Shown: positions 1 through 64,000 of the stretch, piece by piece
How positions within the stretch are numbered: position 1 is the stretch's first letter
Layout: every line of letters starts with the position of its first letter
DNA from: an uncultured Methanosarcinales archaeon
GTDB lineage: Archaea > Nanobdellota > Nanobdellia > Woesearchaeales > GW2011-AR4
Reading direction: 5' to 3'
Length of the DNA: 64,000 nucleotides
NCBI GenBank assembly: GCA_964650285.1
Contig: CAZYSP010000003.1
Coordinates: 6,364 to 70,363 of the forward strand
The notes under the pieces: generated by a model
Told to the model about the DNA's origin: nothing
What the model saw: only the letters and a program-made list of their open reading frames with translations
Databases searched by the model: none
Translations under genes and position numbers: made by a program

Positions 1-2
1 CA

Positions 3-941
3 GCAAATTATGCACTTAGAGATGCTGATTTTATTCTTGCGATTGGAAGCAGGTTCGATGATAGAGTTGCTGTAAAGGATTTTGGAAAAGGAAAAGTAAT
101 TGCACATGTTGATTTAGATGAAGCAGAGTTAAACAAGAGAGTAAATACAAATCATGCTCTTAATGCAAATGCTAAAGATTTTTTAATATATGCTTTAAAT
201 TATAACTCAAATAGTACTAATGATACTTCAGAATGGCTTAAAACAATTAACCAGTGGAAAAAGAATTTTCCTTTAAGGTACTCAAATGATGGGAAAAGCA
301 TAAAGCCTCAATATGTAATTCAACAAATATCTGAGTTAGCAAATGGGGATGCAGTAGTCACTACAGGAGTTGGCCAACACCAAATGTGGGCTGCTCAATT
401 TTATAGTTTTAAATATCCAAGGCAATGGATAAGTTCAGGAGGTTTAGGAACAATGGGTTTTGGGCTTCCTGCTGCAATAGGAGCATACTTTGCTGATCCA
501 TCCAAGCAGATTATATGTATAGACGGAGATGGCAGTTTCCAGATGAACATACAGGAACTAGCTACAATAAATGAACATAATATTCCAATAAAAGTTTTTA
601 TAATTAACAATGGCTATTTAGGCATGGTAAGGCAATGGGAAGATGAATTTAATGATGGCTACCATAGTGAAACTTGTTTAAGTCGAAAAACTGATTGTAA
701 ACCTGTATGTTTATCTGATGGAAATGAATGTCAAAACAATAATCCTAACTTTCCAGGATTAAGTTATGTTTATCCAGGCATCAGTACATTAAGAATAACA
801 AAAAAAGATAAAGTAAGGGAAGGAATATTAGAAGCTTTACAGTCGCCTGGACCTTATCTAGTAGATATATGGACAAACAAAAGAGAAAATGTAAAACCAA
901 TGATTCCCCCCGGAAAAACACTTAATGATATAATCAAGTAA
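3..941 (+). CDS. ilvB: acetolactate synthase large subunit, C-terminal part (5' end outside the window)
   Basis: Frame 3 is open from base 3. QHQMWAAQ...SSGGLGTMGFGLPAAIGA and a GDG(x)24N thiamine-diphosphate motif match IlvB/IlvG. The C-terminal region has a Cys-rich insertion (ETCLSRKTDCKPVCLSDGNEC). Confidence 0.75.
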   Translation, partial: ANYALRDADFILAIGSRFDDRVAVKDFGKGKVIAHVDLDEAELNKRVNTNHALNANAKDFLIYALNYNSNSTNDTSEWLKTINQWKKNFPLRYSNDGKSIKPQYVIQQISELANGDAVVTTGVGQHQMWAAQFYSFKYPRQWISSGGLGTMGFGLPAAIGAYFADPSKQIICIDGDGSFQMNIQELATINEHNIPIKVFIINNGYLGMVRQWEDEFNDGYHSETCLSRKTDCKPVCLSDGNECQNNNPNFPGLSYVYPGISTLRITKKDKVREGILEALQSPGPYLVDIWTNKRENVKPMIPPGKTLNDIIK

Positions 942-989
942 AAAACTTTAAAAACTTTAACTATTCTTTATTTCTAAAACTAAAAAAAG

Positions 990-1868
990 GTGGTTGTTAT
1001 ATTAATTTGTGGTATTGATGAAGCAGGCCGCGGTCCAGTTATAGGGCCTTTAGTGATGTGCGGTTTGCTGGTAAAAGAGGATGATGAAAAAGAATTAGTT
1101 AAATTGGAGGTTAAAGATTCCAAGTTATTGACCAAGGCAAAAAGAGAGTTTTTGTTTGATAAAATAAAAGATATTTCTTACAAATCTGAGATTATTGTAA
1201 TATATCCGGATGAAATAGACCATGCTGTTAATAATCATAATGGCTTAAATTTAAACAGATTAGAAGCAAGAAAATCAGCAGAGATAATTAATCTGTTGAA
1301 TCCTGATAAGGTAATTATAGATGCGCCAAGCAATAACATAGGAAGTTATAAAAATTATTTAATGGGATTTATAAAAAATAAAAAAATTAAATTGGTTCTT
1401 GAGCATAAAGCTGATTTAAATTATCCTATTGTAAGTGCTGCCTCGATTCTTGCAAAAGTAACAAGAGATGCAGAGATTGAGAAAATAAAGAAGAAAATAA
1501 AGATAGATTTTGGTTCTGGTTATATGACAGACCCTAAAACAACAGAATTTTTAGAAAAAAATTATGAAAAATACCCTGATTTATTCAGAAAAAGCTGGTT
1601 TCCTTATCAAGATGTTTTGAATAAAAAATTCCAGAAAAAACTAGAAGATTTTTCACAATTTATAGAGAAAGTTGAACATAAAAATAAGAATGTTATTGAA
1701 AAATTAAAAAAGCTGCAGGACTTTGGATATAAATTTGTTCCAACATCAACAGAGCATGAGCATGTAAGGATGAAAGGCCCCTGCACTATAACTTTGTATA
1801 ACAACGGCAAATTGTTGGTGCAGGGCAAAGAAGAGCATAAGAAATTAATTGAGAAGATGGTTTCTTAA
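990..1868 (+). CDS. rnhB: ribonuclease HII with a ~70-aa C-terminal extension
   Basis: GIDEAGRGPVIGPLV active-site motif. Body is collinear with RNase HII. Extra C-terminal domain of unknown function. Confidence 0.8.
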   Translation: MVVILICGIDEAGRGPVIGPLVMCGLLVKEDDEKELVKLEVKDSKLLTKAKREFLFDKIKDISYKSEIIVIYPDEIDHAVNNHNGLNLNRLEARKSAEIINLLNPDKVIIDAPSNNIGSYKNYLMGFIKNKKIKLVLEHKADLNYPIVSAASILAKVTRDAEIEKIKKKIKIDFGSGYMTDPKTTEFLEKNYEKYPDLFRKSWFPYQDVLNKKFQKKLEDFSQFIEKVEHKNKNVIEKLKKLQDFGYKFVPTSTEHEHVRMKGPCTITLYNNGKLLVQGKEEHKKLIEKMVS

Positions 1869-1983
1869 ATTAAAACTCAATTTCAATATAAAAACCCCGC
1901 GAAAAACATCCATTTTCCTGGGCTTTGAAAACCAAAGCTTTTTCAAAACCTTTAAATATTACTAAGATGTGGGTTTTATTACT

Positions 1984-4900
1984 ATGTACGGACAAGAGCA
2001 GGTTGCAGTAGAAGCGCAAAAAGAGACAAAGATAAACAAGATTGTAATGAGTGGTTTCAAGAGTTTTGCCAAGCATACTGAGATTTTCTTTAATAGCAAT
2101 TTCAATTGTATTTTGGGGCCAAATGGCGCTGGAAAAAGCAATATACTGGATGCTTTGTGCTTTGTTTTGGGAAAAAGCTCTTCAAAATCATTAAGGGCAG
2201 AAAGAGCAGCTAATTTAATCTATAACGGTGGTAAATTAAAAAAACCAGCTAAGCAGGGAGAAGTTTCAATTTTCTTTGACAATAACAAAAAAACATTTCC
2301 TACAGAAGATAATGAGGTTAAGATTACAAGAATTGTAAGGCAAAGCGGCCAGTCAGTTTACAAGATAAATGATGAAACCAGAACAAGGCAGGAAATTCTT
2401 GATTTACTATCAATTGCAAAGATAAACCCTGATGGCTATAATATAATCTTACAGGGAGATATAGTAAAATTTGTGGAGATGCATCCTGACCAAAGACGCG
2501 AACTTATTGGAGAAATTGCAGGCATTTCTGTTTACGAGGAAAAAAAACATAAGGCCTTGTTGGAACTGCAGAAGGTTGATGAAAGTCTCAGAGAAACAGG
2601 AATAGTGCTTACCGAAAGGAATACATATCTAAAAGAGCTTAAGAAAGACCGCGACCAAGCGTTAAAATACAGGGATATGAACGACAGAATAAAGCAAAAC
2701 AAAGCTTCTTACTTAAAACTGCAAATTGATAGGAAACAAAAAGAAAAAAATGAGCAACAGAAAAAACTGGAAGAGACAAACAATGAATTAGCCAGAATAA
2801 ATGAAAAAATTGAGAATTTAAAGAAGCTTAATGAGGAAAAAAGAGCCAAAATTGATGAAATAACCAAAGAAATAGAAGAAAAAGGCAATGTAGGGCAGAT
2901 AAAGCTGAATAAGGGAGTGGAAGAATTAAAGATAGACATTACTAAAAAAAATTCCAGGATAGACACAATAAAAAATGAGCTAAACAAAATAACCAATAGA
3001 AAGAATGACTTGCAGAACAGCATCAAGGAAACACAGGATAAGATAAAAGAGCTGGAAACAGAAAAAGAGAACATGCAGAATGAGATTTCTTCTAAAGAGA
3101 GAGAAAGAATTCTTATAACAAAAAAGACAAAGGATTTCAGGGAAAAAAATAAGCTTGACAATATTGGTGAGATAGAGAAACAGGTTGAGGATATAGATAA
3201 AAAATCAGAAGAGCTGCAAAAGGAAGTGCAGTCAGCCCGCGAACAACAACATAATCTGATAAGGGAAAAAGACAAAATAGTTCATGAAATCAGCACTATA
3301 GATGTACAGATAAATAAAGTTCTTGATATAGAAAAAGAAAACAAAAAAAGAGTTGAGGAAGTAAAAAACAAAAGAAACGAATTCAAAAAATCAACCTTGG
3401 AGCTTAACAAAAAGCTGGAAGAGGATTCATCTTCAGCTGCTCAATTATCAAATGCAAGAAAGAATATATTTAATGCAAATGAGGAGCTTGCAAAATTAAA
3501 GGCAAGGCAACTAGGGACAAGGGAATTGAGCTATGGAGAGATAGCAATCAAAAGAATACTGGACCTTAAAAAATCAGGTATTTACGGGACAGTTGCAGAA
3601 CTAGGCAATGTCAAATCAACATATGCTTTGGCTTTGGAAATTGCCGCTGGAGCAAAGCTGAAAGGTGTTGTTGTAGAGGATGATAAGACATCTTCAGAGT
3701 GTATTAAATATCTGAAAGAAAACAAGTTAGGAGTTGTGACTTTCTTTCCGTTAAATAAAATCAAGTCAAATCCTGCCAAGGTAGAAATAAAAAAGATTTC
3801 CAGGTCAAAAGGAAGCCACGGACTGGCCATAGACCTGATATCCTTTGATGCTAAATTCAAAAAAATCTTTGAATATGTTTTTGCAGACACGCTTGTAGTG
3901 GACAATATAGATGTCGCAAGAAGGCTTGGAATTGGAAGTGCAAAATATGTTACATTAGATGGTGACCTAGCAGAGAAAAGCGGGGCAATGCGTGGTGGCT
4001 TCAGACTAAAAAGAAAGCACAGCATGGGCTTTAAAGAGCAAGATGTTGTCAAGGAAATTGATAAATATGAAAATGAACTCAAAGATCTGAAAAACACAAT
4101 AGATATTCTGGAAAAAACAAGAATTGAAAATGAGGAATTAATAGCAAACTTAAGGATCAAAAAGGCAAAATTAGAAGGGGAAATAATAAAGACAGAAAAG
4201 TCCTTACATCTTGAGGCAACCGACCTTGAAGCATCAGAACAGAAAAAAGCATCTCTCATGGAGCAGGAAAAAGAAGCTGGCCAAAAAATAAAGCTTGTTG
4301 AGGAAAAAGTTGCTTCTTTAAATAATGAGCTTGCAACAATAAAAACAGAAAAGCAAAAATTAAGAGCTAACATATCGCAATTAAGCAATCCCACACTGCT
4401 TGCAGAGCTGAATGCATTTGAAGAAAAACTAAAAGAGTTGGATGAGGATGTAATAAGGATTGACTCTGAGATAAAAAATATAGATGACCAGGCAGAAAAC
4501 ATATATAAAAGCGAGTTGGGAAAGACGGATAAGATAATAAAGCAGCTTGAGAAAGATGATGAGGAGTTTAACAATGAGTTGAAAAATCTGACAGAAATAG
4601 TAAAAGATAAAAACAATGAATTAAAGAAAAAGGAAGACCTGGCTCAGGATTTCTATGCAAAGTTTAAAGGTCTATTCCATAAAAGGGATGAAATAGACAA
4701 AGAAATACAAAGAAACCAGGCAACAATGAACAACAGGCAGGATGACAGCAGAAAGGTTGAGGTCAGGGCCAATACCTTATCATTGAAATTGGCAGAGATA
4801 GAATCAGTACTTTCTGGATTGAATTTGGAATTCCAGCAATATGAAGGAGTTAAATTAGACTTAAGCAAAAATGAAGACCAGCTCAAATATGAAATAAAAA

Positions 4901-5514
4901 AATTTGAAAATATGAGAGAACAGATAGGTTCTGTAAATATGAGGGCTCTTGAAATATATGAAGATGTTGAAAAGCAATATAATGAGCTGGTTGGAAAGAA
5001 AGACAATCTGGGTAAGGAAAAAGAAGATGTACTTAAAATGATGAATGAAATAGAAGGTAAGAAAAAAGATCTGTTTATGAAAGTATTTGAAGTTGTTAAT
5101 GGAAACTTTAAGAAATTCTTTTCAATGCTAACTACAAAAGGTGAGGCAAATTTAATCATTGAGAATGAGGAAAATCCTTTTGAGGCTGGATTAAGGATTA
5201 ATGTTAAAATAACCGGCAGCAAGTTCCTTGACATAAGAAGCTTATCTGGAGGTGAAAAAACTCTGACCGCATTAGCATTTATCTTTGCAATCCAGGAGCA
5301 TGAGCCAGCTTCATTCTATATTTTAGATGAGGTAGATGCTGCTCTTGACAAGCATAATTCAGAGAAATTTGCTAAATTAATAAGGAAATATTCAGATAAT
5401 GCACAATATGTGACAATGAGCCATAACGATGCAGTAATATCAGAAGCAGACAGTCTTTATGGGATTTCAATGAACGAGCAGGGGATAAGCCAGGTTGTTA
5501 GTTTGAAGATATAA
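1984..5514 (+). CDS. smc: chromosome segregation protein SMC
   Basis: Walker A GPNGAGKSN. Long K/E-rich coiled coils with a central hinge. Signature LSGGEKTLTALAF and Walker B ILDEVDAALD. ATG at 1984 is preferred over GTG at 1969. Confidence 0.85.
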   Translation: MYGQEQVAVEAQKETKINKIVMSGFKSFAKHTEIFFNSNFNCILGPNGAGKSNILDALCFVLGKSSSKSLRAERAANLIYNGGKLKKPAKQGEVSIFFDNNKKTFPTEDNEVKITRIVRQSGQSVYKINDETRTRQEILDLLSIAKINPDGYNIILQGDIVKFVEMHPDQRRELIGEIAGISVYEEKKHKALLELQKVDESLRETGIVLTERNTYLKELKKDRDQALKYRDMNDRIKQNKASYLKLQIDRKQKEKNEQQKKLEETNNELARINEKIENLKKLNEEKRAKIDEITKEIEEKGNVGQIKLNKGVEELKIDITKKNSRIDTIKNELNKITNRKNDLQNSIKETQDKIKELETEKENMQNEISSKERERILITKKTKDFREKNKLDNIGEIEKQVEDIDKKSEELQKEVQSAREQQHNLIREKDKIVHEISTIDVQINKVLDIEKENKKRVEEVKNKRNEFKKSTLELNKKLEEDSSSAAQLSNARKNIFNANEELAKLKARQLGTRELSYGEIAIKRILDLKKSGIYGTVAELGNVKSTYALALEIAAGAKLKGVVVEDDKTSSECIKYLKENKLGVVTFFPLNKIKSNPAKVEIKKISRSKGSHGLAIDLISFDAKFKKIFEYVFADTLVVDNIDVARRLGIGSAKYVTLDGDLAEKSGAMRGGFRLKRKHSMGFKEQDVVKEIDKYENELKDLKNTIDILEKTRIENEELIANLRIKKAKLEGEIIKTEKSLHLEATDLEASEQKKASLMEQEKEAGQKIKLVEEKVASLNNELATIKTEKQKLRANISQLSNPTLLAELNAFEEKLKELDEDVIRIDSEIKNIDDQAENIYKSELGKTDKIIKQLEKDDEEFNNELKNLTEIVKDKNNELKKKEDLAQDFYAKFKGLFHKRDEIDKEIQRNQATMNNRQDDSRKVEVRANTLSLKLAEIESVLSGLNLEFQQYEGVKLDLSKNEDQLKYEIKKFENMREQIGSVNMRALEIYEDVEKQYNELVGKKDNLGKEKEDVLKMMNEIEGKKKDLFMKVFEVVNGNFKKFFSMLTTKGEANLIIENEENPFEAGLRINVKITGSKFLDIRSLSGGEKTLTALAFIFAIQEHEPASFYILDEVDAALDKHNSEKFAKLIRKYSDNAQYVTMSHNDAVISEADSLYGISMNEQGISQVVSLKI

Positions 5515-5564
5515 GTGTGAAGATTTCAAATAGTGTTCTTTGCAGTCTGATGGAACTCTAATAA

Positions 5565-6614
5565 TTAATGTGTTTTTAATTTGGCAATTGTTTTCTCCAG
5601 TTCATTAAATAAACGGGAATTGCCTTCTTTCTTGTATTTATTTAAGTTATCCCTGTACATATTGATATTAGATAAAAATTTTCTGAAGACATGTTTACTT
5701 ATCCTCTTTGAAAATAGTCCATAGCCAAATTTCTTTAAGTAAAGTGCATTTGCTATTTGTTCAAACTGCTTACCTAGGGGTATGGAAAGTATTGGTTTAT
5801 TCAAATACAAAGCTTCTCCTATCAGTGAAAAACCGCCGTTTGTAATAACTGCTTTACAGTCTTTCAAATCATTAAAGAACTCTTTTTCATTAAACTTTTT
5901 ATAAATTATATTATGGTCCCTTGCCTTGTCTTTTATAGAGTAAACGATAAAATTTTCATCAATTTTTTTCAGGGTAGATATCAACCTAATATTAGGTTTA
6001 GATATTTGGTAAACAAGTATGTGGTCTTTGATAGATGGTTTTAAGCTTAGAATTTCTTTTCTTAATATTGGCGGGAAGAGATGGACATTCTTTTCTTTTG
6101 TAGGAGGGTAAAAGAAAGTCGTAAGGAAAAAATAATCTGCCTTTCTTGTTATTACATTAGCTATAAGCTTGCTAACCAAGAAATCTTTTACGTACCTCTT
6201 CGGGATGCTTACTTTTGTTTTGCTTGTTATATGATTGTTGTCGATCACAATCAAAGGCAACTTATGTTTCTTAGCCAAGAAAGAGGAAAAATATTCAAAA
6301 TCTGATATAACTACATCTGGCTTAAAATCCCTTATGATATCTTCTACTATTTTTATTGAACGTCTTCTACCTCTTTTGAGATGTTTTATATTGTAGATTA
6401 TTGTTTTTATGTTGGAAACCTTGTTCCTAAGGTACATCAACCTTAAGGCGCGTATCTTCTCTATATCCTTTATCTTTATCGACAAGAAGTCATAGGCGTT
6501 ATCACCGCATACCACCTTTACCTTGTGTTTTTTCATCAATTCTTTTATCACTACCCAACTTCTAGTAGCATGACCCATTCCCTCTCCTGCAACACCATAG
6601 AGAATTTTTACCAT
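5565..6614 (-). CDS. GT-B fold glycosyltransferase (MurG/UGT-like, GT1/GT28)
   Basis: N-terminal G-rich loop YGVAGEGMGHATR is typical of GT-B UDP-sugar transferases. Length 349 aa. Confidence 0.5.
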   Translation of the reverse strand: MVKILYGVAGEGMGHATRSWVVIKELMKKHKVKVVCGDNAYDFLSIKIKDIEKIRALRLMYLRNKVSNIKTIIYNIKHLKRGRRRSIKIVEDIIRDFKPDVVISDFEYFSSFLAKKHKLPLIVIDNNHITSKTKVSIPKRYVKDFLVSKLIANVITRKADYFFLTTFFYPPTKEKNVHLFPPILRKEILSLKPSIKDHILVYQISKPNIRLISTLKKIDENFIVYSIKDKARDHNIIYKKFNEKEFFNDLKDCKAVITNGGFSLIGEALYLNKPILSIPLGKQFEQIANALYLKKFGYGLFSKRISKHVFRKFLSNINMYRDNLNKYKKEGNSRLFNELEKTIAKLKTH

Positions 6615-6655
6615 TATAAAAAATAATTAATCCCAATATATAAAATTAATTAAAA

Positions 6656-6796
6656 TGCGTCGGCCGGGACTTTCACCAATCTTTCCGAAGGAAAGCCTGA
6701 TTTTGGTCAAGCTTTTGCGCGTAAGCGGAAAAGATTGTTTTGAACCCGGATAGCGGGCTTGGAAGGCCCGAGTCATAGCCATTAGACCACCGACGC
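6656..6796 (-). tRNA. tRNA-Gly(UCC) with a 69-nt intron at T-loop position 59/60
   Basis: Minus strand: acceptor GCGTCGG/CCGACGC. D-arm GTCT-AATGGCTA-TGAC. Anticodon arm CGGGC-CTTCCAA-GCCCG. T-stem CCGGG + TTCAAA | intron | T + CCCGG, discriminator A. Intron ends pair (CAATCTTT/AAAGATTG) and it contains a UUCG hairpin. Confidence 0.65.
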
Positions 6797-7028
6797 ATTA
6801 AAAGTTTAAGATTGGTATTATATTTATAAATTTAATTATTTAGGGTCTGCGCCAGAGCGGACTTTAGGCAAAATACTAATTTTTATTGTAGTCGTTGCTT
6901 TATATTTCCCACCCGCCTCCCCCTAAATTAGGCACAGACCTATTTCTTAAACATAATCTATTTTGCCTATAAAATACCGAAATCCTTAAATAATGCTATA
7001 TACCTATAAGGTTATTTGGGGGTGTTAG

Positions 7029-7493
7029 ATGGACATAGAAGGTCCTATTTATAAGAATCTTATTTCTCATATTGATATTGACAGGAGTATAAACTCTATT
7101 GAATACATTAATTCCAGAGACATTAACAGTGAATTTACTTTTAAAGAATTTATCAATGATATAAACCCGAATAATGATGCAATAGAGTTGAACTTAATAA
7201 AAAATAGGGCTTACAAGGAAGCTGTTATTATGTCTTTAAACATAGATATAAGGAAAAATGACCTTTTGGTGGAGATGCTCAGAAGCGAGCAGAAAACATT
7301 CGGAGGCAGCAAGTTGTTTTATCTGAATGCTGCATTTGACAGGCTTCTTGTCATTTCAGTTTCCAGGAATCTGGAAGGAAAGCTCAATATGGTAATTAAC
7401 AGGCTAAACAAGATAAACGAGAAGATAAGCAGGCTTAATGCCAGAATAAAAAAAGAGAATTTGGAAATCTATATGAAAAGATATTGTAGTTAA
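7029..7493 (+). CDS. hypothetical protein (154 aa)
   Basis: ORF with GGTG-like ribosome-binding site (gggggtg) just upstream. No recognisable motifs. Confidence 0.4.
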   Translation: MDIEGPIYKNLISHIDIDRSINSIEYINSRDINSEFTFKEFINDINPNNDAIELNLIKNRAYKEAVIMSLNIDIRKNDLLVEMLRSEQKTFGGSKLFYLNAAFDRLLVISVSRNLEGKLNMVINRLNKINEKISRLNARIKKENLEIYMKRYCS

Positions 7494-7517
7494 TATAATA
7501 AACAGGAATTTGAAAGT

Positions 7518-8543
7518 TTAGCTTATACTCTCCCTCATCCTCTCAACAAACTCCTTGAAATCCCTTTCTTTAACATTTGCGCCGCATGCAAATTCATGAC
7601 CGCCACCGTAGCCTTCAAGGCCGGCTAATGATTTTTCCAGGATAGGGGGTATTAAAGTGTTTTTGCTCCTTATACTCATCCTGACATCATCGTCTTTCTT
7701 TCTTCCTACAATAATTATTCTCTTAGGGAATTTGTATAATAACTCATTTGATAAATCGCTAGTAAAGCTCATCTTATCATCTGCATAAGTAAAAACAAGA
7801 AGCTTTTCCCTGCCAGCTTCTTTTAGTGCGCTTTTTAATAAGCTGTCATATAACGTATTTATCTTTTCATACCTCTGGAATATAAACTTGCCTTTTGAAG
7901 TTTCCTGGTTAAGAATTTCATAAGGGCTCTCTATTCTTGTCAGGACCTTCATGCTCTTCATAATACCGCTTGTTTTTCCTTTAAGAGAGAATGAAAAAAT
8001 CTTTATGAGTTTTCCTAATTTAGTTTTGAAATAAATCTCTTCTACTAATTTTTCATTGTTCATTAAATCAGGATAAGTTTTTTTAAATTCATCAACAAAA
8101 TCAGGCATATAATAATCAGCAACACATCCCAGCATTGCAATCCATAAATCCTGCTGGGTAACTTTATAGCACATGTATGTTGTAGGTATATTTTCATCTT
8201 TTTTAGCCAGCCTTGGGTTAAAATATTTTACATTATGCCTTTCATACGGCCCATGATGGTCTATCCATATCAATGGAACCTTGCATTCATCTATGAAATC
8301 CTGCTCAAGCTTTGCAACATCAAGAACAAAAACCTTGTCAGCATCATACTGCTCTATTTTCGGTACAGACCTTGCATCAAGTTTTGGGTGCGTTTTTACG
8401 ACAAAGCCATGGCCTTCTTTTTTATATCTATATAACAACAGAAATGCACACAACCCATCAGGATCATCATCAAAAAAGAATAATGGATTCTGGCAATTAT
8501 CTAATTCTTCTTTTATTTGTTGATATTGTTTTTCTGTTAGCAT
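7518..8543 (-). CDS. DHH/DHHA1 family phosphoesterase (NrnA/RecJ-like)
   Basis: DHH motif (LIWIDHHGP) and DHHA1 motif GGGHEFACGA. Confidence 0.65.
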   Translation of the reverse strand: MLTEKQYQQIKEELDNCQNPLFFFDDDPDGLCAFLLLYRYKKEGHGFVVKTHPKLDARSVPKIEQYDADKVFVLDVAKLEQDFIDECKVPLIWIDHHGPYERHNVKYFNPRLAKKDENIPTTYMCYKVTQQDLWIAMLGCVADYYMPDFVDEFKKTYPDLMNNEKLVEEIYFKTKLGKLIKIFSFSLKGKTSGIMKSMKVLTRIESPYEILNQETSKGKFIFQRYEKINTLYDSLLKSALKEAGREKLLVFTYADDKMSFTSDLSNELLYKFPKRIIIVGRKKDDDVRMSIRSKNTLIPPILEKSLAGLEGYGGGHEFACGANVKERDFKEFVERMRESIS

Positions 8544-8558
8544 TTTGGTTAAGGAAAT

Positions 8559-9833
8559 GTGCTTGTTTATAAATGTTGCATTACAGTTAATTCAAAACCT
8601 TTAAATTTAACCAAATTCTTTGCCATGATTATGCGCCTTCCAAAATCTAAGCATCCATTATTTAATTGTGGAAATCCTAATTGTGCTATATGCAATAAGG
8701 CTTATTCCAGGTTAAAAATACAGAATAAAATAATAAAAAAGGATTTTGAAAGCGAGGCTGTTGCTCCTTTTGTTGGAAGGTTTAACTATCCAAATATTAA
8801 TGTTGGAATTTTAGCTCCACCTAATGAGGATGAGAATTCATGGCTATATGATGCTCCAAAATACTGGGCTGTCCATAATTTTCAGATTCCAAAAATAATT
8901 GATTTTAGGTCTTCTTTAATAAACTCGAGCTTCAAAGCCGATATAAGACAAAGAAATAAATTTCTTGAACTAAGCCAGGAAACAGCAATGGCTTCTGATC
9001 CAACAGATATTGAAATCAATTTGCAAGAAAAACCAAGCTTTAGGTTAAATGTTGACAATTTTGCTGCTCCTACTGGCCCAAATGCAAAGTTAAAGCACGC
9101 AAAATTAACTTCCAATCCCAAAATCCATACTAAAGTGCAGAAGGTTTATTATGATACTGATTTAAAAGCAAACGACGCTATAATTTATTTATATAAAAAT
9201 AGGTTTGATGAAAATTTTCTGTCAAGAATTTTAAGTGTTGGTAATGTTGGTGTGGGCAAAAATAGAAAGCTTGTACCAACAAGATGGTCTATTACAGCAA
9301 CTGATGATTTACTGGGAAAACATTTGACCAATGAAATAAAAAAATATAATGAAACAAACTATACAGCTTTTTTTAGTTCTTATTTAGGAAATTATTACTT
9401 AATTTTGTGTTTTCCAGAAGTTTGGAGCTATGAATTATTTGAGATGCATGTTTCCAATCCAAATAATTTTATGACTGATTACGAGCCTTATGAAGGAAGA
9501 AAGTATTATGCAGAAGAAACAGCTGGTGGCTATTACACTGTAAGGCTTGCTATTCTGGAAAAATTGAATGAAATAAAAAAACAAAGTAGTATCTTGGCTT
9601 TGAGATTCATTACTGGTGATTATACATTGCCATTAGGTGTTTGGGTTACCAGGGAAAGTGCAAGAAAAGCCATGAGTGCAAAACCAATTCATTTTTCTTC
9701 AAAAGAGTTGATGTTAGAATATGCAAAGAAATTAGTTAAGAAAAAGTTTAATTTTGATTTGGATAATATATTAAAAAAGAGTGTTCTTTTAAGGAATATG
9801 AAAGAGCAGTCTAAATTAGTTAGATTTCTATAG
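8559..9833 (+). CDS. zinc-ribbon protein, possibly NreA-like DNA repair factor, with a C-terminal PIP-box-like motif
   Basis: N-terminal CGNPNC-AICNK zinc ribbon. Extreme C-terminus QSKLVRFL fits the PCNA-interacting Qxx[LIM]xxF[FYL] pattern. True start is probably an internal Met near 8625. Confidence 0.4.
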   Translation: MLVYKCCITVNSKPLNLTKFFAMIMRLPKSKHPLFNCGNPNCAICNKAYSRLKIQNKIIKKDFESEAVAPFVGRFNYPNINVGILAPPNEDENSWLYDAPKYWAVHNFQIPKIIDFRSSLINSSFKADIRQRNKFLELSQETAMASDPTDIEINLQEKPSFRLNVDNFAAPTGPNAKLKHAKLTSNPKIHTKVQKVYYDTDLKANDAIIYLYKNRFDENFLSRILSVGNVGVGKNRKLVPTRWSITATDDLLGKHLTNEIKKYNETNYTAFFSSYLGNYYLILCFPEVWSYELFEMHVSNPNNFMTDYEPYEGRKYYAEETAGGYYTVRLAILEKLNEIKKQSSILALRFITGDYTLPLGVWVTRESARKAMSAKPIHFSSKELMLEYAKKLVKKKFNFDLDNILKKSVLLRNMKEQSKLVRFL

Positions 9834-9926
9834 GTATTTAAGTTTCCAAAACATTTATATATATAAACATATATTAATATACGAAATAGTATACTGAGTA
9901 TAAGGAAAAAGAGGTTCAAGTTAGTT

Positions 9927-11336
9927 ATGACCACAACAGCTGACTTAAAGAAATTTGGTTTTGAGAAAGAAGAGATAGCAGAGCAGACAAGACAACAGTA
10001 TATTAAAACAGGCTTTCCAAAACCAGCAAGAAGATACAGATTACATTATGAGGGCTATAATATTTCTATTGAAGAACCGTATTTCTACATTCTGCATTAT
10101 TTAAGATATTTTTCTGGTTTTCCGCATATAGACAAGATATCAGATGTGTTTGCTGCTACTGAAAACAGCGCTTTTTTTGGAGCATCTCAGCAAAGACTAG
10201 GTTTGCAGCAAGACAAAGTAAGCCAGTTTTTAGCAACAATAGGGAAAATGGTTCGAGAGTTATTTCAGTTAGTAAGAGAATTAAGAATTCTGGATGAAAG
10301 GTTAAGCTATTATTATGACAGTTTTACCACAAGCAAAAGTTCTGAAAGTGCTGAAATTACATTAAAAGGCATATGGGTGGATTTAGTTGAGCAAGGAGCA
10401 AAAAATCCTGCATCTGTTTATGGTATGGCAAGAGAAGTGCAATTTACAACTTTGCCGGATTTGTTTTTCTCAACACACCCTAAAAAACAGGAGGATGTTG
10501 ATGAGGTTGTTGAAAGAGAAAGAGGAGCATTTAACCGCAAAGTAAGGGAAGTTCTTAAAAGAAAATTAAGGACATTCTTAGCTTGGAAAGAGCATACTTT
10601 TGAAGAGATGAAAAACAGGAGAAAATTCACATTAAAATTTTTAAGGCAGCATTATGAAGTCATAAGAATGTATATACACTGGGTAAGACCTTACTTAAGG
10701 AACATACAACGCTTGCAATTAGACCAGAGCAAGACAGAAACTCCGGATTTACTTGTTGCTTTTGAAAGCTCAATGATAGAAGTGGAACTACTAGCAAGAA
10801 TACCTGGAAAAGTAAGCCAGTGTTTGCTTATACATTATTTATTCAGAACAAGGCCTGAAATGTCTTATGTGCAGGAATATCAAAGAGGGCCATTACATCT
10901 TGGCAGGGTTGAAATAGATTTTAGGATGTATGCATGGACTGTTGAAGAAATTGAAAATTATAAAAGGATGAGGGAGCAAGAAGATTTCCAGCTTTTAGGA
11001 ATCATAGACACTTCTGTTAAAGCTGCAATGGAATCTTTAGGAGATGAATTAATGAGATACTTAAAAGAGGCTGGTGAAGAGTTTGGGCCAAAAACTGAGA
11101 AAAAAATTGAGAAAAAGCGTTCTTCATTTTTAAGTCCCTATACCTCAATTTTTAAGGGTTTTTCTGAACTTTTCAGTGCCCAAAAAACAAAAAAGCAGGC
11201 AAGGCAAAAAAAACCAAGCAAGACAGATGTTATGAAGTTGAGTTTGGCAAGAACAGAGGCTGAGAAAAAGGTAAAGGCAACTGCGTGGACAATTTATCAT
11301 CACTTCAAAAAACACCACCACATGCTAAACTGGTAA
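9927..11336 (+). CDS. hypothetical protein (469 aa), compositionally atypical
   Basis: Long ORF. GC and amino-acid usage (R/Q/E/F/Y-rich) differ from the K/I/N-rich neighbours. No recognised motif. Confidence 0.5.
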   Translation: MTTTADLKKFGFEKEEIAEQTRQQYIKTGFPKPARRYRLHYEGYNISIEEPYFYILHYLRYFSGFPHIDKISDVFAATENSAFFGASQQRLGLQQDKVSQFLATIGKMVRELFQLVRELRILDERLSYYYDSFTTSKSSESAEITLKGIWVDLVEQGAKNPASVYGMAREVQFTTLPDLFFSTHPKKQEDVDEVVERERGAFNRKVREVLKRKLRTFLAWKEHTFEEMKNRRKFTLKFLRQHYEVIRMYIHWVRPYLRNIQRLQLDQSKTETPDLLVAFESSMIEVELLARIPGKVSQCLLIHYLFRTRPEMSYVQEYQRGPLHLGRVEIDFRMYAWTVEEIENYKRMREQEDFQLLGIIDTSVKAAMESLGDELMRYLKEAGEEFGPKTEKKIEKKRSSFLSPYTSIFKGFSELFSAQKTKKQARQKKPSKTDVMKLSLARTEAEKKVKATAWTIYHHFKKHHHMLNW

Positions 11337-11640
11337 AAATACAATAATAAAGAAAACAATGGAGTAAGAAATACAAAAACAATTATTTGATTAATATTAA
11401 TTTACAATTAAAATAAAAAACTCAATAAAAAAATAATTCCAATAAACAAATAAAAAACAAAAACAATCAATAGCGACGCAATGCAAAACAACGACGCAAA
11501 AATGCTTGTTTTTTTATTAATAATAAATTTTTCAATGAATAATGATATCAAGTGTAAAATAAAAAATAACTGAACAAATAATTGTGAATCATAAGATAAA
11601 AAATTAATGGAAAAATAAAAAATGATACACTGCGATTAAA

Positions 11641-13821
11641 ATGGACTTTGGAGACCTTAATTATGGACATCATCCAATGGTTGATTATTTCAATGCCATG
11701 GAACCGGAATCTTATGGCATGCAAGTAGCTAATAAACCTGATGTAAATTTAAGCGTGCAAGACATTGGAATGAGCGTTCCTATGGGAATTTCTGCTGCAA
11801 ATGTTGCTGGAATATATTCAAAAATAAGAATGGGTGCAGGTAAATTAGAAATACAATTCCCAGGCTATAGGATAGGGAACAGAAACCAGCAGACACCTGA
11901 GATGTTAGGAGAGGACCAAAGACAGGCTTTAAGGGAAATGCAACTTGCTAATGAAGTAAGGTTTAACACACATGCCAGCTTTGGCCTTATGGGAATGATG
12001 GGCAGAGATGAGAGGGGAAATTTTTCAATTCACGGAGCATACCAGGACCTACTTGAATTGAAAAGATCAATTGATTTCCAGGCAGATATGGGTAGTGGTT
12101 CTGTTGTAATGCACTCTGGAGAATTTGAAAGACCAATGACAGATATGCACTTGGATGATGAAACACATCATTTAAACTTAGCCAGGGATGAGTCAGGAAG
12201 ATTAATGGTCAGAATGGGGCATACCCAGGAATTTGATGCAAAGTTTGACTTAATGGATGCAAGGACAAGCCAGAAAATGGAAACTGTGCAGAAAGATAGA
12301 TTAGTTTCATATCCTGATTGGTTAAAGTCAAAAGAAGATTACTCAGGAATTGATGTAGATGGAAAATCTACTACAATAAAAAAAGGTGATTTTATTGATT
12401 ATCAAGGCAGAAAAATATTGGACCCTTATGATGCTGTAAAAGGAAGAGTTCCAGAATATGATAAAGAAAGAGGAAGATTTTCTGTTAAACTAAAACATTT
12501 TGATTATTTTAAGAAAGAAGCAGAAAAATATAATGAATATCAAAGACAAAAACTAGGCAGAGAGCCAAATTATTATGAAAAAGTATATCCAGAAGAAATG
12601 TTCTTGCGAGCAACCTTAGAGACACAGGAAGGCCATGCAAGAGGTTGGGCACTGCAATATGGCCTAGAGACTCAAAAGCATATTGACCGGTTAAATAAAA
12701 TCGATAAAGCTACGGAATTCTACAAAAAATTAGATGCCTCAATACCGCCAGAAGAAAAATGGAAAATTATGAAAGAAGAGCGTGCTGAGTTCATTTATCC
12801 AGAGTTAATACCGTTAGACACAAAACATCCTTTAGAATTGCTACGGAAAATGAGAAGGACGGAAGAAAGAGGTCTTGAATTTGCAAGGCAATCTTCAGGA
12901 GCCCAAGAGCAGCAGGCAGTTGACACTAAGGAAACAAAAGAAAACCTAATAACACCAATAAAGAGGCTTGAGCAGCATGGTGTCAGGATGTATGCTGAAG
13001 CTGGACTACATGCTATGAATAAAACAAAGGATCCTAATAACCCGGTTGTCGTTGCTATTGAAAACCTGTTTCCGGAAAGGTTTGGAGGCCATTTAGAAGA
13101 ACTAAAATGGACTATCAAAAAATCCAGGGATAGAATGGTTAAGCTGCTTACAGAGCCTAAGATACAGCTAGGTGTTAGCAGAATGCCTACTGAGATGGAT
13201 GAAAAAAAGTTATCTGAAGCTACGATGCCTGGAAAAAAAGGAATGTTGCAGGAAAATCCTTTTTATATGGGGATAGGCAAAGAGGAAGCAGAAAAAATTG
13301 CTGAAAGGCACATTAAAGCTACCTTAGACACAGGACATTTGAATATGTGGAAGAAGTTCTGGCAGGACGACCCAAAACTTAACCGTGAGCAGAATGACGG
13401 AAAATTTAAACAATGGTACTTAAATCAGGTTGAGAGCCTGGCAAAAGAGAATATGGTTGGAAATGTGCATCTTGCTGATAATTTTGGATACCAGGACGAC
13501 CATCTAAGCCCTGGCCAGGGAAATGCGCCAATAAAAGAAGCTGTTGCAATACTAAAAAAACACGGCTATGACCGCGCATTAACTGTCGAGCCAGGTGCAG
13601 ATGCTGCAACTGATTTAAGCGATTTCCATGGATTAATGAAAACCTGGAAACTATTTGGCAGCCCTATGTATGGTGTGGGAATGGGAAGCCCGCAAGTACC
13701 TCAAAACTGGACAGATGTTCAATACTCATATTTCGGCCAGAACAGACCTCCTTATTTTGTATTCGGGCCTTATGCGCCAAGCAATGACTGGACATTATGG
13801 TCAGCAGTACCTATGGAGTAA
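11641..13821 (+). CDS. endonuclease IV (Nfo)/xylose-isomerase-like TIM-barrel protein with ~300 aa of insertions
   Basis: Nfo-like blocks: EVRFNTHASFG (~HAPYLINLG), VVMHSG (~NFHPGS), AIENLFPE (~VIENTAGQ), ATLDTGH (~CIDTCHAF), VHLADNFGYQDDHLSPGQGN (~[24 protein letters not shown]). GC is about 40-45%, above neighbours. Confidence 0.5.
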   Translation: MDFGDLNYGHHPMVDYFNAMEPESYGMQVANKPDVNLSVQDIGMSVPMGISAANVAGIYSKIRMGAGKLEIQFPGYRIGNRNQQTPEMLGEDQRQALREMQLANEVRFNTHASFGLMGMMGRDERGNFSIHGAYQDLLELKRSIDFQADMGSGSVVMHSGEFERPMTDMHLDDETHHLNLARDESGRLMVRMGHTQEFDAKFDLMDARTSQKMETVQKDRLVSYPDWLKSKEDYSGIDVDGKSTTIKKGDFIDYQGRKILDPYDAVKGRVPEYDKERGRFSVKLKHFDYFKKEAEKYNEYQRQKLGREPNYYEKVYPEEMFLRATLETQEGHARGWALQYGLETQKHIDRLNKIDKATEFYKKLDASIPPEEKWKIMKEERAEFIYPELIPLDTKHPLELLRKMRRTEERGLEFARQSSGAQEQQAVDTKETKENLITPIKRLEQHGVRMYAEAGLHAMNKTKDPNNPVVVAIENLFPERFGGHLEELKWTIKKSRDRMVKLLTEPKIQLGVSRMPTEMDEKKLSEATMPGKKGMLQENPFYMGIGKEEAEKIAERHIKATLDTGHLNMWKKFWQDDPKLNREQNDGKFKQWYLNQVESLAKENMVGNVHLADNFGYQDDHLSPGQGNAPIKEAVAILKKHGYDRALTVEPGADAATDLSDFHGLMKTWKLFGSPMYGVGMGSPQVPQNWTDVQYSYFGQNRPPYFVFGPYAPSNDWTLWSAVPME

Positions 13822-13935
13822 ATTCTTATAAAAATAAAATAATAATTAGTAATAAAAAATTTAAAAAATAGATAAAGTTTAAAAATAATCAGTATAATGA
13901 TTAGTATTAATTAGGGGTAAACATAAAAAAGAGGT

Positions 13936-15396
13936 GTGAATTTGGAAGCTGAAAAAAAACTTATAGATTCTTATGAGTTAAACGTAAATGATATAGTAAT
14001 TGATGTTTCTATTTATTCTGATGAAAATGAGCCTGTTCCTGTTTATAGCATCTCTATAACAAATATAAGCGAAACTACGAAGATAATTCTTGAGAAAATC
14101 AGGGAGGAGTTTGTATCCCAGGAAATGAAAACATTTGAACAAGGGTCGCTTGAATCATCAACTATACAAAAACAATTTAAAAAAGGTATATTGGTATTAT
14201 TGCGCAAGTACTTTCCAACTGCTAATAAAAAAACCATGGATATGCTTATAAATTATATTTTGCAACAGAACATAGGGCTCGGAAATATTGAAGTGCTGCT
14301 TAAAGATAAAAATCTCGAGGAGGTTGCAATCAATAATGCAAATGAGCCAATCTGGATCTACCATAGGAAATATGGCTGGCTTAAAACAAATATAATGATC
14401 CCTAATGAAAGCAGAATAAGATATTACTCAACAGTTATAGGGAGAGATGTAGGCAAAGAAATAACTACATTAAATCCTTTGATGGATGCTCATCTAAAGA
14501 CAGGCGACAGGGTAAATTCAACTTTAAGTCCGATATCCTCAAAAGGGAATACACTAACAATAAGAAAGTTTGCGGTAAAACCCTGGACAATAACAGACTT
14601 CATCAAGGAAAAAACCATCTCGTATGAAGCTGCTGCTCTTTTATGGATGGCTGTTCAAAATGAGCTTTCTGTAATCATAACAGGAGGAACAGCTTCTGGT
14701 AAAACTTCTATGCTAAATGTTGTTGCAAATTTCTTCCCTCCAAATCAAAGAATACTGTCTCTGGAGGATACTAGGGAGCTAATGCTTCCTAAGATTCTTC
14801 ATTGGGTTCCTCTTGAAACAAGATTACCAAATCCAGAAGGCAAAGGAGGAATAACAATGCTTGACTTAATAGTAAACTCATTGAGAATGAGACCTGACAG
14901 GATTTTGGTAGGGGAAATTAGAAGAAAAAGGGAAGCTGAAGTTATTTTTGAGGCAATGCATACGGGTCATAGTGTTTATGGAACTTTGCACGCAAATAAT
15001 GTAAGAGAAACCATAAACAGACTAACACAACCACCAATAGGATTGTCAAAGCAGATTCTTTCAGCTTTATCATTAATAGTGGTTCAGCACATAAATAGGA
15101 GAAATGGCAGAAGGAGGACATTGCAGATAGGGGAGGTAATGTACAATGGTGATGCAAAGCCAATTATGCAACTCAATATTATGAAGGATACGCTTGAAAA
15201 GGTTAACGATCCGACTACAATTTTTGAAACACTAAATCTTTATACAGGACTTTCAAAAGGAGACATTGAGAAGGATATTAACGAAAAAGTCGATATTTTA
15301 AAATGGATGGTAAAGAATAATATAACCGACATCAACAAGATAGGAATGATTATGTCTAAACATTACAGGAAAAAACCTTTTAAACATATGGTCTAA
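13936..15396 (+). CDS. archaeal type IV pilus/archaellum assembly ATPase (FlaI/PilB/TadA family)
   Basis: Walker A TGGTASGKTS. Collinear with secretion NTPases. GTG start preceded by AGAGGTG. Confidence 0.8.
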   Translation: MNLEAEKKLIDSYELNVNDIVIDVSIYSDENEPVPVYSISITNISETTKIILEKIREEFVSQEMKTFEQGSLESSTIQKQFKKGILVLLRKYFPTANKKTMDMLINYILQQNIGLGNIEVLLKDKNLEEVAINNANEPIWIYHRKYGWLKTNIMIPNESRIRYYSTVIGRDVGKEITTLNPLMDAHLKTGDRVNSTLSPISSKGNTLTIRKFAVKPWTITDFIKEKTISYEAAALLWMAVQNELSVIITGGTASGKTSMLNVVANFFPPNQRILSLEDTRELMLPKILHWVPLETRLPNPEGKGGITMLDLIVNSLRMRPDRILVGEIRRKREAEVIFEAMHTGHSVYGTLHANNVRETINRLTQPPIGLSKQILSALSLIVVQHINRRNGRRRTLQIGEVMYNGDAKPIMQLNIMKDTLEKVNDPTTIFETLNLYTGLSKGDIEKDINEKVDILKWMVKNNITDINKIGMIMSKHYRKKPFKHMV

Positions 15397-15398
15397 AG

Positions 15399-16223
15399 AT
15401 GAAAATAGCCATAAGCAAGCTGGTGCAGAGGATAAGTTCATTCTTTCCAAATCTTAAGAAGGAAATCAGGATTGCTCATATAAAAACAACCCCCCAGGAA
15501 TTTATTTATAAAAATTTGAAATTCTCTTTACCATTTTCATTAGGATTGACTATTCTTTTTTTTTTCGTAGCGGACAAAGCAGAACTTCCCTTGATTTTAA
15601 TTCCAGTTGCTTTTATTATCCTCTTTATCCTGGTATTTAATTTTGGGTTCTTAAAACTTAAAGCGAAAATAATCCGAAGACAAAAAGAAATTGATCGCGA
15701 GGTTTTATTTGTAGGGCAGTACCTGCTTATTAAGCTTTATTCTGGCAGACCATTGCTTAATGCTTTAATTGATACAACCAAAAGTTATGGAGTCGCAGCA
15801 AAATACATTGAAGAGATTGTCAATGATATTGATACTGGAAGTTCTTTGGAAAAGGCATTGGAAAATGCCATGACTTACTCCCCATCAGGAAAGTTCAGGA
15901 AAATATTATTTCATATAAATAATGCATTGAGACTTGGAATAGATGTTAGTAAGCCGTTAAGTGCTGTTTTGGATGAGATAACAAAGGAACAGGAGATTGA
16001 GGTCGAAAGGTATGGTAAAAAACTAAACACTATTGTCATTTTTTACATGCTTGCTGCTGTAGTTATACCATCAATTGGTATGACTCTGTTTATTGTTTTA
16101 TCAAGCTTCATCAACTTTACTGTAAGCATAAATTATTTTTTAGTTGTTATGCTGTTTATGATTATAATACAATTCTTGTTTATATCTGTATTTAAGACAA
16201 TAAGACCAACTGTAAACTTATGA
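15399..16223 (+). CDS. pilus assembly membrane platform protein, FlaJ/TadB-like half
   Basis: Type II secretion system F-like domain followed by transmembrane helices. Starts 3 bp after the ATPase stop. Confidence 0.6.
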   Translation: MKIAISKLVQRISSFFPNLKKEIRIAHIKTTPQEFIYKNLKFSLPFSLGLTILFFFVADKAELPLILIPVAFIILFILVFNFGFLKLKAKIIRRQKEIDREVLFVGQYLLIKLYSGRPLLNALIDTTKSYGVAAKYIEEIVNDIDTGSSLEKALENAMTYSPSGKFRKILFHINNALRLGIDVSKPLSAVLDEITKEQEIEVERYGKKLNTIVIFYMLAAVVIPSIGMTLFIVLSSFINFTVSINYFLVVMLFMIIIQFLFISVFKTIRPTVNL

Positions 16224-16251
16224 TGCATAGTAGCATGATTAATCAACAAAC

Positions 16252-17280
16252 ATGGCATTCAGAATTATATTTTTGGAGGAATTTGGCAAAGCATTTGTAC
16301 CTAAACGAGCAATTCCGCATTTGAGGCTGTTTTTGCTTAAAGCGGGCATTTCTTATGTCCCTTATAAATTCTTTGGTGTATTATTTTATCTTACAGCACT
16401 CATAACTGCAATTATTTACCTATTTTTTGTATATCCATTTCTTTTACAATACTCCCAATTAGTCTTGTTAGTTGCATCTGCAATATTCTGGTTTATAATC
16501 CAGATTTCATTAGCAACTTTTTTCATTTTGCTGGTTTATTTTTATGTAGATCTGCGTATATATCGAAGAACAAAGAAAATGGAAGAGGCGCTTCCGGATT
16601 TTTTACAGGTAGTTGCCTCTAACTTAAAAGGTGGCTTATCATTCGAGAAAGCTCTGCTAGGGGCCATTAAACCAAGATTTACAATCTTGGCCAATGAAAT
16701 GGCTGAGGTATCAAAAAAAGTAATGACTGGCCACGATGTTAGTATTGCATTATACGAATTAGGACAAAAATATGACAGTCCTATGTTAAAGAGGTCGATA
16801 GACTTAATGGTGGGTGAGCTTGAAAGCGGAGGGCAAATAGCCAATCTAATAGACAAAATAGTTCAGCGTATCAAAGAAACCAAAGTTTTGAAGGAGGAAA
16901 TATCTGCTTCGGCTGTAGCTTATATGATTTTTATGGCAGCAATAGTAATTTTTATTGCTCCTTTGCTGTTTGCCTTATCCTATAATCTTTTAATAGTTAT
17001 TCTTAGCTTTATATCCAAGCTGTCAGTTGCAACAGCTAGAGCAGGAACTTTGCCTTTTAGTGTTAGTGGAGTGGCTATAGAACCTGACAATTTTAAATAC
17101 TTTTCAATAGCAGCTTTAGCAGTAATTTCATTTTTTTCTTCCCTTATTGTCTCTATTGTAGAAAAAGGCAACATTAAAAGTGGTCTAAAGTACATTCCAA
17201 TCTTTTTGATTGGCTCTTTAGCTTTTTATTTTATATTTATGAAAGTTTTAAGTTTTGTATTCTCCGGACTTACATTTTAA
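16252..17280 (+). CDS. pilus assembly membrane platform protein, FlaJ/TadC-like half
   Basis: Second T2SS-F-like domain (VVASNLKGGLSFEKALLGA...) flanked by transmembrane segments. Together with the previous ORF it forms a split FlaJ. Confidence 0.6.
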   Translation: MAFRIIFLEEFGKAFVPKRAIPHLRLFLLKAGISYVPYKFFGVLFYLTALITAIIYLFFVYPFLLQYSQLVLLVASAIFWFIIQISLATFFILLVYFYVDLRIYRRTKKMEEALPDFLQVVASNLKGGLSFEKALLGAIKPRFTILANEMAEVSKKVMTGHDVSIALYELGQKYDSPMLKRSIDLMVGELESGGQIANLIDKIVQRIKETKVLKEEISASAVAYMIFMAAIVIFIAPLLFALSYNLLIVILSFISKLSVATARAGTLPFSVSGVAIEPDNFKYFSIAALAVISFFSSLIVSIVEKGNIKSGLKYIPIFLIGSLAFYFIFMKVLSFVFSGLTF

Positions 17281-17287
17281 AGAAATA

Positions 17288-17408
17288 TCCCCACCGCCGG
17301 ATTTGAACCAGCAACCTTTCGGTAACGGCTGAGTGTTTTTCATTCACAGCAAAATGCTTTGTCAAACACTTTCTACAGCCGAACGCTCTGCGGTTGAGCT
17401 AGATGGGG
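17288..17408 (-). tRNA. tRNA-Tyr(GUA) with 49-nt canonical (37/38) intron
   Basis: Minus strand: CCCCATC-TA-GCTC-AACCGCA-GAGC-G-TTCGG-CTGTAG[intron]A-CCGAA-AGGTT-GCTGG-TTCAAAT-CCGGC-GGTGGGG-A. C1:G72 is the archaeal/eukaryal Tyr identity pair. Confidence 0.65.
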
Positions 17409-17429
17409 GCATATAAAGAAATATATTAT

Positions 17430-17912
17430 TCATTTAAAAACCTTACTACAAATAAAGACCCAATCTTTTTTCCCATCAATTATTTTTCTAATATTAAAGT
17501 TTTCATTGATTTTTCTTTTAATTGAATCAAATAATACGCTCTTTTTCAAAATGCTAAATGCAAAATCTTTTTTTCCAACTCTTTTTATTTCTTTTATGCT
17601 TTTTTCTATATTATCGAAATTATGCATAGAGGTGACTGAAATGATTTTATCAAAAATGTTGTCCTTGAAAGGTATGTTTTCTGCTTTTGCTTGTATTTTT
17701 TGATTATTGCTATTTTGTTGTAAAAGTTCTATTGATGAGTCTATGCCAATAATATTACAATTAAAGTCTAAAAGGCCCGTACCGCATCCGACATCCAGCA
17801 GTAAATCAGTATTTTTTATATCAAGATTTTCTTTTATTAGTTTATGCTTTATTTTCTGTTCTCCTCCATAGAGTTCATTGTATCCTTTTGCTGTTAATTT
17901 GTAAAAATCCAT
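17430..17912 (-). CDS. small class I SAM-dependent methyltransferase
   Basis: Motif I LLDVGCGTGLL. 160 aa. Confidence 0.65.
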   Translation of the reverse strand: MDFYKLTAKGYNELYGGEQKIKHKLIKENLDIKNTDLLLDVGCGTGLLDFNCNIIGIDSSIELLQQNSNNQKIQAKAENIPFKDNIFDKIISVTSMHNFDNIEKSIKEIKRVGKKDFAFSILKKSVLFDSIKRKINENFNIRKIIDGKKDWVFICSKVFK

Positions 17913-18014
17913 GCATCATGGACAATTAGTACTATATATAATTTTTTTGTTATAGTGAGCAATATTTTCGAAAAGAATAAAAATAGTTGTTAAATTCCAA
18001 TGTTGTGAGAGAAA

Positions 18015-18608
18015 TTGAATAAATTAATGATTTTCGGTATTGTTTCAATCTTGATAATTTTGTATGGGTGTGCATCTAGTTCTAAAACTATAACTTTTGA
18101 GCAAGGTGTTAAAAGAATAAATGAGATAGATAAGGAATATGGGGTTGATATGAAAACATTGCCAAATTCAACAGAAAAAATAAGTGGATTACTGACACAA
18201 ATTACTGGCTTTGCTGCATTAAATAAAAATATGCCCAAATCCCTTGAATATCTTCTTGACTTCAGGATAAAAACCCTGGAAGCAGAGTTGCTGCATATAG
18301 AAGGATGGCAGTGGGGCAGAGGCAGCACAACTGACTGGGGCTTTGGCTGCAAAAAAGGATCTGTAAGGATATTGAATTCATCAAGTATAAGGGGTAGTTC
18401 AGCACAAAGGGGTTTTGAGGCTCTGGAAGCTTTACAACTATTTGTAGATGATTTTCCTACTGAAGCAAAAAGCTTGGATTTCTCACAAAAAGATATTTTG
18501 TTCCTTAATGCTGCTTACCAGCAGGTAGAAGATAAAGCAGCAAAAGATTCAAGAACTATCAGGAGTGTTTGCAAAAAGCAGATAAAAGAGCTTAATATAA
18601 AGGGGTAA
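18015..18608 (+). CDS. hypothetical secreted protein/lipoprotein
   Basis: N-terminal hydrophobic signal followed by Cys (ILYGCASSS). Confidence 0.45.
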   Translation: MNKLMIFGIVSILIILYGCASSSKTITFEQGVKRINEIDKEYGVDMKTLPNSTEKISGLLTQITGFAALNKNMPKSLEYLLDFRIKTLEAELLHIEGWQWGRGSTTDWGFGCKKGSVRILNSSSIRGSSAQRGFEALEALQLFVDDFPTEAKSLDFSQKDILFLNAAYQQVEDKAAKDSRTIRSVCKKQIKELNIKG

Positions 18609-18612
18609 TTGT

Positions 18613-19011
18613 ATGTCACTAAAAAAGCCTAACAGCATGGAAGAATGCTTGTACTTTACTAACAGGTCAATAGGAGATGGATTTGCAACTGCATGGGTCT
18701 ACAGAAAAGAATGCCCTAAATGCAAAAAAGGAAGATTAGGTAAGCCAATAAAGAAAAACGGAAAAGTTGACAAAAAAGCAGAATATTATGAATGTCCTCT
18801 TTGCAAGCACCAGGAAAGCAATGAAGAAATAGAAAAAGACTTAAAATTAGAAGTCCAGTATAAATGCCCTTATTGCAGAAATGAGTCAGAAACAACAACA
18901 GAATACAAAAGAAAAGTCTTTGAAGGAATTCCTTCCTATGTTTTTGAATGTGCAAAATGCAGTAAAAAAATAGGCATAACCAAAAAGATGAAGAAAAGTA
19001 AGAAGAAATGA
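18613..19011 (+). CDS. zinc-ribbon protein (4x CxxC) with a Lys-rich tail
   Basis: CPKCKKG, CPLCKHQ, CPYCRNE, CAKCSKK. Starts 5 bp after the upstream ORF. Confidence 0.5.
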   Translation: MSLKKPNSMEECLYFTNRSIGDGFATAWVYRKECPKCKKGRLGKPIKKNGKVDKKAEYYECPLCKHQESNEEIEKDLKLEVQYKCPYCRNESETTTEYKRKVFEGIPSYVFECAKCSKKIGITKKMKKSKKK

Positions 19012-19070
19012 GAAAATTTATGATTAATTAATAATAATCTTTTTAAAGCAAAACTTTATTCTCAGTATAG

Positions 19071-21137
19071 GTGGTCAAGTTCAAGGAGAAAATAATTATA
19101 ACAAGCGCTTTGCCGTATGCCAATGGACCTATACATATAGGGCATTTAGTAGAATACATCCAAACAGATATATTTGTAAGATTCTTGAGGTTAATAGACA
19201 AGGATATTGTTTATTGTTGTGCGGATGATACTCATGGAACTCCTATAGAGATAAAAGCCAAGGAATTGGGGATAAAGCCAGAGCAGTTAATTGCAAGATT
19301 CTTTAAGGAGCATCAGGAAGATTTCAAAAATTTCCATATAAAATTTGATAGTTATTATACAACAAACAGCCGCGAGAATAAGCATTTTTCTGATTTGATT
19401 TTTGAAAAAATAAAGAAAAAAGGACTAATTTATAAAAAAGAGATAGAAGTTACTTATTGTGAGAATTGCAAAAGAACTTTACCAGACAGATATGTTAAGG
19501 GTAAATGCCCAAAATGTAATGCTCCTGACCAGTATGGCGATGTATGCGAAGTATGTAATGCAACATACAAAACAGTTGATTTAATAGATTCTTACTGCAC
19601 AATATGCAAAAACAAGCCTGTAAGAAAGAAATCAGAGCATTACTTCTTTAAGTTAAGTGCACTTTCAGGATTTCTGGAAAAATGGATCAAAAAAAATAAA
19701 AATTTACAACAGGAAACAAAAAATTTTGTTTTAAACTGGATTAAACAAGGTCTGGAAGACTGGAACATATCAAGAGATGGCCCTTATTTTGGCTTTAAAA
19801 TCCCAAATGAAGAAAATAAATATTACTATGTCTGGCTGGATGCGCCAATTGGATATATTTCGAGTTTAGCAAATTATCTAAATAATGATACAAAAAAAGC
19901 AGAAAAAGCATGGAACAATAGCAAAATAATACATTTTATTGGAAAAGACATAACTTATTTCCATTTTCTTTTCTGGCCGGCCATGCTGCATGCTGCTGAC
20001 TTTAAGCTTCCGGAAGACATTGTAGTGCATGGATTTTTGACTGTAAACAATGAAAAGATGTCAAAATCAAGAGGAACTTTTTTTACTGCAAAGGATTTCC
20101 TTAAAAAATATGATGCAGAACATTTAAGGTATTATTATGCCAATGTTTTATCAAAAAAACTTGCAGATATTGACCTCAACCTTAATGAATTCAAGGAGAG
20201 GATAAACAATGAGTTAGTTGGCAATCTGGGGAATTTCTGCTACAGGATAACTAGTTTTGTCAATAAAAATTTCAATGGTGAAATTAAAAATATAGATAAC
20301 AATAAAACAATAATAAATGAAATTAATAATAGAATTAATAAAATAAAAGATTATTATAATGATTTAAACTTTAATGCTGCAGTTAACGGAATATTACAAA
20401 TTTCTGATATAGGCAATAAATACTTCCAGGAAAATGAGCCCTGGGCTTTAATTAAGAAAGATAAGAAGAAAGTGCAGGAAATTTGTGCATTATGCGTTAA
20501 TATCGCAAAAAACCTGAACATTTTGATACAACCAGTATTGCCAAAATTCTCAGAAGAACTGCAAAAACAATTGAACTTGAAAGAGCTAAAATGGAAAGAT
20601 ATTGGTTTTGAGCTGAAAAACCATAAAATTGGAAAAGAGAAGCTTTTAGTAAGAAAGATTGAGGAAAGCAAAGAAGAGTTATTTCCATTAAACCTTAAGG
20701 TTGCTAAAATTGCTGAAGTTGAGGACCATCCTAATGCTGACAAACTCTATGTTATACAGATTAATCTTGGAACAGAAAAAAGGCAGCTTGTTGCAGGGCT
20801 GAAAGATTTTTATAATAAAGAAGAGCTGAAAAACAAAAAAATAATTGTTGTTACAAATTTAAAGCGTGCAAAGTTAAGAAATGTAGAAAGCCAGGGAATG
20901 TTATTGGCAGCAGAAGATAATAAAGGAAATGTAGGCTTACTGACAACAAAATCAGAACCAGGAGATGAAGTTAAATTCGGCAATCTAAAAAACTCCAACA
21001 AGGAAATAAGCTTTGATAATTTTAAAAAATTGAAAATAACAGCCAAAAATAAAAAAGTATATTTCGATGATTTAGAGCTAAAAACAGATAAAGATACTGT
21101 TTCTTATGAGAATATTAAGGATGGGAAGGTTTGTTAG
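19071..21137 (+). CDS. metG: methionyl-tRNA synthetase with C-terminal tRNA-binding (EMAP/Trbp111-like) domain
   Basis: HIGH (PIHIGHLVEY), KMSKS, zinc knuckles CENCK..CPKCN..CEVCN..CTICK. C-terminal LNLKVAKIAEVEDHPNADKLYV. Confidence 0.9.
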   Translation: MVKFKEKIIITSALPYANGPIHIGHLVEYIQTDIFVRFLRLIDKDIVYCCADDTHGTPIEIKAKELGIKPEQLIARFFKEHQEDFKNFHIKFDSYYTTNSRENKHFSDLIFEKIKKKGLIYKKEIEVTYCENCKRTLPDRYVKGKCPKCNAPDQYGDVCEVCNATYKTVDLIDSYCTICKNKPVRKKSEHYFFKLSALSGFLEKWIKKNKNLQQETKNFVLNWIKQGLEDWNISRDGPYFGFKIPNEENKYYYVWLDAPIGYISSLANYLNNDTKKAEKAWNNSKIIHFIGKDITYFHFLFWPAMLHAADFKLPEDIVVHGFLTVNNEKMSKSRGTFFTAKDFLKKYDAEHLRYYYANVLSKKLADIDLNLNEFKERINNELVGNLGNFCYRITSFVNKNFNGEIKNIDNNKTIINEINNRINKIKDYYNDLNFNAAVNGILQISDIGNKYFQENEPWALIKKDKKKVQEICALCVNIAKNLNILIQPVLPKFSEELQKQLNLKELKWKDIGFELKNHKIGKEKLLVRKIEESKEELFPLNLKVAKIAEVEDHPNADKLYVIQINLGTEKRQLVAGLKDFYNKEELKNKKIIVVTNLKRAKLRNVESQGMLLAAEDNKGNVGLLTTKSEPGDEVKFGNLKNSNKEISFDNFKKLKITAKNKKVYFDDLELKTDKDTVSYENIKDGKVC

Positions 21138-21227
21138 TTTTTTGTGTATAGTTTTGTAAAAAGTTTGCTCAATAGTTATGATACCAAAACCATAACCTTT
21201 AAATAACAACTAAGCACTACATTTTTC

Positions 21228-22070
21228 ATGGCTTCGGTACTACAAGACATGTGGAATGGGCTTTTAGACAAGGCTGCTGGTTATGCACCAAAACTTATAA
21301 CTGTGGCCATAATATTAATTATTGGATTTATAATCATAAGGATTTTGATTCACTTAATAGATAAATTCTTCAATAAGGTGAATTTTGATAGAAGTGTTGA
21401 GACCTTTCTTGAGAATGTAGCAAGAGTTATTTTATGGTCTATTCTGATAATAATTATATTGGCAAACTTAGGTGTTGATGTTACCGGCCTTATTGCAGGT
21501 CTTGGTATAATGGGATTTATTGTTGGTTTTGCACTTAAGGATACTTTAGGGAACTTGGCCTCTGGTGTATTTATTCTCTTCCATAAGCCCTTTAAAGTAG
21601 GAGACTGGATAAAAGTAGGTGGTATTGTAGGCGGTGTTGAAAGGATGGGCATTGCAGCCTGTGTTCTAAAGAGCCCAGATAATATTAAAATAACCATACC
21701 AAACAGCAAGATATGGGGGGATGTTATACAGAATTTCCATGGAAATCCAACAAGAAAATTGTTTAATCTAGAAATAGGTATAAGCTATGATTCCAACATA
21801 GACAAAGCAATCAAGATAATTACTGACATATTGAAAAAAGATGAAAGAGTTCTTAAGGATCCTGAACCACAAATTGTAGTTAAAAGCTTAAGAGATAGTT
21901 CTGTTAATATTGCTATAAGGCCTTCGATGAAAAAGGAAGACTATTGGAATGTTTATTTCGACACAATCAAGAATATCAAGGAAGAGTTTGACAAGAATGG
22001 GATAAGCATTCCATTCCCGCAAAGAGATGTCTGGATCAGGGAAATGTCAAAACGTCCTAAGAAAAAATGA
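21228..22070 (+). CDS. small-conductance mechanosensitive channel (MscS family)
   Basis: Transmembrane helices plus MscS beta-domain GDWIKVGGIVGGVERMGIAACVL. Confidence 0.8.
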   Translation: MASVLQDMWNGLLDKAAGYAPKLITVAIILIIGFIIIRILIHLIDKFFNKVNFDRSVETFLENVARVILWSILIIIILANLGVDVTGLIAGLGIMGFIVGFALKDTLGNLASGVFILFHKPFKVGDWIKVGGIVGGVERMGIAACVLKSPDNIKITIPNSKIWGDVIQNFHGNPTRKLFNLEIGISYDSNIDKAIKIITDILKKDERVLKDPEPQIVVKSLRDSSVNIAIRPSMKKEDYWNVYFDTIKNIKEEFDKNGISIPFPQRDVWIREMSKRPKKK

Positions 22071-22078
22071 GTTCTGAA

Positions 22079-22687
22079 TTACCTAGAAGCATCTGCCTGT
22101 CTTTCCACTTCTAATTTCTTTGCTATTGCATTTGAAGCATTACTTAACCTGTAGGCATTGATTATTTCTTCTGTGAGTGTGCTTTCTATGGATTTTTTTG
22201 AGTTAAAGGATTTATGGTAAGCACCTTGAGCCATGTGCCTCAAAGCTATATCTATACGTCTTTGGGGTGCACATTCAACTGCTTTAGGATATCTTGCTCC
22301 ACCATACTCAATAGTTATTATTTCCTCTCTCTGAGCAGCATTTTCCAGGGCTTTTACAAAAACCATTATTGGATTCTCTTTTGTCTGCTTTTCTATTGCA
22401 GCAAAAACATTTTCCACAATGGAAAAAGACTTGTTGGCTTTTCCTGTTGTATGATAGCTTGTCTTAAAATGCTTCTTGGATTTATGCCCTGGTATCATCA
22501 GTTTATTAATCAACCTTTCAACTATGAAAATCTTGCTTTTGTGGAAGCGGTTTTTTGCATATCTGGCCCCTGTCTTAGGAACAATTCTGGGCTCTAGTGT
22601 AATGTATGACTTTAGTCCAGGATCATCTACATTAATTCCGCTCACATCCCATCTGTTGAAAGCTTTTATTTGAGATTGCATTTTCAA
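22079..22687 (-). CDS. rps7: 30S ribosomal protein S7 (uS7)
   Basis: Collinear with archaeal S7. Lies downstream of S12. Confidence 0.9.
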   Translation of the reverse strand: MKMQSQIKAFNRWDVSGINVDDPGLKSYITLEPRIVPKTGARYAKNRFHKSKIFIVERLINKLMIPGHKSKKHFKTSYHTTGKANKSFSIVENVFAAIEKQTKENPIMVFVKALENAAQREEIITIEYGGARYPKAVECAPQRRIDIALRHMAQGAYHKSFNSKKSIESTLTEEIINAYRLSNASNAIAKKLEVERQADASR

Positions 22688-22762
22688 AAATTATTTTATT
22701 TCCTAGCCTTTTCTATTATAAGTGTTGGGGGGGTGGGAGGAAAATATGAAAAAGCGAGTAAT

Positions 22763-23200
22763 TTATTTACGAGCTTTTTCTATTATACCCTTTAGTAATG
22801 CGTCCAGGCTTTGATCATTTACTTTAATGACCTGCCATCTTACGCCAGGAATGTCACCTTTACTTTTTCCCATTGCGCCTCCTATACATTCAATCATAAC
22901 TTTATCGTGCTCATCAATAAGCTTTGTTGCTCCATCTCCCGGGCAGAATGCTGTTATTTGTCTGCCATTCTTAATTAATTGAATTCTTACGCATTTCCTC
23001 ATTGCAGAGTTTGGCTGTTTAGCTTCCAGTTGTACTTTCTCCAAAACAATCCCTTCTGCCTGAGAAGCACCTTCCAGAGGGTCAGATTTAGCTTTCAGCC
23101 TTCTAACTCTCCTTACAAACCATTTATCCTTCCATTTGCTCTTATGCCTTCTAGCTTTAAGCTTCTTTCCTGCATTTAATCCCCTGCTTTTCTTTCCCAT
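22763..23200 (-). CDS. rps12: 30S ribosomal protein S12 (uS12)
   Basis: [29 protein letters not shown] core. Confidence 0.9.
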
Positions 23201-23314
23201 ATACGTTTTAGAAATTATTCTTGGTTTTTAAATGTTGTGCATCTGTTATGGAAAAAAAGAAACTTTTAAATAATAAAGGATTTAAAGTTAGTACAATCAT
23301 AAAAGAGGGAATAA

Positions 23315-23578
23315 ATGGCTAATACTAAAGTTAGTGCTTTTGAAATTGTTCTTTTAATGGTAGGCCTTACTGCCGCTGTTTTGGGCTTTCAGTTCATAAA
23401 CCAGGTTTATATTACAGAAGGAAAGATAAGCTGGTTAATGGTAATAGCAATATTCAACTGGCTTATGCTTCTTGTTGTGTTTGTATCATTAAGCGTGGGT
23501 GTTGATGTCACCAAAAAAGAGCTTGTTGAACTGAAGAAGATAGTTGACCTGCTCAGCCAGAGGAAAGGCAAGAAATAA
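23315..23578 (+). CDS. small membrane protein (2 TM)
   Basis: Two hydrophobic helices, 87 aa. Confidence 0.35.
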   Translation: MANTKVSAFEIVLLMVGLTAAVLGFQFINQVYITEGKISWLMVIAIFNWLMLLVVFVSLSVGVDVTKKELVELKKIVDLLSQRKGKK

Positions 23579-23591
23579 TGTCTTATCAATT

Positions 23592-24824
23592 CTAAAGTGC
23601 CAGGATATCCAGTATCTTGTTTCCAATAATCCTTTTATCTGCTAAATTTATATGTTTAACCTTTTTATTTTTATCAACAATATAAACCTCGTTTGTCTCT
23701 GTATTAAAGCCAGCACCTTTTTTCCCAACATCATTTGCAACAACAATATCCGCATTCGCACTTTTTAAAAGCCAATATGCCCTGTTTATTAATTCCTGTT
23801 TGCTTGTCCTGTATTCTGCCTTAAAGCCAGCTAATACAATATTTTTTTTGAGGATTTTAATATTCTCAAATATTTTTGTTGCTGGAGTTAGCTCTAAATG
23901 CATACTTTTGTTGCTTTTTATCTTAGTTTTATTTTTGTTATTAATTGTAAAGTCAGAAACAGCAGCAGCATGAATCATTATATCTTTATTTTTAATATTT
24001 TTTTTGATTTCATTGAATAATTCTTTCACAGTATTAATTTTGATATCTTTAAAATGATAATTTGGCTCTACTGAATTAGCACCCCTGATTAATGTAACTT
24101 CTGCGCCACGTAAGAAAGCTTCTTCAGCAAGATAAACTCCCATTTTTCCAGAACTTTTATTTGTGATGACCCTTATAGGATCAATTTCTTCAGATGTTGC
24201 ACCTGCAGTTACTAAAATCTTTTTACCTGCTAAATCAGATTTTCTTTGGATAGTTACTTCTATTCTTTTTACTATTTCATCTAAATTAGCTAATCTTCCA
24301 ATTCCCTTATAACCGCAAGCTAAGATGCCATATTCCGGAGCAACAAACTCATATCTTAACTTCTTTAATTTATCCACATTTTCCTGCATAATGGAATTTT
24401 TCCACATCTTTACATTCATTGCAGGGCATATAAGAACTGGAGCATTAGTTGCCATTATGCTTGAAGTCAATAGATTGTCTGCTATGCCATTTGCTATTTT
24501 ACCTATTGTATTTGCAGTTGCAGGGCATATTAAAAATAAATCAGCTTTATCTGCCAAAGAAATATGTTTTATTTGTTTGTCTTTTTTTATGAAATCAATA
24601 TAATTTACTTTTTTATTGAAAGAGTGCACTGAAACTTCATTGTTGCTTGCTTTTTCAAAATCTTTTATATCAACTAGTTTTGTAGCACTTTCTGTCATAA
24701 TTACATGGACATTTGCATTTAATTTTCTTAGTTTTTTAATTAGCCCAAGAACTTTATAGCATGCAATGCTGCTTGTTACTCCAATAACTATATTTTTTTT
24801 GTAGAATATATTTTTATTTTTCAT
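23592..24824 (-). CDS. coaBC: bifunctional phosphopantothenoylcysteine decarboxylase/synthetase
   Basis: N-terminal flavoprotein (IVIGVTSSIACYK, PATANT), C-terminal DFP/CoaB domain. Confidence 0.85.
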   Translation of the reverse strand: MKNKNIFYKKNIVIGVTSSIACYKVLGLIKKLRKLNANVHVIMTESATKLVDIKDFEKASNNEVSVHSFNKKVNYIDFIKKDKQIKHISLADKADLFLICPATANTIGKIANGIADNLLTSSIMATNAPVLICPAMNVKMWKNSIMQENVDKLKKLRYEFVAPEYGILACGYKGIGRLANLDEIVKRIEVTIQRKSDLAGKKILVTAGATSEEIDPIRVITNKSSGKMGVYLAEEAFLRGAEVTLIRGANSVEPNYHFKDIKINTVKELFNEIKKNIKNKDIMIHAAAVSDFTINNKNKTKIKSNKSMHLELTPATKIFENIKILKKNIVLAGFKAEYRTSKQELINRAYWLLKSANADIVVANDVGKKGAGFNTETNEVYIVDKNKKVKHINLADKRIIGNKILDILAL

Positions 24825-24989
24825 ATTTTTAATATTATTTTTTAATTTATTATTGTTTTTAAAATGAATTTTAATTATTTTTTAATTTGGATTATTATTT
24901 TTATTATTGAAAATTATTTTATTAATTTTTATTTATTTTTATTGAATTATTAAATTATTGGAAACATTATTTATTGATTTTTAATGTTG

Positions 24990-25760
24990 TCAATGAAAAC
25001 TATGCTCATCTGCTGGAAACTTCCCTTCTTTCACGTCTTTGATATAATTTTCAAAAGCATTCTTCATTTCTTTTCCTAGCTCAGCATATTTTTTTACGAA
25101 TTTTGGGCTGAATTTGTCGTATAGGCCTAAAATGTCATTTGATACTAAAACCTGGCCATCACAATATGGACCAGCACCTATACCAATAGTTGGTATTGAA
25201 ATAATTTCTGTAATTCTTTTTGCAAGCTGCATTGGAACACACTCTAAAACAACACTGTAACAGCCTGCTTCTTCCAGTTGTTTTGCTAGCTTAAGCAATT
25301 TATTTGCAGTTTCTTCGTCCTTGCCTTGCACCTTAAAATCAGTAATAGTTTGTGGAGTCAACCCAATATGCCCCATAACTCCCATGCCATTATCAACTAA
25401 AAATTTTGCAATTTCCGGTTTATTCTCAATTTTTACATTATCTGCTCCTGCTTTGATAAATGCTTTTGCATTCAAAACAGCACTTTCATTGTCATTATAG
25501 CTATTAGCAGGCATATCGCCAACAATCATGGTATTTTTTGCGCCTCGTGCAACAGCTCCAGTATGCCTTAGCATATCATCCATAGTAACGCTTAATGTAT
25601 TCTCATAACCCAAAACAACCATTCCTAAGCTGTCTCCAATCAATATTATATCAACACCCACTTCATCCATGTACTTTGCAGTACTGCAATCATAAGCAGT
25701 AAGCATAGTTATTTTTTCCTTGCTCTTCATGGATTTTATTTTGTCAACTGTGGTTTTCAT
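24990..25760 (-). CDS. panB: 3-methyl-2-oxobutanoate hydroxymethyltransferase
   Basis: MLTAYD ... GIGAGP pattern. 256 aa. Confidence 0.85.
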   Translation of the reverse strand: MKTTVDKIKSMKSKEKITMLTAYDCSTAKYMDEVGVDIILIGDSLGMVVLGYENTLSVTMDDMLRHTGAVARGAKNTMIVGDMPANSYNDNESAVLNAKAFIKAGADNVKIENKPEIAKFLVDNGMGVMGHIGLTPQTITDFKVQGKDEETANKLLKLAKQLEEAGCYSVVLECVPMQLAKRITEIISIPTIGIGAGPYCDGQVLVSNDILGLYDKFSPKFVKKYAELGKEMKNAFENYIKDVKEGKFPADEHSFH

Positions 25761-25841
25761 AAGTTTATGTATACTATAATTGTTTATAAAGGTTCTTTTT
25801 TGTAAATAACAATCTTTTTAAATGTAATAACGGTATCTATT

Positions 25842-26852
25842 TTGTCTATGAAAGTCGCAGAATGGTTTGATAAAAACAGGTACAAAGCATCAAGTTTTTC
25901 AAACATAAAAAAACTGGTGGAATTGAAGAGAAAACAGAAAACTGCAATTAGTGTAGTTATTCCAACTCTTAACGAAGAATCAACCATTGGAAAGATAATA
26001 GAAGTTCTAAAAGAAAATTTAATGCAGAAATACAAGCTAGTGGATGAAATAGTTGTTATTGATTCTGGCAGCACTGACAAGACAAGAGACAACGCAAAAA
26101 AAGCAGGTGCAAACGTATATCTGGATTCTGAAATTCTAAAAAGAAAAGGAAATTACAAAGGCAAAGGTGAAAATTTATGGAAGTCCTTGTATGTAACAAA
26201 AGGTAATATAATATGCTGGATTGATGGTGATATAAAGAATATACATCCCAGATTTATTTACGGGCTTGTTGGGCCATTATTGACAAACAAGAATATTTAT
26301 TACACTAAAGCTTTTTATCAGAGAGTATCAAAAAAAGCCAATGGGACGACCCCTCTTGGAGGGGGAAGAACTACAGAACTGTGCTTTAGGCCTCTCATTA
26401 ATATGTTCTTTCCATTGCTAAGCGGCTTTATCCAGCCATTGAGTGGGGAATATGCTGGCAGGAGAAAACATCTGGAAAGACTTCCATTCTTCACTGGATA
26501 TGGTGTAGAAACAGGATTATTGATAGACATGCAAAAGAAATTTGGATTAAAAAGAGTTGCCCAGGTAGACCTTGTATCAAGGATACATAAGCACCAGAGT
26601 TTAAGAGGCCTAAGCAAACAGGCTTTTGCAGTTTTACAAGTAATATCAAAAAGAGCAAATACACTTGGGAAGTTCATACTTGTAAATGACATCAGGAGAA
26701 AAATAAAAATCATTGAAAGGGCCACTGAAGGCAAGAAAGTAGATTACAAACTTATTGATTCTCCGATTGAGCAAATACAAAGACCGCCAATAATTACATT
26801 AGAGGAATACAGAAAAAAATTCAAAAAAGAGCCTAAGTGGGTTTATGATTAA
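25842..26852 (+). CDS. GT2/GT81 glycosyltransferase, glucosyl-3-phosphoglycerate synthase-like
   Basis: ISVVIPTLNEESTIGKIIEVL ... VDEIVVIDSGSTDKT and a DGD (DxD) motif, resembling GpgS. Confidence 0.55.
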   Translation: MSMKVAEWFDKNRYKASSFSNIKKLVELKRKQKTAISVVIPTLNEESTIGKIIEVLKENLMQKYKLVDEIVVIDSGSTDKTRDNAKKAGANVYLDSEILKRKGNYKGKGENLWKSLYVTKGNIICWIDGDIKNIHPRFIYGLVGPLLTNKNIYYTKAFYQRVSKKANGTTPLGGGRTTELCFRPLINMFFPLLSGFIQPLSGEYAGRRKHLERLPFFTGYGVETGLLIDMQKKFGLKRVAQVDLVSRIHKHQSLRGLSKQAFAVLQVISKRANTLGKFILVNDIRRKIKIIERATEGKKVDYKLIDSPIEQIQRPPIITLEEYRKKFKKEPKWVYD

Positions 26853-26905
26853 TCTTTTATAAATTAAAGGAAAACTTAATAACATCTAAAACATTTATAT
26901 TCTTA

Positions 26906-28087
26906 ATGCTTATAAAAAACTATAAAAAATTGTCTAGGACTAACTTAAGAAGAAAAGCGCTTCAAATTATTAATTCTGGACTTTTAGCAATAAAAACAGA
27001 AAAAATAATAAAAAACAATATCAAATTAAAAGGTAATTCTCTGATAATAAAAAATAATAAATTCGATTTAAATAACTATAAAAGGATTTTTGTTATAGGT
27101 TTTGGAAAGGCCTCTTCTCTAATGGCAAAAGAACTAAAAAATATACTGAAAAACAGGATAAACAATGGACTAGTAATATCAACAAAGAAAATAAAGTTAA
27201 ATAAGATAAAAATCATAAAAGGAACTCATCCTCTTCCAACTGAAAAGAATATTTATGCCACAAAGAAAATGATAAACCTATTAAAAAGCCTGAATAAAGA
27301 TGATCTGGTGATTTCTCTTATTTCAGGAGGGGGTTCTGCTTTATTGTTTTATCCTAATATTAAATATTACAAATATATGGAAATATTCAACAAGGCATTC
27401 AAATCAGGAATTGGCATTTATGGATTAAATAAACTTAGGAAGAAATATTCTAATGTTAAAGGAGGCAAGCTGGCAAGACATACAAAAGCAAGAATAATTT
27501 CCTTGATATTCTCAGATGTTGTTGGTGATGATCTGGCTACTATTGCATCTGGACCAACATACGGGAAAGGGTTAAAGAATGTGGACAATATTCTGTTATT
27601 GAACAATGAAGTTGCTTTAGATGCCATGAAAAAGAAATCAGTTTTATTAGGACTAAAACCAATTATAGTTACAAATAAATTAAAAGGAGAAGCAAGATTG
27701 ATTAGGAAAAATCTGTTGAAATCAGTTAATAAGTATAAAAATAAGAATTGTTTTTTATTTGCAGGAGAAACAACAGTTACAGTTAAGGGTAATGGAAAAG
27801 GAGGAAGAAACCAGGAGTTGTGTTTAGGAGCTATAAAAGAGGTTGGGAAATTAAAAGATACTGTTATTGCTTTTGTAGGAACTGACGGCATAGACGGTCC
27901 AACAGATGCGGCAGGAGCGATAGTAGATAGTAACTCTTTAGAAAAAGCCCGAAAACTAGGATTAGATCCCACAGAATATTTAGATAAGAATGACTCTTAC
28001 AATTTCTTTAAAAGAATAAAAGATTTAGTTTTTACTGGAGCAACTGGTAGTAATGTGGCTGATATCGGGCTTATAGTTAAGAAATAA
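26906..28087 (+). CDS. glycerate kinase (MOFRL family)
   Basis: GTDGIDGPTDAAGAIVD signature and MOFRL N-terminus. Confidence 0.75.
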   Translation: MLIKNYKKLSRTNLRRKALQIINSGLLAIKTEKIIKNNIKLKGNSLIIKNNKFDLNNYKRIFVIGFGKASSLMAKELKNILKNRINNGLVISTKKIKLNKIKIIKGTHPLPTEKNIYATKKMINLLKSLNKDDLVISLISGGGSALLFYPNIKYYKYMEIFNKAFKSGIGIYGLNKLRKKYSNVKGGKLARHTKARIISLIFSDVVGDDLATIASGPTYGKGLKNVDNILLLNNEVALDAMKKKSVLLGLKPIIVTNKLKGEARLIRKNLLKSVNKYKNKNCFLFAGETTVTVKGNGKGGRNQELCLGAIKEVGKLKDTVIAFVGTDGIDGPTDAAGAIVDSNSLEKARKLGLDPTEYLDKNDSYNFFKRIKDLVFTGATGSNVADIGLIVKK

Positions 28088-28160
28088 CTTATTCTTTTAG
28101 TAAGTCTAAAAAAACAGCCATCTATATCTGTTGTGATTACAAGTTGCTCTAGCCTCATTT

Positions 28161-29210
28161 TTATTTATACACTTTGTCGTATATTGTGTTCGGGTCTATT
28201 AGCATTGGATTGTTCCTTAGAATGTGTTCAAGGTCTCCTGGCTTTTTAATAACACCTATACTCTGGCTGATGTTACCATTAACTTTATCAATCCTTGATT
28301 TGTATTTGCTGTCGTAAACAACAATTTTGCCATCAATAGGCCTTAGAACCAGTTCGGGCTCTTTTGAGATTTGGGGATCTCGCGCATTTGGCCAGTTAGA
28401 AGCATGACCATATCCAAAGAGTGGGCTTCTTCTTGCAAGCTGTTCTTCAATACCAAATATTTGCATCACTGCATTTTGGTTTTTTTCAACAGTCTTTGGC
28501 TCTAACCCTGCACCAACTATTACAAAATACAGAATCACTTCTGGTTTTTTTGGGTCTATTTTATATTCTTCCCTTAACTGCCAGTCTGCTTCTTTTAAGA
28601 CTTGGACTCTCTTATAAAGGCTTGATGCCTGCATTAATCTTACAAGAGGGTCTTCTTCATTTTCTACTCTTTGATAAAGGTCATTGCTATGCAATAATTC
28701 TTGTTCAGAAACTCCTGCTTCCTCTAGTATTGCAAGCTTTTTATCAGGGTCAATATCTGAAAGAGGGATGTAATGGTTAGCAGGTAAACTTAATCTTACA
28801 ATTTTTTCACCATCTTGATGTATTAATTGTCTCACAATATCTTTTGTTTTATCAACAACTTTACTAAAGGAACTATTTGTTTCATAATCTGGATTATCGC
28901 TATATGTAGGTGTAAAAGTACTACCATTTGTACATATTAAAACATCTTCAAATCCATTAAATTAAAAGGTAAATTCATTATTAAAGTCCGGATGAAGATA
29001 AGATTCCCCGCCACTAAACATGAGAGGCGCCCTTTTACTTCCTTTTAAGCCAGCAAATTCTTCTTTTAACAAGTGTAAGTCTAAAAATCCGGCAGTATTT
29101 CTCTCATTTGCAGCACTTTCTGAGCAGGGCCCGCACATCTTGTTACAGTAATCAGTAACAATAACTGTTATGGGGACCTGAATTTCAGTCTTATTTGTTG
29201 AATTTGTCAT
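28161..29210 (-). pseudogene. radical SAM protein interrupted by one in-frame TAA (28962-28964)
   Basis: Upstream part has CNKMCGPC (Cx3Cx2C) and FSGGESYLHPDF (GGE SAM motif). The frame continues in phase through the TAA into ...LICTNGS... and the 224-aa downstream ORF. Confidence 0.6.
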
Positions 29211-29289
29211 ATTATAGCTGTCTATGTAAAAATAGTATATACATCTTTCTGTTTTTACTACTATAAAGTGAATTATAATATTAATTTAA

Positions 29290-31002
29290 CTACTGAAGAC
29301 AATAAGCACCATATGGCTCAACTTGACCATTAAACTGTTTTTTAGAAATCAAATCAAATTTTTTTGTATATTTTGGCAAGGTTATTTTATCTTCACTAAC
29401 ATTAACAATGGCAATTATTTTTTTACCTTTGTATTTACGTTCGGTAATAAGCAATATTTTGTCTGATTTAACTGGTTTTTCCTTACAATAAGGGTCTAAT
29501 GCACTTATTCTTTTTCTGGCATTAAGAAGATGCAAATAGCTTGCCAGCACTTTATGCCTTATTGAATTTTTGTCTCTAATTTCTTGCTCTATTTTTTTAT
29601 AGTGTAATTTTCCCCTGTTAATTTCTCTATTGATGCCTGTTTTTTCAACGCCTCGCGAATAATTCCTAGAACCAAGCAAGCTGTGTATGTAAATTCCTGG
29701 AATTCCTTTGCTCAAAAGAATAATAACTTGGGAAGCCATAAATCTTTTAACTTTTTTTTCAATAGCTATTTTTTTGTTGGGATTATTAATCGCATCAAAA
29801 TAAGTTATATTTAGTTCATAAGGTGCTATCTTTCCATTCTTGGCTAATTTGTAAGATATAAGGCCATTATGTTTCTTTGTAGTAGCTAACAGACTGTTAA
29901 AATCTTTTGGAGAAATCATTCTCCTTGCACCCAAAATTCCTATACCATCATGCGAAGCTAAAAAATTGAAGAATAATGAATTCTTATTTAAAGCCCAAAA
30001 TATTTTATATGCTTTCTGTAAATAAGATGTGTCTTTCCTTGTAAATGCGTCAAAGACGAGGGGTGGCAACAGGAATTTATAGATCAACTGCGATTCGTCA
30101 TAGCCATTCCCAAAATAAGACATGTTTTCCTTAGGTGGTACATTAGTCTCGGTTATAATAATCGTATATGGTGCAACGTAATTTAGGACATCACGCATAA
30201 GCTTGACTATTTTATGAGTTTGCTTAAGATGAATGCATCTTGTCCCTAGTTCTTTCCATAAGTAAGCAATTGCGTCTAACCTGATTATTTCTACACCTTT
30301 TGAAACATAGAACAATAATATATCAATCATATCTATTAGTACATCAGGATTCTTATAATTAAGATCAATCTGATCGTTACTAAATGTTGTCCATATGTAT
30401 TTTGTTCCATTTTTAGTTTTGAATTTAGTCAATAAAGGATTTGTCCTAGGCCTGAACACAGAAGAAGTGTCTACTCTTTTATCAAAATTAATAAAATAAT
30501 TTTTGTATTTTTCATCTCCTTTCAGAAAACCCTTAAACCACTTAGATTCTCTAGAGATATGATTTACAACAAGGTCGACCATCAAACGGTAATCTTTGCA
30601 TATCCTTACAACATCCTCCCAATCTCCAAGCTTTGAGTTTACCTTCTTGTAATCAATGACTGAGAAGCCATCATCAGAGCTATAATAGAAAAATGGCAGT
30701 ATATGGACTCCTGATATGGATTTTTTAACATACTTCTTTAGGAATTTATGGAGAGTTTTTAATGGCTTTTCTCCTTCTTGCCTTATTGTGTCACCATATG
30801 TAATAAGAATAACATCTTTGTTTGTTAGTGAAATTTTACTATTGTATTTTTTCCTTTTAGCACGGACAATATTATTTTTTCTGTAATAATCCATTGTAGA
30901 TTTTAACTTTAGAATAATTTTATCAGTGTCTTTGTTTGGATAAAGGTATGCTATTTTCTTCCGTATCTTAGCCAGATTCTTTCTATCACTTGATTTTCCC
31001 AT
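29290..31002 (-). CDS. GH13 sucrose phosphorylase-family enzyme (possible glucosylglycerate phosphorylase)
   Basis: HILPFF..SDDGFSV, LMVDLVVNHIS and IRLDAIAYLWK blocks typical of sucrose phosphorylase. Confidence 0.75.
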   Translation of the reverse strand: MGKSSDRKNLAKIRKKIAYLYPNKDTDKIILKLKSTMDYYRKNNIVRAKRKKYNSKISLTNKDVILITYGDTIRQEGEKPLKTLHKFLKKYVKKSISGVHILPFFYYSSDDGFSVIDYKKVNSKLGDWEDVVRICKDYRLMVDLVVNHISRESKWFKGFLKGDEKYKNYFINFDKRVDTSSVFRPRTNPLLTKFKTKNGTKYIWTTFSNDQIDLNYKNPDVLIDMIDILLFYVSKGVEIIRLDAIAYLWKELGTRCIHLKQTHKIVKLMRDVLNYVAPYTIIITETNVPPKENMSYFGNGYDESQLIYKFLLPPLVFDAFTRKDTSYLQKAYKIFWALNKNSLFFNFLASHDGIGILGARRMISPKDFNSLLATTKKHNGLISYKLAKNGKIAPYELNITYFDAINNPNKKIAIEKKVKRFMASQVIILLSKGIPGIYIHSLLGSRNYSRGVEKTGINREINRGKLHYKKIEQEIRDKNSIRHKVLASYLHLLNARKRISALDPYCKEKPVKSDKILLITERKYKGKKIIAIVNVSEDKITLPKYTKKFDLISKKQFNGQVEPYGAYCLQ

Positions 31003-31093
31003 ATTATGAATCCAGATTGGGTATTTTATTAAGGTTTCTATAAAATCCCATAAAACTAAAGATTTATATAATACTTTATTTCTGGGAATACAA

Positions 31094-32461
31094 ATGAAAA
31101 TAAAAAAAATAGAGGTTTTCTCAACTCACGAGCCTTACAAAAGGCCTATTCCAATTGCAGTGGGAACGCATGACAATAGGAATAATATATTGGTTAAAAT
31201 AACTGCAGACAATAGTTTATCTGGATGGGGAGAAGGATCTCCTTTAATTCCTTCTTACTCTGGTGAAGTTAGGGACCAAATGGTTGATGATATTGTAAAA
31301 AGAATAGCTCCGGACATTCTTGAGCAAAAAATAACAACTGTAGATGACATCTTGGTATTAATTCAACATATTAGACACAATAAATACTATTTTCAATGCG
31401 CTATAGCTGCAGTTGATATCGCATTATTTGACCTTTTGGGCAAACAAAAGAAAAAACCAGTTTATGAACTTATTAGAGATTATTTAAGGCTGAAAAAATT
31501 CAATAAACTTCCGGAACTGCCTGCCAACTTTACAGTGAGTCGCAATGCAACTAGAACTGATGACAAGATTGATGAAATGATTAAAGAAGCAGATTATTAT
31601 GTTAGCCAAGGCTATTCTGTTATCAAGATTAAGATTGGTATCTTTAAAAACTCGGATGAGCGTGCAGTCAAGAAACTCTATCAGTATATGAAAAAGAATC
31701 ACCCTAACCATACTGTCAACCTGTTTGTAGATGGCAATCAAGCTTATTCAACAGTCCAAGAAGCACTTACTATTATCAATAAAATAAAGCCTTATATTGA
31801 CGGTCTGGAACAGCCATTCCACCGCAATATTCCTTATCTATCGGCGTCACTATACAAGAAGTTTAAATCAATGAAAGATGCTCCATTTTTGATTACTGAT
31901 GAAGGAAGCTCTTCTATTGAAGAAATGGAAAATGTCATGATTTCACATGCTGCTGCGGGTTCCTTGCTGAAAATGGTACGAAGTGGCGGTTTTAGCTTTG
32001 TGATTTGGCTTTCTAATCTGCTGCGCAAATATCCTAAATTCAAGCTAGAGCCCATGTCAATGACCGAGACAGGTATAGGTACTACTGCTAACTTGCACTC
32101 TGCTTTAGTTATTTATGAACATTGCAACTTAAACTCAGGCTTTGGCTTTGATGGTCCTATGCAGGTCATTGGAGACAGCTATAAAACAGGAAAAGACACA
32201 ATAATTTATAAGAATAAAAAAACTGGATTGATTATTAAAAATAAAAAAGGAGTTGCTATTTATGATGCAGAACAAATAATAGGGGATGGAGAAGGATTAG
32301 GTATTAATATTAACCAGAAATACATTGATAAGATTACTAAAGTGAGAATAGTTATTTGGCTAGAAAATAGTAATGTATTTAAAGAGGAAATAGTAGGAAA
32401 AGTAAATAAAAAAGAGATTATTGGAAAGCAGAAAACTATATTAAAGCACCCTAGATATTAA
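31094..32461 (+). CDS. enolase-superfamily (MR/MLE-type) enzyme with C-terminal extension
   Basis: KIKIG (KxK), FVDGNQAY (DxN) and EQPF metal-ligand pattern. Confidence 0.6.
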   Translation: MKIKKIEVFSTHEPYKRPIPIAVGTHDNRNNILVKITADNSLSGWGEGSPLIPSYSGEVRDQMVDDIVKRIAPDILEQKITTVDDILVLIQHIRHNKYYFQCAIAAVDIALFDLLGKQKKKPVYELIRDYLRLKKFNKLPELPANFTVSRNATRTDDKIDEMIKEADYYVSQGYSVIKIKIGIFKNSDERAVKKLYQYMKKNHPNHTVNLFVDGNQAYSTVQEALTIINKIKPYIDGLEQPFHRNIPYLSASLYKKFKSMKDAPFLITDEGSSSIEEMENVMISHAAAGSLLKMVRSGGFSFVIWLSNLLRKYPKFKLEPMSMTETGIGTTANLHSALVIYEHCNLNSGFGFDGPMQVIGDSYKTGKDTIIYKNKKTGLIIKNKKGVAIYDAEQIIGDGEGLGININQKYIDKITKVRIVIWLENSNVFKEEIVGKVNKKEIIGKQKTILKHPRY

Positions 32462-32491
32462 TTATTAAATAAAGTTTTGTAAGTATTTAAG

Positions 32492-34342
32492 ATGAAAACT
32501 ATAAAACCAAAAGCTGATTTTCTTATAGAAGTTTTACATGAAGTTGCTAATCCTATTGGTGGAGTTTATACTGTTGCTACAACCAGTTCAGGGGAAATGA
32601 GAAGATATTATGGAGAAAATTTTTATGTAGTTGGAGCATATTATCCAAAATTTGCTAAAGTTGAATTTGACGAAGAAATACCGCCACCGGAAATAAAAAA
32701 AATTTTTGAAGAATTAGAAAAAGAAAAAATAACTTGCTACTATGGTAGATGGCTAATCACCGGAAAGCCAAAAACAATTTTGGTTGATTATTCAAAATGG
32801 ATGAAAAAATTGAAAAAAATAAAGAAAGAAGTAACGAAGAAATATGGAATAGATTGTAGCAGATGCGGTCCTAATCTTAACAGACAAATAGTTTGGTCAT
32901 ATTGCCTAGTTAAGTTATTTGATAAATTATTAAGTCTTTCAGGATTTCAAAATAAAAAAGGAATTGCCCATTTTCATTTATCTGATCCAGGTTTATTACT
33001 TCTAGAACTTGCTGCTAAAAACACTAAGTTAGGGATAGTTTATACAGCACACTCTACAAGACTTGGTAGGTTCATAGCAATGAATAGTGAAGATCTAGTT
33101 ACTGAAATAAAAGAAGGCATTAAACATAAAAAAACTGTCAGAAAAGGTAGGGAGTATAAATATGGTGGTATAAGAGTAACTGTACACCAGTTTGAAAAGG
33201 CATGTGCAAAAGCAGCAGATGTGTTTACTAGTGTAAGTGAAACTACGGCTAGAGAAGCAGAGTACATATTAGGAAAAAAAACAGATGTTATAACACCTAA
33301 TGGGTTGGAATTCGAAAGATTTGTTTCTTTAGAAGAAAGAGCAATAAAACACAATAACTCCAAAGAAAGAATTTATAGATTTTTGAATGCATATTTTTTA
33401 CCATATTATCATGTAGACATACCACATTCCCTCCTATTCTTTACATCTGGAAGATACGAGCTTACCACAAAAGGTTATGATATTTTATTTAAAGTATTGG
33501 GTAAATTAAACAGCATATTAAAAAAAGAAAGGTATGAAAATAATATCTTTGTTTTTTTATTTATAATGACGGATTTAAAATCGAGTAATGAGGATATCTT
33601 AAATAATTTAAGCATATATGATACAATTGAGCATACTACGCAAGAAGAACTGCCTAATATAGAAAAAAGAATTATCGCAAATTTAATTCATGGTCATGAA
33701 ATAGCTAAAGAAAAAATATTCGATGAGCATTTTTTAATGGAGACCAAAAAGCTAATGCTGAAATTTATGAGAAAAGAAGATGAAACACCCCCTATCTCTG
33801 CATTTAAAGGTTTAAAAAAGGACGACATTATAATGAAGCTTTTGTTAAAAAGTGGGTTGGATAATAAAAAGGAGGACATAGTAAAGGTAATATTTTATCC
33901 GGCGCCAGTTTCAATTGCTGATGGTTTATTGTCCATGGAATACCATGAAGTTGTGAGTGGCATGCATCTCGGGATTTTTCCTTCTATATATGAACCATGG
34001 GGTTATACACCTCTGGAAACTGCAGCTCAGGCTGTTATGTCTATTACATCAGATGTTTCCGGATTCGGTAAATTTGTTATGAAAAACAGTAATCAAAGAA
34101 AAAAACCAGGAATTTTAGTGTTAAAGACAGAGAACAAAAAAAGAGAAGAAATAGTGGATGAGTTAACTGATATGATGTATTGGATTGCAAAGTTGCCTAG
34201 AAAACAAAGAATAGAAAAGAAATTACAAGCAAGAAAACTTTCAACCTTGGCAGATTGGGGAGAATTCTCAAAATATTATATCCAAGCACATAATTTGGCA
34301 ATAGAAAGAGCTGCTAAAAGACAAAAATCTAAAAAAAGATAA
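32492..34342 (+). CDS. GT3-family glycogen synthase-like glycosyltransferase
   Basis: N-terminal EVLHEVANPIGGVYTV...GENFYVVGAYYP parallels GT3 glycogen synthase (EVAWEVANKVGGIYTV...GDNYFLVGPY). Confidence 0.6.
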   Translation: MKTIKPKADFLIEVLHEVANPIGGVYTVATTSSGEMRRYYGENFYVVGAYYPKFAKVEFDEEIPPPEIKKIFEELEKEKITCYYGRWLITGKPKTILVDYSKWMKKLKKIKKEVTKKYGIDCSRCGPNLNRQIVWSYCLVKLFDKLLSLSGFQNKKGIAHFHLSDPGLLLLELAAKNTKLGIVYTAHSTRLGRFIAMNSEDLVTEIKEGIKHKKTVRKGREYKYGGIRVTVHQFEKACAKAADVFTSVSETTAREAEYILGKKTDVITPNGLEFERFVSLEERAIKHNNSKERIYRFLNAYFLPYYHVDIPHSLLFFTSGRYELTTKGYDILFKVLGKLNSILKKERYENNIFVFLFIMTDLKSSNEDILNNLSIYDTIEHTTQEELPNIEKRIIANLIHGHEIAKEKIFDEHFLMETKKLMLKFMRKEDETPPISAFKGLKKDDIIMKLLLKSGLDNKKEDIVKVIFYPAPVSIADGLLSMEYHEVVSGMHLGIFPSIYEPWGYTPLETAAQAVMSITSDVSGFGKFVMKNSNQRKKPGILVLKTENKKREEIVDELTDMMYWIAKLPRKQRIEKKLQARKLSTLADWGEFSKYYIQAHNLAIERAAKRQKSKKR

Positions 34343-34411
34343 TTTTTAATATTCATATTTAATGTTCCTGTTGGTCTCTTAAAATATTTAAATAAAAATG
34401 AATAATGCTTT

Positions 34412-35197
34412 TTGATGAAATCGATAATTTTTACAGATTTGGATGGAACTTTACTGGATCAATATAATTATTCTTATAAAAAAGCTATAAAAGCATTAAA
34501 CCTAATTAGGAAAAAAGATATTCCTTTGGTATTTTGTACTAGCAAAACAAGAGCAGAGATAGAATTTTATAGAAAAAAACTTAGTAATAAGCATCCTTTT
34601 ATTTCTGAAAATGGCGGTGCTATTTTCATTCCGAATAATTATTTTAATTTTAAAGTCGATTATGATAAAAAAGATAAAGATTATTTTATTATAGAATTGG
34701 GAACAGACTACGATAAACTAATATCTGTAATTAAAAAAATTAAAAATAACATTAATATTAGAAATTTCGGCAGCATGAGCGCTAAAGAAGTCTCAAAAAT
34801 TACAAATCTGCCTATAAGAAATGCTGAGCTGGCAAAAAAAAGATATTATGATGAACCTTTTATTTTAGTTGATAAAGAAAAAGATTTGGTGAAGATAGTA
34901 AGAAAAAATAACTTGAGCTATACAAAAGGAACAAGATTTTATCATTTAATGGGTGAGAGTGACAAAGGAAAAGCAGTAAGGATTTTAACAAATTTTTTTA
35001 AGAAGAAATATGGTAAAATAGTAACCTATGGTTTTGGAGATTCAAAAAATGATTTTGAGATGCTTGATAGCGTTGATAAAGGTTACTTGGTGATGAAAAA
35101 AGACAAAAAGTACGCTTCAAAAAAATATAAAAAAGCATATGGAATTGGTCCGATAGGATGGAGTAAGGTTGTTAAAGAAGTAATCCTAAATAATTGA
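34412..35197 (+). CDS. HAD-IIB phosphatase, mannosyl/glucosyl-3-phosphoglycerate phosphatase-like
   Basis: IIFTDLDGTLLD motif I, ~260 aa. Confidence 0.7.
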   Translation: MMKSIIFTDLDGTLLDQYNYSYKKAIKALNLIRKKDIPLVFCTSKTRAEIEFYRKKLSNKHPFISENGGAIFIPNNYFNFKVDYDKKDKDYFIIELGTDYDKLISVIKKIKNNINIRNFGSMSAKEVSKITNLPIRNAELAKKRYYDEPFILVDKEKDLVKIVRKNNLSYTKGTRFYHLMGESDKGKAVRILTNFFKKKYGKIVTYGFGDSKNDFEMLDSVDKGYLVMKKDKKYASKKYKKAYGIGPIGWSKVVKEVILNN

Positions 35198-35252
35198 CCC
35201 AATTAAATTTATCATTGAAATCAGAGGAATAGTATTTTTTTCTGGAATCGTT

Positions 35253-36194
35253 TCATAGACCCCTATAAAACCTAGCAGCATCTTCAGGCGTTACTGAATT
35301 TATTATTGCTCCTGTCGAAAGTTCAAATCCCCCCCATTTTGCAAGCCTGGGAGTTATTTCTATATGGAAATGCAAGTCGTGACCTTGTGGGGCGTAATGC
35401 AGGAAAAAATTATGTGACACGTTCAATTTCTTTAATTTTACAAGTATTTTTTTAAGCGCTGATGCCATATCGTACAATTCATGGTCATACATAGCTGTTA
35501 TACTCTTAACATGCCTCTTAGGGAATATCCATGCTTCAAAATTAAATCTGGACGCAAAGGGTGCAAAGGCAACTGTACTTTTGTTTGCTACTATCTTCCT
35601 TTTACTTTTTGATTCTAATCTTATTATATTACAATGTGGGCACCTTCTAAATTTCTTTGCTGCTTTAATTTCATTCATTACATCTTTTGGCAGAATAGGC
35701 AGAGCAGCTACTTGTGTATGGGAATGTATTAAAGATGTACCAGCGGAAGAGCCTTGATTCCTGAAAACAGTAACGTATTTTATATCCTTTAATTTTGATA
35801 GTGCTTTTATTCTTGATACGTATACATCAAAAATCTCTTTTATATGTTCTATGCTCAAATCTGAGAGTTGTTTTTTATGGTCTCTTGTTTCCGCTATTAT
35901 TTCATGCATGCCATAGGTCTTTCCTTCTTTGAGAAACTTATTTTTTGTTTTTATTCCAACATTTTCTTTTAATTCCACAACAGGAAATTTGTTTGGGAAC
36001 CATCTTACCCTCCAAGTGTTTTTTTCTTTAACGCGGCCTATTTCTGGCGGTGTCAAATGCTCATTTTCAGGGCAGAAAAAGCATGTTTTTGTGTTAACAG
36101 TATGATCTTCCTTAAACTCCCTAGGCCTTTTTTTTCTTTCAGTAGCGTAATAAACCCACCTGTCAAGAATATAGTCTTTCCTTAGTATTCCCAT
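35253..36194 (-). CDS. GalT-like HIT-superfamily nucleotidyltransferase/phosphorylase
   Basis: CFFCPENE zinc motif and HSHTQ (HxHxQ) active site. Confidence 0.7.
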   Translation of the reverse strand: MGILRKDYILDRWVYYATERKKRPREFKEDHTVNTKTCFFCPENEHLTPPEIGRVKEKNTWRVRWFPNKFPVVELKENVGIKTKNKFLKEGKTYGMHEIIAETRDHKKQLSDLSIEHIKEIFDVYVSRIKALSKLKDIKYVTVFRNQGSSAGTSLIHSHTQVAALPILPKDVMNEIKAAKKFRRCPHCNIIRLESKSKRKIVANKSTVAFAPFASRFNFEAWIFPKRHVKSITAMYDHELYDMASALKKILVKLKKLNVSHNFFLHYAPQGHDLHFHIEITPRLAKWGGFELSTGAIINSVTPEDAARFYRGL

Positions 36195-36331
36195 ATTAAA
36201 ATATCCTCAAAAACAAGCTATTTAAACTTTTTGAATTTATCCTTTGCTTAGTTCCCTCCTTTTTTGCCATTATAAAATTTTATAGAATTATCCATTTATA
36301 TACTTTTTTGTACTGCATTTAATTATTACAA

Positions 36332-36979
36332 CTATTTTAGAATATCCGGCAACTCGGCTTCTTCAAACTCTATAACATCTTTCCTTGTGTTTACTGTTTT
36401 CCAAAAGCCTTCGTGCTTATAAACTCTTAATTTAATTTTTGGAAAAACATCAAATTCCAGCATCCCTTTATCCGGCAGATAGTTTAGTATTTCTTCCCGG
36501 TTAAAAAGGTACCAACCGCAGCTAACCCAGTCATCAAGCAATGGCCTTTCCTCAAAAATCGCATATCCATCTTTTTCATGAATTCTTCCAAATTGCAACA
36601 CTGGGTGCGCTACACAAATTTTATTTTCCTTTTTTTCCTGTAATTTTAATAGGTCTATATCAACAAGGTCATCACAGTTTAAAACTACTACATAATCTGA
36701 TTCTGATTTTTGCAATGCTAATTTTAAACCTCCAGCAGTTCCTAAAAGTTTTTCTTCAATGGTGTAGTCAAGGGGAGCTGACGGATAATTCAATTTGACA
36801 TATTTAATCACTTCATCAGCTTTATAGCCCAAGGCCAGAATTATTTTCTTTATCCCAGACTTTAGCAAGTAATCAATCTGGCGGGCTACAATTGGTTTTC
36901 CTTTTACAATTGTTAATGCCTTCGGAAAATCACCTTCCATCCTGTTTCCCTTTCCACCAGCTATAATGACTGCGTCCAT
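36332..36979 (-). CDS. sugar-1-phosphate nucleotidyltransferase
   Basis: MDAVIIAGGKGNRM N-terminal signature. Confidence 0.75.
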   Translation of the reverse strand: MDAVIIAGGKGNRMEGDFPKALTIVKGKPIVARQIDYLLKSGIKKIILALGYKADEVIKYVKLNYPSAPLDYTIEEKLLGTAGGLKLALQKSESDYVVVLNCDDLVDIDLLKLQEKKENKICVAHPVLQFGRIHEKDGYAIFEERPLLDDWVSCGWYLFNREEILNYLPDKGMLEFDVFPKIKLRVYKHEGFWKTVNTRKDVIEFEEAELPDILK

Positions 36980-37000
36980 ATTAGGAAGTGATTTAGGAGT

Positions 37001-38038
37001 TTATTTAAATGTTTTTAGTTGTTTTTTATTTATTGTCCCTGCAACAAGCAAGGGAAATATCAATGTAGCATCTGCAACTACCTTAACGCGCTGTGCGTTT
37101 GGCTTTATCTTTGCCCAGCTTATTGCTTCTTCCTGGTTGCCTCCGGAATCAGAGCCGTCATACTCGTTAGCAGTAGTTATGTAAATAGAGTATTCGAAGC
37201 CCTCCCTGAATATTGCTGAATTTAATAAGAAATGTTTTGCAATTCCTCCACCTAAAACTATGCATCCTGCTTTGTCTGTGTTCTGCAGCATTTTTGTAAG
37301 CGTAAAATTATCTTTTGTGACATCTATTGCAAATTTTGGATTTTTTCTTTTAAAGAAAGTCGTTAAATCTCCCATTGCGCCATCTGTAATGCCCGGGCAA
37401 AAAACAGGGATGTTGTTTTTTGCAGCCCAATATACAAACGACTGCTCGTGAGCTTTCTTTGTCAGTTTATGCTTTTTTACATATTTTCCCATTTCTCTTA
37501 CGACTTCATAAGTACCTGGGATCCCTTTGAATTCTTTCATTAGCTTCTTAAAAAAATCATTAAAGAACCTTTCAAAATATAGATATCGGTCCATTGGAGC
37601 CAGAATATTGCCTATTCTGCCTATTGACTCATCTAATAAAAATTTTCCCTTTATATCAAAAGTACCTAAGTGGAATGGCTTTATGCATTTGATTATGTCT
37701 TCTTCTAATGAAGCAGCAGTTGTTGTTATGCCGTCAACAAGCTTGTTTTTTACTAAATAAGCTATAATTTCCCTGTTGCCAGAGCTTATCATATTTCCTG
37801 TAAAAGATATCCATATTGCAAGCTTGTTTTTCTTTTTTTCCTCAAGCATTTTTGACAGAATATTGAAAGCTGCACCAAGGTTAGAACCCTGGAAGCCCAT
37901 ATGAGTATAATTTTCTATGAATTTATTGAAGTCAAAAGGCTCTTCAAAATTATGGCCTTGTATCTCAGGAAACCTGTCCATAGACAGATAATTCTTCAAA
38001 TTCCCTTTCCATTTCCTGTTTTTGACATATATTGACAT
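37001..38038 (-). CDS. dys: deoxyhypusine synthase
   Basis: FTGNMISSGNREII...GITTTAASLEEDIIKC and GGGIAKHF blocks collinear with DHS. Confidence 0.75.
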   Translation of the reverse strand: MSIYVKNRKWKGNLKNYLSMDRFPEIQGHNFEEPFDFNKFIENYTHMGFQGSNLGAAFNILSKMLEEKKKNKLAIWISFTGNMISSGNREIIAYLVKNKLVDGITTTAASLEEDIIKCIKPFHLGTFDIKGKFLLDESIGRIGNILAPMDRYLYFERFFNDFFKKLMKEFKGIPGTYEVVREMGKYVKKHKLTKKAHEQSFVYWAAKNNIPVFCPGITDGAMGDLTTFFKRKNPKFAIDVTKDNFTLTKMLQNTDKAGCIVLGGGIAKHFLLNSAIFREGFEYSIYITTANEYDGSDSGGNQEEAISWAKIKPNAQRVKVVADATLIFPLLVAGTINKKQLKTFK

Positions 38039-38157
38039 TATATCACCAGATTGATGTATAAAACTAATAAAACCTAGAATTCCTTATGCACCGTATTTTC
38101 TGACAGTATCCATTGGTTTAGACTAATGTAACAACATTTATAAATATTTTTGTTTTA

Positions 38158-38943
38158 ATGGAAGAAATGCTCATAGACATACATTGCCATCTGGACCATT
38201 ATTATTTCAAGGATGATTTGGATAAAGTTGTTGATAATGCTAAAAAAGCAGGTTTAAGGGTAATTCTTACTGCAGGCCTTAATCCTGAAACAAACAGGAA
38301 AGTGTTGAAGATAGCGGAAAAGTATGATATAGTAAAGCCATGCCTTGGAATGTACCCTATACAAACCTTTCAGAAAGAGATTGAAGATGGAAATTTGCCT
38401 CTAAAGGAAAATAAGTTTGATGTTGATGAAGAAATAAAGTTTATAGAAGAAAATAAAGATAAAATTGCTGGTGTTGGAGAAGTAGGATTAGATTATTCTT
38501 TGGGTGAGGACTCTGGAAACCAGAAAAAAATATTTGAAAAAATGATTTCCCTTGCTGAAAAAATTGACAAGCCATTAATAGTGCATTCAAGAAAAGCTGA
38601 GCAAGATTGTGTTGAGGTTTTGGAGAGTTCTAAATCAAAGAAAATAATTATGCATTGTTTTTGCGGCAAAAAACCTTTAGTAAAGAAAATTATTGACAAT
38701 GGCTGGTTTTTAACTATACCTACCAATATTGTAAGAAGCTATCAATTTCAGTTTACAGCTAAGGAAGTTCCTATAACTCAGCTTTTTTGTGAGACAGATG
38801 CGCCTTTCCTGAGTCCTTTTAAGGACAAGAGGAATGAGCCTGCTTTTGTTGCTGAGGCATATAAAAAACTTGCAGAAATAAAAAAAATGGAATTCAGCGA
38901 AGTTGTAAATAATGTCTGGATGAATTGGCAGAATTTATTTTAA
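38158..38943 (+). CDS. tatD: TatD-family metal-dependent hydrolase
   Basis: IDIHCHLD, GEVGLDY, HSR motifs. Confidence 0.8.
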   Translation: MEEMLIDIHCHLDHYYFKDDLDKVVDNAKKAGLRVILTAGLNPETNRKVLKIAEKYDIVKPCLGMYPIQTFQKEIEDGNLPLKENKFDVDEEIKFIEENKDKIAGVGEVGLDYSLGEDSGNQKKIFEKMISLAEKIDKPLIVHSRKAEQDCVEVLESSKSKKIIMHCFCGKKPLVKKIIDNGWFLTIPTNIVRSYQFQFTAKEVPITQLFCETDAPFLSPFKDKRNEPAFVAEAYKKLAEIKKMEFSEVVNNVWMNWQNLF

Positions 38944-38947
38944 AAAA

Positions 38948-39757
38948 TTACTCAATAAGAACTTTCTCATTTACAGCAGTAATAAACCCATCTTCAGTAT
39001 CATTCAGTGTTAACCTGATGCTTTTCTTCAAATCAAGATTTATGAATTTTTTTGGACTTAAATCAATAACCCCCGTATGCTCTTTGCCAGAAGCTATGCC
39101 TGCTTCATAAGTATATTCTCCCCTGCTCCATGTTTCCCATTTTTCCTCCATTTCACTATCATACGCATAAACACGAACTAATGGCGTTAAAACCTTATCT
39201 TTACCATTATCAATAGTAAAAACAATCTTGCTTATTTCGCCCAAATCGTTATCTTCATCAATTATAGTAGTATAAATATTGTCAATATTCAATGCAATTA
39301 CTCCTGATAATTCCTTTTCTTCTACAACAGGCTCTTCTTCAACCTCTTCCACTTCTTCCACTACTTCTCCAATTTCATCAGTTTTATTCTCTTTTTGAAC
39401 AACAGCAGCAGTAATTGTCTGGTCTGTTTCTATACCAATACCCTTTCCCCAGTGGTTGGAAGACAAATCAAAAACAATATACGCAGCCAAAACAAGAATT
39501 ATTGCCATATATGCAATTTTTTCAATATTTGGAAAACTTTTGGTTGGTGCTTCACCATGCATCATTTCTTTTTTTCTTTTTTCTGCCAAGGCTTCCTTTT
39601 CTTTTTTATGCTTCTCTTTCAAATCCTGCTCTGCTTCTTGATATTTTCTTTTCAGAAGTTCTTCTTCATTAATTTCCTTCTCTTCAGCAGTATCCTCTTT
39701 ACCTTCAACTTTAGATTCAAAATCATCGAAAATGTCGTCAACGTCAGAATCTCCCAT
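38948..39757 (-). CDS. hypothetical membrane-anchored protein with acidic E/K-rich N-terminal region
   Basis: Low-complexity EEKE repeats, one transmembrane helix, ~150-aa C-terminal domain. Confidence 0.4.
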   Translation of the reverse strand: MGDSDVDDIFDDFESKVEGKEDTAEEKEINEEELLKRKYQEAEQDLKEKHKKEKEALAEKRKKEMMHGEAPTKSFPNIEKIAYMAIILVLAAYIVFDLSSNHWGKGIGIETDQTITAAVVQKENKTDEIGEVVEEVEEVEEEPVVEEKELSGVIALNIDNIYTTIIDEDNDLGEISKIVFTIDNGKDKVLTPLVRVYAYDSEMEEKWETWSRGEYTYEAGIASGKEHTGVIDLSPKKFINLDLKKSIRLTLNDTEDGFITAVNEKVLIE

Positions 39758-39879
39758 TTTTAATAATTAATTGAATAGTTTATATTTAAATTTATTGGAT
39801 TTATGCTTTTACTTTCACCACTAAATTATAGAAAACTTTATATTCTTGATTATTAAGGATAATAAAAAGAGGATATTAA

Positions 39880-40227
39880 ATGAAAATCACAATAGATACA
39901 AAAGAGGACAGTCATGATGAGTTAAGAAAAGTCATAAAGATGCTTTCTTCTTTGGTTGGGGAAGAGATCATGAGCAACCAGAGTGATATTTTTAGTGATA
40001 GTAGCAGCAATGGAAGTTCTGATATATTTGGTGATGACAGCAGCAGTAATGATTCTTCTGGAGATTCTAGCAGTTCTTCTGAAGGTTCAGGTGGTGGTGT
40101 ATTTAATATGTTCAATAGTGGTTCTGGAAGTGCAGGTTCTGAAGATACAACAGAAGACACTATTGATGATAGTAAAGAAAAAGATGATATTGGCATAGAT
40201 ATACCCGATGTAGAGGAATATCGCTAA
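39880..40227 (+). CDS. small acidic Ser/Asp-rich low-complexity protein
   Basis: ORF only. SSSNDSSGDSSSSSEGSGGG low-complexity tract. Confidence 0.3.
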   Translation: MKITIDTKEDSHDELRKVIKMLSSLVGEEIMSNQSDIFSDSSSNGSSDIFGDDSSSNDSSGDSSSSSEGSGGGVFNMFNSGSGSAGSEDTTEDTIDDSKEKDDIGIDIPDVEEYR

Positions 40228-40859
40228 ATCTCAATGATTTTGCCCTTTTTTCCAACACTAATAACTTTGGTTTTGCCTATTTTTTCCTCTATGCCTTCTG
40301 CTTCATGAACATGGCTGCAAAGCAGTATATCCGGGCTGAATTTCTCAATTGCTTTTCTAACACCTTTGCTTCCAGGGAAAAATTTTGTAAACTTTTCCAT
40401 TTTAGTGTCAGCAGGATGCACATGCGTTGCCATTATTTTTTTATGTAGATACTTAATTTTGTCAAAGCCCTTTTTTAACAGACCATAAATTTCATCCTCA
40501 TCCAATTGAAATAAACCAATATTTGCTCCTCCACATCCAAAAAATCCCACATCCTTGTACTTAACAGAATAGCCATGCAGGCTTTTTACACCATAAAGCT
40601 CAGACAGAAAATCTGTGGTAGCAACAGTTTCATGATTTCCTGGTATAAGCAGTATTTTTTCCTTTCTCTTTGCAAATGGGCCTATTAGATTCTCTGTACT
40701 TTGGTCTGCCATTGTAATATCTCCACACAAAACAACCAAATCAACATGCTCCTTCTTAGCTTTTTCAGCCAGTTTTTCAGCCAAACCTGTATCTCCATGT
40801 ATGTCAGCAGCTGCCAAAATCCTGAGTTTCTCGTGTTTCTTTTCTTCTTTGGTTTTCAT
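40224..40859 (-). CDS. calcineurin-like metallophosphoesterase
   Basis: AADIHGD, GNHE, HVH motifs. Confidence 0.7.
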   Translation of the reverse strand: MKTKEEKKHEKLRILAAADIHGDTGLAEKLAEKAKKEHVDLVVLCGDITMADQSTENLIGPFAKRKEKILLIPGNHETVATTDFLSELYGVKSLHGYSVKYKDVGFFGCGGANIGLFQLDEDEIYGLLKKGFDKIKYLHKKIMATHVHPADTKMEKFTKFFPGSKGVRKAIEKFSPDILLCSHVHEAEGIEEKIGKTKVISVGKKGKIIEI

Positions 40860-40899
40860 TGTAATAAGTATAAGAAATAGGATTTAAAAAGGTTTGGTA

Positions 40900-42615
40900 T
40901 CATTTCTCATGTCTTGGATGTTCATGACCTGCCTCTTTTCTCTTTCTTAGGTGTTCAATATGAGCAATCTTTTCTTTCAGAAATTTATTAAGATTTAATC
41001 CGTGCTCTTCAATCATTGTGGATACATGGTGCCCGCCTAAAAAATGAGGCATAAGCACATAAGTTGCGCCTGCATCATACAACTTCATTGCTTCATCAAT
41101 CTGATGAGAAACAACTGTTATAATTGCTTTTTTATTGGATTCCCTGACCTTGTTAATCAATAAAAGATTTGTATCTAAGTTATGTATTGTTGAGGCAACC
41201 ATTTTTATTTTTGAAAAGTTTAACTCATTTAGCAATTCAGAATCGCTTGCATCGCCGTACTTGCAATCAAAGCCCCCTTTTGCTAATTTTGTTATTGTTT
41301 CCGGATTATAATCTACAACAAGAAACTTCTTTTTTATTTTTTTAAAAGACTCTAGGATATCATAGCCAATTCTGTCATACCCAAAAAGAATAATATCGTA
41401 AGTTCCATCTTTATGGTGTTTATGTTCATCGACTTTTTCACCTTTTCTTTCAAATATTCCCAGATACCTTGATAAATGGGGGTATATCTTATTTGCATAA
41501 AGTATAAGGTAAGTAGAGCCAGCAATAGTTATTAAACCAATAATAGTCACGAGAGACAAGATATCAGTTGTCAGATGCCCTACTTTAACGCCTAATGCAA
41601 CAAGAATTAAAGAAAATTCACTTATCTGGGCTACGGTTAATCCTGCTAAAAAACTATTTCTTTTAGTATAGCCAAGCAAACCCATTAATACCATTACTAT
41701 TAGCGGATTCCCGATAAGTATAAATATTGAAAATATTATGATAGGAATTATATACTGGCTTATATTTGTAAATATCATTTGGGAACCCAGTAATATGAAA
41801 AACAAAATAATAAAAAAATCACGTAATGGTTTCATTTTAGAACCAATCTCATAGTGGTATGGGGATAAAGACAGAGTAATACCTGCTAATAGCGCTCCTG
41901 CTTCTATTGAAAAATTTAAATAATAAAAAAGAGAAGCTATTGCAAAACACCAGCCAATTGAAAATAATAATAAAAATTCTTGGGACTTAGCAATAGCCTT
42001 AGTTAGTTGCGGAAAAATATAAACACTTATTAGAAATAATAAAAGTAATACGCCCACACCTTTTAAAACAGTTTCAAGTGCTAAAGTAGTAAAATTTATT
42101 CCGGCTGGGATTGATGAGATGACCATCAAGATAACTATTACAATTAAATCCTGAATAATTAAAAAACCGATAGCAATCCTTCCATACAGGGTTTCTAGGT
42201 CTCCCTTATCTGATAAAAGTTTCATGATTATTATAGTGCTGCTGAATGTCAGAGCAATAGCAATATATATTGAAACTATCGTAGAAAAACCTAATAATTG
42301 ACCTATGAAAAACCCAACTAAAGAAGTGAATATAACCTGACCAACTCCAGTAACTAAAGAAACCTTGCCAACATCCTTTATTATTTTTGGATTCAAGTTT
42401 AATCCAACCATAAATAAAAGCAACACTATGCCTATCTGTGCAAAAGTTGCAATAGCATCTGTAGATTTAACTATATTGAGAAAATAAGGGCTTACTATAA
42501 TACCAGTTAGAATATAACCTATGATCAGTGGCTGTCTTAACAATCGCACTATTCCTGCAACAACAACTGCAATAAGGATAACAATGCTTAATTCAATAAA
42601 TATGCTTATAGCCAT
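40900..42615 (-). CDS. CPA2 monovalent cation:proton antiporter with C-terminal RCK/TrkA-N domain (KefB/KefC-like)
   Basis: About 12 transmembrane helices, then a Rossmann-like ILFGYDRIGYDI...VV domain. Confidence 0.8.
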   Translation of the reverse strand: MAISIFIELSIVILIAVVVAGIVRLLRQPLIIGYILTGIIVSPYFLNIVKSTDAIATFAQIGIVLLLFMVGLNLNPKIIKDVGKVSLVTGVGQVIFTSLVGFFIGQLLGFSTIVSIYIAIALTFSSTIIIMKLLSDKGDLETLYGRIAIGFLIIQDLIVIVILMVISSIPAGINFTTLALETVLKGVGVLLLLFLISVYIFPQLTKAIAKSQEFLLLFSIGWCFAIASLFYYLNFSIEAGALLAGITLSLSPYHYEIGSKMKPLRDFFIILFFILLGSQMIFTNISQYIIPIIIFSIFILIGNPLIVMVLMGLLGYTKRNSFLAGLTVAQISEFSLILVALGVKVGHLTTDILSLVTIIGLITIAGSTYLILYANKIYPHLSRYLGIFERKGEKVDEHKHHKDGTYDIILFGYDRIGYDILESFKKIKKKFLVVDYNPETITKLAKGGFDCKYGDASDSELLNELNFSKIKMVASTIHNLDTNLLLINKVRESNKKAIITVVSHQIDEAMKLYDAGATYVLMPHFLGGHHVSTMIEEHGLNLNKFLKEKIAHIEHLRKRKEAGHEHPRHEK

Positions 42616-42696
42616 CTTTTACCTCTTTGTTAATATATCCCAATGCATAATATTTAATTTTTTCGGAAGGGTTTTTCATATTTATGGCACCTTTTA

Positions 42697-42843
42697 TTAC
42701 AATATTTCTATAGTTCCGGTTTCTTTTGGTTCTTTTTTGTTATTTTCAATTAATTTCAGCTCTATTATGTCGTTTTGCTTTAGTTGTTCAATTAATTCGT
42801 CTTTTGTTATTCTCATCAATAATGCCAAATCCTCTAGTTTCAT
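42697..42843 (-). CDS. 48-aa hypothetical protein overlapping the AbrB-like ORF by ATGA
   Basis: MKLEDLALLMRITKDELIEQLKQNDIIELKLIENNKKEPKETGTIEIL. Its start overlaps the upstream stop in ATGA (translational coupling). Confidence 0.3.
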   Translation of the reverse strand: MKLEDLALLMRITKDELIEQLKQNDIIELKLIENNKKEPKETGTIEIL

Positions 42844-42992
42844 TTATTCACCTTCTTTATTTGGAGTATAAAGCCATCTTTGTGCTTCTTGAATTCAACT
42901 TCTGTACCTTTTTCCAGGCCTTCATACTCTGCAAGAATCTTAGGAATAGTTAATACAAGCTGTCCTGATGCAAGTTTTTGCACTTTTACCAT
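42840..42992 (-). CDS. SpoVT/AbrB (MazE/VapB-like) swapped-hairpin DNA-binding protein, 50 aa (not in ORF track)
   Basis: MVKVQKLASGQLVLTIPKILAEYEGLEKGTEVEFKKHKDGFILQIKKVNK matches the AbrB/MazE pattern. Confidence 0.5.
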   Translation of the reverse strand: MVKVQKLASGQLVLTIPKILAEYEGLEKGTEVEFKKHKDGFILQIKKVNK

Positions 42993-43175
42993 TTGAGACT
43001 ATATAATAGTATTTTTAATAGTTTTTTTATTGTTTTTTATATTATTTAGAATAATAGTATTTAAATGTTTTGGTTATAAATGAAAATAATGGTGTATGTT
43101 AAGAGTATTTTGTTAGATAGGTATTGTCCTAAAAAGAATTATTTTCCTGAACAAAATATCAAAAAATAGAATAAT

Positions 43176-43976
43176 TTATTTACTCAAAACACTTTTAATC
43201 TCCCAAACCATATCAGAAGCAAGGTAAGTAAATCCTTTTTTCTTTTTCAGCAGTATATCTCCAATTAGTCCATTGAAATAATCTGCATTTACTGCAGATT
43301 GTAATAAAGATAAACCCTGTCCTAAGAATCCAACACATAAGCCAGCTAAAACATCACCAGTTCCGGCTTTTGACATGCCAGGATTGCCTGTTTTGTTATA
43401 ATATGTTTTAGAAGTTGATATTATCTGATCAATAGGGCCTTTTAATATTAAGATGTTATTTTTTAGATGTTTTCTAAAATTGTTTTTGTTTAATTTTGAA
43501 TTTTTCAATAAAATGTTAAATTCTCCATGATGGGGCGTAAGTATTGAATTTTTAACGTCCTGTAGCCTTATATGCTTTAATGCGTCCGCATCAATAACCA
43601 ATGGTTTTCTTGTTTCTTTAACATATTTTTTTACAAAAGATTTAGCATGTATTCCTATTCCGTTGCCAATCAAAATAGAATCAAAGTTTTTTTCGAATTT
43701 TAAAACGTCTTTTGCATGAGAAACGCAAAAATCATCCCCTTTGTATTTTTTAACAACTAAATCTGCTGCTAAACAATTAATAGCCCATCCTACTTTTTCA
43801 GGTGCAGCAACAGTAACCCAATCTACTCCAGACCTTAAAGCAGCTAAACCAGCAAGAGCAACTGCCCCAACATAGTCTTTAGAGCCTCCAATAACTAAAA
43901 CGCGGCCATTGTCTCCCTTTTTGCTGCCCTTTTTTCTTTTTGGCAGCTTAATGTCCTTTTTTGATATGTAGTGCAT
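43176..43976 (-). CDS. nnrD: ADP-dependent NAD(P)H-hydrate dehydratase (YjeF C-terminal domain)
   Basis: GGSKDYVGA...GTGDVLAG carbohydrate-kinase-fold motifs. Confidence 0.75.
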   Translation of the reverse strand: MHYISKKDIKLPKRKKGSKKGDNGRVLVIGGSKDYVGAVALAGLAALRSGVDWVTVAAPEKVGWAINCLAADLVVKKYKGDDFCVSHAKDVLKFEKNFDSILIGNGIGIHAKSFVKKYVKETRKPLVIDADALKHIRLQDVKNSILTPHHGEFNILLKNSKLNKNNFRKHLKNNILILKGPIDQIISTSKTYYNKTGNPGMSKAGTGDVLAGLCVGFLGQGLSLLQSAVNADYFNGLIGDILLKKKKGFTYLASDMVWEIKSVLSK

Positions 43977-44095
43977 TTTATTATTAATTATTTTTTTGAT
44001 TTTTATTATTTTTTGTTGGTTTTTTTATTATTGAAATTATTATTTTTATAAATAAATTTTCATTGTATTATTTTTTATTAAACTTTTTTATTGTT

Positions 44096-44695
44096 TTATT
44101 TCTTAATCCCAATATCCGCAACAATAGTTTTACCTTTATAACTTTCTAAACCCTTTTTTATGTCGTGCATTGTTATTATTAAATCCGGATCAAAAAATAC
44201 ATTTGCCTTTTCCCCGGTATCAGGATTTATTCCTGAAGGAACATCAACAGAAACTTTATAGGCGTCTGATTTTCCGATATTTTTTATTAGTGTAACTAAA
44301 GGATCTTTTATTTCTCCTTCTATGCCTGTGCCAAAAACAGCATCTATAATAACATCATAATCAGAAAAATCAACTGCTTCCATTGATAGCATTTGAAGTT
44401 TTTCATTATTTTCTATTTTTTTGAAATTCGCTAATGCTTCTTTTGTTAATTTTGTTTCATCACCTACAAACAAAACATCAACTTCTGCATCATTGCATAG
44501 GTATCTTGCAGCAACAAAACCATCACCGCCATTATTTCCATGATATGCAACAATAAGAATTCTTTTATCCTTTAAATCAAATTTTTCTTTTAAAACATTG
44601 TATATAGCTTTGCCTGCATTTTCCATTAAGACAATTTTTGGAATGTCGCAATTGTCTTCCAAAGACCTCATTTCCTGGGTTGTTATCATTCTCAT
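44096..44695 (-). CDS. nnrE: NAD(P)H-hydrate epimerase (YjeF N-terminal domain)
   Basis: GNNGGDG motif. Encoded separately, directly upstream of the dehydratase. Confidence 0.75.
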   Translation of the reverse strand: MRMITTQEMRSLEDNCDIPKIVLMENAGKAIYNVLKEKFDLKDKRILIVAYHGNNGGDGFVAARYLCNDAEVDVLFVGDETKLTKEALANFKKIENNEKLQMLSMEAVDFSDYDVIIDAVFGTGIEGEIKDPLVTLIKNIGKSDAYKVSVDVPSGINPDTGEKANVFFDPDLIITMHDIKKGLESYKGKTIVADIGIKK

Positions 44696-44745
44696 ATGCT
44701 TAGTGTTAATTTATTTATAAATTTTGATATTTTATTGACGAATAA

Positions 44746-45540
44746 TTAGCTTTGCTGCAAAAACTCATTAATCTTAACTTTAGCATCTCTGTTTTCATCA
44801 AATTTTTTAATTAACTCTTCTTTATTATCTATGTAACCAGACTGCTCAAGAAAATCAGTAAAATCTATTTTTTCAGAATTTTCAAATCTTTTAAGGAAGA
44901 AATCATATGGATAGTTCATAGCCGGCCTTAAAAGTTTCTTCTTCATTAAGACTACTATTGTTCTGTTAACCCATTCAGTTATATAGTCAAACTGAACTGC
45001 ATTTTCAAAAGATCCATCAGGAAACGCTTTTGAAAGAAATTTAACCATATCATTATAATTTTCTGGTATTATAGGCATTAATTTCTCCATAGCATCACAT
45101 GTCCCGAACATATTTTCCTTTTTTGGTTCTTCCCCTGTTTTAAGAAAAGGACCTCTGTTAAAGGGAAATAATCTGCATACATATGCTCTTTTTGTAGTAT
45201 ATACTAAACACTTCCTGTCCTTTAAAAAAGGGCATGCATCAGAATCCATAAAATAAGTTACAATAATTGTTTTATTTGTGCTCAAATCCAAAATTGCTCT
45301 TGAGGGTTTGATTTTTGCATCTACATTCACTTCCTGCTGCCATTTTCTAAACCGCTTAGCTTCCCAGTCCCATAAAGGAAAAGACATTTTTTCTATTGGA
45401 ACCAGTTGTACTAAAGGAAGCTTTCCATAAGCCATCTCTTTCATGAATTCTTTGTCTTCTTGAGGCATCATACCTCTTATATGGCTACAGCAACTTCCGC
45501 ACTGGTTGCATTTAAAGGTTTTTTCCTGCTCTAGTTTCAT
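44746..45540 (-). CDS. YkgJ-family putative zinc/iron-chelating protein
   Basis: CNQCGSCC near the N-terminus plus CPFL..KC..C downstream. Confidence 0.55.
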   Translation of the reverse strand: MKLEQEKTFKCNQCGSCCSHIRGMMPQEDKEFMKEMAYGKLPLVQLVPIEKMSFPLWDWEAKRFRKWQQEVNVDAKIKPSRAILDLSTNKTIIVTYFMDSDACPFLKDRKCLVYTTKRAYVCRLFPFNRGPFLKTGEEPKKENMFGTCDAMEKLMPIIPENYNDMVKFLSKAFPDGSFENAVQFDYITEWVNRTIVVLMKKKLLRPAMNYPYDFFLKRFENSEKIDFTDFLEQSGYIDNKEELIKKFDENRDAKVKINEFLQQS

Positions 45541-45618
45541 TTTTTTTATTTGAATATCTTTATATTAATTTTAAAAATTTATTTGACAAATATTGAATAA
45601 TTAATTAATGGAAAAATT

Positions 45619-46449
45619 TTATTGAAAACTAAATGTACCAGCAGGCAAAGCCCTTATTATCTCATCAATATCCAAATTTCCACCTAACTTGTAGCTTATT
45701 TTCTTTGCAATGCTGCTTACTTTTTCATTTCCCTGCTTTAGTATAATATATTTTTTACAGTTCTTTTTTATTGCTTCTACCGGACCGGACATGATTGCAT
45801 TCTCTTTTGTAATCCCAACAGCTAAATTTACTTTGTTTTCTATGTAGTTAGTTTTTCCATAAATCATAAAGGCTCCTTTTCCCATGTATTCCCCTGCTTT
45901 GGTTTTTTTGCTTACCTGTTCTGGTTTAACATAGAAAACATCTGATGTCTGCAAACCTAATTTCCATGTCTTTGAGAATGTGCATACTGCATCAGCAGAT
46001 TCCTTAATTGTTGATTCAGGAATTTTTTTACCTTTTGATTTAATCACAAAGAAAGGGCTTCCTGCCATATCTGTATGCAAAACTAAGTCATTTTCATCTG
46101 TATGCTTCTTGATTGCAATTTCATTAGAAGTAGCATCTCTTCCACCTAAAACAAGAAAACCATCAGAGCTTGTGAACCATCTGAATTTTTCATACCATTC
46201 TTTTTTTCTTTCTTTTGCTTTGCTTTTTTGCTCTTCTTCTGCAGATAATTTCTCTTTTTTTGCTTCTAGCTCTTTTAACTTTTTCAGACTTTTTTGTAAA
46301 GCCTCTTCTGCACCCTTTATCTTCTTCTTTATCTTCTTGGCCTTCTCAAAATAATCAGACGCATTCTCTTCTATTGATTTCTTCAGATCCAGAACTAATC
46401 TTGCCATTAAAAGCATAATTAATGAGAAGATTTTATAAATTTTTTCCAA
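45619..46449 (-). CDS. NFACT-R (DUF814) RNA-binding domain protein with N-terminal coiled coil
   Basis: FTSSDGFLVLGGRDATSNEIAIKKH...LHTDMAGSPFFVIK. Confidence 0.5.
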   Translation of the reverse strand: MEKIYKIFSLIMLLMARLVLDLKKSIEENASDYFEKAKKIKKKIKGAEEALQKSLKKLKELEAKKEKLSAEEEQKSKAKERKKEWYEKFRWFTSSDGFLVLGGRDATSNEIAIKKHTDENDLVLHTDMAGSPFFVIKSKGKKIPESTIKESADAVCTFSKTWKLGLQTSDVFYVKPEQVSKKTKAGEYMGKGAFMIYGKTNYIENKVNLAVGITKENAIMSGPVEAIKKNCKKYIILKQGNEKVSSIAKKISYKLGGNLDIDEIIRALPAGTFSFQ

Positions 46450-46510
46450 AATCTTAAATTTCCGAATAAAAACAACAATATTTATAAAAGCTAAATCTTA
46501 GGAAAATAAT

Positions 46511-47239
46511 ATGCCAGAACAACAAGTGCCGCAACAGCAGATGAGTGGGGAGCAAATTAAGGCTCTGCAGGAGAAAATTAAGCAGATGTCTCCTGAGGAG
46601 CTTAAAGAATTTCAGAAAAAGCAATGCATTTTCTGCCAGATTGTTTCTGGAAAAGTTCAGTCAAAAAAGGTTTATGAGGATGATGATGTGATTGCAGTTC
46701 TTGATGTAAATCCAGCAAATCCAGGACATATTCTTATCATGCCTAAAGAGCATTATTCTATAATGCCACAAATACCTTATGAGGATATAGAGCATATTTT
46801 CATGGTTACTAAAGCCTTATCTAATGCTTCATTAAGAGCCTTGGGGGTACAAGGTTCTAATATTATTGTGGCTAATGGTGTTGCTGCTGGACAAAGAGCT
46901 CAACACTTCATGGTGCATTTAATCCCCAGGAAAGAAAATGACAATATACAATTTCAGGTTCCGCAAAAAACCATTCCAGAGCAGGAACTGCAAAAGGTAA
47001 GAAAAGCATTATCTGAAAGCTTAGGAGCAAAAGCAGAAGAATCTGAAGAAAAAATGACTGCTGTTCCATTAATACGAAAACAGAAGGTTGTAGAAGCAGA
47101 ATTCAAAGAAAAAAAAGAGCCAAGAAAAAGAGCCAAGAAAAAAGAAGTAAAAAAAGAAACTAAAACAAAAGGCAAGCAAAAGAAAGCTAATGAAGGTATA
47201 AATCTTGACGATATAGCAAAAGTTTTAGGACCGGGATAA
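46511..47239 (+). CDS. HIT-like protein with degenerate histidine triad (H-x-M-x-H) and K/E-rich tail
   Basis: CIFCQIV N-terminus typical of Hint. Triad region reads AQHFMVHLIP where HxHxH is expected. Confidence 0.6.
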   Translation: MPEQQVPQQQMSGEQIKALQEKIKQMSPEELKEFQKKQCIFCQIVSGKVQSKKVYEDDDVIAVLDVNPANPGHILIMPKEHYSIMPQIPYEDIEHIFMVTKALSNASLRALGVQGSNIIVANGVAAGQRAQHFMVHLIPRKENDNIQFQVPQKTIPEQELQKVRKALSESLGAKAEESEEKMTAVPLIRKQKVVEAEFKEKKEPRKRAKKKEVKKETKTKGKQKKANEGINLDDIAKVLGPG

Positions 47240-47242
47240 AAA

Positions 47243-47791
47243 ATGAAAACAAGGGAAAGCTGTTTGATATGCCAGATTGTAGGGAATAAAGTTCCATCCT
47301 ATAAAGTATATGAAGATGACTTAATCTTAGCAGTTGTAGATGTAAATGGAGCTAACCCCGGGCATTGTTTTGTGATTCCAAAAAACCATTATCCTATTAT
47401 TGAGCAAGTGCCTGACCAAGAGCTTGCAAATCTTTTTTCAGTTGCGAATAAAATTTCTTCTGCTATATTTGAAAATCTAAAAGTGCAGGGAACAAATATA
47501 TTTGTTGCTAACGGAATTCCAGCTGGCCAGACTGTAGCGCATTTTATGATTAATGTTATACCAAGAAAAGAGAATGATGGTATTAACCTGCAATGGAAAG
47601 CAAAGCAATTAAGCCAGGAAGAGATGTCCACTGTTGAGCTTAAGCTTAAAGAGCAAATACAGAATGTGGGTGTAGGAAAAATTGAAAAAACAGAGAAGCC
47701 AGAAACAGCTGCTGAGAAAGCAAAAATACCGCCAATATCAGATGATGACGAAGATGATTATTTTATGAGGCAAACAAAAAGAATACCTTAA
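47243..47791 (+). CDS. HIT-like paralogue with degenerate triad (H-x-M-x-N)
   Basis: CLICQIV N-terminus. Triad region VAHFMINVIP. Starts 4 bp after the previous gene. Confidence 0.6.
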   Translation: MKTRESCLICQIVGNKVPSYKVYEDDLILAVVDVNGANPGHCFVIPKNHYPIIEQVPDQELANLFSVANKISSAIFENLKVQGTNIFVANGIPAGQTVAHFMINVIPRKENDGINLQWKAKQLSQEEMSTVELKLKEQIQNVGVGKIEKTEKPETAAEKAKIPPISDDDEDDYFMRQTKRIP

Positions 47792-48693
47792 AGCATAAAA
47801 AACACCAGATTACCGTAAATCAAGGTGACAATATAGGCAATAAAAAAGCTCGGGACAAAAGGAATTCCTTCTTTAATTAATATTTTCTTGACTTTTCCTT
47901 TTTTATACAAGGCTGTTAGCTTATTGATTTTCTTTTTCTCAATTCCCAGGTCCTTTGGCCCAGTGATATATTTTCCATTTATTTTAACATCTTTGGCAAT
48001 CCAGTCTCCTTCTGTAAGCTGTTTGGGTGTAACATATTTGAGCATGCATGCATTTTCAACTGCTTTTATCGCAACCCAGAGATAAAATGTAATTATTGAT
48101 ATAAGCGCAAGGTAAAGAATCATTAACCTAACAAATTTATCAGGAACTAAAATAGCAAGCAAAACCAGAATTATAAATAAAACCAAAAGAAATTTTTTTG
48201 CTAACTTTGTTTTTTTACTGTTGATAGATTTTTTAAAGTTTCTGGAGAATTTCTTCTTATTCTTGAAAATATAAAAAATGCTCCACAAAATTCCATATAA
48301 GGCTCCCACAAGCAAAGCATTTATTAAAAAGTGTACAAGGAAAAAATTATTTGAAAAAATATCTATCCCTATTACAGCTCCAAGGCCCATAAGAATCTTA
48401 CTGTCACCACCACCCCACTGACCTGTGTAGAACATTATCCATGCCAGGGCAAAGAAAACTGCAAATCCTACAACACTTGCTATAATAAAATTTATTTTAA
48501 AAAAAATAATGGAAAATAACAAATTAACGCCAAAACCTATGCCTATTAAGCCAAAATTAACCCAGTCTGGGACTTCTCTTGTCTTTAGGTCTGTATATGA
48601 TGCGATTAATAGGACAAGAAATGCTATTGCATATGGGATGATTATATTTAAGGGCGCATCTATGATTTGATGAATAAGATTATCAATCACCAT
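47788..48693 (-). CDS. A24-family archaeal prepilin/preflagellin peptidase (PibD/FlaK-like)
   Basis: Polytopic membrane protein with YTDLKTREVPD and GQWGGGDSK (GxGD) aspartyl-protease motifs. Confidence 0.65.
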   Translation of the reverse strand: MVIDNLIHQIIDAPLNIIIPYAIAFLVLLIASYTDLKTREVPDWVNFGLIGIGFGVNLLFSIIFFKINFIIASVVGFAVFFALAWIMFYTGQWGGGDSKILMGLGAVIGIDIFSNNFFLVHFLINALLVGALYGILWSIFYIFKNKKKFSRNFKKSINSKKTKLAKKFLLVLFIILVLLAILVPDKFVRLMILYLALISIITFYLWVAIKAVENACMLKYVTPKQLTEGDWIAKDVKINGKYITGPKDLGIEKKKINKLTALYKKGKVKKILIKEGIPFVPSFFIAYIVTLIYGNLVFFML

Positions 48694-48725
48694 TTTAACG
48701 CTAAATTTTCACATTGTTTATTAGT

Positions 48726-49664
48726 TTATTGTTTAATCTTAACCAATGCTTTATCCTTTGCTTTATTCAGCTTATCCGCAAATTTGCAGGCATTGCACTT
48801 ATCCCTTGATGCCGGCTCTCCGCAATTCATGCAATAATTTACTGCTTCATCCTTAAATCTTTGCTTTAAGCCAGGAAGAACATGCAAAAAGGAATTTACA
48901 ATGGAATATTTTGTTCCAGGAAACTTCTGCTCAAAACCATTCATCATGTCCCTTACTTGCGCCCTGTAGCTTTTTGAAACATTGGGGCACTCCGCAAACT
49001 CATCCAATAGATTATTGACAAATGCATAAGTTGCCACTTCTTTTTCCATGCATAAATACAATGGCTTGATTCTCTGGACAAAATTTTTATTTATTTTTAC
49101 CCCGACTTTTGGGCCTAATCTGGCAGAAGCCTGTATGTTGTTCTTAAACTGGTTCATCATGATACTCTGGCACTCATCATCCAGATTATGTCCAGTTGCT
49201 AGTTTTGTAAGCCTTAGTTCTTTTGATTTTTTATTTAGAAGATAGCGCCTGAATATTCCGCATATTGTACATGGCTTTACATCAAGAACTTTTAACATAT
49301 TGTCCAAAGGCATTCCAAACTCTTCTTTGAAAGAATAAATATTTAATTTGATATTATGCTTATTGCAGAACTCTTTTGCAGTTATTAAGGATTTGTCCCT
49401 GTAATTTTTTATTCCTTCATCTATAGCTATTGCTTCTATTTTTATCTTAGGATTTCGCTTTGATAATTTATTCAAAATATATAATAATGTTAAAGAATCC
49501 TTGCCGCCAGAAATAGCAACACCCAGATTTTCTTGTTTTTCAATAAGACCAAATTTAGTTATAGTTTTGAATACTTTGTCCTCAAAATAGTTTATAAAAT
49601 GTTTTTTGCACAGCTTTTCTCCTGCCGGCAATTCAATTATCGGCTTTTCAATACAACACTTCAT
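48726..49664 (-). CDS. tRNA 2-thiolation PP-loop ATPase (NcsA/TtuA/Ctu1-like)
   Basis: SGGKDS PP-loop. N- and C-terminal CxxC zinc fingers (CMNCGEP...CNACK). Confidence 0.75.
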   Translation of the reverse strand: MKCCIEKPIIELPAGEKLCKKHFINYFEDKVFKTITKFGLIEKQENLGVAISGGKDSLTLLYILNKLSKRNPKIKIEAIAIDEGIKNYRDKSLITAKEFCNKHNIKLNIYSFKEEFGMPLDNMLKVLDVKPCTICGIFRRYLLNKKSKELRLTKLATGHNLDDECQSIMMNQFKNNIQASARLGPKVGVKINKNFVQRIKPLYLCMEKEVATYAFVNNLLDEFAECPNVSKSYRAQVRDMMNGFEQKFPGTKYSIVNSFLHVLPGLKQRFKDEAVNYCMNCGEPASRDKCNACKFADKLNKAKDKALVKIKQ

Positions 49665-49713
49665 TTTATTATTAATAATTATTATTTTTTAAATTTAATT
49701 TTTATTATTGTAA

Positions 49714-49971
49714 TTAACCTCCTGAAATAACAGATATTAGCCTTATATTATCTTTATCATTGAGTTTCTCGTCTTCTGTGACAACAGTATCATCTTTGCT
49801 TACTATTACTGTAACTGGATTTATTTTCATTTTATCTAATAGGTTTTTTACTAATGAATTGCCAGCTAACTCTATTGTTTTTTCTTTGTTTTCACGGTCA
49901 TAATATACATGTATCTCCATAGGAATGAAGAAACAAATATCAGTTTTTAAAGGTTTATATTGCTTAATCAA
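49714..49971 (-). CDS. ubiquitin-like sulfur-carrier protein (ThiS/MoaD/SAMP fold) ending in GG
   Basis: C-terminal ...IRLISVISGG. Lies immediately upstream of the thiolation ATPase on the same strand. True start may be the internal Met, giving 68 aa. Confidence 0.55.
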   Translation of the reverse strand: MIKQYKPLKTDICFFIPMEIHVYYDRENKEKTIELAGNSLVKNLLDKMKINPVTVIVSKDDTVVTEDEKLNDKDNIRLISVISGG

Positions 49972-50018
49972 ATGCTAAAACCAAAAAGCTTATAAAGTAC
50001 ATATGAATTATTATTCAT

Positions 50019-50318
50019 ATGAAGTGCAAATCATACGAGACCTTTTTCATTAATTTTTCAAATAAGAGCAAATTAGGCATAATTACAGCGCTAAGATCAG
50101 GGCCATTGAATGTAAGCACAATTGCCAAGAGGACTAAAGAAGAGCAAAGTGCTGTGTCCCACAACCTGAAAAAATTAAGCGCATGCCATATTCTGGATGT
50201 TGAAAAAGTGGGAAAAGAAAGAATATATTCATTAAATAAGGACACTGTCATGCCAATATTGAAGCTGGTTGAAAAACATGTCATAAAAAGGTGCCCTGGA
50301 GACTGCTGCAAAAAATGA
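50019..50318 (+). CDS. ArsR/SmtB-family HTH regulator with C-terminal Cys cluster
   Basis: HTH region LNVSTIAKRTKEEQSAVSHNLKKL. C-terminal CPGDCCKK. Its stop overlaps the iscS start in ATGA. Confidence 0.6.
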   Translation: MKCKSYETFFINFSNKSKLGIITALRSGPLNVSTIAKRTKEEQSAVSHNLKKLSACHILDVEKVGKERIYSLNKDTVMPILKLVEKHVIKRCPGDCCKK

Positions 50319-51469
50319 GAGCTAAGGAAATATATCTGGACAATGGGGCAACAACAAAAGTTGATCCCAAGGTTTTGGAAGCAATGATGCCCTACTTCGG
50401 CGAGAAATACGGCAATGCTTCTTCAAATCATACTTTAGGGCAAGCTTCAAAGGATGCCTTGGAAAATGCAAGAAAAATAATTGCTGAATCAATAAATGCA
50501 GAAAGTAATGAGATGATATTTACTTCTGGAGGAACAGAGTCAAATAACTTAGCAATCCAGGAAATAGCATACACAAACAGAGATAAAGGCAATCATATAA
50601 TAACAACAAAAGTAGAGCATAAAAGTATTCTAAACACTTGTAAATTTCTGGAAAAAGATGGTTTTAAAGTAACTTATCTTGGTGTTGATAAAGAAGGTTT
50701 TGTAAATCCAAAAGACTTAGAAAAAGCTATCACAAATGAAACAATTCTAGTTTCTATAATTCATGGAAATAATGAAATAGGAGCTATACAAGATTTAGAA
50801 GTTTTAGGAAAAATCTGCAAAAAAAATAATGTTTATTTTCATACTGATGCATGCCAAAGTTATACAAAAACACAGATTGATGTTAACAAGCAGAATCTTG
50901 ATCTTGTAACATTAAATTCACATAAAATCCACGGCCCAAAAGGAGTTGGTGCATTGTTTGTAAAAAAAGGAACAAATATCTACCAATTAATACATGGTGG
51001 AGGTCATGAGTTTGGATTAAGGTCAGGAACTGAAAATATACATGGAATTGTTGGTTTTGCAGAGGCTGTAAAATCAGCTGATAAAAAATATATAGAATAT
51101 ATGACGAGGTTAAGAGATAAATTAATCAATGGTGTTCCTAAGATACCATATGTAAAACTTAATGGTCCAAAAAATTCAAGATTGTGCAACAACACAAATT
51201 TTTCTTTTAAGGGAATTGAAGGAGAGGCAATTGTTGGGTATTTAGATCAGGAAAGGATTTACTCTTCAACAGGCTCTGCTTGCTCAGAAAAAACATTAGA
51301 GCCGAGCTATATTTTAAAGGCAATTGGCTTAAGTCACCAAGAAGCAAACGGAAGCCTAAGACTAGTGTTAAGCAGATTTACAACAGAAGAAGAAATTGAT
51401 TATGCTTTAAAAGTACTGCCGGGAATAGTGGAAAACTTAAGGAAAATGTCTCCATTATGGAAGGGATGA
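50315..51469 (+). CDS. iscS: cysteine desulfurase
   Basis: SGGTESNN, PLP-lysine SHKIHGPKG, SSTGSACSE motifs. Start is taken at MRAKEIYLDNGATT. Confidence 0.9.
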   Translation: MRAKEIYLDNGATTKVDPKVLEAMMPYFGEKYGNASSNHTLGQASKDALENARKIIAESINAESNEMIFTSGGTESNNLAIQEIAYTNRDKGNHIITTKVEHKSILNTCKFLEKDGFKVTYLGVDKEGFVNPKDLEKAITNETILVSIIHGNNEIGAIQDLEVLGKICKKNNVYFHTDACQSYTKTQIDVNKQNLDLVTLNSHKIHGPKGVGALFVKKGTNIYQLIHGGGHEFGLRSGTENIHGIVGFAEAVKSADKKYIEYMTRLRDKLINGVPKIPYVKLNGPKNSRLCNNTNFSFKGIEGEAIVGYLDQERIYSSTGSACSEKTLEPSYILKAIGLSHQEANGSLRLVLSRFTTEEEIDYALKVLPGIVENLRKMSPLWKG

Positions 51470-51472
51470 ATT

Positions 51473-51844
51473 ATGTACACGCAAAAAACAATCAAACATT
51501 TCAGAAGTCCTAAATTTGCAGGTGAAATAAAAAATCCTGATGCTGTTGGAGAAGTTGGAAATGCAAGATGTGGGGATGTTATGAAAATGTTCATAAAAGT
51601 AGAAAATGGTATAATTAAAGACATTAAATTCCAGACTTATGGCTGCATAGCTGCAATAGCCTCTTCAGATGTAATGTGCGAGCTGGCAATAGGAAAAACA
51701 TTAGATGATGCATTAAAAATAACCTTTAAAGATGTTATTAAAGAACTTGATGATCTGCCGCAAATAAAGTATCATTGCTCTGTTTTAGGAACTGCATCAT
51801 TAAAAAAAGCCATTCAGAATTATAAGAAAAGAATGAGTAAGTAG
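51473..51844 (+). CDS. iscU: Fe-S cluster assembly scaffold protein
   Basis: CGDVMK, GCIAAIASS, HCS cysteine and histidine ligands. Confidence 0.9.
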   Translation: MYTQKTIKHFRSPKFAGEIKNPDAVGEVGNARCGDVMKMFIKVENGIIKDIKFQTYGCIAAIASSDVMCELAIGKTLDDALKITFKDVIKELDDLPQIKYHCSVLGTASLKKAIQNYKKRMSK

Positions 51845-52004
51845 ACTAATTCAACCCAAAACAACATCAACAACATCATCAAGTAGTGGAGAAGGTGGCG
51901 GTGGTAGTGGTTCATGTTTAGAAAATTGGCAATGCACCTCCTGGTCTGATTGTATTAATAATCTGCAAACAAGGTCATGCACTGACATAAATAACTGTGC
52001 AACA

Positions 52005-52247
52005 TTGTTTAATAAACCAATAGAAACAAAACAATGCTTATTAACAGAAAAATCAATAATCAAAGACAAAGAAAAAAATAATAATAAAAAATTAAAAAAC
52101 AATGTAAAATATTCATTGCCAGACATAACTGGTTATTTATTAAATCCGCCAGAAAACACAAACTCAGGTATCAGCACTTTAATAGTCTCTGTTATTATTA
52201 TTGGGGGATTGTTTGGTTATTTCCTCTTTATCTATAAAACTGATTAA
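52005..52247 (+). CDS. small membrane-anchored protein; frame is open upstream to 51843 without an ATG
   Basis: C-terminal transmembrane helix ISTLIVSVIIIGGLFGYFLFIY. Upstream in frame: a T/S/G linker and a CLENWQCTSWSDCINNLQTRSCTDINNC cysteine motif. Only a TTG start at 52005. Confidence 0.3.
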   Translation: MFNKPIETKQCLLTEKSIIKDKEKNNNKKLKNNVKYSLPDITGYLLNPPENTNSGISTLIVSVIIIGGLFGYFLFIYKTD

Positions 52248-52286
52248 AAATATTTAAATAACCACATCAAAAACTAATTCTTATTC

Positions 52287-52439
52287 GGGGCTATAGTGTA
52301 GCTTGGTCTATCATTCCAGATCGGGGTAACCCAATTCGTAGAGTATCTGTTAAAGAGTCTGTGAAACGGAAATCTGGCGACCCGTGTTCAAATTGCTGCA
52401 TGGTCGACACCTTCGGCATTGAAATTCACGGTAGCCCCA
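52287..52439 (+). tRNA. tRNA, isotype undetermined, with two introns (~45 nt in the anticodon region, 33 nt at T-loop 59/60)
   Basis: GGGGCTA-TA-GTGT-AGCTTGGTCTA-TCAT-T-CCAGA...TCTGG-CGAC-CCGTG-TTCAAA|33 nt|T-CACGG-TAGCCCC-A. The D-arm resembles the Asp/Glu type. Confidence 0.45.
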
Positions 52440-52495
52440 CCCTTTCAAAAACATTTATATATAAGTATATTAATAGCTGAATTTGGTGGAATTCC

Positions 52496-53926
52496 ATGAT
52501 TTTAGTTAAAAAACTCGTACTTTTCGCACTTATATTCTCAATCTGTACTTCTATAGCATATGCTGCTTCATTTGATGTAAGTGTAGTTCCTATTGATGAC
52601 AGGATTGTAATTGATGAATTTGCAACTTTCCAGCTGAATATTAAGAATAACCTGCAGAAAAAAGATGAATACAGGATATATACACTTGATTTTCCAACCT
52701 GGGATGTAAGAACAGAACCTCTAGTAAACCCAATAACTCTTGAGTTAAATCCAGGAAAACAAGGCAGCGTTGAGCTTGTAGTTGATCCCTTAAAAATAAA
52801 GGACATTGGAACATACCAGGTAAATGTAAATGTAAGGTCTAAACTTACAAATAAACTTATTTCTGCCCCCCTAAAAGTCACAATATTATCAATAGGGCCT
52901 TTAATTGGTGGCTATGTTCCTACAGTTACTACCGGCATTGACGCACCAGAAAAAATAGATCCTAGAGAAGAGGTTACAATAAAAATTTCTCTTAATAACC
53001 AGAATATTATAGACTATCCAGACTTAGTTATAAAGTTAGAGAGTAATCTGATTAAAGAAACTATAAATACTCAACTGGGACCGAAAGAAGAAAAGACATT
53101 ACAGATAACAGCAAACCTTGACCCATTAACACCTCCTCAGGAAGATAGGCTGGTAGTATCAATCTTTAAAGGAAATAGAAGTATAATAAACCCAATTGTA
53201 AGGAATATAGAAATTATAGAATATACACAGCAAGAAATTGTAAAAGAAGAAAAAAAATTTTTGCTGACAAGAAAGCATTATGATTTTGTATCTAACAATA
53301 AAGATTATGAAGGTGTATCCAAGATTGAGACTACTTTGCTGGATTCAATATCCTCTTCTACAAATCCAAAAACCAGAGTTGTGAAAGAGAATGATAAAAG
53401 ATACTTTGTTTCTGATGTAAAACTAGAAAACAACAGGATGCAGATTACTGTCACCAAGAACTTGATACCCTCATTCATTGTAATTGTATTATTAATCATA
53501 TTAGTAATATCATACTACATGCTTAGGTCGCCATTGCTCATGGTAAAAGAAGCCAGTAATATAGTTAAGAAGGAAGGCGGAATCTCTGAAATAACTGTTA
53601 TTTTGCACATAAAAAACAGGTCACAGAGTAAGATAGAGCAAATAGAGATTACTGATTTTATTCCCGCTCTGGTCTCGGTAGGCGGAGATGTTCCAATAGG
53701 CTCCTTGCAGCCCAATAAAGTTCTTAAACATGAGAGGAAAGGCACCACTATAGTAAAATGGACAATAGACACTCTTGACGCTTCAGAGGAACGTGTTTTA
53801 TCTTACAGGATAAAATCAAAATTGGCTATACTTGGAAGTTTTAATTTACCTGCTGCAAAAGCAGTCTTTAAATCAAATAATAAAGGCTTTACCTCAACTT
53901 CTAACAGGTTAGGGATTGGTAATTGA
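52496..53926 (+). CDS. hypothetical surface protein with signal peptide and C-proximal transmembrane anchor
   Basis: N-terminal signal LVLFALIFSICTSIAYAAS. Beta-rich extracellular region. Transmembrane helix SFIVIVLLIILVISYYM near residue 330. Confidence 0.5.
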   Translation: MILVKKLVLFALIFSICTSIAYAASFDVSVVPIDDRIVIDEFATFQLNIKNNLQKKDEYRIYTLDFPTWDVRTEPLVNPITLELNPGKQGSVELVVDPLKIKDIGTYQVNVNVRSKLTNKLISAPLKVTILSIGPLIGGYVPTVTTGIDAPEKIDPREEVTIKISLNNQNIIDYPDLVIKLESNLIKETINTQLGPKEEKTLQITANLDPLTPPQEDRLVVSIFKGNRSIINPIVRNIEIIEYTQQEIVKEEKKFLLTRKHYDFVSNNKDYEGVSKIETTLLDSISSSTNPKTRVVKENDKRYFVSDVKLENNRMQITVTKNLIPSFIVIVLLIILVISYYMLRSPLLMVKEASNIVKKEGGISEITVILHIKNRSQSKIEQIEITDFIPALVSVGGDVPIGSLQPNKVLKHERKGTTIVKWTIDTLDASEERVLSYRIKSKLAILGSFNLPAAKAVFKSNNKGFTSTSNRLGIGN

Positions 53927-53956
53927 TTTCTATCTCAAAAGAAAGAGTTATTATTA

Positions 53957-55768
53957 TTATCTAATCAATCTTTTATGAACTTGATAAATATAACTTCTGT
54001 CAATTCTGTCCTGAGGTACTTGTAATCCTTGAAGCACATCATCAATTGATTGTGTTGGCTTAGTTAAAAGCCAGTCACACAAATCTCTACACAATGAATT
54101 ATCCCCTAACAAATATGGTAAATGAGGCGAATTTTGAGATTCTAGAATCTTCCTCGCAAATCTATAGATCAGATTACAATGTTTACCCTTCAATTCCCGA
54201 AGTTCACTTTCATGCCCAAGTTCTTTAAGCACAAAATAAGCATTCCTGACCGTATCCCCCCCTTTTCCATACTGTTCACAAAATGTATCTAACCATTCTT
54301 TTTCTTCAAACTCCCCTAATACCTTCAGCAGACCACTTCCTTTTTCATAATTCTGATTTGCTATAGCAATTAGTTCAGTGTCTTGTATTTTGCTCATATA
54401 ATCTAAAATCATATTCACTTCCAATTTAGATGCCTGAAGCCCAGCAACATCCAATATGATTCTCTGTTTATTTAACTCTTTTTCGGCACCATAACTCAAG
54501 TATGATTCGGCTATAGGTACAGAAACCCTTTGTTGTAATGCAAGCTGATAAAAATCATTAAGATGTTGATAAGTTATCCAGTCCATTGGTGTTTCAATTA
54601 ATTGTTTTGCTACTGCCTTACTGCTACCCTCATTTGCCATTGCTATATCCATAACATATACAAACGCAGTTACTTTTCTACCTCCCAAAGCTAGTTCCCT
54701 AGCTGCGTGTTCCTCTATTTCCTTAGCTGCGTGTTCCTGTAAGAACCTTGTATATTTTCCAGGTGAAACGCCATCTGACTTCATAACATCAAAACCTTGC
54801 ACATATTTCGGGTTTTCTTTAAGAAGTTCAAAAAATACAGGCTGCTGTTGAATATCATTTCCAATTAGAGTTCTGACAGTATTAAGGTTGATTCCTTGAG
54901 CAACAAGTTTTTCTAAGCCATCTTTAATCTTACATATTGTATTGTAACGGGGTGTGCCGTCAGCTACACTAGCATCAATAAGCGAAAGCATATCTGCTTC
55001 AGCAATAGCCACATAATAATCTAAACCTTTAAGTTTTGTATTAACAGCTTTGATAGCTCTTCTATTTTCAGTAGATATTTTGTCCAAATATGGTACTATA
55101 ATAGGTGGTGTCTCCTCGATAGGAATGTCCAACCCCTCCAAATCTTCTATATATTTGTTGAGACCATCTACATTCTGTTTAGCTGCTTCCCTAAGCTTAA
55201 CTACCAAACCACTCATAACATCAGAATCCCTAATAGGTTTACCACTAGAGTCATTGTTTACAATTGATAAAACTTCTAGTGTTAATGCTTTGATGCCACT
55301 AAACACAAAAGCATCATACGGAGTTCCACTTGTAGGAATTCCTTGACTCTTAAGTGCTTCTTCTAAGCTCTCCTTTGTAAAGCCCTTCTCAACTATCTGC
55401 TGCCATTCAGGAGTCTCTACAAGTTTTTTGGCTAGTTTCAAACAATCCCCAACATGTTGTAGAAGTCCCTTAGTTTTTGACGCATAATCAAGATTACCAG
55501 GCAAAAAAAGTTCAGCAAATCCATCTCCAAAACGATAACCTTCTTGGAGTAAACCCATAACAGTTGTAGTATATTGCTTAGATTGCTCTTCTGTAAATCC
55601 CATCAATCGCTGGATCCCTTGAACCATATTACCATATTTTTCTTTAAAATCAACAAATTTCTGAGGATTTGTCGCTGCAATTCTAAAGGCAATATCCGGA
55701 TGCACCTCTAACCAAGTCATTCTTTTTTTCTTCAATATACGGATTCCATTTTGTCCTTTTTGGGGCAT
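53957..55768 (-). CDS. hypothetical protein (603 aa), compositionally atypical
   Basis: Long ORF with higher GC and L/Q/G/V-rich usage. Contains a 24-nt imperfect tandem duplication at 54697-54744. Confidence 0.5.
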   Translation of the reverse strand: MPQKGQNGIRILKKKRMTWLEVHPDIAFRIAATNPQKFVDFKEKYGNMVQGIQRLMGFTEEQSKQYTTTVMGLLQEGYRFGDGFAELFLPGNLDYASKTKGLLQHVGDCLKLAKKLVETPEWQQIVEKGFTKESLEEALKSQGIPTSGTPYDAFVFSGIKALTLEVLSIVNNDSSGKPIRDSDVMSGLVVKLREAAKQNVDGLNKYIEDLEGLDIPIEETPPIIVPYLDKISTENRRAIKAVNTKLKGLDYYVAIAEADMLSLIDASVADGTPRYNTICKIKDGLEKLVAQGINLNTVRTLIGNDIQQQPVFFELLKENPKYVQGFDVMKSDGVSPGKYTRFLQEHAAKEIEEHAARELALGGRKVTAFVYVMDIAMANEGSSKAVAKQLIETPMDWITYQHLNDFYQLALQQRVSVPIAESYLSYGAEKELNKQRIILDVAGLQASKLEVNMILDYMSKIQDTELIAIANQNYEKGSGLLKVLGEFEEKEWLDTFCEQYGKGGDTVRNAYFVLKELGHESELRELKGKHCNLIYRFARKILESQNSPHLPYLLGDNSLCRDLCDWLLTKPTQSIDDVLQGLQVPQDRIDRSYIYQVHKRLIR

Positions 55769-55900
55769 AACACTGGTAATGGGGGTCTATTTTTAACTTT
55801 TTCTAAAACAATACAAATTCGTGCTATAAGAAGATTACACAATTTTTACCAATAAATTTTTAAATATCAAAAGAATGGAACTTATTTTGGGGGTGATTTA

Positions 55901-56179
55901 ATGGCTGAAGAACAAAAACCTGAAGAAAAAGCACCTGGAAAGGAAATAGGCAAAGTTACACATTTCTATACACATCTTAGTGTTGCAGTAGTTGAATTAA
56001 GCGGCACTTTGAAGATAGGCGACAAAATAAGAATCAAAGGCGCTACAAGCGATTTTGAGCAGACAATTGACAGCATGCAAATAGAGCACGACAAGATTGA
56101 GGAAGCAAAAAAAGGCCAAAGCATTGGTTTAAAAGTTAAGGAGCACGTAAGGCAGCATGATGTTGTTTACAAAATATAA
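55901..56179 (+). CDS. small EF-Tu domain-2-like beta-barrel protein
   Basis: GKVTHFYTHLSVAVVELSGTLKIGDKIRIKG...GQSIGLKVKE fits the translation-GTPase domain 2 pattern as a stand-alone protein. Confidence 0.4.
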   Translation: MAEEQKPEEKAPGKEIGKVTHFYTHLSVAVVELSGTLKIGDKIRIKGATSDFEQTIDSMQIEHDKIEEAKKGQSIGLKVKEHVRQHDVVYKI

Positions 56180-56276
56180 TTTTTATTGATTTTTCTTCAG
56201 GTTTTATGTGATTTTTGAGTTCAGGACTGTCTCTGATAGAAATTTATTTAAGGCTCCTGACAATTCTCCTCAATAA

Positions 56277-56603
56277 ATGATAAATAAAGTTGTCTTTCTT
56301 CGAGGCGAATTTAGGAGAGAAAAACGAAATACACTGCTTGATGTAATTAAGAATTGCCCAGTAGAAATTCTAGATGAAGAAGGGAATCACCCAGAACTAA
56401 ATGTTACAAGATATGGTAACAGTGGGTATAGACTTGCTTTAACCCCCATAACAGACGGAAAAGTTCGTGTAGAAGTAGACTCGAATCCTGAAACCCTATG
56501 TAAATATACAGACACTAATTTTTGGAAAGGCATACGTTATAAATACAAGCATGCGTCAGGAACAGTGAAAGAATACTGGCTTCGCATTGACAAAAAGGAA
56601 TAG
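56277..56603 (+). CDS. hypothetical protein (108 aa)
   Basis: ORF only. Confidence 0.35.
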   Translation: MINKVVFLRGEFRREKRNTLLDVIKNCPVEILDEEGNHPELNVTRYGNSGYRLALTPITDGKVRVEVDSNPETLCKYTDTNFWKGIRYKYKHASGTVKEYWLRIDKKE

Positions 56604-56626
56604 TTTTGAATTGAATATAACCATTG

Positions 56627-56863
56627 TTAAAAACCCGCTTGACAGTTTAAAATAAAAAAACCAATCAAAACAGATACAGAAAACAATATTGATGATAAAA
56701 ACAAGGGATTCCTTAGCTTTTTTATTGCCAAAAATGTTCCGGAAGCAGCAATCCCAAACAATGCAATACTCACTACCATAAATGCAAAATGATACCATTG
56801 GCTTATCGAGAAAAATCTAATTAAACTAAGTTCTAAAGCTAAAGTTGCTAAGGAAAATGCCAA
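56627..56863 (-). CDS. small membrane protein (2 TM)
   Basis: Two hydrophobic helices. Confidence 0.3.
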   Translation of the reverse strand: MAFSLATLALELSLIRFFSISQWYHFAFMVVSIALFGIAASGTFLAIKKLRNPLFLSSILFSVSVLIGFFILNCQAGF

Positions 56864-56969
56864 AATAGATTTTGTTTAAGTTTTGCATTTTTTGATTATA
56901 ATATTTTTGTTGTTTATATTTTTATTTAAAATGTTTTGTTTATTTTTTAAAATTTAAAAGAATATAGAA

Positions 56970-58739
56970 TTATTCCAACACAGCCTTAATCCTTCTTATT
57001 CCAGCAGCAGAGCTTTCTTCTTTTATTATTTTAAATTTGCCAAGTTCATTGGTATTTTTAACATGAGGTCCGCCGCATATTTCTGTTGAAAAATTTTCTA
57101 TTGAATAAACAGAGACTCTTTCAGCATATTTATGCTCAAAGACTCCCTGTGCATTCTTCTTTTTTGCCTCTTCTAAAGTCATTTCTTCCTTTTTAACTTG
57201 CAACCCGGCTTTTATTTTTTCATTAACAATGTCTTTTATCTTTTTTATTTCTCCTTCGCTTAGTTTTCTGTCAAAATTAAAGTCAAACCTTAATCTTTCC
57301 GGAGTTATGTTAGAGCCTTTCTGGATTATTTTATCATCTTTTAAAACTCTTCTTAATGCTTCATTTAACAAATGGGTAACTGTATGTAATTTTTTTGTTT
57401 GTTCGGAGCTATCAGCTAAGCCTCCTTTAAAGCGCTTTTCTGCTCCTGCCCTTGAAAGCTTTTGATGTTTTTTGAATTCTTTCTCAAAACCTTTTTTATC
57501 TACTTTGATTCCTTTTTCTTCTGCTAATTCTTCTACCATTTCTAATGGAAAGCCGTATGATTGGAATAAAAGGAAAGCTTCTTTTCCTGATATTTTTTTG
57601 TCATTTGCCATCCTTTCAAACTTACGAAGGCCTTTCTCAAGTGTTGCTCTGAATTTTTCATCTTCTTTTTTTAGTTCATTTAAGATGAAATTTTTGTTTT
57701 TTTCTAACTCATTATAATCTCCTTTATGAAGGTTGATAACTATTTTTGCCAATTCTGTTACAAATTCTTTTTCTATACCTAATAACTTTCCATGCCTTAT
57801 GGAGCGTCTTATGAATCTCCTTAGAATGTAACCTTGGTCTAGATTTGATGGTACTATCCCTAGATCGTCTCCTAAAATGAATATTGCTGCCCTTATATGG
57901 TCTGTTATTATTCTTATTGAGAGTTCTTGTTTCTCGTTAGGATTATCTATTTTTGCTAGTTCTTTTATTTTTTCTACTATTGGAGTAAAGGTTTCTATTT
58001 CATATACTGTTTTTTTGCCTTGAAGTGTTGCTATAGTTCTTTCAACACCCATTCCAGTATCAACGGTTTTTTGTTTAAAGGGAATGTATTTTCCCTCTTT
58101 TGTTTTATTGTATTGTATAAAGACATCATTCCAAATCTCAAAATATTTTCCGCAACTACATCCTGGCTTACAATCTTTACTGCATTTTTCTTTTCCAGTA
58201 TCATAAAACATTTCAGTATCTGGACCGCATGGACCTGTTGAACCAGCAGGACCCCACCAGTTATCTTTTTTTGGCAGATAAAAAATTCTTTTTTTTGGAA
58301 TTCCTAAGCTTTTCCATATTTTTGCTGATTCCTCATCTCTTGGAGCATCTTTGTCTCCTTTAAAAACAGTAATATACAGCTTGTTTTTATCCAAACCAAG
58401 CCATTTTTTTGATGTTAAGAACTCAAAGCTCCATTCAATTGCTTCTTTTTTCCAGTAATCTCCCAAAGACCAGTTACCAAGCATCTCAAAAAATGTTAAG
58501 TGGGAAGGATCTCCTATCTCATCTATATCCCCTGTTCTGATGCATTTTTGAACATCAACTAAACGCTTGCCAGCAGGATGACTTTCTCCCATTATGTATG
58601 GAACAAGAGGGTGCATACCCGCAGTTGTAAATAAAACAGTTGGATCGTGTTCAGGAATTAAAGAAGCAGAGTTAATCAATTTATGCCTCTTTTCAATAAA
58701 AAATTCAAAATATTTTTTTTTAAAATCTTTGGCTTTCAT
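56970..58739 (-). CDS. alaS: alanyl-tRNA synthetase lacking the C-terminal C-Ala domain
   Basis: TTAGM...QKCIR...HLTFFEMLGNWSLGDY catalytic core, HLLNEALRRVL and CGGPHV editing motifs. Ends about 35 aa after CGGPHV. Start is trimmed to MKAKDF so it does not overlap tRNA-Glu. Confidence 0.85.
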   Translation of the reverse strand: MKAKDFKKKYFEFFIEKRHKLINSASLIPEHDPTVLFTTAGMHPLVPYIMGESHPAGKRLVDVQKCIRTGDIDEIGDPSHLTFFEMLGNWSLGDYWKKEAIEWSFEFLTSKKWLGLDKNKLYITVFKGDKDAPRDEESAKIWKSLGIPKKRIFYLPKKDNWWGPAGSTGPCGPDTEMFYDTGKEKCSKDCKPGCSCGKYFEIWNDVFIQYNKTKEGKYIPFKQKTVDTGMGVERTIATLQGKKTVYEIETFTPIVEKIKELAKIDNPNEKQELSIRIITDHIRAAIFILGDDLGIVPSNLDQGYILRRFIRRSIRHGKLLGIEKEFVTELAKIVINLHKGDYNELEKNKNFILNELKKEDEKFRATLEKGLRKFERMANDKKISGKEAFLLFQSYGFPLEMVEELAEEKGIKVDKKGFEKEFKKHQKLSRAGAEKRFKGGLADSSEQTKKLHTVTHLLNEALRRVLKDDKIIQKGSNITPERLRFDFNFDRKLSEGEIKKIKDIVNEKIKAGLQVKKEEMTLEEAKKKNAQGVFEHKYAERVSVYSIENFSTEICGGPHVKNTNELGKFKIIKEESSAAGIRRIKAVLE

Positions 58740-58793
58740 GATTTGAATAAGGATGGGTTTATTTAAAAAGTTTGCTTTAAAAATAAATAGAAA

Positions 58794-58868
58794 TGCTCCC
58801 AACGGGATTCGAACCCGTGTCTCGGCCTCGAGAAGGCCGAATGATTGGCCGGGCTACACCATGGGAGC
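58794..58868 (-). tRNA. tRNA-Glu(CUC)
   Basis: GCTCCCA-TG-GTGT-AGCCCGGCCAA-TCAT-T-CGGCC-TTCTCGA-GGCCG-AGAC-ACGGG-TTCGAAT-CCCGT-TGGGAGC-A. 75 nt, no intron. Confidence 0.8.
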
Positions 58869-58883
58869 ATAGAAAATAAAAAA

Positions 58884-59047
58884 TGGGCCCGGAGGGATTT
58901 GAACCCCTGACCTAAAGCCAAGACATTTTATCTTTCCGGCTGGCTTAGCTCTCTAATGGCTAAAACATTTGTACCATTAGTGGTCATATAAGACCGGCGC
59001 TTTTGTCTAAGCTTGTAGCTTATCTAACCAGGCTGAGCTACGGGCCC
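58884..59047 (-). tRNA. tRNA-like locus (164 nt), canonical ends and T-arm, interior interrupted, probably by two introns; isotype unresolved
   Basis: GGGCCCG-TA-GCTC-AGCCTGGTTAGA... then ...AGGGG-TTCAAAT-CCCTC-CGGGCCC-A. TTAGA occurs twice, 73 nt apart, suggesting a D-arm intron. An AAGCC/GGCTT helix flanks a 22-nt segment in the anticodon region. Confidence 0.45.
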
Positions 59048-59097
59048 ATAGCTAGAATAGAAATTTGTTTCATATTTAAAAGTTTCTCATAAGAAAA

Positions 59098-59181
59098 TGC
59101 GGCAGCCGAGATTCGAACTCGGGTCCCAGCCTTTTTACAATGTTTGGCAAGGCCGGATCTTAACCACTGGACTACTGCCGC
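59098..59181 (-). tRNA. tRNA-Gly(GCC) with 12-nt canonical intron
   Basis: GCGGCAG-TA-GTCC-AGTGGTTA-AGAT-C-CGGCC-TTGCCA[12 nt]A-GGCTG-GGAC-CCGAG-TTCGAAT-CTCGG-CTGCCGC-A. Confidence 0.7.
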
Positions 59182-59212
59182 ATAAAAATTAGTTTATCTA
59201 AAATAAAAATGG

Positions 59213-59389
59213 TGGGCCCGACCAGACTTTCATCAGCTTTTCTGATTTTGCAAAGCAAAATCCTAGGTGAATGACCAAAGGGAAGTTCACCGCATTTTCC
59301 CAGGTTTTTTGCGTGAGCAAAAAAGCTGTTTTGAACTGGTGACCTACTCGGTGTAAACGAGTTATCATACCGGGCTAGACCACGGGCCC
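59213..59389 (-). tRNA. tRNA-Val(UAC) with a 103-nt intron at T-loop position 59/60; CCA encoded
   Basis: GGGCCCG-TG-GTCT-AGCCCGGTA-TGAT-A-ACTCG-TTTACAC-CGAGT-AGGTC-ACCAG-TTCAAA|103 nt|T-CTGGT-CGGGCCC-ACCA. Intron ends pair (CAGCTTTT/AAAAGCTG). Confidence 0.65.
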
Positions 59390-59476
59390 ATAATGTTACT
59401 AACAGAAAATTAAAGCATATAAAAATGTTTTGTTGCCATTAAATTTAAATACAACCATCACTTAAAGAATAACTAA

Positions 59477-60220
59477 ATGGATGGTCATGAACGAATATTC
59501 CAGATTCTGCATAATGAAGATGAAGTTACCTGGCAGGCTCTGCTTTATGAGCTTATTAAGAAAGAAGAGATAAATCCCTGGGATATCAATATAAGCCTGC
59601 TCACAAAAAAGTATATTGAGACTATTAAAAAACTAAAGGAACTTGATTTCCGCATTTCCGGGAAAGTTCTGCTGGCAGCCGCTATTTTACTAAAAATAAA
59701 ATCAAACAGATTAATTAACGAGGATTTATCTGAATTAGACAGGCTGCTCACACAATCAGAAGAGGAGCTTCTTGAAGAGCTTGATTTGGAAGAGCCAAGA
59801 GCTCATGATGAAGAAAAACATCCGCTTATACCAAGAACACCGCAGCCAAGAAAAAGAAAAGTCTCTGTTTTTGATCTTGTAAAGGCCCTGGAAAAGGCTC
59901 TTGAAGTAAAGCAAAGACGCGTGTTAAACTCGATTCCTCCAATGGATGTCAAGATACCCGAAAAAAAGAGAGATATAACACAAATAATAAAAGAAGTTTA
60001 TACTAGAATAAAATCTTTCGTTACCAGACAAAACAAGCTTACTTTCTCCCAACTTATACCATCCAGCACAAAAGAGGACAAAATTTACACCTTTATTCCG
60101 CTCCTCCACTTAACAAACCAAAGGAAAGTGAATCTGGACCAAAAAGAGCACTTTGGGGAAATAGAGATAATGCTTAACACCGAAAAAGAGATTGACAATG
60201 AGCTTAAGGCAGGAGGTTAA
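59477..60220 (+). CDS. scpA: segregation and condensation protein A (kleisin)
   Basis: N-terminal WQALLYELIKKEEINPWDINISLL...ELDFRISGKVLLAAAILLKIKS matches ScpA. Confidence 0.65.
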   Translation: MDGHERIFQILHNEDEVTWQALLYELIKKEEINPWDINISLLTKKYIETIKKLKELDFRISGKVLLAAAILLKIKSNRLINEDLSELDRLLTQSEEELLEELDLEEPRAHDEEKHPLIPRTPQPRKRKVSVFDLVKALEKALEVKQRRVLNSIPPMDVKIPEKKRDITQIIKEVYTRIKSFVTRQNKLTFSQLIPSSTKEDKIYTFIPLLHLTNQRKVNLDQKEHFGEIEIMLNTEKEIDNELKAGG

Positions 60221-60284
60221 TGAACAAAAATAACAATCTTTTTAAACAAAAACATAGTTCTTTTAGCCATAAGTTAGGGGTAAA

Positions 60285-61247
60285 ATGGAAGGGAAATTCA
60301 AATTAATAGCAGGAACCGCAAATAAGGGCCTTGCTTTGGAAGTAGCTAAAAAGCTAAATGTCAAGCTTACTCCAGTAGACATACGTAAGTTTAATGATGG
60401 GGAGCTTTATGTCAGAATCCTGGAAAGCGTTAGAGGTTGTAATGTATTTATCATACAGCCAACAAGCTATGATGCAAATTTGCATCTAATGGAGCTTCTG
60501 ATTATGGTAGATGCATTAAAAAGAGCGTCTCCGAAAAGGATAACTGCTGTTATTCCATACTTTGGTTATTCGAGACAGGACAGAAAAACAAAGCCTCGCG
60601 AACCAATCACATCAAAACTTGTTGCAAAACTGATAGAAGCAGCTGGTGTCGATAGAGTTATGACATTTGACTTGCATGTTGCCCAAGTGCAGGGATTCTT
60701 TGATATACCCTCTGACAATTTAGAGCTAACACCTATTTATGCAGAATATATAATGAGCAAAAAACTCAAGGACATAGTTTTTGTAGCCCCTGATGTAGGC
60801 AGCGCTCCAAGAGCACGTTCATTGGCAAGAGTGATTCATGCACCAATAGCCATTGTGGATAAAAGAAGACCAGAGCAGGGCGTTGCAAAAGTGGAGCATG
60901 TCATCGGAGACGTTAAAGATAAAACAGCCATCTTAGTGGATGACATAATAGACACAGCAGGCACTATTACAGAATCAGCATCCATGTTAAAAAAATATGG
61001 TGCAAAGGATATCTATGTCTTGGCAACACATCCTGTTCTCTCAGACCCTGCAGTAAAAAGGCTGCAAAAAGCACCTATAAAAGAAATTTTTGTTACAAAC
61101 ACCATAGAACTACCCAAGAAAAAGAAGATTAAAAAAATAAAAATAATTTCTGTAGCACCCTTGCTTTCAGAAACCATAAAAAGAGCTCATGAAGGTACTC
61201 CGATGGGCGTTGTTTATGAAAAGTTATATGAAAAACTAAAAAAGTGA
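60285..61247 (+). CDS. prs: ribose-phosphate pyrophosphokinase
   Basis: FSDGE(L)YV, PRPP-binding loop DDIIDTAGT. Confidence 0.9.
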   Translation: MEGKFKLIAGTANKGLALEVAKKLNVKLTPVDIRKFNDGELYVRILESVRGCNVFIIQPTSYDANLHLMELLIMVDALKRASPKRITAVIPYFGYSRQDRKTKPREPITSKLVAKLIEAAGVDRVMTFDLHVAQVQGFFDIPSDNLELTPIYAEYIMSKKLKDIVFVAPDVGSAPRARSLARVIHAPIAIVDKRRPEQGVAKVEHVIGDVKDKTAILVDDIIDTAGTITESASMLKKYGAKDIYVLATHPVLSDPAVKRLQKAPIKEIFVTNTIELPKKKKIKKIKIISVAPLLSETIKRAHEGTPMGVVYEKLYEKLKK

Positions 61248-61681
61248 TGTCAATGACAGAAAAAGAAGAAAACCTGCAGAAGCTTTACCTTGAATTTCAG
61301 ATGCTGGACCAGCAAATAAAGCAGCTTGAAAAGCAGAGTGCTGCCCTCAACAACCAGCTCATGGAGCTCATGGTAACAAACCAGAGCATGGATGATATGA
61401 AAAAAACAGATAAAAAAACAGAAATCCTGGTACCTTTAAGCCATGGAATATACACAAAAGCAGAGCTTAAAGACAACAAGAGTTTTATTGTGAATGTAGG
61501 CGCTAATACAGCGCTGGTTAAAGATGTGGATTCCACTAAAAAGATGATTGAAGACCAGATTACTGAAATCAAAAAACTGCAGGAAAATCTTGTAAACCAA
61601 TTGCAAAATCAAACTATGAAAGCAGCTTCTCTAGAACAGGAAATAAATAAAATTGCTTCTTCAATTCAGAATAATAAATAA
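61244..61681 (+). CDS. pfdA: prefoldin alpha subunit
   Basis: Coiled coil, central beta-hairpins (ILVPLSHGIYTKAEL...FIVNVGAN), coiled coil. Start overlaps the prs stop (TGATG). Confidence 0.6.
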   Translation: MMSMTEKEENLQKLYLEFQMLDQQIKQLEKQSAALNNQLMELMVTNQSMDDMKKTDKKTEILVPLSHGIYTKAELKDNKSFIVNVGANTALVKDVDSTKKMIEDQITEIKKLQENLVNQLQNQTMKAASLEQEINKIASSIQNNK

Positions 61682-61692
61682 GGTGTTTTACT

Positions 61693-63393
61693 ATGTTCAA
61701 CTTTTTAAAAGACAAGTTAAAAGGAGCTATCTCAAAGTTCTCCAAAAAGGTAGAGGAAGAAACCAAAGTAGAAGAACCCATAGAAAAAGAAACAAAAGAG
61801 GAAGTTATAGAACAAAAAGAAGAGTCAAGACCTGTAGAGGGACCAAAAGAGGAAATTAAAGAAGCAGAAGAATCTCGGAAAATAATATCTTCTTTACCAA
61901 TGACAAGAGCCGAAGCACTAGAGCTCGTCAAAAAATACAACAAAGATCCATCTGATTTAAACCACTACCTGGAAAGCGAAGCAATTATGAAAGCTCTCGC
62001 AAAAAAACTTGGAGAAGATGAAGAATATTGGGCTATGCTTGGATTACTTCATGATGTTGATTGGGGCATAACAAAAGATGATGCTAAAAAACACTTAACT
62101 AAAGCTCCTGAAATACTTGAACAAGCAGGATTTGATAATAGCTTCATCAACATTGTTCTCTCTCATGGCTATGGATTTAATTGCGCTGGACTAAAAGACA
62201 AACAAAGAACTCAAAAAATTGAGTATGCACTTGCATGCTCTGAAACAATCACAGGCCTTATTCATGCCTATGCTTTAATGAAGGGTTCAATAGACGATAT
62301 GGAACCAAAAGGCCTGAAAAAGAAATTTAAAGACAAAGGTTTTGCAGCCGCAGTCAATAGGGACATAATAAGAGAATGCGAAAAACTAGGCTTAGAACTA
62401 TCTGAATTTTTTAGCTTGGCAATTGATGCTGTAAAAAGCATTGCGTCAGAAGTTGGTTTAGCGAAAGAACAGCCCAGAGAAGAAGAGAAACCACTAGAAG
62501 AAATAAAGGAAGAAGAAAAAGGCTTTTTTGGAAAACTAAAGGAAAAAATAGTCACAACAAAGATTTCATATGACAAATTTGAAAATTTATTTTCTGACCT
62601 GGAACTGACACTAATGGAAAACAATGTTGCTATGGAAGTTATAGAAAAGATAAAATCAGATCTAGGGCAAAATTTGATAGAAAAACCAATAAAAAGAACA
62701 AAAATAGAGGAAACAATAAGGGAGTCATTAAAAAATTCAGTAAAAGATTTATTTGATATTGATAAAATAAATTTATTGGAAAAAATAAGAAAAGAAGAAA
62801 AGCCATTTGTTATTGCATTTTTTGGAGTTAATGGATCTGGAAAAACAACAACAATAGCAAAGATTGCAGATTTATTAAACAAAAACAAAATTTCTTGTGT
62901 ACTGGCAGCTTCTGACACCTTCCGTGCAGCTTCTATAGAGCAATTACAAATTCATGCAGACAGATTGAGAATTAAATTAATAAAGCATGGTTATGGCTCT
63001 GACCCGGCAGCAGTTGCTTTTGATGCAGTAAAGCACGCAAAAGCAAAAAACATTGATGTTGTTTTAATAGACACAGCAGGAAGATTGCACAGCAACGTTA
63101 ACCTTATGGACGAGCTCAAAAAAGTTGTTAAAGTAGCTAAACCTGATCTAAACATTTTTGTCGGAGAAAGTATTGCAGGTAACGATTGCGTTGAGCAGGC
63201 AAAAACCTTTAATGAAGCAGTTGGTATTGATGGTATAATTTTAGCTAAAGCTGATATCGACGAGAAAGGTGGTGCAGCTATTTCTGTAAGTTACGTTACA
63301 AAAAAACCCATAATATATCTTGGAATGGGCCAGGAATATTCTGATTTAAAAGAATTTGAGCCTAATTTAATTGTAGAAGGTTTGGGGATTTAA
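61693..63393 (+). CDS. ftsY: signal recognition particle receptor FtsY with N-terminal acidic region and an HD-domain-like insertion
   Basis: C-terminal NG domain (GVNGSGKTTT, DTAGR, LAKADID). Residues ~60-250 carry an H..HD..H..H..D pattern (LNHYL, LLHDVDW, LSHGYG, LIHAYA, SIDD). GGTG ribosome-binding site at 61682-61685. Confidence 0.85.
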   Translation: MFNFLKDKLKGAISKFSKKVEEETKVEEPIEKETKEEVIEQKEESRPVEGPKEEIKEAEESRKIISSLPMTRAEALELVKKYNKDPSDLNHYLESEAIMKALAKKLGEDEEYWAMLGLLHDVDWGITKDDAKKHLTKAPEILEQAGFDNSFINIVLSHGYGFNCAGLKDKQRTQKIEYALACSETITGLIHAYALMKGSIDDMEPKGLKKKFKDKGFAAAVNRDIIRECEKLGLELSEFFSLAIDAVKSIASEVGLAKEQPREEEKPLEEIKEEEKGFFGKLKEKIVTTKISYDKFENLFSDLELTLMENNVAMEVIEKIKSDLGQNLIEKPIKRTKIEETIRESLKNSVKDLFDIDKINLLEKIRKEEKPFVIAFFGVNGSGKTTTIAKIADLLNKNKISCVLAASDTFRAASIEQLQIHADRLRIKLIKHGYGSDPAAVAFDAVKHAKAKNIDVVLIDTAGRLHSNVNLMDELKKVVKVAKPDLNIFVGESIAGNDCVEQAKTFNEAVGIDGIILAKADIDEKGGAAISVSYVTKKPIIYLGMGQEYSDLKEFEPNLIVEGLGI

Positions 63394-63395
63394 GG

Positions 63396-63722
63396 TTAAT
63401 GCTTAATTACCATTTCTTCCTTGATTTTTCCATGAACTTTTTGCTTAGTTGTTTCCCAATAGAAATCCCTAAATTTTTTAACTACGGGGTTAGCTAAATT
63501 TAGCTTATACATTTTAGCTCTCCCAACTATTCTAGTTTTTACAACTATATTGCTTTCTTCCAAATTTCTCCAAAATAATTTTAATGTAGAGTAACCAACA
63601 CCAGAAAGATTGGCAATATCTGTCATGCTATAATCAAAATCTTCATTAACCACTAAAAAATCCAATACCCTTAATATAGGACTGTCTCCAAAGGTTTCCA
63701 AAAAAGCTGTTTTGTTTTCCAT
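63396..63722 (-). CDS. winged helix-turn-helix transcriptional regulator
   Basis: DIANLSGVGYSTLKLFWRNLEESNIV HTH plus wing. Confidence 0.5.
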   Translation of the reverse strand: MENKTAFLETFGDSPILRVLDFLVVNEDFDYSMTDIANLSGVGYSTLKLFWRNLEESNIVVKTRIVGRAKMYKLNLANPVVKKFRDFYWETTKQKVHGKIKEEMVIKH

Positions 63723-63807
63723 TTCAGTTATTAGATAGAGTAACTAATATATAAATCTTTCTATTTTTGGCTTATATTGGCTATAAATATTAATCAAAAT
63801 AAAAAAT

Positions 63808-64000
63808 GTTATGGGTAATAAATACAAAGCGTACCTAATGGCTAAAAAATTATCAAATCAAGATTACCAAAAAATAAAGAAAAATATAATTAGGAAATTG
63901 TATTCAAATCAAGCATTCAGCAAAGGACATCTTTTGTATGAAAGATTAACTTTAAGTATACCATCTCATTTAACTGGTTTTGTAAAAGACGTTCTTGACG
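63808..64000 (+). CDS. hypothetical protein, 3' end outside the window
   Basis: ATG at 63808, frame open to the window end. Confidence 0.25.

What the first reader, a model, noticed from the sequence alone, without database searches (positions are those of the whole stretch)
28161..29210. Radical SAM gene broken by a single in-frame TAA
The 82-aa ORF 28962-29210 carries the Cx3Cx2C cluster (CNKMCGPC) and the GGE SAM-binding motif, then stops at TAA (28962-28964). Translating on in the same phase gives ...FNGFEDVLICTNGSTF... with no further stop, and runs straight into the 224-aa ORF 28161-28835, whose GTG start is in the same phase. So this is one ~350-aa radical SAM protein with one nonsense codon. 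It is a recent pseudogene, a sequencing or assembly error, or less likely a recoded stop. It lies inside the sugar-metabolism island.
Basis: seen in the sequence. Interest (0 to 1): 0.55.

Follow-up and report, generated by a model that had tools for sequence, protein, structure and literature searches.

The report
Radical SAM pseudogene, real nonsense codon
A radical SAM enzyme gene in an uncultured marine archaeon has been killed by one genuine premature stop codon that recurs in many independent metagenome assemblies, so it is an ordinary decaying gene and neither a sequencing error nor a recoded stop.

Summary
On the minus strand, 29210..28161 is one 349-position reading frame with a CX3CX2C cluster and a GGE motif, broken only by TAA at 28962-28964. 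Intact homologues are single proteins of 348-359 aa. They align across the stop at 65% identity and carry His or Tyr at that position.

It is not an assembly error. The identical TAA occurs in contigs from at least 17 different samples (Tara, JGI, NCBI, ENA, Logan). These contigs are 99.3-100% identical to the window, most over 2-17.6 kb.

It is not a code change. TAA ends 33 of 49 long non-overlapping reading frames, and no other gene in the window is interrupted.

It is decay. The downstream operon partner, an MpgP-like phosphatase, is cut to 17 codons. A sister lineage has deleted 933 bp of this same gene. Two further lineages carry independent single frameshift lesions.

The parent family is very small and uncharacterised, and all five members found on contigs longer than 1.5 kb lie among glucosylglycerate/mannosylglycerate genes. 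The three lesions fall within about 15 codons of each other, which I cannot explain.

Verdict: a young, fixed pseudogene. Interest is low.

The parts
28161..29210 (-). Whole radical SAM pseudogene: 348 sense codons, one internal TAA and the terminal TAA
   Evidence: Searches give the frame. One search shows 65% identity over the full length to the intact P0002. Searches show that the full-length family models as one radical SAM partial TIM barrel.
28962..28964 (-). Premature in-frame TAA (codon 83), in the context UUU UAA UUU
   Evidence: P0002 has His and the L030 lineage has Tyr at this column. The codon is identical in contigs from at least 17 samples.
29124..29147 (-). CX3CX2C [4Fe-4S] cluster motif (C22, C26, C29; CNKMCGPC)
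   Evidence: Translation. The motif is conserved in all family members.
29004..29012 (-). GGE SAM-binding motif (G67-E69). The next residue is Ser here and Pro in every other family member.
   Evidence: P70S is a change unique to the window.
28836..28961 (-). 42 codons after the stop with no in-frame start codon. They include the conserved beta-3 strand motif ICTNG (28923-28937).
   Evidence: In the model, strand E91-95 lies between the stop and the GTG.
28161..28835 (-). 224-codon ORF that gene callers start at a fortuitous in-phase GTG. It is the C-terminal two thirds of the pseudogene.
   Evidence: It is called as a 'hypothetical protein' in public data. No Pfam family matches it.
28108..28158 (-). 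Remnant (first 17 codons, MRLEQLVITTDIDGCFF) of the MpgP-like HAD phosphatase gene that follows the radical SAM gene in the intact locus. About 0.8 kb of it has been deleted.
   Evidence: One search gives 124 bits to TIGR02461 for the partial L002 gene.
28314..29246 (-). Stretch missing (933 bp replaced by 9 bp) in the sister lineage L024-L028. It covers the start codon, the N-terminal part, the TAA and most of the C-terminal part.
29290..31002 (-). Upstream neighbour: GH13 sucrose-phosphorylase-like gene. The intact loci L002 and L029 have a GH63 hydrolase next to the radical SAM gene instead.
26906..28087 (+). Convergent neighbour: glycerate 2-kinase. It is also adjacent in L002 and L030.

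Best explanation
This is a unitary pseudogene. A gene for a radical SAM enzyme of about 348 aa, from a very small uncharacterised family, acquired a single nonsense mutation at codon 83. A one-base change such as TAY (Tyr) to TAA is a plausible origin.

TAA is this organism's normal and commonest terminator. Translation should therefore end after 82 residues, which cover only beta1-alpha1-beta2 of the barrel with the Fe-S cysteines and the GGE motif. No start codon follows for 42 codons, so beta-3 (ICTNG) cannot be made.

The mutation is fixed in a near-clonal, widely distributed marine archaeal lineage. It belongs to a broader loss of an ancestral module, GH63 hydrolase - radical SAM - MpgP-like phosphatase:
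- the phosphatase gene next door is already deleted;
- a GH13 phosphorylase-like gene occupies the hydrolase position;
- a sister lineage has deleted most of the radical SAM gene.

Shown: the stop is real, reproducible and lineage-wide; homologues are contiguous; the code is standard; the gene is dispensable in the sister lineage. Inferred: no functional product is made; the ancestral codon; the ancestral role in glucosylglycerate/mannosylglycerate metabolism.
For: 1. Homologues are single proteins. P0002 (348 aa) aligns at 65% identity across the stop. P0003 (359 aa) and P0007 (383 aa) are also contiguous.
3. The same TAA occurs in contigs from at least 17 samples from Tara, JGI, NCBI, ENA and Logan. 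These contigs are 99.3-100% identical to the window, most over 2-17.6 kb. No intact variant at 90% identity or more was found among the 5.8 billion clusters, which stand for about 15 billion proteins.
4. TAA terminates 33 of 49 long non-overlapping ORFs, and 12 of those are TAA-T, the same context as here. The other same-frame ORF pairs in the window are separate complete genes.
5. The operon partner is reduced to 17 codons.
6. In the sister lineage 933 bp of the gene are deleted, while the island around it is about 99.75% identical.
7. Two other lineages carry independent single lesions. L030 has a 14-bp tandem duplication and L032 a 1-bp deletion, and one repair restores each ORF.
8. No RNA structure lies downstream of the stop (z = 0.07). 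The two tRNA genes in the window read as Glu(CTC) and, by my reading of the alignment, Gly(GCC), so neither is a suppressor.
Against: Apart from the TAA the frame is intact, and the window lineage shows no clear rate acceleration. It has 37 lineage-specific changes against 32 and 33 in the two related lineages, and 46.3% against 46.5% identity to the outgroup. Continued function by read-through cannot be excluded from sequence divergence alone.

The population is too clonal to estimate dN/dS.

The lesions of three lineages cluster within about 15 codons. Simple random decay predicts this only about 0.6% of the time (a post hoc estimate).

No transcript, protein or read-level data could be examined.
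Confidence: 0.9

Rival explanations
1. Site-specific read-through or recoding of this one UAA yields a functional full-length enzyme, perhaps at a low, regulated level.
For: There is a single lesion and the downstream frame is intact and well conserved. No excess divergence is seen. The stop falls at a variable alignment column (His, Tyr or Phe in relatives), so any inserted residue might be tolerated. The allele is fixed in an abundant lineage.
Against: The UAA-U context is the same as in 12 genuine terminators of the window. No downstream structure is present and no suppressor tRNA is seen. From general knowledge, no UAA recoding system is known in archaea; the known ones use UGA for selenocysteine and UAG for pyrrolysine. 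The sister lineage deleted the gene and the operon partner is already lost. Other lineages are broken by frameshifts, which one read-through mechanism cannot rescue.
Confidence: 0.04
2. The gene works as two pieces: an 82-aa cluster-binding peptide and a 224-aa C-terminal protein re-initiated at GTG 28835. A split near this point would then be a tolerated or favoured arrangement in the family.
For: Three lineages are broken within about 15 codons of each other (window codon 83; L030 and L032 at the CTNG motif). Both the window and L032 have a GTG at the same downstream alignment column.
Against: The pieces would lack the 42 codons that contain the conserved beta-3 strand ICTNG and helix alpha-3. 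The intact members are contiguous. The shared GTG sits at a Val/Ile column and is simply the first start codon a gene caller meets. Each lineage has a different type of lesion. The sister lineage lost both pieces.
Confidence: 0.03
3. Sequencing or assembly error: the real genome has a sense codon at this position.
For: None found. A single-base error can in principle create a TAA.
Against: The identical codon occurs in contigs from at least 17 samples built by different assemblers and projects. Some of these contigs carry other SNPs and so are not copies of one record: L001 has I to K, and L033 and L034 have E79G. No intact close variant was found in the protein collection.
Confidence: 0.005
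4. TAA is reassigned to an amino acid across the whole genome of this organism.
For: None beyond the finding itself.
Against: TAA ends 33 of 49 long non-overlapping ORFs at positions that match Pfam domain ends. This is the only conserved gene interrupted in 64 kb.
Confidence: 0.005

Closest known systems
Radical SAM superfamily (Pfam PF04055)
   Different: The window sequence scores 23.5 bits, below the Pfam gathering score of 29.5. Only the first 100 residues or so are recognisable by sequence. A long helical insertion (roughly residues 148-216 of P0002) has no sequence match to any solved structure. No curated NCBIfam subfamily is reached.
EpeE/YydG radical SAM peptide epimerase (PDB 8ai1), the closest solved fold
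   Different: Sequence identity is only 12%. There is no auxiliary-cluster cysteine motif; P0002 has only four Cys (22, 26, 29, 94). The gene neighbours are sugar and compatible-solute enzymes, not a peptide precursor.
Sugar-modifying radical SAM enzymes (BlsE, DesII, BtrN, AprD4)
   Different: There is no significant sequence relationship; BtrN gives E = 0.4. No twitch domain is present and the substrate is unknown.
Ordinary prokaryotic unitary pseudogene caused by a nonsense mutation
   Same: There is a single premature stop relative to intact orthologues, adjacent gene loss, deletion in a close relative, and recurrent loss in related lineages.
   Different: It is fixed in a very widespread, near-clonal planktonic lineage. 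Its lesion lies close to the independent lesions of two other lineages.
Programmed stop-codon recoding (selenocysteine at UGA, pyrrolysine at UAG, viral read-through)
   Same: It shares only the superficial picture: an in-frame stop inside a conserved enzyme.
   Different: The codon here is UAA and no downstream structure is present. No other gene in the window shows an in-frame stop, and the gene is dispensable in the sister lineage.

Membership tests
Radical SAM superfamily | CX3CX2C motif that binds the [4Fe-4S] cluster | tested here: met
   C22-x3-C26-x2-C29. The motif is conserved in all relatives.
Radical SAM superfamily | GGE(P) SAM-binding motif at the end of beta-2 | tested here: met
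   SGGE is at residues 66-69. The following Pro, conserved in all relatives, is Ser in the window.
Radical SAM superfamily | Score at or above the Pfam PF04055 gathering threshold | tested here: not met
   The score is 23.5 bits against a cut-off of 29.5. Precomputed Pfam hits on the homologues are marked weak. The family profile does reach PDB radical SAM cores at E = 5e-8.
Radical SAM superfamily | Partial (beta/alpha)6 TIM-barrel fold | tested here: met
SPASM/twitch radical SAM enzymes | Cys-rich C-terminal domain that binds auxiliary Fe-S clusters | tested here: not met
   P0002 has no Cys after residue 94, and the window has none after C93. NCBIfam SPASM models score 15-18 bits against cut-offs of 400 or more.
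Glycyl-radical activating enzymes (the JGI label for P0002 is 'organic radical activating enzyme') | A partner glycyl-radical enzyme gene nearby, and a family-level sequence match | tested here: not met
Viperin-like radical SAM enzymes | NCBIfam NF038283 score at or above its cut-off | tested here: not met
   The score is 18.3 bits against a cut-off of 180.
Pseudogene (nonsense type) | Premature stop relative to intact full-length homologues | tested here: met
Pseudogene (nonsense type) | The lesion is real, that is, reproducible in independent data | tested here: met
   Contigs from at least 17 samples carry it. Raw reads were not inspected.
Pseudogene (nonsense type) | The codon acts as a terminator in this genome | tested here: met
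   33 of 49 long ORFs end in TAA, and no other gene is interrupted.
Pseudogene (nonsense type) | The gene is dispensable: lost or independently broken in close relatives | tested here: met
   The sister lineage has a 933-bp deletion. L030 and L032 carry frameshifts.
Pseudogene (nonsense type) | No full-length product is made | not testable with these tools
   This needs metaproteome, ribosome-profiling or expression data.

The most novel reading that the evidence does not exclude
The broken gene belongs to an undescribed radical SAM family. It has fewer than ten lineages among the 1.84 billion cluster representatives searched. The five members found on contigs longer than 1.5 kb all sit beside glucosylglycerate/mannosylglycerate genes (GH63 hydrolase, MpgP-like phosphatase, glycerate kinase, GpgS). 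The clustering of three independent single lesions within codons 83-98 could be non-random. It might reflect a reversible on/off switch or a tolerated split, so that the 'pseudogene' would be a conditionally silenced gene and not a dead one.
Probability: 0.06. Interest if true: 0.55.

Novelty: new member of a known kind. Interest (0 to 1): 0.2.

Why it matters
The main value is for annotation. In at least 17 public datasets, gene callers report an 82-aa and a 224-aa 'hypothetical protein' that are in fact two fragments of one dead gene.

There are two smaller points of interest.

First, the parent family is a very rare, uncharacterised radical SAM enzyme, and its members found on contigs longer than 1.5 kb lie in compatible-solute (glucosylglycerate/mannosylglycerate) clusters of uncultured archaea. 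No radical chemistry is known for that pathway, and a full-text search for 'glucosylglycerate' together with 'radical SAM' returned no papers.

Second, the locus captures stages of gene loss. One lineage has the intact module, the window has a nonsense mutation plus a deleted partner gene, and a sister lineage has a large deletion. All of this sits in an island that is nearly identical between two lineages whose flanking genes differ by 7-11%.

Tried and rejected
- Both genome-contig scans found no close relative. One used the family alignment and one the glycerate kinase (best 38% identity). The organism's taxon was therefore not determined beyond 'archaeon'. That call rests on Nre, deoxyhypusine synthase, long S7 and S12 proteins and an intron-containing tRNA.
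- Both metagenome-contig scans returned nothing, including a degenerate DNA pattern that allowed any codon at the stop. That collection evidently lacks these contigs, so the result says nothing about sense-codon variants.
- The single-sequence AlphaFold model was useless (pLDDT 40). It was replaced by the model built from an 8-sequence alignment.
- The afdb50 fold library was unavailable.
- dN/dS within the lineage cannot be estimated. The contigs are 99.3-100% identical, and the few SNPs seen are singletons.
- The six mismatches in L016 and the eight in L008 are bunched within about 35-40 bp; those in L016 lie at the end of the contig. I treat both sets as assembly artefacts.
- Two frameshifted population variants of the C-terminal part (P0027, P0028) looked like extra decay. 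Functional neighbour genes show similar truncated variants, so I do not count these as evidence.
- A relative-rate test and a count of changes at invariant sites showed no significant acceleration. This fits a young pseudogene but does not prove one.
- Literature searches found nothing that links this family or pathway to radical SAM chemistry.

Full report
OBSERVATION. On the minus strand an ATG at 29210 opens an 82-codon ORF. It contains C22-x3-C26-x2-C29 (CNKMCGPC) and G67-G68-E69, and it ends at TAA (28962-28964). The same frame then runs open for 266 more codons to the TAA at 28161-28163. The 224-aa ORF that the ORF listing reports (28161..28835) starts at a GTG in the same phase, and the 42 codons before it hold no in-frame ATG, GTG or TTG. 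The Pfam Radical_SAM match on the fused sequence covers residues 16-100, so it crosses the stop. It scores only 23.5 bits, below the gathering score of 29.5, and no NCBIfam subfamily is approached.

HOMOLOGUES ARE SINGLE PROTEINS. A word-indexed search of 5.8 billion protein clusters found only two relatives. P0001 is the same 224-aa fragment from another assembly. P0002 is an intact 348-aa protein that aligns over the full length at 65% identity (E = 2e-166), with His opposite the stop. An exhaustive phmmer search of 1.84 billion cluster representatives with P0002 found 22 proteins at E up to 0.001, of which only seven reach E of 1e-10 or better and belong to the family. They include the contiguous P0003 (359 aa, 49%) and P0007 (383 aa). 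The rest are generic radical SAM matches.

NOT AN ERROR. Exact look-ups of the two fragments returned 19 and 23 contigs. The places shown, together with L001, L033 and L034, come from at least 17 samples and several assemblers:
- ENA ERZ27286502, ERZ27245234, ERZ27245245, ERZ4231626, ERZ23486362 and ERZ23486405
- Logan SRR10556723, SRR25584940, SRR35531825, SRR11826814 and SRR11744890
- NCBI GCA_001757045.1 and GCA_002998485.1
- JGI 3300048645, 3300036767, 3300005520 and 3300034822
- Tara identifiers appear.

All of them carry the same TAA. They are 99.3-100% identical to the window, most over 2-17.6 kb. A few have private SNPs, which shows they are independent: I to K in L001 and E79G in L033 and L034. 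One search found no intact variant at 90% identity or more.

NOT A CODE CHANGE. Of 49 long non-overlapping reading frames, 33 end in TAA, and 12 of those are TAA-T, the same context as here. Only five other places have two sizeable same-frame ORFs separated by one stop. Three are clearly pairs of separate complete genes: deoxyhypusine synthase | nucleotidyltransferase, HIT | HIT, and IscS | IscU. In the fourth, a complete metallophosphoesterase is followed by an ORF with no family match. In the fifth, neither segment shows evidence of a broken gene: the 481-codon ORF has no family match and the 72-codon segment upstream of it was not scanned. The 106 nt around and after the stop fold no better than shuffled sequence (z = 0.07). 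The two tRNA genes in the window are Glu(CTC) and an intron-containing tRNA whose anticodon I read as GCC (Gly).

EVIDENCE OF DECAY AROUND THE GENE.
- In the intact locus L002 the order is GH63 glucosylglycerate-hydrolase-like, then the radical SAM gene, then an MpgP-like HAD phosphatase, then a convergent glycerate kinase. In the window only the first 17 codons of that phosphatase survive (28158..28108, MRLEQLVITTDIDGCFF against MRLEQLVIVTDMDGCFL). They are followed almost at once by the 3' end of the glycerate kinase gene, so about 0.8 kb has been deleted. A full MpgP paralogue remains at 34406-35197 (246 bits, cut-off 244).
- A second common haplotype was found through a one-residue variant of the GH13 neighbour (24 contigs, including Tara CEPX01019390). 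It lacks window 28314-29246, with 933 bp replaced by 9 bp. That removes the start codon, the N-terminal part, the TAA and most of the C-terminal part. It keeps the last 50 or so codons and the same phosphatase remnant. The phosphatase deletion is therefore older and shared, and the radical SAM gene is dispensable.
- Two other lineages of the family are broken independently. L030, a 63.6-kb JGI contig with a related gene cluster, has a 14-bp tandem duplication (ATAATCTGTACTAA) inside the ICTNG codons. L032 has a 1-bp deletion in an A-run just after VCTNG. In each case one repair restores a full-length frame.

AGE. The window copy shows no clear acceleration. It has 37 lineage-specific changes, against 32 and 33 in the two lineages of similar divergence, and identity to the outgroup P0003 is 46.3% against 46.5%. 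It does have nine unique changes at otherwise invariant columns, against six and two in the other lineages. One of them is the Pro after GGE, which is Ser here. The pseudogene is therefore young relative to the roughly 35% protein divergence between lineages. That is also why the frame still looks intact.

WHAT THE GENE WAS. Only superfamily membership can be claimed. There is no SPASM or twitch cysteine motif, no glycyl-radical partner gene and no viperin-level score. Every member found on a contig longer than 1.5 kb lies among compatible-solute and glycogen genes:
- GH63 MGH-like hydrolase is adjacent in L002, L029 and L031.
- Glycerate kinase is adjacent in the window, L002 and L030.
- GpgS-like GT2 and GalT-like genes lie nearby.

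I infer an ancestral role linked to glucosylglycerate/mannosylglycerate turnover, but this is not shown. In the window lineage a GH13 sucrose-phosphorylase-like gene sits where L002 has the GH63 hydrolase. That would fit replacement of a hydrolytic module by a phosphorolytic one, leaving the radical SAM-phosphatase pair redundant. This is speculation.

UNEXPLAINED. The three independent lesions fall at about codons 83, 95 and 98 of a 348-codon gene. A rough post hoc estimate for three random hits within 45 of 1047 bp is about 0.006. The lesion types differ (substitution, microhomology duplication, homopolymer contraction), which argues against one programmed mechanism, and L032 is a short contig on which an error is possible. 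I treat the clustering as coincidence plus local mutational hot spots, but I record it as open.

VERDICT. This is a real, fixed, young nonsense pseudogene of a rare radical SAM family (confidence about 0.9). It sits in a gene island that is being remodelled. Read-through (0.04) and a functional split (0.03) remain as minor rivals. An assembly error and a code change are excluded. It is ordinary in kind, and interest is low.

Noticed in passing
window 25842-36206 against L024 (Tara CEPX01019390): The sugar island (GalT, MpgP, glycogen synthase, enolase-superfamily gene, GH13, glycerate kinase, GpgS) differs by only 22 substitutions in about 8.9 kb (0.25%) between two lineages. The flanking nucleotidyltransferase (57/669), PanB (56/828) and CoaBC (137/1290) genes differ by 7-11%. 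This suggests recent horizontal exchange or recombination of the island.
   Followed up: partly
window 28108-28158 (-): A 17-codon remnant of an MpgP-like HAD phosphatase gene that is full length in L002 (2451-3283). The 53-aa ORF 27997-28158 is this remnant read on into the antisense of the glycerate kinase 3' end.
   Followed up: yes
L030 6001-7067 and L032 3-991: Independent single-lesion disruptions of the same radical SAM family in two other lineages: a 14-bp tandem duplication in L030 and a 1-bp deletion in L032. Both lie within about 15 codons of the window's stop.
   Followed up: partly
window 59098-59181 (-): Rfam finds an 84-nt tRNA (47.7 bits) with a 14-nt insertion in the anticodon arm. 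ARAGORN does not call it. It is probably an intron-containing archaeal tRNA-Gly(GCC).
   Followed up: partly
window 56970-58853 (-): The alanyl-tRNA synthetase reading frame is only about 600 aa and ends right after the tRNA_SAD motif, so the usual C-terminal domain seems to be missing. Its stop-to-stop frame overlaps tRNA-Glu at 58793-58869.
   Followed up: no
window 46502-47239 and 47240-47791 (+): Two HIT-family genes lie in tandem in the same frame, separated only by a TAA. They look like a tandem duplication and not one broken gene.
   Followed up: partly
whole window, compared with L003-L017: The lineage is remarkably clonal. Contigs from unrelated ocean metagenome projects are 100% identical to the window over up to 17.6 kb. 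Even so, no species-representative genome in the GTDB-based collection contains this locus.
   Followed up: partly
window 32483-34342 (+): A Pfam Glycogen_syn (PF05693) protein of about 616 aa, the family of eukaryote-type glycogen synthases, lies inside the archaeal island (385 bits). It has no NCBIfam match.
   Followed up: no

What the first reader, a model, noticed from the sequence alone, without database searches (positions are those of the whole stretch)
42697..42992. Uncalled overlapping mini-operon: AbrB/MazE-fold protein and a 48-aa protein upstream of the Kef antiporter
On the minus strand, a 50-aa ORF (42992-42840) has the swapped-hairpin SpoVT/AbrB signature (VLTIPKILAEYEGLEKGTEVEF...DGFILQ) of MazE/VapB antitoxins and AbrB regulators. 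Its stop overlaps, in ATGA, the start of a 48-aa ORF (42843-42697, MKLEDLALLMRITKDELIEQLKQND...). Both are below the 60-aa cutoff of the ORF track. They sit ~80 bp upstream of the CPA2/RCK antiporter gene on the same strand. A 48-aa partner is small for a classical toxin. This may be a miniature toxin-antitoxin-like or regulatory pair controlling the transporter.
Basis: partly seen in the sequence, partly recalled or inferred. Interest (0 to 1): 0.5.

Follow-up and report, generated by a model that had tools for sequence, protein, structure and literature searches.

The report
AbrB-type autoregulator operon with antiporter
Two tiny overlapping genes ahead of a cation/proton antiporter gene in an uncultivated DPANN archaeon are real, conserved genes that most likely form a self-regulating DNA-binding switch for that operon, not a toxin-antitoxin pair.

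Summary
Both ORFs exist as described: 50 aa at 42992-42840 and 48 aa at 42843-42697, minus strand, with an ATGA overlap, 81 nt upstream of a CPA2/TrkA_N antiporter gene. Public gene callers already call both.

- **ORF1** is an AbrB/MazE swapped-hairpin domain (Pfam PF04014, just above the gathering score). It is very conserved in about 80 Woesearchaeota/Nanoarchaeota species (median 74% identity; neighbouring genes about 45%).
- **ORF2** belongs to a narrow, unannotated family of about 49 aa. It is acidic, its N-terminus looks like a helix-turn-helix, and it has no toxin features. It follows ORF1 in 54 of 81 loci.
- **Antiporter link.** A CPA2 gene follows ORF1 or ORF2 in 60 of 81 loci.
- **New observation.** The ORF1 upstream region carries a conserved array of 8-bp quasi-palindromic boxes, TA[C/A]TA[T/G]TA. 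They are about 250-fold enriched there. 75 of 82 box-to-box distances are multiples of 12 bp. One box abuts the BRE/TATA promoter and two lie just before the ATG. The boxes are also present where ORF2 is absent.

Best reading: ORF1 is a sequence-specific autorepressor of the ORF1-(ORF2)-antiporter operon, working like MraZ or MazE on their own promoters. ORF2 is probably a modulating partner. A toxin-antitoxin function is not supported.

The parts
42840..42992 (-). ORF1: 50-aa AbrB/MazE swapped-hairpin DNA-binding protein; proposed autorepressor
   Evidence: ORF. PF04014 at 25.4 bits, above the 24.7 cut-off. AF2 model has beta-beta-alpha-beta-beta topology, pLDDT 77. Top Foldseek hits are MazE, AbrB and SpoVT. 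89 homologues at 74-92% identity.
42697..42843 (-). ORF2: 48-aa acidic protein; helix-turn-helix-like N-terminus and a conserved C-terminal half (DVIELxLxE...I.I); proposed partner or modulator of ORF1
   Evidence: ORF. Found next to ORF1 in 54 loci. The family has 339+ members and 181 representatives, almost all 40-52 aa. AF2 predicts helices at 3-9 and 14-23. Only sub-threshold hits, to UPF0175, IF2_N, HTH_17, Cox and excisionase.
40900..42615 (-). CPA2 cation/proton antiporter with a C-terminal TrkA_N (RCK) domain; third gene of the proposed operon
   Evidence: Pfam Na_H_Exchanger 8.8e-51 and TrkA_N 1e-20. A homologue follows ORF1 or ORF2 in 60 of 81 loci.
43058..43075 (-). Core promoter: BRE-like AACCAAAACA (43075-43066) plus TATA box TTTAAATA (43065-43058)
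   Evidence: Sequence. Other genes in the window carry the same 'aaac(c/a)TTTAAATA' element 25-35 nt before their ATG. It is conserved upstream of ORF1 across loci. Its function is inferred, not mapped.
43052..43059 (-). Box 1: TACTATTA, overlapping the 3' end of the TATA box
   Evidence: This is the distal box conserved in most loci.
43016..43023 (-). Box at +36 from box 1: AACTATTA (one mismatch)
43004..43011 (-). Box at +48 from box 1: TACTATTA; ends 11 nt before the ORF1 ATG
43004..43059 (-). Whole array in 12-bp register between the TATA box and the ATG; weaker AT-only units lie between the strong boxes
   Evidence: 75 of 82 box-to-box distances across loci are multiples of 12. Consensus of the spacing classes.
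42849..42852 (-). GGTG Shine-Dalgarno-like motif for ORF2, inside the 3' end of ORF1
   Evidence: A GGTG lies about 8-12 nt before the ORF2 start in nearly all loci.
42621..42625 (-). GAGGT Shine-Dalgarno-like motif for the antiporter gene, within the 81-nt spacer
   Evidence: The spacer has no T-run and no terminator-like site.
43161..43166 (-). T6 run after the upstream NAD(P)HX dehydratase gene; possible archaeal terminator separating the transcription units
   Evidence: Sequence. Inference only.

Best explanation
ORF1 is a small AbrB/MazE-fold protein. I propose that it acts as a homodimer and binds a phased array of 8-bp quasi-palindromic boxes, TA[C/A]TA[T/G]TA, in its own promoter and leader. 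One box abuts the TATA box, and one or two lie just before the ATG. In this way it would negatively autoregulate a transcript that carries ORF1, ORF2 (translationally coupled through the ATGA overlap) and the CPA2/RCK antiporter. Expression of a potentially harmful K+(Na+)/H+ exchanger would thereby be held at a set level.

ORF2 is an acidic 48-aa protein with a helix-turn-helix-like N-terminus. It is most likely a stoichiometric partner that modulates ORF1, as co-repressor or anti-repressor.

**Shown:** the fold assignment, the conservation, the synteny, the overlap, and the existence, enrichment and 12-bp phasing of the boxes.

**Inferred:** that ORF1 is the protein that binds the boxes, that binding represses, that the three genes are co-transcribed, and the role of ORF2.
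For: 1. ORF1 has the DNA-binding fold. PF04014 scores above the gathering cut-off and matches 23 of 26 relatives. The AF2 model is beta-beta-alpha-beta-beta. Foldseek ranks MazE (TMq 0.73, probability 0.99), AbrB, SpoVT and VapB first.
2. The box array is conserved. Exact AATA[C/G]TATT occurs at 8.8 per kb in the 130 nt upstream of ORF1, against 0.026 per kb in the other 505 kb of the same loci. The 8-mers TACTATTA, TAATAGTA and TACTAGTA occur 133 times upstream against 28 times in the background. 65 of 74 loci have at least one box and 57 have at least two.
3. The boxes are phased. 75 of 82 box-to-box distances are multiples of 12 (12, 36, 48, 60, 72), across several total array lengths.
4. 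The boxes occur in both orientations and as a perfect palindrome. That fits a two-fold symmetric dimer on double-stranded DNA and argues against an RNA-level signal.
5. Box 1 abuts a canonical BRE/TATA of the same type as other genes in the window. The last box ends -1 to +7 nt from the ATG in most loci.
6. The boxes persist in loci without ORF2 (for example L008, L016, L022, L043, L045, L064). ORF1 is therefore the constant candidate binder.
7. The five ORF1 variants with Tyr8 all carry only the palindromic TACTAGTA box.
8. Operon signals are present. The -4 overlap (NTGA) is seen in 27 of 54 loci. A GGTG lies before ORF2. ORF1 and the antiporter gene overlap or abut in the 23 loci without ORF2. 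The 81-nt spacer has no terminator-like site.
9. ORF1 is basic (median +5) and ORF2 acidic (median -3).
10. There is precedent. MraZ, another AbrB-superfamily protein and the first gene of its operon, binds 3-4 repeated boxes at its own promoter cooperatively (PMC12957436). MazE represses its own promoter through its N-terminal domain (PMC4333400).
Against: - Nothing here shows binding, repression or co-transcription.
- No transcription start site is mapped. If transcription starts about 25 nt after the TATA box, the proximal boxes lie in a roughly 45-nt leader, and an RNA-level role is not formally excluded.
- The loci were found through ORF1 peptide patterns. ORF1's higher conservation is therefore partly an ascertainment effect, and antiporter genes without ORF1 were not sampled.
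- 15 loci keep ORF1 (14 of them with ORF2) but have no antiporter gene within at least 1 kb downstream. The antiporter is thus not an obligatory target.
- Nine loci lack exact boxes.
- In the window the antiporter has its own 81-nt spacer with an AT-rich TATA-like stretch, so it may have a separate promoter.
- The Tyr8/TACTAGTA co-variation is probably a single clade, that is, one evolutionary event.
Confidence: 0.6

Rival explanations
1. Miniature type II toxin-antitoxin module: ORF1 is a MazE/VapB-like antitoxin and ORF2 a small toxin.
For: ORF1 has an antitoxin-type fold. The two small genes overlap by 4 nt. Some source annotations call ORF1 homologues 'antitoxin component of MazEF'. One JGI record calls an ORF2 homologue 'antidote protein VapI'.
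Against: - ORF2 matches no toxin or defence family in Pfam, NCBIfam, PHROGs or PADLOC.
- ORF2 is acidic, soluble and helix-turn-helix-like, with no hydrophobic segment.
- ORF1 is only the 47-aa DNA-binding core with no toxin-binding tail.
- 23 of 81 loci have ORF1 without ORF2.
- The locus is syntenic across about 80 species rather than mobile or patchy.
- ORF1 is far more conserved than antitoxins usually are (the comparison with typical antitoxins rests on general knowledge).
Confidence: 0.03
2. ORF1 and/or ORF2 are accessory protein subunits of the antiporter (functionally like KefF/KefG or KhtS/KhtT). They would act on the RCK domain after translation rather than on DNA.
For: Gene linkage to CPA2 genes of two different clades is tight, 60 of 81 loci. 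Stop/start overlaps are frequent. In L052 and L066 ORF2 lies directly after the antiporter gene. The C-terminal half of ORF2 is conserved but does not fold on its own in AF2, which suggests folding upon binding.
Against: - ORF1-ORF2 persist in 14 loci with no adjacent antiporter gene.
- ORF1 has a DNA-binding fold.
- The box array at the ORF1 promoter is unexplained by a purely post-translational role.
- No fusions of ORF2 to the antiporter or to RCK domains were found among 181 representatives.
- A dual role, with ORF2 linking the transporter's state to ORF1, is not excluded.
Confidence: 0.12
3. ORF1 is a general nucleoid-associated (Sso7c4-like) chromatin protein whose position ahead of the antiporter gene is only conserved gene order. 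The boxes would be high-affinity nucleation or autoregulatory sites of a global DNA binder.
For: It consists of an AbrB domain only, is about 50 aa and basic, like Sso7c4 (PMC3159460, PMC5222340). Sso7c4 (5itj) is among the Foldseek hits. Conservation is extreme. ORF1 heads a longer conserved gene string that includes a YhbY-like gene and 470-aa and 700-aa proteins.
Against: - The clustered, phased, sequence-specific boxes occur only at its own promoter in 64 kb of window plus 505 kb of flanks. That points to specific rather than generic binding.
- There is no significant sequence match to Sso7c4 in the PDB search.
- Abundance cannot be assessed here.
Confidence: 0.1
4. The conserved boxes are the target of a different transcription factor, or act in the mRNA leader. 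ORF1/ORF2 would then regulate something elsewhere.
For: No binding data exist. The proximal boxes probably lie in a transcribed leader that ends at the ATG.
Against: - The boxes and ORF1 are conserved together in about 65 of 74 species.
- The boxes are palindromic and occur in either orientation, which argues against an RNA signal.
- There is no Rfam match.
- Autoregulation is the rule for AbrB-fold regulators such as MazE and MraZ (PMC4333400, PMC12957436).
Confidence: 0.1

Closest known systems
MraZ (AbrB-superfamily regulator, first gene of the bacterial dcw operon)
   Same: Swapped-hairpin/AbrB-type DNA-binding motif. It is the first gene of a conserved operon. It binds cooperatively to 3-4 equally spaced repeated boxes at its own promoter, with the transcription start site inside the box region (PMC12957436).
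   Different: MraZ is about 150 aa with two UPF0040 repeats and forms octamers to dodecamers. Its boxes are GTG(G/T) direct repeats with a 10-bp period. It is bacterial. Here the protein is a single 47-aa domain, the boxes are TA[C/A]TA[T/G]TA with a 12-bp period, the promoter is archaeal BRE/TATA, and the cargo is an antiporter.
MazE / VapB / PemI AbrB-fold antitoxins of type II toxin-antitoxin systems
   Same: Same Pfam family (PF04014), and MazE is the best structural match. Small overlapping genes. Autorepression through palindromic operators (PMC4333400).
   Different: There is no toxin partner and no toxin-binding C-terminal tail. The locus is conserved and syntenic across species rather than patchy or mobile. 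The downstream partner is helix-turn-helix-like and acidic.
Sso7c4 and C68/C56 (small AbrB-only DNA-binding proteins of Sulfolobus and its plasmids)
   Same: Archaeal, about 50-60 aa, consisting of the swapped-hairpin dimer domain only, and basic (PMC3159460). They appear among the Foldseek hits.
   Different: Sso7c4 is described as a chromatin-type, largely non-specific binder. Here a specific phased operator array and an operon context are seen. No significant sequence similarity was found.
Bacillus AbrB / Abh / SpoVT N-terminal domains
   Same: Same fold; transcription regulators; strongly conserved N-domain.
   Different: The Bacillus proteins carry C-terminal oligomerisation or GAF domains and act globally. 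ORF1 has none. Any oligomerisation would have to come from ORF2 or from DNA-templated cooperativity.
Excisionase/MerR-type minimal (winged) HTH proteins (Xis, Cox, BldC) and UPF0175, compared with ORF2
   Same: Similar size. Two-helix HTH-like N-terminus followed by predicted strand-forming segments. Weak matches to HTH_17, Phage_Cox, excisionase and UPF0175. HTH units dominate the non-significant Foldseek list.
   Different: All matches are below threshold. The putative recognition helix is acidic, so DNA binding by ORF2 is doubtful.
KefF/KefG and KhtS/KhtT ancillary proteins of CPA2 antiporters
   Same: Small genes co-transcribed with a CPA2 K+/H+ antiporter that modulate it (PMC10224563, PMC11150392 for Kef).
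   Different: By general knowledge, not tested here, those are flavodoxin-like or RCK proteins that act on the transporter. ORF1 has a DNA-binding fold and ORF2 matches none of them.

Membership tests
SpoVT/AbrB (MazE_antitoxin, PF04014) superfamily: ORF1 | Sequence match to the family profile above the curated threshold | tested here: met
   25.4 bits against a cut-off of 24.7, E=1.3e-5. 23 of 26 relatives match, best 3.1e-7. The margin for the window protein itself is narrow.
SpoVT/AbrB (MazE_antitoxin, PF04014) superfamily: ORF1 | beta-beta-alpha-beta-beta half-barrel topology of the swapped-hairpin monomer | tested here: met
   AF2 predicts E3-6, E12-15, H18-24, E32-37, E40-45, pLDDT 77. 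Foldseek top hits are MazE (TMq 0.73, probability 0.99), AbrB, SpoVT and VapB, although E-values are above 0.1 because the domain is short.
SpoVT/AbrB (MazE_antitoxin, PF04014) superfamily: ORF1 | Homodimer forming the interleaved barrel; DNA binding | not testable with these tools
The palindromic boxes are indirect support.
Type II toxin-antitoxin module (MazEF / VapBC / PemIK type) | Adjacent partner is a recognisable toxin (MazF/PemK, PIN, Doc, RelE...) | tested here: not met
   ORF2 has no hit in Pfam, NCBIfam, PHROGs or PADLOC toxin or defence models. Its only weak hits are HTH/antitoxin-like.
Type II toxin-antitoxin module (MazEF / VapBC / PemIK type) | Antitoxin has a toxin-binding extension beyond the DNA-binding domain | tested here: not met
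   ORF1 homologues are 47-55 aa: the domain plus a short basic tail.
Type II toxin-antitoxin module (MazEF / VapBC / PemIK type) | Both genes always together; patchy, mobile, often multicopy distribution | tested here: not met
   23 of 81 loci lack ORF2. Synteny with the CPA2 gene and other genes is conserved. There is one locus per assembly among the 80 species.
Type II toxin-antitoxin module (MazEF / VapBC / PemIK type) | Growth arrest by the toxin, rescued by the antitoxin | not testable with these tools
   Needs an expression experiment.
MraZ (UPF0040, two tandem AbrB-like repeats) | About 150 aa with two MraZ repeats; at the head of the dcw cluster | tested here: not met
   ORF1 is a single 47-aa domain. 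It shows no MraZ-family hit at E up to 10, and the operon content is different. It is a functional analogue only.
Sso7c4-like archaeal chromatin proteins | Sequence relationship to Sso7c4; abundant non-specific DNA binder | tested here: inconclusive
   The PDB profile search found no significant hit (best an AbrB-family protein, 7d2n, E=0.82). The structure match to 5itj has TMq 0.56, E=3. Abundance is not testable.
Excisionase/MerR-like HTH (HTH_17, TIGR01764) or UPF0175: ORF2 | Profile match above threshold | tested here: inconclusive
   The window ORF2 has no hit. Among 57 relatives the matches are UPF0175 14 (best 0.0019), IF2_N 7, HTH_17 6 and excisionase 5 (best 0.012), all sub-threshold. 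AF2 gives two helices with HTH-like geometry, but Foldseek E-values are 4 or higher.
Kef ancillary subunits (KefF/KefG) and KhtS/KhtT | Flavodoxin-like NAD(P)H oxidoreductase fold (KefF/G) or RCK domain (KhtT) | tested here: not met
   Neither ORF shows such domains. KhtS itself could not be compared because no sequence was available.

The most novel reading that the evidence does not exclude
ORF1, ORF2 and the 12-bp-phased box array may form a lineage-wide feedback circuit specific to Woesearchaeota. In it the acidic 48-aa ORF2 would shuttle between the antiporter's RCK domain and the ORF1 repressor filament, so that transporter or ion status is read out directly as operon transcription. This would be a partner-switching mechanism built from two roughly 50-residue proteins, with no described counterpart for CPA2 transporters or in DPANN archaea.
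Probability: 0.1. Interest if true: 0.7.

Novelty: new variant of a known kind. Interest (0 to 1): 0.5.

Why it matters
Almost nothing is known experimentally about gene regulation in DPANN archaea, which are uncultivated and have very few transcription factors. This locus offers a complete, testable regulator-operator pair:

- a 50-aa protein that is easy to synthesise;
- a defined 8-bp box with a strict 12-bp register, conserved over about 65 species;
- a physiologically meaningful cargo, a K+(Na+)/H+ antiporter with an RCK domain.

It also defines an unannotated 48-aa protein family (ORF2) confined to this lineage. For annotation, it shows that 'MazE antitoxin' labels on these genes are misleading. 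The kind of mechanism (an AbrB-fold autorepressor on repeated boxes) is well known, so this is not a new principle.

Tried and rejected
- **Toxin-antitoxin reading.** Rejected after profile searches of ORF2 in four libraries and after the synteny analysis.
- **Informative fusions of ORF2.** An exhaustive profile search of 1.84 billion representatives gave 181 hits. The few long ones are upstream over-extensions in the ORF1 -1 frame or chimeric contigs. Nothing was learned about function.
- **PDB sequence searches.** Profiles of both ORFs gave no significant hits.
- **Foldseek with the ORF2 model.** Only non-significant HTH fragments, E of 4 or higher.
- **Metagenome-wide scan for further targets.** Only 8 are followed by ORF1. 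The others are unrelated AT-rich organisms or viruses, for example L160. The scan says nothing about a regulon.
- **Lys6-to-Gln co-variation with altered boxes.** Not consistent: L074 and L077 have Gln6 with canonical boxes. Dropped.
- **Programmed -1 frameshift fusing ORF1 and ORF2 in the CTG-start loci.** Rejected, because the ORF2 frame has an in-frame TGA three codons upstream in those loci.
- **Structured RNA.** No Rfam match in 42400-43400.
- **Bacterial sigma-70 and intrinsic-terminator scan.** Not meaningful for an archaeon.
- **Literature.** Searches found no description of this operon or of AbrB-CPA2 linkage in archaea.
Full report
**Observation.**
On the minus strand, ORF1 (42992-42840, 50 aa) and ORF2 (42843-42697, 48 aa) are present exactly as described, and they share the four bases ATGA. 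ORF1 matches Pfam PF04014 (MazE_antitoxin, the SpoVT/AbrB domain) at 25.4 bits, just above the curated cut-off of 24.7 (E=1.3e-5). NCBIfam gives only sub-threshold MazE/PemI, doc-partner and AbrB hits. ORF2 matches nothing in Pfam or NCBIfam.

The next gene on the same strand (42615-40900) has Na_H_Exchanger and TrkA_N domains, so it is a CPA2 antiporter with an RCK domain. It starts 81 nt after ORF2. Upstream lie separate NAD(P)HX dehydratase and epimerase genes. Both small genes are called in public assemblies of the same organism, a marine metagenome lineage (JGI, ENA and Tara contigs). They are therefore unannotated rather than uncalled.

**Are the ORFs real genes?**
ORF1 has 89 listed homologues of 47-58 aa at 74-92% identity. 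Those that carry an organism name are from Woesearchaeota or Nanoarchaeota metagenome bins. Eighteen columns are invariant, and the consensus is MVKVQKLPSGQLVITIPKxLAEYEGLxKGxExEFKKHKDGFILxIKK.

A scan of one genome per species returned 80 loci. Some records are labelled 'uncultured Methanosarcinales', and one copy of ORF2 is labelled 'Flavobacteriales'. Given the gene content, these look like labelling or binning errors.

In 54 of the 81 loci (80 plus the window), an ORF2 homologue directly follows ORF1. A profile of these recovers 339+ proteins of about 49 aa. An exhaustive search of 1.84 billion cluster representatives finds only 181 at E of 1e-3 or better, almost all 40-52 aa. ORF2 is thus a narrow, lineage-restricted family with no annotation.

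Across loci, synonymous sites are saturated (pS about 0.8). pN/pS is 0.19 for ORF1 and 0.42 for ORF2, and the alternative forward frames contain stops in essentially all loci. Both are protein-coding genes under purifying selection.

Median pairwise identity is 74% for ORF1, 45% for ORF2 and 45-52% for the antiporter. Because the loci were retrieved through conserved ORF1 peptides, the ORF1 figure is inflated by ascertainment.

**Gene context.**
- Of the 81 loci, 37 have ORF1, ORF2 and the antiporter. In L052 and L066 the order is ORF1, antiporter, ORF2.
- 23 have ORF1 followed directly by the antiporter gene, usually with overlapping stop and start.
- 14 have ORF1 and ORF2 but no antiporter gene within at least 1 kb downstream.
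- One locus (L059) is followed by a HerA-like gene, and the remaining six loci run into contig ends.

The antiporters fall into two clades that are about 40% identical to each other, and both sit behind ORF1. In L041 and L044 the spacer still carries a remnant of the other clade's N-terminus. This suggests replacement of the antiporter gene in place while ORF1-ORF2 were kept.

In many loci the string continues with a YhbY/CRM-domain gene, a highly conserved protein of about 470 aa without Pfam domains, and a protein of about 700 aa with a TIM-barrel C-terminus. In the window these last two lie about 30 kb away. So ORF1 is strongly, but not obligatorily, linked to the antiporter.

**Translation signals.**
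- ORF2 starts overlap the ORF1 stop by 4 nt (NTGA) in 27 of 54 loci. The others overlap or abut within a few nucleotides.
- A GGTG motif lies about 8-12 nt upstream, inside the ORF1 tail.
- Start codons are ATG in 33 loci, GTG in 8 and TTG in 7.
- In six species the start is CTG, with no canonical alternative and an in-frame TGA three codons upstream.
- The antiporter gene in the window has its own GAGGT motif. The 81-nt spacer has no T-run or terminator-like site.

**The key new observation: a conserved operator-like array.**
Aligning the 100 nt upstream of ORF1 from 75 loci shows a conserved distal element, 'AAAACCGCAAC.TTTA(A/T)ATACTATTA', and a proximal 'ACTATTAAAAATACTATT'.
- The exact 9-mer AATA[C/G]TATT occurs at 8.8 per kb in the 130 nt upstream of ORF1, against 0.026 per kb in the remaining 505 kb of the same loci.
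- The core is best described as the 8-mer TA[C/A]TA[T/G]TA. Upstream there are 97 copies of TACTATTA, 23 of its reverse complement TAATAGTA and 13 of the perfect palindrome TACTAGTA, against 28 in the whole background.
- 75 of 82 distances between boxes are exact multiples of 12 bp (12, 36, 48, 60 or 72). The total span varies between species in 12-bp steps.
- 65 of 74 loci have at least one exact box, and 57 have at least two.
- In the window the boxes are at 43059-43052, 43023-43016 (one mismatch) and 43011-43004, that is, 36 and 48 bp apart.
- ATACTATT is not a general feature of the window: 6 copies against 4.35 expected, two of them here. No other place in the window has two strong boxes together.
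- The distal box abuts a BRE/TATA element of the same 'aaac(c/a)TTTAAATA' type as other genes in the window, where it sits 25-35 nt before the ATG. For ORF1 it sits about 70-85 nt before the ATG. The array therefore probably spans the transcription start and a short leader. The last box ends -1 to +7 nt from the ATG in most loci.
- The boxes are present whether or not ORF2 is present.
- The five ORF1 variants with Tyr instead of Pro at position 8 (all without ORF2) carry only the palindromic TACTAGTA version. This is probably one clade, so it is only suggestive.
- There is no Rfam match in the region.

**Structure.**
With the family alignment, AF2 predicts beta-beta-alpha-beta-beta for ORF1 (pLDDT 77). 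Foldseek against the PDB ranks MazE (1ub4_C, TMq 0.73, probability 0.99), AbrB, SpoVT, C68 of pSSVx, Sso7c4 (5itj) and VapB at the top. E-values stay above 0.1 because the domain is so short.

ORF2 is predicted to have two helices (residues 3-9 and 14-23, pLDDT 81-85). Its C-terminal half is conserved but does not fold in the monomer model. Family members give only sub-threshold hits, to UPF0175, IF2_N, HTH_17, Phage_Cox, the excisionase family and other HTH models. Foldseek hits are non-significant HTH fragments.

ORF1 is basic (median net charge +5). ORF2 is acidic (median -3), and this includes its second helix. It has no hydrophobic segment.

**Interpretation.**
The simplest account has three steps.
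1. ORF1 is a dimeric AbrB-fold DNA-binding protein that recognises the quasi-palindromic boxes.
2. Several dimers occupy the 12-bp-phased array between the TATA box and the start codon.
3. Occupancy limits transcription of ORF1, ORF2 and, by read-through, the antiporter. This is negative autoregulation.

The account parallels MraZ, an AbrB-superfamily protein encoded by the first gene of its operon. MraZ binds 3-4 equally spaced boxes at its own promoter cooperatively (PMC12957436). It also parallels MazE, which represses its own promoter (PMC4333400).

ORF2 is translationally coupled to ORF1, of opposite charge, and has a C-terminal half that probably folds on a partner. It is most plausibly a modulator of ORF1, acting as co-repressor or anti-repressor. 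A link to the antiporter's RCK domain is possible but has no direct support.

Binding, the direction of regulation, co-transcription and the ORF2 role are all inferences. The fold, the conservation, the synteny and the box array are shown.

**Rivals.**
- A toxin-antitoxin pair is very unlikely, for the reasons given above.
- A purely post-translational accessory role at the antiporter does not explain the DNA-binding fold or the box array. It also conflicts with the 14 loci that keep the pair without an adjacent antiporter gene.
- A general chromatin role of the Sso7c4 type (PMC3159460, PMC5222340) is not excluded. It fits less well with boxes clustered only at the protein's own promoter.
- The boxes could be bound by another factor. 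Only an experiment can settle that.

**Novelty and score.**
The type of mechanism is well known. New here are the particular family pair, the defined operator code with its 12-bp register conserved across a DPANN order, the link to CPA2 antiporters, and the unannotated ORF2 family. Literature searches found no description of any of this. I rate it a new variant of a known kind, of moderate interest (0.5).

Noticed in passing
L025, L027, L039, L050, L056, L058 (ORF1/ORF2 junctions, e.g. L025:4159): In six species ORF2 has no ATG, GTG or TTG start. The conserved N-terminus begins at a CTG that overlaps the ORF1 stop (CTGA), with an in-frame TGA three codons upstream and a GGTG about 8 nt before it. 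This suggests CUG initiation or termination-reinitiation.
   Followed up: partly
window 9927-11336 (+) and 11641-13821 (+): A 469-aa protein with no Pfam domain is 77% identical to its homologue in L007, where the antiporter is only about 42% identical to the window's. A 726-aa protein with a xylose-isomerase-like TIM barrel at its C-terminus is 62% identical to L028's. In most other species this pair follows the ORF1 operon directly; here it lies about 30 kb away. It is a very conserved lineage-specific pair of unknown function.
   Followed up: partly
L041:281-517 and L044:4300-4677 (spacer between ORF2 and the antiporter gene): The AT-rich spacer contains a short remnant ORF (MENIFFEAKKK / MANIFFEIGTVF...) that resembles the N-terminus of the other antiporter clade. 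The CPA2 gene behind ORF1-ORF2 appears to have been replaced in place by a paralogue about 40% identical.
   Followed up: partly
L052:6011-6268, L066:6007-6264 and about 20 other loci, directly after the antiporter gene: An 85-aa CRS1/YhbY (CRM-domain, RNA-binding) gene follows the antiporter gene in many loci. In L019 and L021 it lies between ORF2 and the antiporter gene. It is absent from this position in the window, where a metallophosphoesterase gene (40859-40224) follows.
   Followed up: partly
window 43066-43080 and the corresponding positions in L001-L080: A conserved 'AAAACCGCAAC' (window: ATAACCAAAACA) lies immediately upstream of the TATA box of the ORF1 promoter. It is longer than the 'aaac' BRE-like element of other genes in the window and could be a further protein-binding site.
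   Followed up: no
L031, L036, L037, L057, L060 (ORF1 residue 8 and upstream boxes): ORF1 variants with Tyr8 instead of Pro8 carry only the perfectly palindromic TACTAGTA box. This may be protein-DNA co-variation, but it probably reflects one clade.
   Followed up: partly
record titles of L010-L079 (many) and of P0001: Many MAGs that carry this Woesearchaeota-type locus are labelled 'uncultured Methanosarcinales archaeon', and one copy of the window's ORF2 is labelled 'Flavobacteriales bacterium'. These are probably taxonomic mislabels or binning errors in public records.
   Followed up: no
window 43176-44695 (-); L079:156-980: The NAD(P)HX repair enzyme is split into separate YjeF_N (epimerase) and Carb_kinase (dehydratase) genes just upstream of ORF1. 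In L079 the dehydratase gene lies between ORF1 and the antiporter gene, so it may belong to the same conserved neighbourhood.
   Followed up: no
L160:4780-4860: The same 18-mer ACTATTAAAAATACTATT, plus a nearby ATAGTATTA, occurs upstream of a structural-looking gene on a Tara contig with very large ORFs, possibly a virus. It was judged a chance AT-rich match.
   Followed up: partly

What the first reader, a model, noticed from the sequence alone, without database searches (positions are those of the whole stretch)
46511..47791. Tandem HIT-like paralogues that both lack the nucleophilic histidine
Both proteins begin with the Hint-type C(I/L)(F/I)CQIV motif and align to the histidine-triad loop. 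Hint GGQSVYHVHLHVLGG corresponds to AGQRAQHFMVHLIP in the first and AGQTVAHFMINVIP in the second. The central His (the nucleotidyl-accepting residue in Hint, Fhit and GalT) is Met in both, and the third His is Asn in the second. Both carry long K/E-rich C-terminal tails. A duplicated pair of probably non-catalytic HIT-fold proteins suggests a nucleotide-binding or regulatory role, not AMP-lysine hydrolysis.
Basis: partly seen in the sequence, partly recalled or inferred. Interest (0 to 1): 0.6.

Follow-up and report, generated by a model that had tools for sequence, protein, structure and literature searches.

The report
Paired archaeal HIT proteins lacking catalytic histidine
Two adjacent genes in this DPANN (Woesearchaeota-type) archaeal fragment encode HIT-fold proteins that have both lost the histidine HIT enzymes need for catalysis; the pair is kept next to each other in every related genome examined, so it is most likely a non-enzymatic nucleotide-binding heterodimer of unknown role.

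Summary
ORFs 46511-47239 (242 aa, "fam1") and 47243-47791 (182 aa, "fam2") match Pfam HIT (E 8.5e-18 and 1.1e-19). HMMER alignments to solved HIT proteins place H-F-M-V-H and H-F-M-I-N on the H-x-H-x-H triad, so the nucleophilic His is Met in both.

This is lineage-wide and not a local defect:
- No His occurs at that position in 326 fam1 and 191 fam2 homologues.
- The fam1 profile finds 517 representatives (clusters at 50% identity) with E<1e-30.
- In 75 of 75 evaluable Woesearchaeota/Nanoarchaeia loci, fam1 is followed directly by fam2, usually overlapping by 1-4 nt.
- Natural fam1-fam2 fusions exist, and AlphaFold2 models one confidently (pTM 0.82).

Fam1 keeps the CxxC/His/His set, the nucleoside and phosphate contacts and both flanking His. 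It replaces Hint Ser107 with Arg/Lys. Fam2's triad positions 2 and 3 drift. Each protein ends in a conserved short C-terminal motif. Fam1's motif follows a disordered K/E-rich linker and has the same spacing as the ribosomal-stalk aP1 C-terminal helix; this is a lead only.

Best reading: a non-catalytic, nucleotide-binding HIT heterodimer that acts as an adaptor or sensor. I found no paper on it. It is a new variant of a known kind.

The parts
46481..46489 (+). TATA-like element TTTATAAAA, centred about 26 nt upstream of the Q1 ATG. Probable archaeal promoter of a leaderless or short-leader two-gene operon.
   Evidence: Read directly from the sequence. Function is inferred from the usual archaeal TATA-to-start spacing and was not tested.
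46511..47239 (+). fam1 gene (242 aa): a HIT-fold protein with triad H132-F-M134-V-H136, an N-terminal helical extension, a K/E-rich disordered linker and a C-terminal short motif.
   Evidence: ORF; Pfam HIT E 8.5e-18; PDB alignments; 1608 homologues; 517 representatives at E<1e-30.
46544..46624 (+). fam1-specific N-terminal extension (aa 12-38, SGEQIKALQEKIKQMSPEELKEFQKKQ), predicted as two helices.
   Evidence: Near-invariant in 24-120 homologues. Helices H10-22 and H25-35 have pLDDT 85-88 in the fusion model. Helices H13-25 and H28-38 appear in the Q1 model. No Pfam match.
46625..46636 (+). C39-I-F-C42 (CxxC). Together with H73 and H132 this is the probable structural Zn-site ligand set of Zn-binding HIT proteins.
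   Evidence: C, C, H73 and H132 are 99.7-100% conserved in 326 fam1 sequences. Among the closest solved relatives is the 'ZN-bound' HIT protein 3o0m. The ligand assignment comes from general knowledge of HIT structures and was not tested.
46904..46918 (+). Degenerate histidine triad of fam1: H132 F133 M134 V135 H136. The nucleophile position is Met.
   Evidence: Across 326 homologues the position is Met 88%, Leu/Ile/Val most of the rest, never His. Both flanking His are 99-100% conserved.
47021..47194 (+). K/E-rich linker of fam1 (about aa 171-228), variable in length and predicted to be disordered.
   Evidence: pLDDT <50 over aa 171-242. Length and sequence vary among homologues while the ends are conserved.
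47195..47236 (+). fam1 C-terminal short linear motif G-I-N-L232-D-D-I235-A236-K-V238-L239-G240-P-G. Family consensus: [IV][NDS]-L-D-D-I-[AS]-x-[LVI]-[LF]-G/K.
   Evidence: Present in 76 of 82 fam1 genes from the window and related loci, and in no other of 2417 ORFs. Present in most of the 150 distant representatives. Short helix at 232-238 in the model. Spacing equals that of aP1 L100/L103/S104/L106/F107/G108 (PMC4267659).
47243..47791 (+). fam2 gene (182 aa): a HIT-fold protein with triad H100-F-M102-I-N104, starting 3 nt after the fam1 stop codon.
   Evidence: ORF; Pfam HIT E 1.1e-19; PDB alignments; 906 homologues; always directly downstream of fam1.
47540..47554 (+). Degenerate triad of fam2: H100 F101 M102 I103 N104.
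   Evidence: Across 191 homologues, position 2 is M 49%, T 17%, then L/V/A/I (the six commonest residues listed). The motif tallies show no His there. Position 3 is N 80%, H 11.5%.
47741..47788 (+). fam2 C-terminal motif ..SDDDEDDYFMRQTKRIP-COOH. Family consensus: [DE]3-[DNE]-Y-[FL]-x-[KR]-Q-[LM]-R-R-[IL]-P.
   Evidence: 73 of 78 fam2 genes end this way, with Y 93%, Q 89% and penultimate R 96%. Four of the five fusions from the protein searches keep the Y-x-x-x-Q-x-R-R-[IL]-P core and P0392 has E for the first R; the fusion representatives vary, and P0385 does not end in P. The predicted helix has low confidence.

Best explanation
The two genes encode the two subunits of an obligate HIT-fold heterodimer that has given up covalent nucleotidyl-histidine catalysis.

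Subunit 1 (fam1) still looks like a nucleotide-binding module:
- It keeps the CxxC/His/His set (probable Zn site), the nucleoside-contacting residues, and the Asn, Gln and two flanking His that hold the alpha-phosphate.
- The nucleophile is a hydrophobic Met.
- The leaving-group Ser of Hint is Arg/Lys.

Subunit 2 (fam2) is a more degenerate partner whose triad positions 2 and 3 drift.

Each subunit carries a C-terminal short linear motif, and fam1's motif sits on a long disordered K/E-rich tether. The most likely mode of action is a ligand-binding adaptor or sensor. It would hold, without turning over, an AMP-type ligand (an NMP-X compound, a dinucleoside polyphosphate or an adenylylated end), and it would be coupled to partner proteins or nucleic acid through the tails.

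Shown here: HIT fold, absence of the nucleophile, family-wide conservation, strict gene pairing, natural fusions, disordered tail with conserved end motifs.
Inferred: heterodimer, Zn site, nucleotide binding, lack of turnover, adaptor role.
For: - HIT fold and register.
- No His at the nucleophile position among the listed residues for 326 fam1 and 191 fam2 sequences, or in the motif tallies (one search lists only the commonest residues).
- Fam1 pocket residues equivalent to hHint1 I18, F19, I22, D43, H51, H59, G105, Q106, H110 and H114 are 91-100% conserved, and S107 is R/K in 96%.
- The Asn-Gly of 'ANG' (the N99 equivalent) is invariant in both families.
- Strong conservation over the full length, including the N-terminus and the end motifs.
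- 517 representatives (50%-identity clusters) at E<1e-30.
- fam1 and fam2 are adjacent in 75 of 75 evaluable loci. The commonest gaps are -4 (24 loci) and -1 (17 loci), consistent with translational coupling. Adjacency was also seen in L001-L004.
- Natural fam1-fam2 fusions occur in at least two lineages, on contigs of up to 52 kb.
- The AF2 model of fusion P0009 has pLDDT 83.9 and pTM 0.82, with both HIT domains at pLDDT about 90.
- Solved nucleophile mutants of HIT enzymes are deposited as substrate or analogue complexes (FHIT H96N 2fhi, hHint1 H112N 5km6). Loss of this His is therefore compatible with ligand binding.
- A HIT-motif-less Hint paralogue that works through heterodimerisation is a known precedent (Wpkci/ASW; PMC1386693).
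Against: - No binding or activity data exist.
- I could not inspect model coordinates, so the geometry of the pocket around Met134 and Arg129 is unverified.
- The heterodimer is inferred from gene order, fusions and a single-chain model. Homodimers of each protein are not excluded.
- The Q1 monomer model is poor (pLDDT 54.6), so nothing structural is shown for the window protein itself.
- The P0009-type fusions have lost fam1's linker and end motif, so that tail is not indispensable.
- No partner has been identified. Neighbouring genes (Peptidase_A24, NFACT-R, a membrane protein, UPP synthase) are mostly on the other strand, and their recurrence may be mere synteny.
Confidence: 0.55

Rival explanations
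1. Translation-linked stalk mimic, a more specific version of the best explanation. The fam1 tail (flexible charged linker plus terminal L-x-x-I-[AS]-x-L-[FL]-G helix) imitates the C-terminal helix of ribosomal stalk protein aP1/P0. It would dock the HIT heterodimer onto translational GTPases (aEF1A, aEF2, aIF5B) or ABCE1, either competing with the stalk or bringing a nucleotide-sensing module to these factors.
For: - The aP1 residues that contact aEF1A are L100, L103, S104, L106, F107 and the C-terminal G108. Mutations L103S, L106S and F107S abolish binding (PMC4267659).
- Fam1 has L (100%), I (99%), A/S (97%), L/V/I, L/F and then G at the same spacing. The motif sits at or within 0-5 residues of the C-terminus, after an acidic or charged flexible linker.
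- Many distant members end exactly in ..ISxLFG.
- An NFACT-R (ribosome-quality-control-type RNA-binding) gene lies within three genes in 32 of 79 loci.
Against: - The pattern is short. A rough composition estimate gives about 4e-4 per protein, and several known motifs were compared, so a chance resemblance is plausible.
- In the window's own clade the motif is V-L-G followed by two more residues, so the terminal-carboxylate contact of aP1 G108 would be lost.
- Some members carry the motif internally, and the P0009-type fusions lack it.
- No Woesearchaeal aP1 could be retrieved for comparison.
- No complex prediction was possible.
Confidence: 0.12
2. Binder of nucleic-acid ends. The heterodimer would recognise a 5'-adenylylated or nucleotide-capped DNA/RNA end (App-DNA/RNA, NAD- or Np4N-capped RNA) in the manner of aprataxin or DcpS, but without cleaving it. 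The lysine-rich tail would supply non-specific nucleic-acid affinity.
For: - The tail is strongly basic.
- About 10 of the 150 fam1 representatives end in a Cys-rich module with a weak Ada_Zn_binding match (E 4e-4 to 0.011; three of five tested). This gives a HIT plus Zn-module architecture reminiscent of aprataxin.
- The DcpS_C profile also matches both proteins.
- Arg/Lys in place of Ser107 adds positive charge next to the phosphate site.
Against: - The Ada match is below Pfam's cutoff and absent from the window protein.
- The DcpS_C hit is the generic HIT-fold overlap.
- Aprataxin is not among the top 50 structural matches.
- Fam2's tail is acidic.
- No nucleic-acid-processing genes sit in the operon.
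Confidence: 0.12
3. Still an enzyme. The pair would hydrolyse or transfer nucleotides by a non-covalent mechanism (direct attack by water or phosphate), using His136, His132 and Arg/Lys129 in place of the nucleotidyl-His intermediate.
For: - Every other catalytic-site feature of fam1 is conserved as tightly as in an enzyme.
- A new conserved basic residue appears at the Ser107 position.
- A related fusion, P0258, keeps a canonical H-A-H-I-H in its first domain, so active relatives exist.
Against: - To my knowledge (not checked here), every characterised HIT-superfamily branch (Hint, Fhit, GalT, aprataxin, DcpS) uses the middle His as nucleophile.
- Nucleophile mutants are deposited as substrate or analogue complexes (2fhi, 5km6), which fits trapping rather than turnover.
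- The position tolerates Met, Leu, Ile or Val, which suits a filler residue and not a catalytic one.
- No alternative motif is described in the searched literature.
Confidence: 0.12
4. Dominant-negative regulators, the ASW/HINTW model. One or both proteins would heterodimerise with, and silence, a canonical HIT hydrolase encoded elsewhere in the genome.
For: - The avian Wpkci/ASW precedent (PMC1386693).
- HIT proteins are dimers with composite active sites (general knowledge).
Against: - The two inactive genes are invariably adjacent, often translationally coupled and sometimes fused. This points to pairing with each other.
- No canonical HIT gene is present in the 64-kb window or in about 0.8 Mb of related loci.
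Confidence: 0.05

Closest known systems
Bacterial/archaeal Zn-binding 'HIT family proteins' of the Hit/COG0537 type (for example B. anthracis 3imi, B. subtilis Hit 1y23, M. smegmatis 3o0m, S. tokodaii 2eo4)
   Same: - Best sequence matches (E 1e-21 to 1e-23) and best structural matches (TM 0.77-0.89 on the target).
- Shared features: N-terminal CxxC, 'PGH/GH' His, 'NG..AGQ' loop, 'IPR' after the triad, and the C-terminal helix.
   Different: - Those proteins have an intact H-x-H-x-H and are single-gene products (general knowledge gives them as homodimers).
- The window proteins have H-x-M-x-H and H-x-M-x-N, are only 30-37% identical to them, and come as a fixed two-gene pair.
- The window proteins add an N-terminal extension, a disordered tail and end motifs.
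Hint (HINT1 / E. coli HinT) purine nucleoside phosphoramidases
   Same: HIT fold, and equivalent nucleoside and phosphate pocket residues.
   Different: - NCBIfam HinT models score far below their cutoffs (36.8 against 206 bits; 79 against 130 bits).
- The nucleophile His112 and the Ser107 equivalent are replaced.
Avian Wpkci/ASW (HINTW)
   Same: A Hint-family paralogue that lacks the HIT motif and is thought to act through heterodimerisation and not through catalysis (PMC1386693).
   Different: - ASW pairs with an active Hint, whereas here both partners lack the nucleophile.
- The lineages are unrelated (birds versus DPANN archaea).
- The archaeal proteins keep the flanking His and the Zn-type ligands and carry tails.
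GalT-type tandem-HIT proteins (GalT; ADP-glucose phosphorylase 1z84/2h39)
   Same: Two HIT-like halves in one chain. The natural fam1-fam2 fusion model aligns with them over about 320 columns (TMq 0.47-0.51). GalT's motif ends in Gln, much as fam2's ends in Asn (GalT motif from general knowledge).
   Different: - rmsd is 11-12 A and identity 13-14%.
- GalT keeps the nucleophilic His.
- In the window the halves are separate genes.
C-terminal helix of archaeal ribosomal stalk protein aP1/P0
   Same: A flexible charged linker followed by a terminal amphipathic motif with identical spacing: L-x-x-L-S-x-L-F-G versus L-D-D-I-[AS]-x-[LVI]-[LF]-G.
   Different: - No homology is implied and the resemblance covers only 6 positions.
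- The motif is not always at the very C-terminus.
- Binding to translation factors is untested.

Membership tests
HIT superfamily (Pfam PF01230 / HIT fold) | Sequence-profile match above the curated cutoff | tested here: met
   65.3 and 71.3 bits against a 21.5-bit cutoff.
HIT superfamily (Pfam PF01230 / HIT fold) | HIT alpha+beta fold | tested here: met
   In the AF2 model of the homologous fusion, each domain superposes on solved HIT proteins at TM 0.77-0.89 and rmsd 1.2-2.6 A. The window's Q1 monomer model is low-confidence but shows the same order of secondary-structure elements.
HIT superfamily (Pfam PF01230 / HIT fold) | H-x-H-x-H-x-x motif with the middle His as nucleotidyl acceptor | tested here: not met
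   H-F-M-V-H and H-F-M-I-N. No His is seen at the middle position in the residue tallies for 517 homologues.
HIT superfamily (Pfam PF01230 / HIT fold) | Dimer (or pseudo-dimer) of two HIT domains | tested here: inconclusive
   Inferred from strict gene adjacency (75 of 75 loci), natural fusions and pTM 0.82 for the fusion model. There is no direct evidence for the window proteins.
HIT superfamily (Pfam PF01230 / HIT fold) | Nucleotide hydrolase or transferase activity | not testable with these tools
   Requires an enzyme assay.
Hint / HinT purine nucleoside phosphoramidase (NCBIfam NF007965, NF045834) | Score above the curated cutoff of the equivalog (NF007965) or exception (NF045834) model | tested here: not met
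   36.8 and 34.8 bits against a 206-bit cutoff; 79.1 and 69.9 bits against a 130-bit cutoff.
ASW/HINTW-like dominant-negative Hint paralogue | Lacks the catalytic HIT motif | tested here: met
ASW/HINTW-like dominant-negative Hint paralogue | Partners with a catalytically intact Hint paralogue | tested here: not met
   The invariably adjacent partner also lacks the nucleophile. No canonical HIT gene lies in the window or the related loci. Whole genomes were not examined.
GalT-type tandem HIT | H-x-H-x-Q motif with a nucleophilic His, and two HIT halves in one chain | tested here: not met
   There is no nucleophilic His. In the window the genes are separate. Only a loose structural resemblance was found for the fusion (TMq about 0.5, rmsd 11 A).
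Aprataxin-like HIT-Zn-finger | HIT domain with a catalytic His, fused to a DNA-binding zinc finger | tested here: not met
   The window proteins have no Zn finger. A minority of relatives show a sub-threshold Ada_Zn_binding match. The nucleophile is absent.
P-stalk C-terminal-domain-like factor-binding motif | Terminal L-x-x-L-S-x-L-F-G amphipathic helix after a flexible linker | tested here: inconclusive
   The spacing and residue classes match across the family. The window version is L-D-D-I-A-K-V-L-G-P-G. The pattern is short enough to arise by chance.
P-stalk C-terminal-domain-like factor-binding motif | Binds aEF1A, aEF2, aIF5B or ABCE1 | not testable with these tools
   Needs complex prediction or biochemistry.

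The most novel reading that the evidence does not exclude
The pair is a previously unrecognised translation-associated regulator of DPANN archaea. A catalytically dead HIT heterodimer senses an adenylate-type ligand, such as Ap4A or an aminoacyl-adenylate made by aminoacyl-tRNA synthetases. Through a tethered C-terminal helix that mimics the ribosomal P-stalk, it engages translational GTPases or ABCE1. Nucleotide or alarmone status would thereby be coupled to ribosome activity.
Probability: 0.1. Interest if true: 0.8.

Novelty: new variant of a known kind. Interest (0 to 1): 0.5.

Why it matters
HIT proteins are defined by a histidine that forms a covalent nucleotide intermediate. Here a very large, strongly conserved archaeal clade has replaced that residue in both subunits of an apparently obligate pair, while keeping the rest of the nucleotide pocket in one of them. 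The clade comprises 517 clusters at 50% identity and was present in every related species-representative locus examined.

If the reading is right, this is a natural, lineage-wide 'substrate-trap' HIT module turned into a binding protein. It would be a clean system for asking what HIT domains sense when they do not hydrolyse, a question also debated for Fhit and HINT1 signalling. It would also assign a candidate regulatory role to one of the conserved unknowns in the reduced genomes of Woesearchaeota.

The two conserved terminal motifs give direct experimental handles for finding the partners by peptide pull-down.

Tried and rejected
- Mixed alignments for a paired MSA. MAFFT alignments of fusions plus both families (A2, A3) placed one family's HIT domain on the wrong half of the fusion. 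I used fusions plus fam1 only (A4).
- The AF2 model of Q1 alone was low-confidence (pLDDT 54.6). It was used only to show tail disorder and secondary structure.
- Programmed read-through between the two genes is rejected. The in-frame 3-nt spacing occurs in only one of the 75 loci tallied, the window being among them. Elsewhere the genes mostly overlap by 4 or 1 nt, which puts them in different frames.
- Met134 as a metal ligand (a His-Met-His site) is rejected, because Leu, Ile and Val substitute for it in about 11% of fam1 sequences.
Covariation with the lineage's own stalk could therefore not be tested.
- PCNA PIP-box, FtsZ C-terminal peptide, MIM and eIF4E-binding motifs were compared by eye with the tails. 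They were dismissed for wrong spacing or missing key residues. This rests on memory and was not computed.
- PADLOC gave only a generic HIT (ThsC) match. There is no defence context.
- Pfam on ten long family members found no extra domains.
- Gene-neighbourhood clustering gave recurrent but mostly opposite-strand neighbours with no clear functional link.
- Literature searches for HIT pseudoenzymes and for HIT proteins in Woesearchaeota or DPANN returned nothing relevant.
- The cluster look-up for taxonomy of distant representatives gave only one organism name, Woesearchaeota.
Full report
**1. The observation**

The window has two + strand ORFs at exactly the stated coordinates: 46511-47239 (242 aa, here Q1 or fam1) and 47243-47791 (182 aa, Q2 or fam2). 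They are separated by a TAA stop plus one codon and happen to be in the same frame.

Both match Pfam HIT PF01230 well above the cutoff, at E 8.5e-18 and 1.1e-19. phmmer against all PDB sequences aligns the triad strand of the best hit, B. anthracis 3imi 'AGQTVFHFHLHLIPR', without gaps to 'AGQRAQHFMVHLIPR' in Q1 and 'AGQTVAHFMINVIPR' in Q2. The middle histidine of H-x-H-x-H is the residue that becomes nucleotidylated in Hint, Fhit and GalT (established knowledge). It is Met134 in Q1 and Met102 in Q2, and the third histidine is Asn104 in Q2. No other HxHxH is present.

Three corrections apply.
- The CIFCQIV motif of Q1 starts at residue 39, after a conserved N-terminal extension.
- Only Q1 has a long K/E-rich disordered tail.
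- The proteins are 46% identical. They are closer to each other than to any solved HIT protein (27-37% identity), but each belongs to its own orthologous family.

**2. It is lineage-wide, not a local defect**

Searches of 5.8 billion proteins returned 1608 and 906 homologues. The source names are mostly Candidatus Woesearchaeota or Nanoarchaeota, and many come from marine and groundwater metagenomes. All 240 best hits lack the middle His.

A profile of fam1, searched against 1.84 billion 50%-identity cluster representatives, found 517 representatives at E<1e-30. All of the 148 top-150 representatives in which my pattern found the motif have H-x-[M/L/I/V, rarely S/T]-x-[H, rarely N/E], never His in the middle. 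One exception is the fusion P0258, whose first domain is H-A-H-I-H.

| hHint1 position | fam1 (326 sequences) | fam2 (191 sequences) |
|---|---|---|
| CxxC | about 100% | 100% |
| I18 | I 91% | L 70% |
| F19 | F 99.7% | I/L/V |
| I22 | I 96% | I 90% |
| D43 | D 99% | D 87% |
| H51 | H 99.7% | H 94% |
| H59 | H 100% | H 100% |
| G105, Q106 | 100% | 100% |
| S107 | R/K 96% | T 72% |
| H110 | H 100% | H 100% |
| H112 (nucleophile) | M 88%, L/I/V about 11% | M 49%, T 17%, then L, V, A, I |
| H114 | H 99% | N 80%, H 11.5% |

The Asn-Gly of the 'ANG' loop (the N99 equivalent) is invariant in both families. Fam1 therefore looks like a HIT nucleotide pocket with exactly two edits: the nucleophile has become a hydrophobic residue, and the leaving-group Ser has become a basic residue. 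Fam2 is more relaxed. Conservation extends over the whole length of both proteins, which excludes decaying pseudogenes.

**3. The two genes are an obligate pair**

A scan of one genome per GTDB species returned 80 related loci, and all but two bacterial false positives encode fam1. Of 79 distinct loci, counting the window and the loci have fam1 immediately followed by fam2 on the same strand. In the other four the contig ends within 190 nt downstream of fam1. The commonest gaps are -4 (24 loci) and -1 (17 loci), which is the arrangement expected for translational coupling. The same arrangement appears in metagenomic contigs of up to 190 kb.

Natural fam1-fam2 fusions exist in at least two lineages: P0009/P0011 and P0391/P0242/P0392. 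Further fusions are found among the representatives, some on 47-52 kb contigs.

AlphaFold2 models fusion P0009 with mean pLDDT 83.9 and pTM 0.82, with both HIT domains at about 90. Foldseek matches each domain to solved HIT proteins at TM 0.77-0.89. It matches the whole chain, loosely, to GalT-type tandem-HIT proteins. HIT proteins are dimers (established knowledge), so the simplest reading is a fam1-fam2 heterodimer. This is inferred and not shown.

There is no other HIT gene in the 64-kb window or in about 0.8 Mb of related loci.

**4. Appendages**

Fam1 has a near-invariant N-terminal extension (..EQIKALQEKIKxMSPEELKEFQKKQ-CIFC), predicted as two helices with pLDDT 85-88 in the fusion model.

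After the HIT core and a helix comes a K/E-rich linker that varies in length and sequence. It is predicted to be disordered (pLDDT <50).

The linker is followed by a conserved end motif, [IV][NDS]-L-D-D-I-[AS]-x-[LVI]-[LF]-G/K. The motif is present in 76 of 82 fam1 genes from the window and related loci, in most of the distant representatives, and in none of the other 2417 ORFs examined. In the window it reads GINLDDIAKVLGPG.

Fam2 ends in [DE]3-[DNE]-Y-[FL]-x-[KR]-Q-[LM]-R-R-[IL]-P-COOH in 73 of 78 genes. This motif is kept, with some variation, in most fusions. The P0009-type fusions, in contrast, have lost fam1's linker and end motif.

About 10 of the 150 fam1 representatives instead end in a Cys-rich module with a weak, sub-threshold Ada_Zn_binding match. 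Those inspected also carry internal copies of the LDxIxxLF-type motif.

**5. Context**

The pair forms its own small operon. A TATA-like TTTATAAAA is centred about 26 nt upstream of the Q1 ATG, which by inference makes the transcript leaderless or nearly so.

The flanking genes are:
- a divergent stand-alone NFACT-R protein;
- a CxxCxxCC-domain protein;
- a YjeF_N protein;
- a convergent archaeal type IV prepilin peptidase;
- an NcsA-like PP-loop protein, a SAMP2/ThiS-like protein, an ArsR regulator and an IscS-like protein.

Across the 79 loci the recurrent neighbours are Peptidase_A24 (42), NFACT-R (32), a membrane protein of about 490 aa (28) and UPP synthase (18). They are mostly on the opposite strand. 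I treat this as synteny without a clear functional message.

**6. How it most likely works**

The central His is gone, and the position tolerates Met, Leu, Ile or Val. A covalent nucleotidyl-enzyme intermediate is therefore impossible.

Nucleophile mutants of Fhit (H96N, 2fhi) and hHint1 (H112N, 5km6) are deposited as substrate or analogue complexes. Loss of this residue is thus compatible with stable ligand binding. Fam1's otherwise intact pocket, with an added Arg/Lys, suggests that it still binds an AMP-type ligand, possibly one carrying extra negative charge.

The conserved end motifs, one of them on a disordered tether, are typical of adaptor proteins that recruit partners.

My best explanation, at confidence about 0.55, is a non-catalytic nucleotide-binding HIT heterodimer acting as a sensor or adaptor. 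The steps that are shown and those that are inferred are listed in the Best explanation section.

**7. A lead on the partner**

The fam1 end motif has the same spacing and residue classes as the C-terminal helix of the archaeal ribosomal stalk protein aP1 (L100, L103, S104, L106, F107, C-terminal G108). That helix binds aEF1A, and the L103S, L106S and F107S mutations abolish binding (PMC4267659). Like the stalk helix, the fam1 motif follows a flexible charged linker.

The resemblance covers only six positions. It could be chance, and it is weaker in the window's own clade (V-L-G-P-G). I could not retrieve a Woesearchaeal aP1 or predict complexes. I rate this specific model at about 0.1-0.12.

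The other rivals are a binder of adenylylated or capped nucleic-acid ends (0.12), a still-active enzyme with a non-covalent mechanism (0.12), and an ASW-like dominant-negative regulator of a canonical HIT (0.05).

**8. Comparison with known families**

These are members of the HIT superfamily by fold and profile, but they fail its defining catalytic motif.

They are not Hint/HinT equivalogs. They are not GalT, and they are not aprataxin.

The nearest conceptual precedent is avian Wpkci/ASW, a HIT-motif-less Hint paralogue thought to act by heterodimerisation (PMC1386693). In that case the partner is active, and the lineage is unrelated.

Full-text searches found no paper on HIT pseudoenzymes, or on HIT proteins in Woesearchaeota or DPANN.

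I classify the pair as a new variant of a known kind.

**9. Verdict**

Interest is 0.5. The family is robust, very widespread and uncharacterised, and it has clear experimental handles. However, its mechanism is inferred, and loss of a catalytic residue in a duplicated enzyme is a familiar evolutionary theme.

Noticed in passing
window 46511-47239 (protein P0001) and related records: The identical protein is labelled 'Flavobacteriales bacterium' by NCBI. Close homologues are labelled 'Chloroflexota bacterium', and many species-representative MAGs 'uncultured Methanosarcinales archaeon'. Yet the gene content (archaeal prepilin peptidase, SAMP2, NFACT-R) and most other names indicate Woesearchaeota/Nanoarchaeota. 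These records are probably mis-binned or mislabelled.
   Followed up: partly
window 48726-51469: A sulfur-carrier / tRNA-thiolation-type cluster: a PP-loop NcsA-like protein (48726-49664, -), a ThiS/SAMP2-like small protein ending in GG (49714-49971, -), an ArsR-type HTH (50019-50318, +) and a class-V aminotransferase of the IscS/NifS type (50291-51469, +). The last two ORFs overlap by 28 nt.
   Followed up: partly
window 45619-46449 (-): A stand-alone NFACT-R (ribosome-quality-control-type RNA-binding) protein with an N-terminal K/E-rich coiled-coil-like segment. It is divergent from the HIT pair and recurs within three genes of the pair in 32 of 79 related loci. The listed TTG start is probably too far upstream, because homologues start at 'MARL..', which corresponds to the ATG near 46407.
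   Followed up: partly
window 59098-59181 (-): Rfam calls a second tRNA here (84 nt, 47.7 bits) that ARAGORN does not report. It may have a long variable arm or an intron.
   Followed up: no
related proteins P0254, P0256, P0276, P0279, P0287, P0294, P0298, P0336, P0348, P0366: About 10 of the 150 fam1 representatives end in a Cys-rich module, (K/R)(F/Y)H..xCP..(N)R..F....A...G..PCxC, in place of or in addition to the LDDIxxLF end motif. Three of five tested gave weak Ada_Zn_binding matches (E 4e-4 to 0.011, below the cutoff). P0256 and P0298 also contain internal repeats of an LDxIxxLF-like motif.
   Followed up: partly
related protein P0258 (332 aa): A fam1-fam2-type fusion whose first domain keeps a canonical H-A-H-I-H triad. 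Its second domain has H-V-C-A-H and the fam2 end motif (..EFLLSKLRRIP). It may be a catalytically competent relative, useful for dating the loss of the nucleophile.
   Followed up: no
window 46565-46612 and 47186-47230, versus 47564-47644: There are weak internal resemblances. Q1's N-terminal 'LQEKIKQMSPEELKEF' resembles fam2's post-triad 'LQWKAKQLSQEEMSTVELK'. Q1's C-terminal 'KKANEGINLDDIAKVLG' resembles fam2's 'RKENDGINLQWKAKQLS'. The pairwise E-values are 0.08-0.11. These could be relics of an older tandem arrangement, or chance.
   Followed up: no
window 44746-45540 (-): A 264-aa protein with a CxxCxxCC putative Zn/Fe-chelating domain (PF03692, E 1.6e-7). It recurs upstream of the pair in 10 of 79 loci.
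   Followed up: no
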